A stretch of DNA of 35,509 nucleotides. Origin: Dicyema japonicum. Its lineage: Eukaryota; Animalia; Dicyemida. A model generated the notes under the pieces. The model was not told where the DNA came from. It saw nothing but the letters and a program-made list of their open reading frames with translations, and did not search any database. Position numbers and translations under genes: made by a program. The stretch lies in contig RDEW01000013.1 in the NCBI GenBank assembly GCA_011109175.1, positions 559,989 to 595,497 of the forward strand, in the 5' to 3' direction. How positions within the stretch are numbered: the first letter of the stretch is position 1; each line of letters starts with the position of its first letter. Shown piece by piece: positions 1-35,509 of the stretch.

Positions 1-430
1 AATACGATTACTCTCGTTGAAATTGGGATCACGTCCCAAAACTGCCTCAAGCAAGTCGAGGTGGAAAAGTTCCATAAGTATGACTTATTGGCGAACGAAC
101 TCGGATGTATTCATCGCGCAAAGGTAAAAATAATCCCTGTAGTCATTACCTGGGATGGGATTGTTTCGAGATTCTTCAAGGGCCATCTGGATGCCCTCAA
201 ACTGGAGGAAAGGGTGAAAGCGTACATCCAAACGTTAGTATTGAGAAAGACGTTGGAGAGCATGCAAGCTGAAGATAGACATGGAGTATCGATACCTGAT
301 GAGGAGGAAGCTGATAAGGAATGTCGACCTAGGGGAGTCTCGGAATGTGGGTTGTGCGACAACGAAAACACACCTATACTGACAATTGACGTTGGCCCCA
401 AGAAGAGGAGATTAGCTAATTAATTAATTA
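1..430 (+). mobile_element. 3' end of RLE-type (R4/Dong-like) non-LTR retrotransposon, restriction-like endonuclease C-terminus
   Basis: Frame reads TITLVEIGITSQNCLKQVEVEKFHKYDLLANELG...IIPVVITWDG, the E-x-K half of the RLE; the stop runs into a TAATTAATTA tail. Paralogous to 485-1215. Confidence 0.85.
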
Positions 431-484
431 CTTGTGACTCGTTGTTTCGTTAAAATAAATATATAATTTTACTTATTTATTAAT

Positions 485-1215
485 AATGAAGTGGTAAAGT
501 GCATCCATCTTCATCTTTGTCGAATTTATGGAATCAAAAGAAGCTGGAAATTGAAAGGACATTCGGTTCAGTCAAAATTGACGAATCAAAATGTCGAAAT
601 TAGAGTTGACACGTCGATTTTGACAGAAACAAAAGTCCAATACAATAAACCTGATATTTTTTTGTATGACAAAACAAAGAAGGAAGTAACTTTAATTGAA
701 GTGGGGATTACCTCACAAGACCGACTAAAGCAAGTTGAAGTTGAGAAACTTCACAAATATGACTTGTTAGCAAATGAACTTTCGCTGCTCTATGAATGCC
801 AAGTGAAGATTATTCCAGTGGTTTTGACATGGGATGGAGTTGTCTCAAGATGCTTCAAAAATCATATGGATAAATTATCTATTGAAGAATCAACGAGGAC
901 TTACATCCAATCGGTTGTGCTGAAGAGAACGCTTGAAAGTATGCTCATTGAACATAAGCATGGGATGAAGGTATACGATGAAGAGTACGCCTCTGCTACC
1001 TCCCAACTTGTGGAACTGGCATGCCGTGAGGACAGCCCACTGGACTCTAACAGAGATATTTTGACTGAATCTGATTTGGAGATGTGGAGTAACAGGGAGG
1101 TTATGGCACACTCTTCTTCTAAGAATAGAAGAGGGATTACCAACAATCTGGATCAAAATACGCTTAATTAGTTAATTTATTCGTTATTATTATTTTATTT
1201 ATTTTATTTTTTATT
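485..1215 (+). mobile_element. 5'-truncated RLE-type non-LTR retrotransposon (complete RLE domain, 3' end)
   Basis: ORF 491-1171 has NEVVKCIH, KPDIFLYD and LIEVGIT...EKLHKYDLL (PD..D/E-x-K nuclease) and a TAATTAGTTAAT tail. Its C-terminus is nearly identical to the minus-strand copies at ~19.9, 20.5 and 28.5 kb. Confidence 0.9.
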
Positions 1216-1230
1216 AATAAAAACTTTATT

Positions 1231-1825
1231 AACTGGCGTTTTGCGGCATTACAAAGGCTGAAAAATCTTTGGCTAAAACGGAAAGGATATAACATAAAAC
1301 AAAGGATTATATTATACGACACTTTCATCAAACCAATTCTACTATACAACTCTGGGACTTGGGCCACCTCTAAAGAGGAATTGGAGAGGCTAGACTCATT
1401 TCACAGGAATCATCTAAGAAACATAACTGGAATGTCCTGGCCATCCAAGATCTCGCGGAATAGACTGTACAATAAGTGTGACTGTATACCATTAACCCAC
1501 GAGATCATTAGCTCTCGTTGGAGACTTTTTGGACACGTCCTGAGGTTGGACCCGATATCCCCTCCGAACATCGCAATGGAAGATTACTACTCCTCCAATG
1601 TAAAACGCTTTCGTGGAAGACCGATAACTACCCTCCCGGTCGTTCTACAAAACGATCTGAAAGCAGTGATGAAAACATTAGCATCTGATGACGATCTGGA
1701 CTCACTGAGGGACCTAGCAAAGAACAGAAGAGCTTGGAGCAACCTAACTAATTCTCTTATATTTTTTGCTGCACATGCGGGGCTATAAATATTATGGCTC
1801 TCGTGAAAGTGCTAATAATAATAAT
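1231..1825 (+). mobile_element. 5'-truncated RTE-like non-LTR retrotransposon 3' end
   Basis: Open frame ...YDTFIKPILLYNSGTW...LDSFHRNHLRNI...RWRLFGHVLRL...RGRP...AKNRRAW is typical of the RTE post-RT C-terminus. It ends in a (TAA)4 tail at 1813-1825. Confidence 0.8.
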
Positions 1826-1838
1826 GTGGCTTTAGTGT

Positions 1839-1923
1839 GGCGTTATGTGGTCCACCAATTCAAAAAATTCAAAAGGATTTGGCAACGCTCAGAGGGCTTC
1901 TAATACCCTCCCGAAAAGGACCA
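1839..1923 (+). ncRNA. Candidate HDV-like pseudoknot/ribozyme in the retrotransposon 5' end (copy 1)
   Basis: GGCGTT(1839-44)/AACGCT(1884-89), TGGTCC(1848-53)/GGACCA(1918-23), hairpin GAGGG/CCCTC and linker CCGAAAA. The order matches HDV P1, P2, P4 and J4/2, but P3/L3/P1.1 are non-canonical. Confidence 0.4.
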
Positions 1924-2220
1924 TTAGACCCCTTCCCCCCGGGGTCATTATCGACCCTCCGGCGATGTGTTTCAAGAAAGTCCAAACATTCCCGGCGAAA
2001 ACCCTCAGCCCACTGTGGAGAAAAGAAATTTACTGCTCTCCAATTAAACATCAACGGAATTAAAGGAAAGGTCAGGGAACTCCGTTCAATCCTGGCAAAT
2101 CAGAAGATCGACGTGGCCATGATTCAAGAAACTAAACTCCGCATGCATGATTCCACTCCTTCATTCCCTGGATACGAGGCAATCAGAATGGACCGTAAAA
2201 AGAGAAGAGGGGGTGGACTA

Positions 2221-2554
2221 ATAATTAATTAATAAAGCCTTTTCACGAGAGCCATAGTATTTTATAGCTCCGCATAGGCAGGACACACACTTTATTTAAG
2301 TAAAGAACAGTTAATTTTAACTAATCGTAGAACCAAGGAATGATCTTCACTTCTTTTTTTTTCTTTTTCTTGTGTGAGTGTCCTTTCTAGACAAATCCAG
2401 TTCCGCAGTGAGTATTCACTGATGACGGCGTCACTCGTCAAACCATTTCTGCATCGTAGATGCGTGGAACCTTCCACCAGGTGAACAGCAGCGAGATTCG
2501 AACCCGTAGCCTAAGCCACTTAAGCCCGACACCTAACCACTAAGCCACCCGGCT
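2221..2554 (-). mobile_element. tRNA-derived SINE, 334 bp, full length with 13-bp TSD
   Basis: Minus strand begins AGCCGGGTGGCTTAGTGG (A box) and contains GGTTCGAATC (B box), with an AT-rich tail. TSD AGGGGGTGGACTA lies at 2208-2220 and 2555-2567. Removing the insert restores the APE frame (RRGGGL-LTLFKKN). Confidence 0.9.
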
Positions 2555-5010
2555 AGGGGGTGGACTACTTACTCTATTCAAAAAGAACCTGAAATGCAGA
2601 GACATTACTTCGGAAGTGAGGAAACTTGTTGGAAATGACGAGGTTACTGAGGCAATTAGAATCTCGCTTGGGACAACGAAAGGAAGTATGTGCCTCGTGA
2701 ATATCTACTTGCCTCCTTCCGGCTCCTGCCCAAAGGATTATGTTATTCCAAACCTATCAAGATTTGCTACCTACGATGAGATAATCATATGTGGAGATTT
2801 AAACGCATTCACCCATTATGGTTGTCAACCCAACAGGCCGACACGAGAGGGAAGTTATTGTTATTGAAATCGGACTCCCTAACGATACTGAGCGATCCAG
2901 CGAAAAATACAATGACCCCACTAAGAGAGACGGATCAGCTTACCTCACCGGATGTAACACTCTGCTCATCGTCGCATTTATCAAAAATTGATTGGTCAGT
3001 CCTCTACGAAACAAGAAGCGACCATAATCCAATTGTGATGAAGGTCATTAGAGAAGTCAGAGTGAGAAGAAAAACTGCTAGTTATAACTACAAAGCTGCT
3101 AATTGGGAATTGTATCGCGCAATCTCTGATTATAGACTGAAGAATTGTTACTTGGTCAGCTTCAAATCGCTGGAAAAAGCGATCAAATACTTTACTTGCA
3201 CAATCCTAGAATCAAGATCATTGGCTATTCCCAAGCATCGTCTAAATTCCTCTAATGGTCGAGGGAAGTCGGCATTTATTAAAGAAAGAAATCACCGCAA
3301 ATAATCTAATTGGATCACATTAAAAACGAAACTCCGGATCAGAGCTCTAAACAACGAAGTAAAGGCCAGAGAGTTCAAGGCCCAGAAATTGAAGTGGAAT
3401 CGGATTCTTACAAAGGTAAATCGCAACCGTAGTACCGGAGAAGTGTGGAAAGCCATCCGAAATGTTCAAAGGAAGAAGAAACTTCCCCCAGGATGACTAT
3501 ACTCAACGAGACGTTAACAATTTGATAAAATTCTATACAAAAATTTCGTACAAGGAACACAGGAAGTCGGAAGTGTTTCTCTCTTCATGGAGAAAACTGA
3601 AGAAGGATTCCAACCCAGTTTACTTCTCGGATGAAGACGTGAAGAATGCGCTGCGTTTTACAAGAACAACGTACTCTGCCGGTCCCGACAACATTCCAGT
3701 AGTGTTATTGAAAAACCTTGGAGATATTGGAGTAGGTTTTCTAAGGTCGGTGTATAACTATTCAATTAATTGTAGTGTAATACCGTTGTTATGGAAGCAA
3801 GTCAACATCCGACCTATATTGAAACCTGGAAAACCTAAGGAAGATCCGGCATCATTTAGACCTGTGTCATTATTATGTTCCATATCGAAAATCCTGGAAA
3901 GGCTTGTGGTTGGGAGAATCAAGGCTTTCTTACCAGAAAATGATTTCCAACACGGATTCAAAAGCGATTGTTTTACATCAACGTACTTACAGAAATTAAC
4001 CAACTTCATTAGAAATGGTTTTTCAAACAAACCAAGGCATTCGAAGACAGTCTTATGTTCCATTGATATTAACAAGGCTTTTGATTCTATTTCGAGAAAA
4101 ATATTATAAAAGAAAATTTTCCAGTCCGAGATCCTGGGGAAGCTTAAACTTTGGATATCAAATTTCTTAAGTGGACGAAGGGGAAGTGTATGCCTCGGAG
4201 GACTGAAATCAGTCTCACGTCTTCTCCCAAACGGTGTTCCCCAAGGATCTCCTTTATCCCACGCCTTATTCAATTTATACCTGGCAGACCTCCCGACACC
4301 GGAATCAAATAACGATGTTCTACTCACATATGCGGACGACATTGTTTTGGCTACGCGTGATCGGGATATCCAAAATGCTACAGAAAAATTACAAATTAAC
4401 CTGGACCGACTCAACGCATGGGTAATGAAAAACCGACTCACGATAAATTCCAGAAAGTCGGTCACGTCTATGTTTACTTCGGACAAAAGGTTGGGGAAGA
4501 TGACTGTCAAGTTAAAATTGGACAACATTGAAATCACCTTCACCAAATGTCAGAAGATCCTGGGCGTGACACTGGATACACACTTATGTTTGTCACCACA
4601 CGTGGCAAACATTGTTCTGAAGTGCGAGAAGAGGATCAATGTATTAAAATGTTTATCTGGAATATGGAAGACAGGTACCCACCCGGTCTTGATGAACATT
4701 TACAAGCAATACATCGAACCATGCTTCTCGTACGCGTGTGCTTCGTGGGGACCTTCATTATCATGGACGAACACTAAGAAAATTGAGGACGTTCAAAAGA
4801 AGGCTTTCAGAATGATGGAGCGGTGGTCTTGTGGGAGACACAGAACCGGACCGACTAGGGAGGAGCACCGGGAAAGAATGATGATTTTGACGGAGCGCAT
4901 CGGGATCACGTGATAGTTAGTTTTGGTTTTACCGTGGTCTTGGGTGTTAAATAAATAAATAAAATTAAAATAATTTTACAATGTGGCGAACCTATTATTT
5001 TCATTACATT

Positions 5011-5082
5011 GGCCTTCTAGCTGAACGTAATCTCTGATAACATTGGATCTGAAGGTCATGTGTTCAAATCCCAAAGATGGAG
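5011..5082 (+). pseudogene. Degenerate tRNA-like sequence or SINE head
   Basis: TAGCTGAACG (A-box-like) and GTTCAAATCC (B-box-like) at tRNA spacing, followed by TTTTT. The stems pair poorly. Confidence 0.35.
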
Positions 5083-5218
5083 TTTTTATCGAAAGTCAAT
5101 TCTTGTCAAACAGATCCCACCCGTGAGGCGATGAGTTCTTCTGGCACGACACAGTTGTTAAAAGGGATCTTGAAAACTATTCCGCTAAAAAATGAAGTGA
5201 TGTTCGCGACGGTAGGAC

Positions 5219-6690
5219 GTGGGACAAAAAATGAAAGAGGGGGGACTTAGTTCTCCATTTCTCTTCTTCGAAGGTCCATCAATCCTAGCCCTCAAACCTA
5301 AAAAAGCCACCTCTCCGATTGTCCTCTCTGTGGAGAACGTACAGAATATGGTCAAAGGTCAAAAGTCGACTTATTCCTGTGGTCCGGACGGAATTCCTGC
5401 AATAGCTCTGAATAACATAGGCCCCTATGCTATCATGGCCCTCACAAAAATTTTCAACTTTTCAATCAACGAAAATTGTATTCCTTCCATATGGAAGCTA
5501 TCAAACATACGACCAATCCTGAAACCCGGGCGACCAAAGAAATCACCAGCCTCATACAGACCAATATCTCTCCTATGTGTTACATCAAAACTTTTGGAAA
5601 AGCTGATTCTTGAACTAATCAAACCATACCTTCCTGATGCACCTTTTCAACACGGATTCAGAAAAGGACACTCCACAGAAACGCATCTTACATGCCTTAC
5701 AAATTTCATCAAGGATGGACTAAAGCGCAAACCTCATCAGAAGTCTTTGTTATGCTCCATCGATATAGAAAAGGCTTTTGATACTGTCCCAAGAAAGCTT
5801 TTGACAAGGAAGATCTTTACGTCAAAAATTCCAAACAACCTGAAAATCTGGATCGCAAATTTCCTAAATGGAAGAAGAGGAAGAGTAACTGCTGGAAAAA
5901 CTAGATCAGTGACCAAGTTCCTTCCAAATAGAGTCCCTCAAGGATCTCCACTTTCACCACACCTATTCAACCTATTCTTGAATGATATGCCCTCCCTTAC
6001 CAGTGACGATACTCTTGTTTTGACATATGCGGATGATATAATCGTCTCAGTCAAAGACCAGTGCGTTAATACTGCTGTACACTGGCTACAAGCTTCATTA
6101 GACGATCTGAACTGTTGGTTCGTCAAGAACATTCTACATACAAGTCCTGAAAAGTCTTATACAACAATTTTCACAACAAACAGAAGATTGACAAACTCCG
6201 CTCCATGTGTAACCATAAATGGAAACTCAATCTCCACGACCAACTTGGTCAAGATACTGGGCGTAACTTACGACCCACTCTTGACCTTCAGCAAACACAT
6301 CGACAACGTCATCTCTTCGGCACAACGAAAGCTAAATTTTGTTAAAACACTCCTTGGACAATATAATGGGTGATTCAACTCAAATTTAGATTTGCTCTAC
6401 GTGCAGTATATCAACCGCTGCATGGGGAACCGACCTATCAAACAGGAATATAGAAAAAAAATCAATACCTTCCAAAAAACGGCCAGTATGTCTTTGCAAA
6501 GGTTTTCTTGGACACCTCTAAACCCTACACCCTTTGAAGAATTAGTGAGAAAAACCGGAGCCTTACTACCCTCCAAAAAAGTTAGAAACCCACGCCAAAT
6601 TCGGAAATGCGTTGGAACCGGGAAGAATATCGAGCAAGAATGAGATGGCTACTCGAGGCGGCCGGAATCACCTGACGGCTATGTAGTTAA
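5219..6690 (+). mobile_element. 5'-truncated Ingi/Vingi-like non-LTR retrotransposon with a largely intact RT ORF (5219-6373)
   Basis: 384-aa ORF with GPDGIP, YRPISLL, QHGFR, DIEKAFD, VPQGSPLSP, YADD and KILGV. The frameshifted C-terminus ends ...EAAGIT* (6675) before a TAGTTAATTAAT tail. Confidence 0.9.
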
Positions 6691-6799
6691 TTAATTTGTC
6701 GGTAATTTTTGGTTTTTAATAATAATAATTTCTCTTCTGAAGCGGAAGTTTGTACTGAAGTATTGGAAGATGGATTTCATGCGTTTTCCACTTTCTTGT

Positions 6800-7983
6800 G
6801 GTTGGCTGTTTGTGTTTATTTTGCAAAAGATTCACCAGAAAAGTCACTGTGGATATAACGCTCTGGACGCTCTTTGTCGTAGGAGATTTTGCGCTATCAA
6901 AAGAACTGTTCGTCAAGTTGTAAAAGACTACAATGTTTGCAACTTTGCAGTGCCTTTCAAGCAGTCCCTCTATCGAAAATGATGGTTTCGGATGACAAGA
7001 GTTGATAAGGCACATTCGAAAGGCTGTGTTTTTATACAATCAAACGCCTCACTCATCCATAGGTAAATTTGTGCTTTTATTTTTTTGTAGGTGTTAGTCC
7101 GTTTCTGAGATTCCGGGCCATTGTGAAAAATGTGAAGACAACCTGGAAAGTGTGGATAATATTGCTGAATTAACAGAGCCAGACGGTAAAGACAGCCCCG
7201 AACATATAGTAAAGGTTTTTGTCTATAATTATACAAAAGGTGATTACAAATTTGATTTTCCTCGTGTAGACTTGAATTATAAAAGGATGAATAAAAAGAA
7301 GGGAGTGCATCGATGGAAATATGAATTTAACATTAGAGATAGTGTATTCAATTTATAATTACTTAAAAGGTTTGTATTCAGAAGGACTATGGAACTGATC
7401 CTTCACTACGTCTGCAAAGATTTGAGCATCCCTAAGGAGATGCTGTCACTATTGTTGCTAAATTGTCTAACAATTTTGTCAATGTTAAAGATAGTGAGGG
7501 AATTGTTAAGAAGGTGCATTCTAAACGCCTTAAAAATATAATTATAATTTTTGCTTTGAAATAATTGATTATTAAAAGCGGGAAAAAAAGTCAAACGGAA
7601 AAAAGGTCAAATTTTAATTTGGAAACAAAAATAAAATCATCATTTCTGGTTATTTTCAATTAAACTTAAAATAAGATTTTAAAGACTTTATTTTTTTTAC
7701 AAAAAAATTCAATAAAAATTTGCATTTGACTTTTTTTCCGTTTTTCCCATTTTTCTTATGCTAATTTTACGAAAAATGGAAAAAAGGTCAAAAATTATAA
7801 GCCATGTTTATATTTTTTGGAAAAATGTCAATTTTTTTAATTTCACCCAAAACTTCAAAAAAAGACTTTTGGTTTAACCACGATATAACATCAAAATTAA
7901 ACCCCATGATGCGGTTTTAACCACAATTTTACCCCCAAAAAACTAAAACCTATTTTTTAATTTAGATTAGTTTGACTATGACA
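6800..7983 (+). mobile_element. Decayed Ginger/TDD-like integrase DNA transposon (copy 1) with micro-introns at 7063-7090 and 7344-7369
   Basis: HHCC-like HQKSHCG...VVKDYNVC; AVFLYNQTPHSSIG|VSPF after removing a 28-nt GT-AG intron; RDS|VCIQKDYGTDPSLRL...KRLK after removing a 26-nt intron. The catalytic core is deleted. Repeated GGAAAAAA(A/G)GTCAAA motifs at 7580-7830 precede a possible ...GACA terminus at 7983. Confidence 0.75.
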
Positions 7984-8104
7984 AAGGTCCCCTTGATGCG
8001 ATTTTTTTAGATTCCAAGCGATTCCTTCTAGAGTTTGTTCCACAGTTCTATTTCCGTCTGCTCGATCAACACATATTTTGCACAGTCTAATTTGGCGTTC
8101 AGTA

Positions 8105-8302
8105 CTTTTTTTATTTTTTCGTTTTTTTTGTTTTTATTTCAACTATATATTTATCTATTGTTAGTCAGTATTTCCTTTTTTTGGAATAGCATATATTACT
8201 GTGATTACAGTATCATTTAATGGAATTCTAATAGTATATATTTGTTTAAAAATAGTTGGTGACATTGAAAATGTTCCGTCCATATATAATATGTCCGACA
8301 TA
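8105..8302 (-). pseudogene. MULE (Mutator-like) transposase remnant
   Basis: Minus strand reads MSDILYMDGTFSMSPTIFKQIYTI, matching the MULE first-Asp motif DGTF..P..F.Q.YTI. Homologous to the remnants at 23.5 and 31.3 kb. Confidence 0.65.
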
Positions 8303-8476
8303 GCCAGAAGTTTCAAATTCTTTACAGTTCCAAAAATTCAAATCGAGTCAACCGTATATTAATTTTTTGAGGTTTTCAGGGATATCTGATTGGTAGATTT
8401 TCCATGTTAGGTTCTTCCTCGGCACAGAGTCGATAGTAATTACAATTGAATTTCTTTTATTCGTTATCCAAGAACA

Positions 8477-8648
8477 GAGCCCTGAGATGCCATATGGGGA
8501 GAGGGTTCAATTAGACAAGGCGCTCTTGGAGTTGTTTCAGCAACCAGAATCGAACCTGCCTGAGGAGGCTGGCGAACAGGCAGACGAGGAAGGTTGTTGA
8601 TTGATAAATATATTAATTTTTTTATTGTTTGTTAAATAAAGTGGGGTG
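8477..8648 (+). mobile_element. 172-bp insert flanked by 17-bp direct repeats (probably a heavily 5'-truncated retroposon)
   Basis: TTCGTTATCCAAGAACA occurs at 8460-8476 and 8649-8665. The insert has a GC-richer body followed by an AT-rich end. Confidence 0.5.
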
Positions 8649-8760
8649 TTCGTTATCCAAGAACACCAATAGTTAATTTAATTATTAAATTAATTAAAAT
8701 CAATAAATTCATTCATCATTAATTAAGTTCACTAATTCAAATATTCACTAAATTTATCTC

Positions 8761-9230
8761 GTGGACATTGGAAGACCTCTTTGGTTAAAGAAAGAAATTT
8801 TCTTATAATCTAATCGGATTACAGCAGAAAAGAAACTCCGGCTTAAAGCGCTAAACAACTAAATGAAGGCAAAAGAACTAAAATCCCAGAGAGCCAAGTG
8901 GAACCGAGTACTTACGAAACTGGATCGAAATAGTTTCACCGGAGCAGTATGGAAAGCAATTCGGAATGTAGTAAAAGGTGATGAGGTTTCAGACTACACT
9001 CAGAGAGATGTCAATAGGATTATAAAATTTTACTTCAAGATATCATTCAAAGATTACAAAAAGTCGGATGGGCCACCATTATCACGAAGGAAGCTGAAAA
9101 GGATGTCAGACACTATCTACTTCTCGGAGAAGGAAGTGAGGAAATCATTACTTTTCTCCAGAACAACATATTCCCACGGCCCGGATAACATCCCGATGAT
9201 CCTGTTAAAGAAAATTGGTGTACCCTTATC
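8761..9230 (+). mobile_element. Ingi/Vingi-like fragment (EN-RT linker and RT start)
   Basis: ORF 8863-9234 (KWNRVLTK...GAVWKAIRNV...TQRDVN...SRTTYSHGPDNIP) aligns with 3360-3720 of the first element. Confidence 0.8.
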
Positions 9231-9234
9231 ATAA

Positions 9235-9415
9235 GACACTTTGTGCCTGTGTATTGTCTAGAGTTGCACTTCTTGAACAGGGTGACAAATTTTCTAGTTT
9301 CCAGAGATTACTAATAGTTAAGGACTGAATGTCGTGGATTTTTTGTTTATTCGTCCAGGACAGATTGATTCCCCATGACTCACAGGCATAGCTGACAGAT
9401 TCCTGATTGGATATG
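9235..9415 (-). mobile_element. Inverted fragment of the Ingi/Vingi-like post-RT region
   Basis: SYACESWGINLSWTNKQKIHDIQ on the minus strand matches SYACASWGPSLSWTNTKKIEDVQ at ~4730-4795. Confidence 0.7.
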
Positions 9416-9420
9416 CATTG

Positions 9421-10030
9421 GGACAACTTATTTGATCCCAAATTTGGACAACCCCGAGTCTGCCATAGATTATCGTCCGATAACCTGCATGCCAACTCTG
9501 TATAGGCTGATGACAAATTGGGTTATGAGCTTGGTAGAGGCCAATTGAATTCTCTCTGAGAATCAGTTGGGCACTGTGAAATTGTCAGGGGGTGATCAAC
9601 AAGTGCCTTTCTATGTCTCATGGAGTACTCAGAGAAAACCATGTCCATGTGCTAACAGTCAATAAGAAGAGACTATATACATCCCCGTGATAAATTCGGC
9701 CGTGGACTGTGTGGAGTAGTCCAACAAAGTAAACATATCCTTATGCGAATGCACGATACCCTGATAGCTGAGTCAAGTGTGTCTTCTAGGAAGCAACAAC
9801 GATCGAGAAAACACGGTTGATTCACTTAATCACTATCAGACCTTTTTGACTGGTAAGTATGGTGATGATGGGCTAGTAAATGTGAAGGCGTTGATCAAAA
9901 TGCAAAATAATAATTTGATTGAAAGGATCAACTTAAAAAGTCTTCATAACGTTCTCTTCAGAAGCTCCAGGCTTATCTACAGTCCACTTTTTTAAGGCGG
10001 ACCTTAGAAAGTCTGACACAGGAGTATAGG
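9421..10030 (+). mobile_element. Decayed RLE-type retrotransposon RT and post-RT fragments
   Basis: GTTYLIP...DYRPITCMPTLYRL...ENQLG (9421-9580) and KKRLY..P...FGRGL...KSLHNVLF (9660-9970), with internal deletions. Confidence 0.75.
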
Positions 10031-10351
10031 AGGCAGAACCATTTATTTTTTAAATTATTTCCGTCAACTAATCTACGTAGCTTCTCACGATAATTGATAA
10101 TAAACTCGAGAAGTCACTGGGTCTCACGTACGACGTGGCTTTTTAGTGTTGCGAAACGTTTCAGTTTATTAAAGAAAAAAAGCGATTTCCGCTTATTTTT
10201 CCACTTTATTCACTTACGAGAGCTCGGAACATAAACCGGCCTAGGAGCACTAGAAGCAGTTTGTTAAATAGATAAAACAAAATGGTTATGAAATTCCAAA
10301 TGATTAAAGTAAAACATAACAAATTAAAAATTCAGGGAAAGTAAAAAAGCA

Positions 10352-10649
10352 CTATTCAGAGTCAGATTCTAAAATGGAGGTTGAACTTGAATCAGAGGAT
10401 TCAGAAACATCTTCACTAGAATCACTCGAATTTTCCTCAACTATTTGTCTTTTTGGTTCTGATAACGCCTTTTCCTCTTCTTTCTTCTTTTTGTCAATAA
10501 GTTCACCCATAGAAGGACGATGGAGAATTTTTCGTTTGTTTTTGCATTCATATGTCCAATGCTCTTTTGATTGACACTTCTGACAGTAGGCTTTTGAATC
10601 AGATCTTTAATTAATATAAATAATACTTTCTCTTTTCTATTCCAACCAT
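10352..10649 (-). CDS. ZCCHC10: ZCCHC10-like CCHC zinc-knuckle protein, 91 aa, two exons (10649-10627, 10604-10352), 22-nt intron at 10626-10605
   Basis: Spliced product [52 protein letters not shown]...SSDSSEDVSESSDSSSTSILESDSE*. CQKC....HWTYEC..KRK.LHRPS plus the Ser/Asp/Glu-rich tail match the ZCCHC10 family as I recall it. The intron is GTATTATTTATATTAATTAAAG; no frameshifts or internal stops. Confidence 0.8.
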
Positions 10650-10719
10650 AACACAATCTAATATTTAAATTATATTAAATTATTATTTCTTAAAATCAAA
10701 ATAATATTTTATATCATGC

Positions 10720-13295
10720 TAGCCATTATGTTCTCCATCACTATCTTCGGCAATATCTTGGAGAATTGTATATGACCTACACTCGGACCATAATCCAATT
10801 CTACTGTCAATCGAACTACTCTCGCCTATTGTTAGGCATCGGAAAACTATAAAGAATTACAAACGTGCAAAATGGGATTCATTCAGAGAAGAAACAGAAA
10901 AATTTCTATCCGACTTTTCCGTTGAGAATTTCAAATCGCTTGACGCCGCAATGAAATTTTTTAATGAGGTCATCCTCAGTGCCGACAAGAAATACATTCC
11001 AAGAGGACTCATTGCAGACTATAATCCCAATTTCACTAAGGAAATTATCGAAAAGATTCATACAAGACGTCGACTCAAAAAATCAAGAATATATACGGCC
11101 AAACTATCCAACCTTAATAGTGAAATTACAGAGTTAATCAACAAGAGGAAATTAGACTGATGGAACAATTTCATCACAAAAATTAACCATCGAACGAAAC
11201 TAAAGGATTTTTGGGGTACTTTACGTGGAATTCAGTTGAAACAAAATAGAATGGAGACAACCCACGCCACCAGTATTGACACGAATCAAACACCACGTGA
11301 GTTCACTCATCAGGCAGATGTCATAATGGACCACTACGCAAAAGTGAGTCACATCGATATGAACAAATGCTTTCGTCCATGCAAATTGAAAAACGTTCAA
11401 ACTCCTCAAGGAAAACCGATTGAAATCAGTACGTCTGATGTCGAAAAACTCATCAAAAACGCCAAAAACTCTCCTGCCAAAGGGCTTGATAAAATCTGCA
11501 TTTAAAATACCTGGGAATGCAAAGACTCATAGCAATAACAGACATAATTTCTGTATCCATCAACACCTGCAGAATTCCTGCACTATGAAAAAAATCAAAA
11601 ATGATCCCAATCTTGTAGCCCAAGAAAAAACCTTCGGATCCGGGATCTTTCAGACCAATTTCACTACTATCTGTAGTATCGAAAATTTTTGAACGTGTTG
11701 TATTGAAACTAATATCGAAGTATTTTCCTTTCCCTGATTTTCACCATGGCTTTCGTCCACAATACTCAACATTAACACATCTCTCTTCCCTAACTAATAT
11801 ATCACTGATGGTTTCAACAATTATAATCCTCCCAATCTGACTATCCTTGCATCGATTGACCTAACCAAGGCGTTCGATCGAACATCAAGGCGCGTGCTAC
11901 ATCTCAAATTCCATTAACAAAATTCTTACATCTCATTTAACAAAATTCTTACATCTCTAATTCCTCTACGTCTTCAGAATTGGCTAACAAATTTCCTCTC
12001 TGGAAGAATTGGTCGAGCTGAAATTATGTCATGTCTATCTCACTACAGACTCCTTCCAAATGGAGGCTCCGTTTTGTCATCTACCTTATTTAACTTGCAC
12101 GTAAGCGACATTCCAACCAATTCCAAGACACTACTCCTATTGTTTGCGGATGACCTAATTATTGCATCTAAAGACATAGACGTTATCGAAGTAACGGAAG
12201 ATGTTCAGAACCACTTGAACACTTTTGAAGAGTGGCTTGGAGCAAACCACCTATCCCCCTCTCCATCGAAATCCACCGTTACTGTATTCACGTCCAACCG
12301 CCGCCACCTTAATTTTCAACCAATTTTAACAATTCATCAACAAACACTCACCGCTATGAAAAATCCCAAAATACTTGGAGTTATTTATGACCAACTACTA
12401 ACTTTCTCTAATAATGTGGAAAAACAATGTACAAATGCCTATCACAAGATCAACATAATTAAAGCTGTGTCAGGCCATTCCTTCGCCCAAAGCAAAGAAG
12501 CCCTAACTATCATATATAAACAATTCATTCGAACAACTATTAACTATGCTGGTCAACCTCTGCCTCTCTTGCTTCTATTGACAAACTACAAAAAGTACAA
12601 AACATCGCGCTCAGGATAATCACTGGATGCTTCAGATCAACTCCTGTTGATCATCTATATTGGGAGTCAAAGATCCTTTCAGTTGGAGACCATCTGGAAA
12701 TGAGAGCCCTGCAGTTCCTTTCCCAAGCCTACTTCCTAGAACATCCTTTCAGTTGGAGACCATCTGGAAATGAGAGCCCTGCAGTTCCTTTCCCAAGCCT
12801 ATTTCCTAGAACATCCGTGCCACTCTCTATGCGAACCGCAAAACAAAAAGAAAATTATCATGACAACCAGTGACCTGTCTCGAATGTTATCATCCATCCC
12901 TTCCATCCCCAATGACAGGAGTCGTCTGAAACATATACACGATTTTTTTTCTACGAGAAGCATCCGAAGACTCAGAGACAATAAAATATTACAGCGATCC
13001 CCTTATCTAATAGACCAATCAGAATCCTTTCTTCCAAGGGACGTCCGAGTAAATCTGGCTCGTCTACGATGTGGGCACCACCCATATCTATCAACATATG
13101 ATATAATCTCTCCCTTTTGCAACCTCCACGTGTTGACAACAAATCACCTTTTTGAATGTTATGAACTGGGACAACGTTTCTCCACAATGCCGGCACTGAC
13201 CGATCTATGGGAGCGACCAACATCTGCTGCGTCCTACTTAATGGCTGCTGGCTTCCTACAAGTTAGTGAGGCTGGAGTTAATAACTAACTAACCA
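10720..13295 (+). mobile_element. Decayed Ingi/Vingi-like non-LTR retrotransposon (end of APE, RT, C-terminal Cys/His domain)
   Basis: SDHNPILL, KGLDKI, IDLTKAFD, FADD, PKILGV and C-terminal SESFLPRDVRVNLARLRCGH...HLFEC...DLWERP..AASYL. TAACTAACTAAC tail; many frameshifts. Confidence 0.85.
12673..12812 (+). repeat. 70-bp tandem duplication inside the retrotransposon
   Basis: ATCCTTTCAGTTGGAGACC...CCTAGAAC occurs at 12673 and 12743 with one mismatch. Confidence 0.9.
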
Positions 13296-13299
13296 ACTT

Positions 13300-13790
13300 T
13301 GGCTAGCCGGTTATAAAGGAGTGATTTACATTCACTAGCCATCCAGAAGATTCAGCAATATTCACTTCTGTGTCTTTCAAACACTGAAATAACATAGAGT
13401 GCAGCGGTTTCTTCTCAAATTTTTCAAGTAGATATTCATGTTGTATTTCCATCAAATTCGACATTGTCAAGTCCTTCACATTTTCAATGATGTACTTTCG
13501 AGAAATGAATTCTACGTTAGTGGCCATGTGTGTTTTCTTTGAATTAATGACCCGTAGAATTCCAACTCTTCTTAGACAGCAATTTGCATCATGTTCCAAG
13601 TCACAATAATATCGGAGGAGGATTCGTTCTGCTTTGTTACTAACAGACTCGAGGACTCTTCCAAATTTATTTCTTGGTAGATAAAATCTTTCTTTGTTGC
13701 CGGTTGCAAGTAGATGTGACTATCCATAAGAATTCTGCGGATATTTTTAACGATCTGTTCAAATTCTGGAGACTTGATATCAATCTATCT
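13300..13790 (-). mobile_element. RLE-type retrotransposon post-RT fragment
   Basis: KRFYLPRNKFGR and LRRVGILRVI...KKPLHSMLF...SSGWL on the minus strand are homologous to the RLE family post-RT region. Confidence 0.75.
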
Positions 13791-13889
13791 AATATAATAA
13801 TTATAGAGTGAGAGTGTATTTTCGTTCATTCCCTAAAAAAGGTTCAATGAGTTTAAATCCGTCTTCGTCAAATTTTTCATCCGCTTAGA

Positions 13890-13926
13890 TCAGAGGTTTC
13901 CAATCTGGGTTCCGAGGAACCCTTAG
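13890..13926 (+). mobile_element. Possible hAT-type terminal sequence (orphan end)
   Basis: CAGAGGTTTCCAATCTGGGTTCCGAGGAACCCTTAGG resembles CAG-starting hAT/Charlie MITE ends. No partner TIR was found. Confidence 0.3.
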
Positions 13927-14172
13927 GAAAAACTAATACCCTCATCACTTGAAGACCTTATCCGACAAAATGAAAAAAGATTTGCTACCCTGTGAGGTCA
14001 GTGCAACTCTCAACAATACACAGCCACGACGTTTCTTATGAGAAGGGTATACATCACCCTCTCTAATTCCTATTCCCGAAACCACCCCGCCCACAGAGAA
14101 GTTGTGTTGGATCCCAGAAGGCGAACGAGGAGAAAATGAGAAATCTGATTGTTAATTAGTTAATTAAAACGT

Positions 14173-14248
14173 AGCGTCATGTGGTCTACCAGTTATGAAA
14201 GTTCTAGAGGCGCTCAGGGTTTACTTAATGCACCGCGGAAAAGGACCA
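14173..14248 (+). ncRNA. Candidate HDV-like pseudoknot/ribozyme in the retrotransposon 5' end (copy 2)
   Basis: AGCGTC(14173-78)/GGCGCT(14209-14), TGGTCT(14182-87)/GGACCA(14243-48) and linker CGGAAAA. It shows compensatory changes relative to copy 1. Confidence 0.4.
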
Positions 14249-14343
14249 TTAACTACCTCACATCCGAAGAAGGACTTTTCGGACGACGGCCTCTTCTCTT
14301 TCTTTATCCCCCTCGGCTGAATGGGTTTCTGATAATTCTCGCC

Positions 14344-14370
14344 GGTGACATTGAACTTAATCCTGGCCCT
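14344..14370 (+). other. 2A-like ribosome-skipping (StopGo) motif
   Basis: In-frame FLIILA-GDIELNPG/P directly before the APE domain (PLSIVQINING); matches D[VI]ExNPG-P. Confidence 0.85.
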
Positions 14371-15518
14371 CCACTCTCAATTGTGCAGATAAACATCAAC
14401 GGAATCAAAAGCAAAATTCTCGAACCTTTCATTAAACAACAAAACATTGACATGATTTTACTTCAAGAAAGCTAACTCACCTACCCCGCATTTTCCAGGA
14501 TACCACTGCATCCGCCTGGACCGATCAAACCGTTGTGGTAAGTCTCCTCATCATTATAACAGATAACATTCGATTTACGGACATCTCAGCCAAACTACAA
14601 TCACTAATAAACGATGGGATCACGGAAATATCTGGAATATCAATTACAAGTGGATTCGGGACTCTCAACATTACAACATCTACGTCCCCCCGCCATCTTT
14701 TTGCCCAAAAGGATTCTGTCTAAACCTAACCAAATTAAATAAGTTCGGAAACCTGATATTGTGTGAGATTTTAATGCTAAACATTTAGCCTGGTTAAAAA
14801 CACATCCAGCAGACTCAAAAAGATTATCCTTATTAAACAAGCTCACCTCTCTGACTATCTTTAACAACCCCAGGAAGCACACTAGGACTCCTTACAAAAA
14901 AAACGAAGCATCAACTTCCCCAGACATTACCTTCTCTTCCCCAAACCTTGCACCGGACACATCTTGGACGGTGCATTATGGATTGTCTTCCGACCACAAT
15001 CCAAGCATTATTCGAATCAAAAAAATTCTTTACCACAGGAAAAAGACTGTTTCATTTTTCAACTATAAAAAAGCAAACTGGAATGACTATTCAAAATACA
15101 TCGATAAGCTCTACTAAACCTTGACATGATATTCCCCACAATAGATGAAGCTATTGACTTTTTAAACAAAACTATTCTCATGGCGGGAGAACCTTTATTC
15201 CGCGTGGATCATTTAAATTCTACAATGAAAAACTCGATCAGAACACCAAATCATTAATTAAAGAAAGGAATCGCCTGAAAAGACATGTACCTTCCTTTCC
15301 CGGACAGAAAAATCAAACAAAAACTCTCAATGACGAAATATCTAAAAGGATTAGAAAGCTGAAGCCAACAAATGGAACAAACTAGTATCTTCCCTTCCAT
15401 TTCATAAATCTGCTCAGGATATGAAGAGAAATTAAACATTTTATCCTAAAAGGAAATTTTAAAAGACAACAGACGGATCAACACAGTCTTAACAAGCTCA
15501 TGAAATATTACGCCAGTA

Positions 15519-17260
15519 TGTCACATGGGCCAAGCGTTACCTATGGGCAGCCTGTTACATTAACCTTGAACCAAGATTAACTTCAATTAATTTTATAACC
15601 TTGAACCAAGATTAACTTCAATTAATTTTATAAATGATTTATTAACCACAAAAAATTAAATTTAAGTAACTTTTTTTAGTCTACTCATTAATACAGTCGA
15701 TATTTCTCCTTTCGAATTTTTTATCTATCAAATTAAACTATTTAAAACTACCTCCACGCGATTATTCGATAAAATATTAATTATTTCTGCAACTGGATAA
15801 TACTGAGACTCAAACTTATCTAGTCGCAATGAGGGATTTGTTCCAAAGTCCTTTTTAGCCCGAACCTATTAATGTTTTTGATTCATACTTTATCTCCCAT
15901 GTTAAAAGTATATTTACTATTATGAACATTCATTTTCCTGTTCATAGCTTTGTAATAATTAGAATTTTCTTCAATCGATTTAATTTCGAAGTTGAATCTC
16001 TTCGCATTCGGACGCAAATTATCTGACTGAAGGTTATCTAGATATAAATTTTTTAAATCAAACTACGTGATTTTTCAATAGATTCTGGAGTCGAACAATT
16101 AAGCAAATCGTCAATTTGTTCTGGAATCGCACACTCATCACTTAAATTATCTAAGTCATAATGATATAAGTATAACCATTAATTATTGAATTTATTCCCT
16201 TAATTCCTCGATATCTTTCGAAAGGACTTTCGTTAGAAAATGAATGGACCGATATGTTGTAACTGTAGACAGCACTTTCTAATTTATCAAGCCACTTTTT
16301 TTCACTGTTATCCAGCATTTTTGACAACTTCCTCGTGATCGTCTGATTAAATCTTTCGACAATTCCTTGTGCTCGTGGATTGTTAGGCCTTCTGTGAATT
16401 TGCTTAATGTTAAAATCTTCGCAAAGTTTTGTTATTTCTTGATTTTTAAATACAGAACCATTGACCGACTGAAGAAATTTACATAGCCCATTCAGGCGGA
16501 ACAAAGATCTTAAGTTTTCACATACTTCTTTACCAGCGAAAATTTGCAGACTTCACAATTTCGAATGACTTTTCTGATAATCACATTCTTTACAGTGAAG
16601 TATCTTTGTCGACATTCATACTCAATTTTATTGACTCCTCCGTGTGAAAACTCGTGCAACGATTTCGCAACATGCTCCATTTCGGTTTCATTATCCAGGG
16701 ATATGACTAACTTGGGATCAGTTGATTTAAGATACAGTCTAAAATTATTGAAAATTTACAATACCTGTCATTGATAATAGAAAAATTCTCTATCTTCTTT
16801 ACAAGCCTATATTTTCGGTGCCTCGGAAGGTTTTCGGGAAATTTATCATGCAAAGCATCTTTTAAAGTTTGATATTCAACGCAATCTTTCACAAAACCCT
16901 TGTAAGAAGCCATTGCAACAAAATAATCTTCCATGCTATAAATCACGCTAGAAATCTAGGTTTACCGCTATAAAAAAATAAAATCTTTATAATCATAACA
17001 TTTATAAATAAAAAACTAATTTAACAGGATTAAATCAAGATATAAATCGGATATACAAAATTAAATGTCGGATAATCCAATGAGGGACTCATCCTCACCT
17101 TTGTCGGTCTGGGATCACTTAGTTAGATGAGAACTTTTATTTCTTTCTTTTGACCCAGTGATCCGACATTAATAATAATAATGTCGGATAATCAAAAGAC
17201 CTTTTCAAGGTCGAAAAAATGTAACAGGCTGCCCATGCGTTACGCGCCGCCCATGTGACA
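15519..17260 (-). mobile_element. Ginger/TDD-like integrase DNA transposon, 1742 bp, 43-bp TIRs, 5-bp TSD, five micro-introns, internally deleted
   Basis: TIRs at 15519-15561 and 17218-17260 (37/43 match, TGT...ACA); TSD CAGTA at 15514-18 and 17261-65. Spliced CDS from ~16934 to 15662 has HHCC (HEFSHGG...CEVC), QSVNG, GIVERFNQT and GDK|VRAKKDF. Introns at 16764-16739, 16176-16151, 16066-16038, 15888-15866 and 15751-15725. Confidence 0.9.
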
Positions 17261-17291
17261 CAGTATAAGCCACAAACCTTTCAGGAAAATN

Positions 17292-17500
17292 ATGAGGGAC
17301 TCATCCTCATCTTTGTCGGTCTGGGATCACTTAGTTAGATGAGAACTTTTATTTCTTTCTTTTGACCCAGTGATCCGACATTAATAATAATAATGTCGGA
17401 TAATCAAAAGACCTTTTCAAGGTCGAAAAAATGTAACGGCTGCCCATGCGTTACGCGCCGCCCATGTGACACAGTATAAGCCACAAACCTTTCAGGAAAA
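17292..17500. other. Duplicate of 17081-17290 beginning at an N (probable scaffolding overlap)
   Basis: A near-identical ~210-bp copy starts immediately after the N at 17291. Confidence 0.75.
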
Positions 17501-17722
17501 TGGATGGGCCTTCTTTATCCTCAATAAGACCTAAGAGAACACAGCCGATTAACTTTATCTCACATTCAGATGTCAGTGAGGGTTTGAAGAGATTGAATTC
17601 TTCCCTATCACGTGGGCCTGATTCTATCCCTGGTATTTTACTAATACACCTTGGACCTATCGCGATTGATGCAATCACAGTGATTTTCAACTATTCAATA
17701 AACACGAATACAATTCCGACTA

Positions 17723-18060
17723 CAGTCCGACCCCGTTTCGGGGCACCCCCGCTTTTCAGGGCATTTTTTCATTTGGAGTCTATTTCCAGCATTAATTTCC
17801 AAATTTGGAAATTTTCAGGAGCCCCAAACCGGGGAACCAACATCAGAAAAACATAAATTATTTAATCACAAAGTATTTGAAATATTCCAGAAACACAGAA
17901 AACATAATTTTTCAATATCAGGACCAATCATTAAAAAATAGGTTTGGGAAATATGTGTCATGCATGGAGCACATCAATATTTTCGGCAAAAAATATAAAA
18001 AGAACAAATTTTTAGTAATGTCGAAAATCGACAGTGATATTTAGATATTTTATTAACATA
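17723..18060 (+). mobile_element. Probable Tc1/mariner-pogo-type MITE left end
   Basis: TA|CAGTCCGACCCCGTTTCGGGGCAC, with an inverted echo GCCCCAAACCGGGG at ~17821. It truncates the LINE; no right TIR was seen. Confidence 0.45.
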
Positions 18061-18064
18061 ACAA

Positions 18065-19850
18065 ACTCGTTGCTAATTAAAAACTAATTAAAAAGGGAGA
18101 ATCCAACGAGTTTGTCCTGGTTGATAGGGTCTGGTTTAACGAGACACCATATGTCTTCTCTTTGAATTATTGACCCCTTGCATCCAACAAGAATTATTTT
18201 TCAAGAAATGCAATATTTCTTCAATGGATCTTGCACGTCTCTCATCACTAGGCGGTAATTTAGACTTTAAATCAAGTCCATATGCCAGTTTAATAGCATA
18301 TCTCCTCGATTTATCGAGAAGCTCTACAAGAGTACTTCTCTCATCACTTTCAACCATCCTTGGAAGCCATAAATCAAGAATGGTTCTATACAAGCTGTCT
18401 ACACATAAAGAAAAGTTTCCGGACTCAATTAAAAACGTAGAAGCGATTTCAACATAGCCGTAACTTTTTTCTTCTTTTTATTGATATAATTAATGAAAAA
18501 ACCCTTCGAGTTCACACAAACACCAAGATATTGTAACTGTTCCATGAATTTGATGGATCCAATGTTAATACAAATCTTTGATTTATTCTTGTAATTCACA
18601 ATCCATGAAGCAGTACACTTTTCAAGAGATAAACCTTTATCTCTAATTTAATTCTTTCGATATGTGTCGAAACACGTTTCCGGGAAATCGATCTATTAAT
18701 ACTAAGATCGAGCTAAAGAATATCATCGGCATATACTAACATTTTCGAATTTAGGTGTTCAAACTTCGGGATGTCACACATAACACAATTGAATAAAAGA
18801 AGTCTAAAGATAGACCCTTATGTAACCCCTCTTTTTAACAAAATTTTCTTCAATATATGATCTCCAACACGTATAAAAAATTCTCTACAGAAAGAAAATC
18901 CTTCATCCAAACTTGAGCCTTGCTCCCAACATTAAAATTTGACAAAGTTTTCAACAACCCAGCATTCCAGACGTTATCACAGCCTTTAATATGTCTAGAC
19001 ATACGGCCGTAAGACATTCTCTATTCTTCTTAGCAACACATTTAAAATTTGATAATATTGAGAAACAATCTCCAGTCCCTCTAGTGGGACGAAAACCCAC
19101 TGATCATCGAAATCTGTTGTCTTCAACGTATTTTGATAATCTGTTGAAAATGTTTTTTTCCATAATTTTCGATATACTGCATATTAGGCTTATTGGCCTT
19201 CTTCGGGATCATCCGTACAAAAGACTTCTTCCAAGTAGAAGGAACATGTCCAGAACACCACGAAGAATTAAATAAAGCCCATAACGTTTTCAATAATGGT
19301 ATTCCAGCATTTTTTAGACAGTCTGGGGGATAAAATCCCAACCCGGAGCTTTATTTTTGCATCCATTAATAGCAAGAATTATCTCCTCCATAGTAACCGT
19401 ACCACACAAAGGCCCCTCCACAAGCGGGGATGGCTCCTCTTCAAGAAAACTAGTTTGTATCCTCGGGGAATAATTAACAGAGGATCCAATTCTTGTACCT
19501 CTGCGAGCTGTTGTCTTTAGACATCTGGAACTTTTTCTTTTGGGATCCAAGAGCCGTCACCAGACTTGAGATTTATCTCTTCACCTTTCTTATCCAAAGT
19601 TTCCAGAATTTAGGATTATTACGATAGAGTTTGGAGCATTCTCTCCTCCATCTATCTTCTTCAATACTTTTTGATACTTCGATCAATTCACTCTTTATAG
19701 ACTTGATCCTTTCTTTGAGATGGTTAGAATCTTGTGGATCCCAACATCGCTTCAGTTTTCTTCCAAATATCTCATTTCACGAAGCAAAAGACATTGCTCT
19801 CCATTCATTAATTTATTTCTATGCGGAGAAAGTAATATTTAAAAAAAAAT
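18065..19850 (-). mobile_element. APE-class LINE, copy A (linker, RT and C-terminus), decayed, with native 3' end
   Basis: Minus strand W...CSKL...FWKLW linker, KAPGWDFIP, WKKSFVRMIPK, PQG- and ADD-type motifs, and C-terminal ELLDKSRRYAIKLAYGL. TAATTAG-type tail near 18080-18090. Confidence 0.8.
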
Positions 19851-19859
19851 AAATATTTT

Positions 19860-22390
19860 TAAATTAAAATAATAATAACGAGTAAATTAACTAATTAACC
19901 GTATTTTGATCCAGATTGTTGGTAATTCCTCTTCTTTTCTTAGAAGAAGAGTGTGCCATAACCTCCCTGTTACTCCGCATCTCCACATCAGATTCAGTCA
20001 AAATATCTCCGTTAGAGTCCAGTGGGCTGTCCTCACGGCATGCTAGTTTTACAAGTTGGAAAATAGCAGAGGAGTACTCTTCATCGTACACCTTCATCCC
20101 ATGCTTATGTTCAATGAGCATACTTTCGAGCGTTCTCTTCAGCACAACCGAATGAATGTAAGTCCTTGTTGATTCTTCAATAGATAATTTATCCTTAGGA
20201 TTCTTGAATTATCTATTATTACTCGAGAATCCCCGACCTTCGCAAACACACAGTCGACTGTTTTTCCAAACTTTTANTTGATCCTTTCTTTGAGATGGTT
20301 AGAATCTTGTGGATCCCAACATCGCTTCAGTTTTCTTCCAAATATCTCATTTCACGAAGCAAAAGACATTGCTCTCCATTCATTAATTTATTTCTATGCG
20401 GAGAAAGTAATATTTAAAAAAAATAAATATTTTTAAATTAAAATAATAATAACGAGTAAATTAACTAATTAACCGTATTTTGATCCAGATTGTTGGTAAT
20501 TCCTCTTTTTTTCTTAGAAGAAGAGTGTGCCATAACCTGTTATCTCCACATCAGATTCAGTCAAAATATCTCCGTTAGAGTCCGATGGGCTGTCCTCACG
20601 GCATGCTAGTTTTACAAGTTGGAAGGTAGCAGAGGAGTACTCTTCATCGTACACCTTCATCCCATGCTTATGTTCAATGAGCATACTTTCGAGCGTTCTC
20701 TTCAGCACAACCGAATGAATGTAAGTCCTTGTTGATTCTTCAATAGATAATTTATCCTTATGATTCTTGAATTATCTATTATTACTCGCAGAATCCCCGA
20801 CCTTCGCAAACACACAGTCGACTGTTTTTCCAAACTTTTAAGAAACTGGAAAAGAATTAATTCGCTCTTTAATGAAATCGAGGTAAGTCCTCTTCCAAAA
20901 GTATTCCTGTCCAAATACAGCTTCTCTTTATTTGCAGGTTTGAAGTGCAACTTGAGTGACGTAAGCAGTTGCAGTATTTGTTGGTCAATATCATCAAATT
21001 CGTAATTCAATATTAATTAATCCTATATAATAGTTAGGGACATTGCGTATTCATTTATTGCACGAAATAATTCACAGAATTTTGAAATCATTGTTATTTT
21101 TCTTTTAACATTTTCAAGTATGGACTCCATAACTTTGCTTTAAGAACATTACTTCCCCCGTTTTCAAAATCACCCAAATATCGATATCCACTGAATCCTT
21201 CCAGAGTCTCACAACATGATAACGATTTTACATTAGAAAATGACTTTTCCGAATTCATCTCCAAGCCGGCAACATAAAGGAAATCGCGAACAACTTTCAT
21301 CATTTTAATAACAGTATCTTCTTTCAGCCCAAATATCTTTAGGTCATCAATGAATAACAAATGATTTGTAACCAATTCTTCTTCCATCTAACTGGAGATT
21401 TACAGTCCACTTCTTGACTATTGTCTTTACAAAGTTAACAATCCAACGGGGTATTCGAATCCAAAACATGAAATAAAAATTCATGGTCAACAGAATCAAA
21501 GGCCTTCTTCACATCCACCCAAGCAGAATAAAGGGCGTTTCCATACTCCTTATTTATGCATTGATTAATAAGGGCCTGTTCCTTAGCGCCCTGACAATGT
21601 TTCCTCGTTCCCAGCTGATTGTCAGATAATAGACCAAACGAATCCACAAAATCTGAGAGTTTGGAATTTCACATCCACCCAAGCAGAATAAAGGGCGTTT
21701 CCATACTCCTTATTTATGCATTGATTAATAAGGGCCTGTTCCTTAGCGCCCTGACAATGTTTCCTCGTTCCCAGCTGATTGTCAGATAATAGACCAAACG
21801 AATCCACAAAATCTGAGAGTTTGGAATTAACACATTTGGTAATGAGTTTATATAAAGTTGGCATACACGTTATAGGACGTAAATCTTTTGGAGTCTCACA
21901 ATCATCCTTTTTAGTAATTAAGTAGGTTATTCCAGTATAAAACCAACTTTCAGACATATATTCCCCATTAATAATATGGTTAATCTCAGTACATAAAAAG
22001 CCATGTAAAGATTCCGTTTTCTTTATAAGTACGAGGATCCAGCCACCTCTAGGTATCCTTCCAAATCTTTGTTTCGTGGCAAGAAAAATCTGAGATACCC
22101 ACTCAGCTTCAGAGACACAGTGGTCACTTCAATAATGACAGCTAGTGAATGCTAGTTGGTTTTGGCACCGATGTTGATATTAGTTCTTGTGACGGTCCTG
22201 CTTCTACTATTCTATCTTTATTTGATTTTGCAGAAAGGCCCTTAGGATTCGATTTCTCTGTATGATTAGAAACGGACATGCACAACCCCACAACAACAAA
22301 ACTATCTTTATTTGATTTTGCAGAAAGGCCCTTAGGATTCGATTTCTCTGTATGATTAGAAACGGACATGCACAACCCCACAACAACAAA
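19860..22390 (-). mobile_element. Internally deleted RLE-type retrotransposon (unit 1), with N-associated duplication at ~20278-20850
   Basis: RPITCMPTLYKLIT, NQLG, WVDVKKAFDSV, HLLFIDDLK, YRYLG, KLYLDRNTFGRGL and the terminal KRTLESM...QNTVN* with a TAATTAGTTAAT tail. The domains abut across deletions. Confidence 0.85.
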
Positions 22391-23519
22391 AATTATTATT
22401 TTCCTCCTTTCATAATAATCAAGATAGTTTAAAATAACATTTCATAATTTACATCCAAACTATCGATATCCATATGATTTAAAATTTTCAATTCTCGACT
22501 TCAGAAAACCTATTGAACCAGGTATCACCAATCTGAGCGAATCCCCAAGACCACACGTTACCAAAACAGAATTTTGGAAATAAGTTGAAAATTATCAAGT
22601 TCGACTTTGCCATCCAATATTGTCGGGAGTGCGGTAGACACACTCCATGCCGTAGAAAAAAGATGAGAGCAAATGAGAAGTAAAAAGCCTTACGAGACCG
22701 ATTTGAGTTCTATACGATTACGTTCGAGACAACTTGAGGAATAAGTGGAAAATCGCTTCGCTTCCTAAAGATACTTGGACGTTAAAATCAATTTAAAAAA
22801 AATTGAATTGCATGCAAATTAAATTTCGATAAATGATTCATCTTAAAGGTGAAGAATCCAAATGCTTCAATTGATCCAATAATTCCGAATAACACGAGTT
22901 CCAAGTCTGCATGAACTGTTACAACAAGGTAATAAATTTCATTAAAATCTGACATGAAATTTAATAAAACAACAGTAACTCCTCCAATTTGTCAATAATC
23001 GCCTTAAGGCACTTAAGAATTTCAAAAAAACTCCCTCAAAGCACTCTCAATTACAGAGGCAGATTCAGACGACAGCTGTAATTATTATAAGCGCGAAAAA
23101 TAAATCGTTAGGTCACTATATAAAAACGAAAAACACCCAAGAATGCCATTTCGTGTGTAATGTCGCTGCTTTTGATACTTTTCCTGACACATTCCCATAT
23201 TTCACAGACAAGGTCGGCAAGAAAGGTCTTATTCTGTCGTATGGTAGTCTGTTATTTCATAACTAATGGTTTGTCGACTTTTTCTGGTGTGGATCGAGTC
23301 AGGTTGTACATAAGTTATACGGAGGTTGCACCAAAGTGGTGGGACCTCTGGAAATAACTCATGTACGCTTCCAGCAAAACAAGACTCGCAATTTTCTTGT
23401 AGGAATTCGTGAGGTTTTTTAATGAATACTGAAGATAACTGACAATCTTCTAATATACAAGGTTACTGCCAAGAAACTGAAATTGTCCAATCTGAGTTTG
23501 ATTATGGGGAATAATCTCT

Positions 23520-23760
23520 TCATTTTTTCGTTTTTTTCTGTTTTTATTTCAACTATATATTTATCTATTGTTTGTCAGTATTTTCTTTTTTTGGAATAGC
23601 ATATTTACTGCGATTACAAAATCATTTAATGGAAATCAAATAGTATATATTTGTTTAAAAATAGTTGGTGACATTGAAAATGTTCAGTCCATATATAATA
23701 TGTCCGACATAAATATTTTCCCAAAAATAGATTTTCCCCTCTAATTGGGTATATTCTTTT
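23520..23760 (-). pseudogene. MULE transposase remnant (unit 1)
   Basis: MSDILYMD*TFSMSPTIFKQIYTI*; two of the conserved codons are mutated to TGA. Confidence 0.6.
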
Positions 23761-23789
23761 ACAAAGTAAAACTACACTTTTAGTTAAAT

Positions 23790-26653
23790 AGCTATGGTAT
23801 GCAGTACAATTTATATTCATTTTAATGAATACGATTAGAAATTCTTGATCATTTTATAATGTAATAAGTTTTTCAAAACTAATTGTAATTGTTATGTAAT
23901 AGGTTTTTTCCACTTAAATGTATTCAATTAGAGATTAAAGATCATTACATGATCAAGGATTGTTATTCTACACTATTCTTGACTTGATGTGCACTATAGC
24001 ATTTATCAACATTATTCTAATGAATTAGATAATTATGATTATTACACAATGACTAAAGGTACTACTTGAGACTTGATACACTTTTTTGTCAAACTAAACT
24101 AGATCCCTATTGTATGATTTGCAATACAAGTGATATACATATTATTGAATACCATTTGAAATTCTTGATCATTTTATTATGTAATAAGTTATTCAACCTA
24201 CTTGATCGTTATGCAATTTAAGTTTTTTCAACAAGATGTATTCTATTAGAGATATTCAAGATCATTACATGATCAAGGATAGTTATTCTTCACTTTTTGT
24301 GACTTGGCATAGATTTTATATTCCATACGAATTTTTTTATTAATATATTGATTTCATGATGTAATAAGTTATTCAACCTACTTATTGATTGTTATGCAAT
24401 TTAGGTTTTTTTCATAAATGATCAAGGATAGTTATTCTTCACTTTTTGTGACTTGGCATAGATTTTATATTCCATACGAATTTTTTTATTAATATATTGA
24501 TTTCATGATGTAATAAGTTATTCAACCTACTTATTGATTGTTATGCAATTTAGGTTTTTTTCATAAGATGTATTCTATTCGAGAGATTCAAGAACATTAC
24601 ATGATCTAAGATAGTTACTCTACACTTTTTTGACTTGGCATAGATTATATTTTCTATCCAATTAATTTATTAAGTTATTGATTTCATTATGTAATAAGTT
24701 ATTCAACCTACTTGATATTATGCAATTTAGGTTATTTAACAAGATGTATTCTATTCGAGAGATTCAAAGATCATTACATGATTGAGGATAGTTACACTTC
24801 ACGATTCGTGACTTGATCTGCACTAAAAGCAGTTTCAATATTATTGTAATGAATTAGATAATTATGATTATTACACAATGACTAAAGGTATTCTAATACG
24901 TGAGACTCGATACACTATTTTGTCATACTAAACTATATCCCAAATAGTATGATTTGCATTACAAGTGATATACATATTATTATTGAATAACATTTGAAAA
25001 TCTTGATCATTTTATTATGTAATAAGTTATTCAACCTACTTGATCGTTATGCAATTTAGTTTTTTAACAAAATGTATTCTATTAGAGAGATTCGGAACAT
25101 TACATTATTAAGTATAGTTACTCTACACTTTTTGTGACTTGGCATAGATATATTTTCTATCCAATTAATTTATTAAGTTATTGATTACATTATATAATAA
25201 GTTATTCAACCTACTTATTGTTATGCAATTTAGGTTTTTTTCATAAGATGTATTCTATTAGAGAGATTCGAGATCATTACTCTACACGATTCGTAACTTG
25301 ATATGCACTTAAGCAGTTATCAATATTATTGTAATGAATTAGATAATAATGATTATTAAACAATGACTAAAGGTACTACTTGAGACTTGATACACTTTTT
25401 GTCAAACTAAACTAGATCCCAATTGTATGATTTGCAATACAAGTGATATACATATTATTGAATACCATATGAAATTCTTGATCATTTTATTATGTAATAC
25501 GTTATTCAACCTACTTGATCGTTATGCAATTTTAGGTTATTTAACAAGATGTATTCTATTCGAGAGATTCAAGATCATTACATGATTCAGGATAGTTACT
25601 CTACACGATTCGTGACTTGATATGCACTAAAGCAGTTATCAATATTATTGTAATGAATTAGATAATTATGATTATTACAAAATGACTAAAGATTTTCTAC
25701 TACTTGATACACTTTTTGTCAAACTAAACTAGATCCCAATGTATGATTTGCAATACAAGTGATATACATATTATTGTATACCATTTGAAATTCTTGATGT
25801 TTTATTATGTAATAAGTTATTCAACCTGTTGATCGTTATGCAATTTAGGTATTTTCCAAGATGTATTCTATTCGAGAGATTCAAAATAATTAAATGATCA
25901 GGGAAAGTTGCTCTACACGATTCGTGACTTGATATGGACAAAAGCAGTTATCAATGTTATTGTAATGAATTAGATAATTATGATTATTACACAATGACTA
26001 AAGATTTTCTACTACTTGATACACTATTTTGTCATACTAAACTATATCCCAAATAGTATGATTGCATTACAAGTGATATACATATTATTGAATAACATTT
26101 GAAAATCTTGATCATTTTATTATGTAATAAGTTATTCAACCTACTTGATCGTTATGCAATTTAGGTTATTTAACAAGATGTATTCTATTCCAGAGATTCA
26201 AGATCATTACATGATTCAGGATAGTTACTCTACACGATTCGTGACTTGATATGCACTAAAGCAGTTATCAATATTATTAATGAATTAGATAATTATGATT
26301 ATTACACAATGACTAAAGATTTTCTACTACTTGATACACTTTTTGTCAAACTAAACTAGATCCCAATTGTATGATTTGCAATACAAGTGATATACATATT
26401 ATTGTATACCATTTGAAATTCTTGATCATTTTATTATGCAATAAATTATTCAACCTAATTCTTGATCGTTATGCAATTTAAGGTTATTTTACAAGATGTA
26501 TTCTATTCGAGAAATTCAAGATATTTACATGATTCAGGGAAGATACTCTACACGATTCTTGACTGGATATGCAGAAAAGCATTTATCAATGTTATTGTAA
26601 TGAATTAGATAATTAAGATTATTACACAGTGACTACAGGTACTACTTGAGACT
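23790..26653. repeat. AT-rich satellite array with ~317-bp and ~178-bp monomers
   Basis: The core TAATAAGTTATTCAACCTACTTGATCGTTATGCAATTTAGG recurs at two alternative spacings. Confidence 0.95.
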
Positions 26654-28385
26654 GGTTAACGAGACACCATATGTCTTCTGTTTAACGAGACACCATATGT
26701 CTTCTCTTTGAATTATTGACCCCTTGCATCCAACAAGAATTATTTTTCAAGAGGTGCAATATTTCTCAATGGATCTTGCACGTCTCTCATCACTAGGCGG
26801 TAATTTAGACTTTAAATCAAGTCCATATGCCAGTTTAATAGCATATCTCCTCGATTTATCGAGAAGCTCTACAAGAGTACTTCTCTCATCACTTTCAACC
26901 ATCCTTGGAAGCCATAAATCAAGAATGGTTCTATACAAGCTGTCTACACATAAAGAAAAGTTTCCGGACTCAATTAAAAACGTAGAAGCGATTTCAACAT
27001 AGCCGTAACTTTTTTCTTCTTTTTAATGATATAATTAATGAAAAAACCCTTCGAGTTCACAACAAACACCAAGATATTGTAACTGTTCCATGAATTTGAT
27101 GGATCCAATGTTAATACAAATCTTTGATTTATTCTTGTAATTCACAATCCATGAAGCAGTACACTTTTCAAGAGATAAACCTTTATCTCTAATTTAATTC
27201 TTTCGATATGTGTCGAAACACGTTTCCGGGAAATCGATCTATTAATACTAAGATCGAGCTAAAAGAATATCATCGGCATATACTAACATTTTCGAATTTA
27301 GGTGTTCAAACTTCGGGATGTCACACATAACACAATTGAATAAAAGAAGTCTAAAGACAGACCCTTATGTAACCCCTCTTTTTAACAAAATTTTCTTCAA
27401 TATATGATCTCCAACACGTATAAAAAATTCTCTACAGAAAGAAAATCCTTCATCCAAACTTGAGCCTTGCTCCCAACATTAAAATTTGACAAAGTTTTCA
27501 ACAACCCAGCATTCCAGACGTTATCACAGCCTTTAATATGTCTAGACATACGGCCGTAAGACATTCTCTATTCTTCTTAGCAACACATTTAAAATTTGAT
27601 AATATTGAGAAACAATCTCCAGTCCCTCTAGTGGGACGAAAACCCACTGATCATCGAAATCTGTTGTCTTCAACGTATTTTGATAATCTGTTGAAAATGT
27701 TTTTTTCCATAATTTTCGATATACTGCATATTAGGCTTATTGGCCTTCTTCGGGATCATCCTTACAAAAGACTTCTTCCAAGTAGAAGGAACATGTCCAG
27801 AACACCTAGAAAAATTAAATAAAGCCCATAACGTTTTCAATAATGGTATTCCAGCATTTTTGAAGACAGTCAGGGGAATAAAATCCCAACCCGGAGCTTT
27901 CTTTTTGCATCCATTAATAGCAAGAATTATCTCCTCCATAGTAATCGTACCACACAAAGGCTCCTCCACAAGCGGGGATGGCTCCTCTTCAAGAAAACTA
28001 GTTTGTATTTTCGGGGAATAATTAACAGAGGATCCAATTTTTGTACCTCTGCGAGTTGTTGTCTTTAGACATCTGGAACTTTTTCTTTTGGGATCCAAGA
28101 GCCGTCACCAGACTTGAGATTTATCTCTTCACCTTTCTTATCCAAAGTTTCCAGAATTTAGGATTATTACGATAGAGTTTGGAGCATTCTCTCCTCCATC
28201 TATCTTCTTCAATACTTTTTGATACTTCGATCAATACACTCTTTATAGACTTGATCCTTTCTTTGAGATGGTTAGAATCTTGTGGATCCCAACATCGCTT
28301 CAGTTTTCTTCCAAATATCTCATTTCACGAAGCAAAAGACATTGCTCTCCATTCATTAATTTATTTCTATGCGGAGAAAGTAATA
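26654..28385 (-). mobile_element. APE-class LINE, copy B (chimera of copies C and A)
   Basis: The left end shares its junction, 27-bp duplication and GAGGTGC with copy C. From ~26799 rightwards it matches copy A at the diagnostic sites checked. Confidence 0.8.
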
Positions 28386-28394
28386 TTTAAAAAA

Positions 28395-30115
28395 AATAAA
28401 TATTTTTAAATTAAAATAATAATAACGAGTAAATTAACTAATTAACCGTATTTTGATCCAGATTGTTGGTAATTCCTCTTTTTTTCTTAGAAGAAGAGTG
28501 TGCCATAACCTGTTATCTCCACATCAGATTCAGTCAAAATATCTCCGTTAGAGTCCGATGGGCTGTCCTCACGGCATGCTAGTTTTACAAGTTGGAAAAT
28601 AGCAGAGGAGTACTCTTCATCGTACACCTTCATCCCATGCTTATGTTCAATGAGCATACTTTCGAGCGTTCTCTTCAGCACAACCGAATGAATGTAAGTC
28701 CTTGTTGATTCTTCAATAGATAATTTATCCTTAGGATTCTTGAATTATCTATTATTACTCGCAGAATCCCCGACCTTCGCAAACACACAGTCGACTGTTT
28801 TTCCAAACTTTTAAGAAACTGGAAAAGAATTAATTCGCTCTTTAATGAAATCGAGGTAAGTCCTCTTCCAAAAGTATTCCTGTCCAAATACAGCTTCTCT
28901 TTATTTGCAGGTTTGAGGTGCAACTTGAGTGACGTAAGCAGTTGCCGTATTTGTTGGTCAATATCATCAAATTCGTAAGGTTCAATATTAATTAATCCTA
29001 TATAATAGTTAGGGACATTGCGTATTCATTTATTGCAGAAATAATTCACAGAATTTTGAAATCATTGTTATTTTCCTCTTAACATTTTCAAGTATGGACT
29101 CCATAACTTTGCTTTAAGAACATTACTTCCCCCGTTTTCAAAATCACCCAAATATCGATATCCACTGACTCCTTCCAGAGTCTCACAACATGATAACGAT
29201 TTTACATTAGAAAATGACTTTTCCGAATTCATCTCCAAGCCGGCAACATAAAGGAAATCGCGAACAACTTTCATCATTTTAATAACAGTATCTTCTTTCA
29301 GCCCAAATATCTTTACGTCATCAATGAATAACAAATGATTTGTAACCAATTCTTCTTCCATCTAACTGGAGATTTACAGTCCACTTCTTGACTATTGTCT
29401 TTACAAAGTTAACAATCCAACGGGGTATTCGAATCCAAAACATGAAATAAAAATTCATGGTCAACAGAATCAAAGGCCTTCTTCACATCCACCCAAGCAG
29501 AATAAAGGGCGTTTCCATACTCCTTATTTATGCATTGATTAATAAGGGCCTGTTCCTTAGCGCCCTGACAATGTTTCCTCGTTCCCAGCTGATTGTCAGA
29601 TAATAGACCAAACGAATCCACAAAATCTGAGAGTTTGGAATTAACACATTTGGTAATGAGTTTATATAAAGTTGGCATACACGTTATAGGACGTAAAACT
29701 TTTAAAGTCTCACAATCATCCTTTTTAGTAATTAAGTAGGTTATTCCAGTATAAAACCAACTTTCAGACATATATTCCCCATTAATAATATGGTTAATCT
29801 CAGTACATAAAAAGCCATGTAAAGATTCCGTTTTCTTTTTAAGTACGAGGATCCAGCCACCTCTAGGTATCCTTCCAAATCTTTGTTTCGTGGCAAGAAA
29901 AATCTGAGATACCCACTCAGCTTCAGAGACACAGTGGTCACTTCAATAATGACAGCTAGTGATTGCTAGTTGGTTTTGGCACCGATGTTGATATTAGTTC
30001 TTGTGACGGTCCTGCTTCTACTATTCTATCTTTATTTGATTTTGCAGAAAGGCCCTTAGGATTCGATTTCTCTGTATGATTAGAAACGGACATGCACAAC
30101 CCCACAACAACAAAA
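28395..30115 (-). mobile_element. Internally deleted RLE-type retrotransposon (unit 2)
   Basis: Same motifs and deletion junctions as unit 1, without the 160-bp and 90-bp duplications. Confidence 0.85.
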
Positions 30116-31244
30116 ATTATTATTTTCCTCCTTTCATAATAATCAAGATAGTTTAAAATAACATTTCATAATTTACATCCAAACTATCGATATCCATATG
30201 ATTTAAAATTTTCAATTCTCGACTTCAGAAAACCTATTGAACCAGGTATCACCAATCTGAGCGTCTCCAAGACCACACGTTACCAAAACAGAATTTTGGA
30301 AATAAATTGAAAATTATCAAGTTCGACTTTGCCATCCTACATTGTCGGGAGTGCGGTAGACACACTCCATGCCGTAGAAAAACGATGAGAGCAAATGAGA
30401 AGTAAAAAGCCTTACGAGACCGATTCGAGTTCTATACGATTGTGGTCGAGACAACTTGAGGAATAAGTGGAAAATCGCTTCGCTTCCTAAAGATACTTGG
30501 ACGTTAAAATCAATTTAAAAAAAATTGAATTGCATGCAAATTAAATTTCGATAAATGATTCATCTTAAAGGTGAAGAATCCAAATGCTTCAATTGATCTA
30601 ATAATTCCGAATAACACGAGTTCCAAGTCTGCATGAACTGTTACAACAAGGTAATAAATTTCATTAAAATCTGACATGAAATTTAATAAAACAACAGTAA
30701 CTCCTCCAATTTGTCAATAATCGCCTTAAGGCACTTAAGAATTTCAAAAAAACTCCTTCAAAGCACTCTCAATTACAGAGGCAGATTCAGACGACAGCTG
30801 TAATTATTATAAGCGCGAAAAATTAATCGTTAGGTCACTATATAAAAACGAAAATCACCCAAGAATGCCATTTCGTGTGTAATGTCGCTGCTTTTGATAC
30901 TTTTCCTGACACATTCCCATATTTCACAGACAAGGTCGGCAAGAAAGGTCTTATTCTGTCGTATGGTAGTCTGTTATTCCATAACTAATGGTTTGTCGAC
31001 TTTTTCTGGTGTGGATCGAGTCAGGTTGTACATAAGTTATACGGAGGTTGCACCAAAGTGGTGGGTCCTCTGGAAATAACTCATGTACGCTTCCAGCAAA
31101 ACGAGACTCGCAATTTTCTTGTAGGAATTCGTGAGGTTTTTTAATGAATACTGAAGATAACTGACTATCTTCTAATATACAAGGTTACTGCCAAGAAACT
31201 GAAATTGTCCAATCTGAGCTTGATTATGGGGAATAATCTCTTCA

Positions 31245-31490
31245 TTTTTTCGTTTTTTTCTGTTTTTATTTCAACTATATATTTATCTATTGTTTGTCAG
31301 TATTTTCTTTTTTTGGAATAGCATATTTACTGCGATTACAGAATCATTTAATGGAAATCTAATAGTATATATTTGTTTAAAAATAGTTGGTGACATTGAA
31401 AATGTTCCGTCCATATATAATATGTCCGACATAAATATTTTCCCAAAAATAGATTTTCCCCTCTACTTGGGTATCTTCTTTTACAAAGTA
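31245..31490 (-). pseudogene. MULE transposase remnant (unit 2)
   Basis: MSDILYMDGTFSMSPTIFKQIYTIRFPLND on the minus strand. Confidence 0.65.
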
Positions 31491-31509
31491 AAACTACACT
31501 TTTTGGCAA

Positions 31510-34406
31510 ATAGTTATGGTATGCATTACATGATCTATTCATTTTAATGAATACCATTAAAAATTCTTGATCATTTTATTATGTAATAAGTTTTTCAAAA
31601 CTACTTGTAATTGATATGCTATAGGTTGTTTTCACATTAATCTATTCAATTAAAGATTTAAGATCATTACATGATCAAGGATAGTTATTCTACACTATTA
31701 TTGACTTGATGAGCACTATATCAATTATCAATATTATTGTAATGAATTAGATAATTATGTTTATTACACAATGACTAAAGGTACTACTTGAGACTTGATA
31801 CACTTTTTAGTCATGCTACACTAGATCCCAATTGTATGATTTGCATTACAAGTGATATACATATTATTGAATACCATTTGAAATTCTTGATCATTTTATT
31901 ATGTAATAAGTTATTCAACCTACTTGATCTTTATGCAATTTAGGTTTTTTCCATAAGATGTATTCTATTCGAGAGATTCAAGATCAATACATGATCAAGG
32001 ATAGTTATTCTACACTTTTTGTGACTTGGCATAGATTTTATTTTCGATACAAATTTTTTTATTAAGTTATTGATTTCATGTTGTAATAAGTTATTCAACC
32101 TACTTGTTGATCGTTATGCAATTTAGGTTTTTTCAACAAGATGTATTCTATTCGAGAGATTCAAGATCATTACATGATCAACGATAGTTATTCTACTATT
32201 TGTGACTTGGCATATATTATATTTTCTTCCTATTAATTTTATTGAGTTATTGATTACATTATACAATAAGTTATTCAACCTACTTGATCGTTATGCAATT
32301 TAGGTTTTTAACAAAATGTATTCTATTCGAGAGATTCAAGATCATTACATGATCAACGATAGTTATTCTACCCTTTTTTGACTTGGCATAGATTATATTT
32401 TCTATCCAATTAATTTATTAAGTTATTGATTACATTATATAATAAGTTATTCAACCTACTTGATCGTTATGCAATTTAGGTTTTTTAACAAGATGTATTC
32501 TATTCGAGAGATTCAAGATCATTACAAGATTGAGGATAGTTACACTTCACGATTCGTGACTTGATCTGCACTAAAGCAGTTATCAATATTATTGTAATGA
32601 ATTAGATCATTATGATTATTACACAATGACTAAAGGTATTCTAATACTTGAGACTCGATACACTATTTTGTCATACTAAACTATATCCCAAATACTATGA
32701 TTTGCATTACAAGTGATATACATATTATTGAATAACATTTGAAAATCTTGATCATTTTATTATGTAATAAGTTATTCAACCTACTTGATCGTTATGCAAT
32801 TTAAGTTTTTAACAAAATGTATTCTATTTGAGAGATTCAAGATCATTACATGAGCAACGATAGTTATTCTACACTTTTTGTAACTTGGCATAGATTATAT
32901 TTTCTATCCTATTAATTTATTAAGTTATTGATTACATTATGTAATAAGTTATTCAACCTACTTGATTGTTATGCAATTTACGTTTTTTCAACAAGATGTA
33001 TTCTATTAGAGAGATTCGAGATCATTACTCTACACGATTCGTAACTTGATATGCACTTAAGCAGTTATCAATATTATTGTAATGAATTAGATAATTATGA
33101 TTATTACACAATGACTAAAGGTACTACTTGAGACTTGATACACTTTTTTGTCAAACTAAACTAGATCCCAATTGTATGATTTGCAATACAAGTGATATAC
33201 ATATTATTGAATACCATTTGAAATTCTTGATCATTTTATTATGTAATACGTTATTCAACCTACTTGATCATTATGCAATTTAGGTTATTTAACAAGATGT
33301 ATTCTATTCGAGAGATTCAAGATCATTACATGATTCAGGATAGTTACTCTACACGATTCGTGACTTGATATGCACTAAAGCAGTTATCAATATTATTGTA
33401 ATGAATTAGATAATTATGATTATTACACAATGACTAAAGATTTTCTACTACTTGATACACTTTTTTGTCAAACTAAACTAGATCCCAATTGTATGATTTG
33501 CATTACAAGTGATATACATATTATTGTATAACATTTGAAATTCTTGATCATTTTATTATGTAATAAGTTATTCAACCTACTTGATCGTTATGCAATTTAG
33601 ATTATTCAACAAGATGTATTCTATTAGAAAGATTCAACATCATTACATGATCAACGAAAGTTAGTCTACACGAGTCTTGATTTGATGTGCAGAATATCAT
33701 TTATCAATAATATTGTAATGAATTAGATAATTATGATTATTACACAATGACTAAAGGTATTCTACTACTTGATACACTTTTTTGTCATAATACACTAGAT
33801 CCCAAATAGTATAGTATGCATTACAAGTTATATACATAATAATGAATAGCATTTTAAATTCTTGATCATTTTATTATGTAATAAGTTATTCAACCTACTT
33901 GATCGTTATGCAATTTAGGTTATTTAACAAGATGTATTCTATTCGAGAGATTCAAGATCATTACATGATTCACGAAAGTTACTCTACACGATTCGTGACT
34001 TGATGTGCACTAAAGCAGTTATCAATATTATTGTAATGAATTAGATAATTATGATTATTACACAATGACTAAAGATTTTCTACTACTTGATACACTTTTT
34101 TGTCAAACTAAACTAGATCCCAATTGTATGATTTGCAATACAAGTGATATACATATTATTGTATACCATTTGAAATTCTTGATCATTTTATTATGTAATA
34201 CGTTATTCAACCTACTTGATCGTTATGCAATTTAGGTTATTTAACAAGATGTATTCTATTCGAGAGATTCAAGATCATTACATGATTCAGGATAGTTACT
34301 CTACACGATTCGTGACTTGATATGCACTAAAGCAGTTATCAATATTATTGTAATGAATTAGATAATTATGATTATTACACAATGACTAAAGGTACTACTT
34401 GAGACT
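31510..34406. repeat. AT-rich satellite array (second copy)
   Basis: Core spacings read off the sequence are about 180, 180, 176, 325, 177, 302, 317, 318 and 317 bp. Confidence 0.95.
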
Positions 34407-35509
34407 GGTTAACGAGACACCATATGTCTTCTGTTTAACGAGACACCATATGTCTTCCTCTTTGAATTATTGACCCCTTGCATCCAACAAGAATTATTTT
34501 TCAAGAGGTGCAATATTTCTTCAATGGATCTTGCACGTCTCTCATCACTAGGCAGTAATTTAGACTTTGAATCAAGTCCATATGCCAGTTTAATAAAATA
34601 TCTCCTTGATTTATCGAGAAGCTCTACAAGAGTACTTCTCTCATCATTTTCAAACCATCTTTGGAAGCCATAAATCAAGAATGGTTCTATACAAGCTGTT
34701 ACACATAAAGAAAAGTTTCCGGACTCAATTGGAAACGTAGAAGCGATTTCGACATTGCCATAGCTTTTTTCCTTTTTTTTGATATAATTAATGAAGGAAC
34801 CCTTCGAGTTGACACAAACACCGAGATATTGTAACTGTTCCATGCATTTAATCGCTCCAGTATTAATACAAATCTTTGATTTTTCTTGTAATTCACAATC
34901 CATGAAGTAGTACACTTTTCAAGAGATAAACCTTCATCTCAGCATTTAATTTTTCTATATGTGTTGAAACACGTTTTCAAGAAATCGATCTATTAATACT
35001 AAGATCGAGCAAAAGAACATCATCGGCATAAATAAGCATTTTCAAATTTAAGTGTTCAAACTTCGAGTTGTCACACATACGCATTTGAATAAGAGGGGAC
35101 TTAAGACAGACCCTTGTGGAACCCTTCTTTTCAACAAAATTTTCCACGATCTATGATCTCCAACACGTATAAAAGATTTTCTACCAGAGAGAAAATCCTT
35201 CATCCACACTAGAGCCTTGCTCCCAGCATTAAAATTTGACAAGTTTTCAATAACCCAGCATGCCAATCACTATCAAAAGCCTTTAATATGTCTAGACATA
35301 CGGCCGTAAGACATTCTCTATTCTTCTTAGCAACACATATAAAATTTGATATTATTGAGAAACAATTTCCAGTCCTTCTAGTGGGCGAAAACCCACCTTT
35401 CATCGAGAAGAAAATTGTTATTTTCAATATACTTTGATAATCTGTTGAAAATGATTTTTTCCATGATTTTCGATATACTGGATATCAGGCTATAGTTCTC
35501 TGGTACTGC
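34407..35509 (-). mobile_element. APE-class LINE, copy C (more diverged, runs off the window)
   Basis: GFSPTRRT, CLDILKAFDS, VPQGSVLSPLLF, IYADDV, QYLGV and the same C-terminus as copies A and B. Confidence 0.88.

Follow-up and report, generated by a model that had tools for sequence, protein, structure and literature searches.

The window, the whole 35,509-nt stretch of DNA analysed here, consists mostly of LINE debris with a GC content of 25–44% per kb. One of these LINEs is interrupted by a DNA transposon of 1,742 nt at positions 15519–17260, whose gene, introns and ends are listed in Table 1. The terminal inverted repeats (TIRs) are 43 nt long, complementary at 37 of 43 positions, with TGT...ACA ends and two ATGGGC motifs each, as the original prediction had described; the pair was also recovered by BLAST of the window against itself (E = 3e-7). 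The predicted 5-bp target-site duplication (TSD), CAGTA, is present on both sides, a match with a chance probability of about 1e-3. The LINE frame, which had been said to rejoin on excision, is restored when the element is removed together with 5 bp, and not with 0, 4 or 6 bp. Furthermore, contigs from three of four runs of one sample contain the empty site, joining 15513 to 17261 and skipping 1,747 nt, that is, 1,742 + 5 nt. These contigs may derive from other LINE copies or from an empty allele, both of which give the pre-insertion sequence. The TSD length is read from this one insertion, and none of four loci in assembly B8 that carry the element holds both ends. The target site CAGTA is unlike RTATAY, the AT-rich type of target that Ginger2/Tdd elements prefer; two flanks seen at single ends are AT-rich (too few sites to generalize).

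Several other features of the region were observed. A 29-nt palindrome lies at 17161–17189 in the 5′ subterminal region, and the enclosing segment of about 115–125 nt, within 17076–17203, is absent from the B8 copies and from one contig of run X8. Sequence 17080–17290 is repeated after a single N, most likely as an assembly (scaffolding) overlap and not as a second element; a second single N at 20277 also has repeats on either side (19703–20276 and 20278–20840), likely another assembly overlap. Segmental duplications (22302–27737 versus 30026–35491, 5.5 kb, 93%; 18134–20276 versus 26680–28813, 2.1 kb, 98%) include an AT-rich array with units of about 315 bp at roughly 23790–26650 and 31500–34400. 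Fragments with a MULE transposase-like motif lie at 7960–8340 (minus strand), with copies near 23519–23711 and 31241–31433. A reassigned genetic code is unneeded, since the LINE and host frames are readable under the standard code.

Table 1 Features of the transposon and of related sequences in the window
Feature	Position	Strand	Evidence
Second-family remnant (divergent, same clade)	6824–7540	+	Micro-introns at 7063–7090 and 7344–7369
Host gene, zinc knuckle, with 22-nt GT..AG intron at 10626–10605	10355–10649	-	Pfam zf-CCHC_3, E = 2e-12
Left TSD, CAGTA	15514–15518	.	Sequence, empty-site joint
TIR on 3′ side of gene, TGTCA...	15519–15561	.	Same end with other flank in L001
35-nt tandem duplication, 3′ subterminal region	15561–15630	.	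Without exact counterpart in L001
Last exon and stop codon	15662–15724	-	Alignment
Intron 5, 27 nt, phase 0	15751–15725	-	26 gap letters in X7, X8; 27 expected
Exon, KKDF C-terminal domain	15752–15865	-	Beta-rich, predicted SH3-like
Intron 4, 23 nt, phase 0	15888–15866	-	Exact join in X7, X8, X10
Exon, linker end to GDK	15889–16037	-	Alignment
Intron 3, 26 nt (donor 16063) or 29 nt (donor 16066, same frame)	16063–16038 or 16066–16038	-	
Exon, variable acidic linker	16064–16150	-	Alignment
Intron 2, 26 nt, phase 1	16176–16151	-	26 gap letters in X8 contig
Exon, second half of DDE core; second Asp mutated, Glu intact	16177–16536	-	56% identical to P0001
Junction of 230-nt deletion	16536–16537	-	Versus L001; contigs' loose ends at 16536
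Exon, HHCC zinc finger	16537–16738	-	Pfam Integrase_H2C2 over its cut-off (E = 2e-6)
Intron 1, 26 nt, phase 2 (28 nt in B8 copies)	16764–16739	-	Exact 26-nt gap in X7, X8
First coding exon, N-terminal extension	16765–16934	-	Aligns to homologue N-termini
Candidate 5′ UTR intron, 32 nt	16968–16999	-	GT..AG kept in 3 of 3 covering B8 loci
TIR on 5′ side of gene, ...TGACA	17218–17260	.	Same end with other flank in X6
Right TSD, CAGTA	17261–17265	.	Sequence, empty-site joint
Repeat of 17080–17290 after single N at 17291	17292–17501	.	Assembly-overlap candidate

A disabled transposase gene

The gene of the element runs on the minus strand from an ATG at 16934 to a stop codon at 15662. Removal of five introns yields an N-terminal part of 124 aa with the HHCC finger and a C-terminal part of 256 aa with the second half of the core; the core exon matches Pfam rve_3 (E = 2e-4) and rve (E = 6e-3), both below the cut-off. 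Relative to L001, a B8 copy that is 85% identical, 230 nt are missing between the two parts, and L001 holds there 181 coding nt and introns of 23 and 26 nt. The lost stretch includes the region of the first catalytic Asp, whose absence had been proposed from a deletion between CEVCK and EVCENL, and its loss shifts the frame. The reported change of the second catalytic Asp (QSVNG for QSDNG) is also real: the codon differs from that in contigs of all four runs of one sample, in each of which the summed depth of Asp-type contigs at 16464 equals the total depth. Because the Asp-type base carries all the depth in four of four runs, QSVNG is a private defect of the window copy. With a frameshifting deletion and a mutated second Asp, this copy is dead and, as claimed, non-autonomous; its earlier description as structurally complete holds for the ends of the element, and not for the gene.

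Micro-introns of the family

All five introns of the window copy are GT..AG, and four of them remove an in-frame stop, as foreseen, with intron 1 merely shifting the frame. The five proposed introns are very probably genuine, but they are not the full set: together with the two in the undeleted part of L001, the family has seven coding introns of 23–29 nt in about 1.3 kb, within a full length of about 1.95 kb. Intron 3, 26 or 29 nt long depending on the donor, is narrowed by loose ends of related contigs in X8 and X10, which fit a 26-nt excision from the 16063 donor.

Each proposed intron was scored against ten uninterrupted homologues, among 1,396 possible deletions per junction, and was the best GT..AG deletion at seven of seven junctions. 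No deletion of any kind scored better at three junctions (introns 1 and 4 and one L001 intron). Better-scoring deletions numbered 11 for intron 5 and 15 for the other L001 intron, and 41 and 130 for introns 2 and 3, both of which lie in the unalignable linker. Comparison of the window copy with the B8 copies shows GT and AG held in every intron while intron lengths differ by 1–4 nt. Indels fall in 5 of 160 intron columns versus 9 of 2,302 exon columns after one stretch of L001, misaligned to the tandem duplication, was dropped (raw counts, 8/184 and 11/2330). Exon dN/dS is 0.07 over 181 codons; substitution amounts to 10% in introns, 12% in exons and 43 of 112 synonymous sites, and the position of introns below the synonymous rate may reflect constraint or AT saturation.

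Contigs without introns are found in runs X7, X8 and X10, which come from a related organism in one study and are probably RNA. Eight of 11 listed runs, none of them on record as RNA, were compared with the window. Introns 1, 3 and 4 are absent exactly from these contigs, intron 2 is recovered by gap size (X8) and intron 5 approximately (X7 and X8). One X8 contig has 29 scattered gap letters near the candidate 5′ UTR intron. Introns 1 and 4 are retained in X6, X7 holds intron-retaining pieces besides intron-free ones, and no intron-skipping contigs occur among the matches listed for X1–X4. The intron-free joins in X7, X8 and X10 are strongly suggestive of micro-intron removal by a spliceosome.

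Introns of this size are also present in host genes. The zinc-knuckle gene at 10355–10649, presumably ZCCHC10-like, looks intact amid the LINE debris; a word-based protein search with its exon gave no match. A gene beside a B8 copy (L082 1010–1700, minus strand), which we take from its motifs to be uridine-kinase-like, has five introns of 25–28 nt in about 630 nt, as read by eye. Given these nearby genes with introns of 22–28 nt, the small intron size is a trait of the host genome and not of the element. Among animals, only Dicyema and the myxobolid myxozoans are described as having introns shorter than 30 nt, whose signals have shrunk to as little as GTa..AG (PMC13644364). The introns here are alike in length (22–29 nt), in GT(a)..AG ends and in occurring many per gene; however, those of the myxobolids and dicyemids lie in host genes, and our literature search returned no transposon case. 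For Dicyema japonicum, a GC content of 36.7%, a repeat fraction of 49%, numerous LINEs and 6.2 introns in each gene are reported (PMC6736024), values that agree with the LINE-dense window slightly better than the 29% of Henneguya. A paper on paramyxids, a further possible host group, yielded no intron lengths (PMC11069148). An origin of the introns from introners was considered but gained no support: similarity reached p ≤ 0.05 in 2 of 36 intron pairs, as chance predicts (one of the nine sequences was one base off).

Other copies and a second family

The family is multi-copy, with 9,109 contigs of run X1 on the element stretch, in many variants, and at least 12 matches in B8. All 12 matches listed in B8 for the 5′ portion of the element end short of the 5′ TIR, and none of three loci examined carries it. 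No intact copy was found among four B8 loci, all of which have stops, frameshifts or insertions; L082 and L083 are apparently the same insertion. The B8 matches listed sit on contigs of 37–669 kb in a 2.7-Gb invertebrate assembly, and the loci probably belong to an unrecognised parasite co-assembled with its invertebrate host. Internally deleted forms (15865–16042 and 16143–16536; one without intron 4) are well covered in X7, X8 and X10 and are possibly transcribed non-autonomous derivatives.

The window also contains the remnant of a second family, for which no TIR was found in the window. Its intron at 7344–7369, 26 nt and GT..AG, occupies the position of intron 4 with unrelated sequence; that at 7063–7090 lies at a position absent in the target element, and there is none at the position of intron 5. 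Among 80 distant metagenome loci, most lack a clean TIR pair. L029 (1509–4410, 5-bp TSD) and L045 (842–3603, 4-bp TSD) have TGT...ACA inverted ends and are integrase-like; these are further undescribed Ginger2/Tdd-like elements, at 24–28% identity too distant to represent the family.

Microsporidian relatives

Compared with 1.84 billion representatives, the element best matches a Dictyocoela roeselum protein of 458 aa, 56% identical in the core (E = 1e-33). An alignment of the spliced model with this protein over the entire length gives 44–45% identity; the model spans the full length of stand-alone proteins of 400–460 aa. A word-based protein search with the core exon gave no match. The top named matches in a profile search are from Dictyocoela, Nosema granulosis and Pseudoloma, followed by glomeromycete, rotifer and KRBA2/SCAND3-like proteins. 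The Dictyocoela, N. granulosis and Pseudoloma neurophilia proteins (for example KAG0418124.1 and KAG0442608.1) are like the element in identity (44–45% over both halves, 56% in the core), domain order and clade, but are apparently uninterrupted ORFs and carry the label ‘Gag-Pol’ in NCBI. The predicted structure of one relative, P0001 (mean pLDDT 71, linker unresolved), has a foamy-virus integrase as its best match (452 columns, E = 6e-21) and a beta-rich C-terminal domain.

In a 38-row tree, the window copy, L001 and the second remnant cluster with one unnamed protein and four from Dictyocoela (support 100/99). This clade sits in a 25-row group (91/96) in which seven of seven named members are microsporidian and 15 rows are unnamed. 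A topology that places the three rows with introns outside the remaining 22 is rejected (p-AU = 6e-6 under LG+G4, for a group picked after the tree was seen); a grouping on the seven named microsporidian rows was set aside for this test, because unnamed rows are interspersed. The second remnant falls beside the D. roeselum protein, with weak support (93/62), and apart from the target element; the elements may thus have entered twice independently. The integrase phylogeny that had been suggested as a check thus nests the element among apparently intronless Dictyocoela microsporidian transposases, in a tree without TDD-4 and Ginger2 references. A quick tree joins the clade with KRBA2-like proteins against LTR integrases (SH-aLRT 89). 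As the P0001 contig is 1,475 nt long, with 98 spare nt against the roughly 180 needed, it cannot hold seven introns, and the contigs of four others are undecisive; the intronless state of the microsporidian relatives is therefore forced in part, for P0001 alone. Intron-bearing relatives are under-sampled, because protein collections favour uninterrupted ORFs.

Classification

The original prediction described the Dictyostelium element TDD-4 as a TIR transposon with a retroviral-like integrase and introns. The original prediction of a Ginger/TDD-like TIR element agrees with the ends, the empty site, the domain matches, the multiple copies and the spliced contigs, and the element is likely of the Ginger2/Tdd cut-and-paste type, with membership probable. 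Neither LTRs nor gag-pol, the context that would have spoken for a different origin, were found around the element, whose terminal repeats are inverted, not direct. Ginger2/Tdd elements are defined by TGTNR ends, short TIRs, 4- or 5-bp TSDs, H2C2 and DDE domains and the lack of YPYY and GPY/F motifs (PMC2836005). TGTCA at both ends of our element fits TGTNR, and the alignment shows an H2C2 finger and a DDE core with no YPYY or GPY/F motif. The 5-bp TSD is as in TDD-4 and TDD-5 of Dictyostelium, whereas animal Ginger2 elements have 4 bp (PMC2836005). The 43-nt TIRs are below the shortest of the 45–297 bp in Table 2 of that paper, the full length of about 1.95 kb compares with 2.7–6.7 kb there, and the seven introns of 23–29 nt are a further difference, as is the KKDF/KDFD C-terminal domain, which is common to the microsporidian clade.

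Ginger1 elements are similar in their TGT termini, TIRs of 40–270 bp and GT-AG introns (0–4 per element), but have a 4-bp CCGG/CCGT TSD, YPYY, GPY/F and OTU/Ulp1 domains, none of which is seen here (PMC2836005). Where animal and fungal core homologues returned by the profile search bear a name, it is most often KRBA2/SCAND3-like, and KRBA2/SCAND3 has been tied to Ginger2 (PMC3575427). These proteins form a separate tree branch, however, and their matches extend over little more than the half of the query that holds the core. Three further types were rejected, their features not being those of this element: GingerRoot (6-bp TSD, mostly TA termini, TIRs of 100–150 bp, 3.9–12.9 kb; PMC6839031), Polinton/Maverick (6-bp TSD, AG termini, a DNA polymerase gene) and Gypsy LTR retrotransposons (direct LTRs, gag-pol with RT/RNase H).

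Apart from a note of Ginger in Anncaliia that relies on Pfam (PMC5751038), our literature search returned no account of the microsporidian clade as a family of transposons, and the myxozoan transposable element data given in PMC8855578 are totals only. No title or abstract was found that describes a micro-intron Ginger or a transfer of transposable elements from microsporidia to a micro-intron host; Repbase and supplements, where such elements may be listed, lay outside this search.

Origin of the element and its introns

We conclude with good confidence that the locus holds a dead copy, shortened by an internal deletion, of a multi-copy TIR transposon, likely Ginger2/Tdd, whose gene has seven host-sized micro-introns likely spliced by the host. 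That the locus is what remains of a Polinton or LTR-retrotransposon integrase is scarcely credible: although the nearest proteins are named ‘Gag-Pol polyprotein’ in NCBI and the predicted P0001 model has a retroviral-like fold, the terminal repeats are inverted, the full length is about 2 kb, the gene has its own ATG and stop, and true gag-pol proteins are on a distant tree branch. A Pfam scan of three named relatives (P0001, P0152 and P0154) detected integrase domains only, with no RT or RNase H. It is also very improbable that the ‘introns’ arose as insertions during the decay of a dead copy, with the intron-free contigs stemming from DNA copies that lack introns. In favour of this reading, the types of the runs that yielded those contigs are not on record, and intron substitution (10%) is not above that of exons (12%). 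However, all seven segments are GT..AG and 23–29 nt long, like host introns; GT and AG are held while length varies by 1–4 nt between copies, exon dN/dS is 0.07 with the segments in place, and one position recurs in the second family with unrelated sequence.

Vertical inheritance, with the host itself an undescribed intron-rich microsporidian or relative, would accord with the purely microsporidian names (7 of 7) in the 25-row clade, and short introns occur in microsporidia too (PMC13644364). We regard this as improbable in view of the five introns in about 630 nt of the gene beside the B8 copy: microsporidian introns are few and mutually similar (PMC10245619), whereas those here open with varied GTN and resemble one another at chance level (2 of 36 pairs at p ≤ 0.05). 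Less easily set aside, if still doubtful, is the explanation that the introns are old, that the microsporidian relatives lost them or took the element from an intron-bearing host, and that the nesting reflects biased sampling. Microsporidia are intron-poor (PMC10245619) and exchange transposable elements with animals in both directions (PMC4202319), intron 4 is common to two divergent families, and names are lacking for 15 of the wider clade's 25 rows. But the intron-bearing rows lie inside one Dictyocoela subclade, and since N. granulosis and Pseudoloma fall outside it, this account implies several complete intron losses. Nor does the cycle of a DNA transposon include an RNA stage through which seven introns could be shed, and at least two intron positions distinguish the two host families.

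The balance stands at about even for a history in which an intron-poor microsporidian was the source of the lineage and the introns were acquired in a new host. The fuller scenario, to which we give slightly less than an even chance, is that an intronless microsporidian transposon entered a micro-intron host, likely a dicyemid or myxobolid, and gained seven introns there, with sister families gaining other sets. Transfer followed by gain is favoured because the alternative requires several complete losses in a DNA element, and it stays near the midpoint because sampling is biased. Microsporidia are on record as hyperparasites of myxosporeans and dicyemids (PMC4150386).

In the mechanism that we propose, an intact copy would be transcribed and the host spliceosome would remove the seven tiny introns. 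The spliced mRNA would encode a transposase of about 440 aa, with an N-terminal extension, HHCC finger, DDE core and beta-rich C-terminal domain. By analogy with integrases, this protein would pair the TIRs, excise the element and join its CA-3′ ends to the target with a 5-nt stagger. Deleted copies that keep both TIRs, like the window copy, would be mobile only in trans.

Implications

The microsporidian ‘Gag-Pol’ protein clade has a member with DNA-transposon ends, and in micro-intron genomes such elements escape ORF-based annotation. If the proposed history is wrong, the finding is a new Ginger2/Tdd-like family with host-typical introns. A clear case of spliceosomal intron gain requires a gene with a known intronless ancestor. 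If the history is true, the microsporidian-derived transposase would supply that ancestor, and the many families and copies would let the gains be ordered and their mechanism be sought. The elements would then provide a natural experiment, both replicated and datable, on how foreign genes gain introns de novo, and would add a transfer route between co-occurring parasites.
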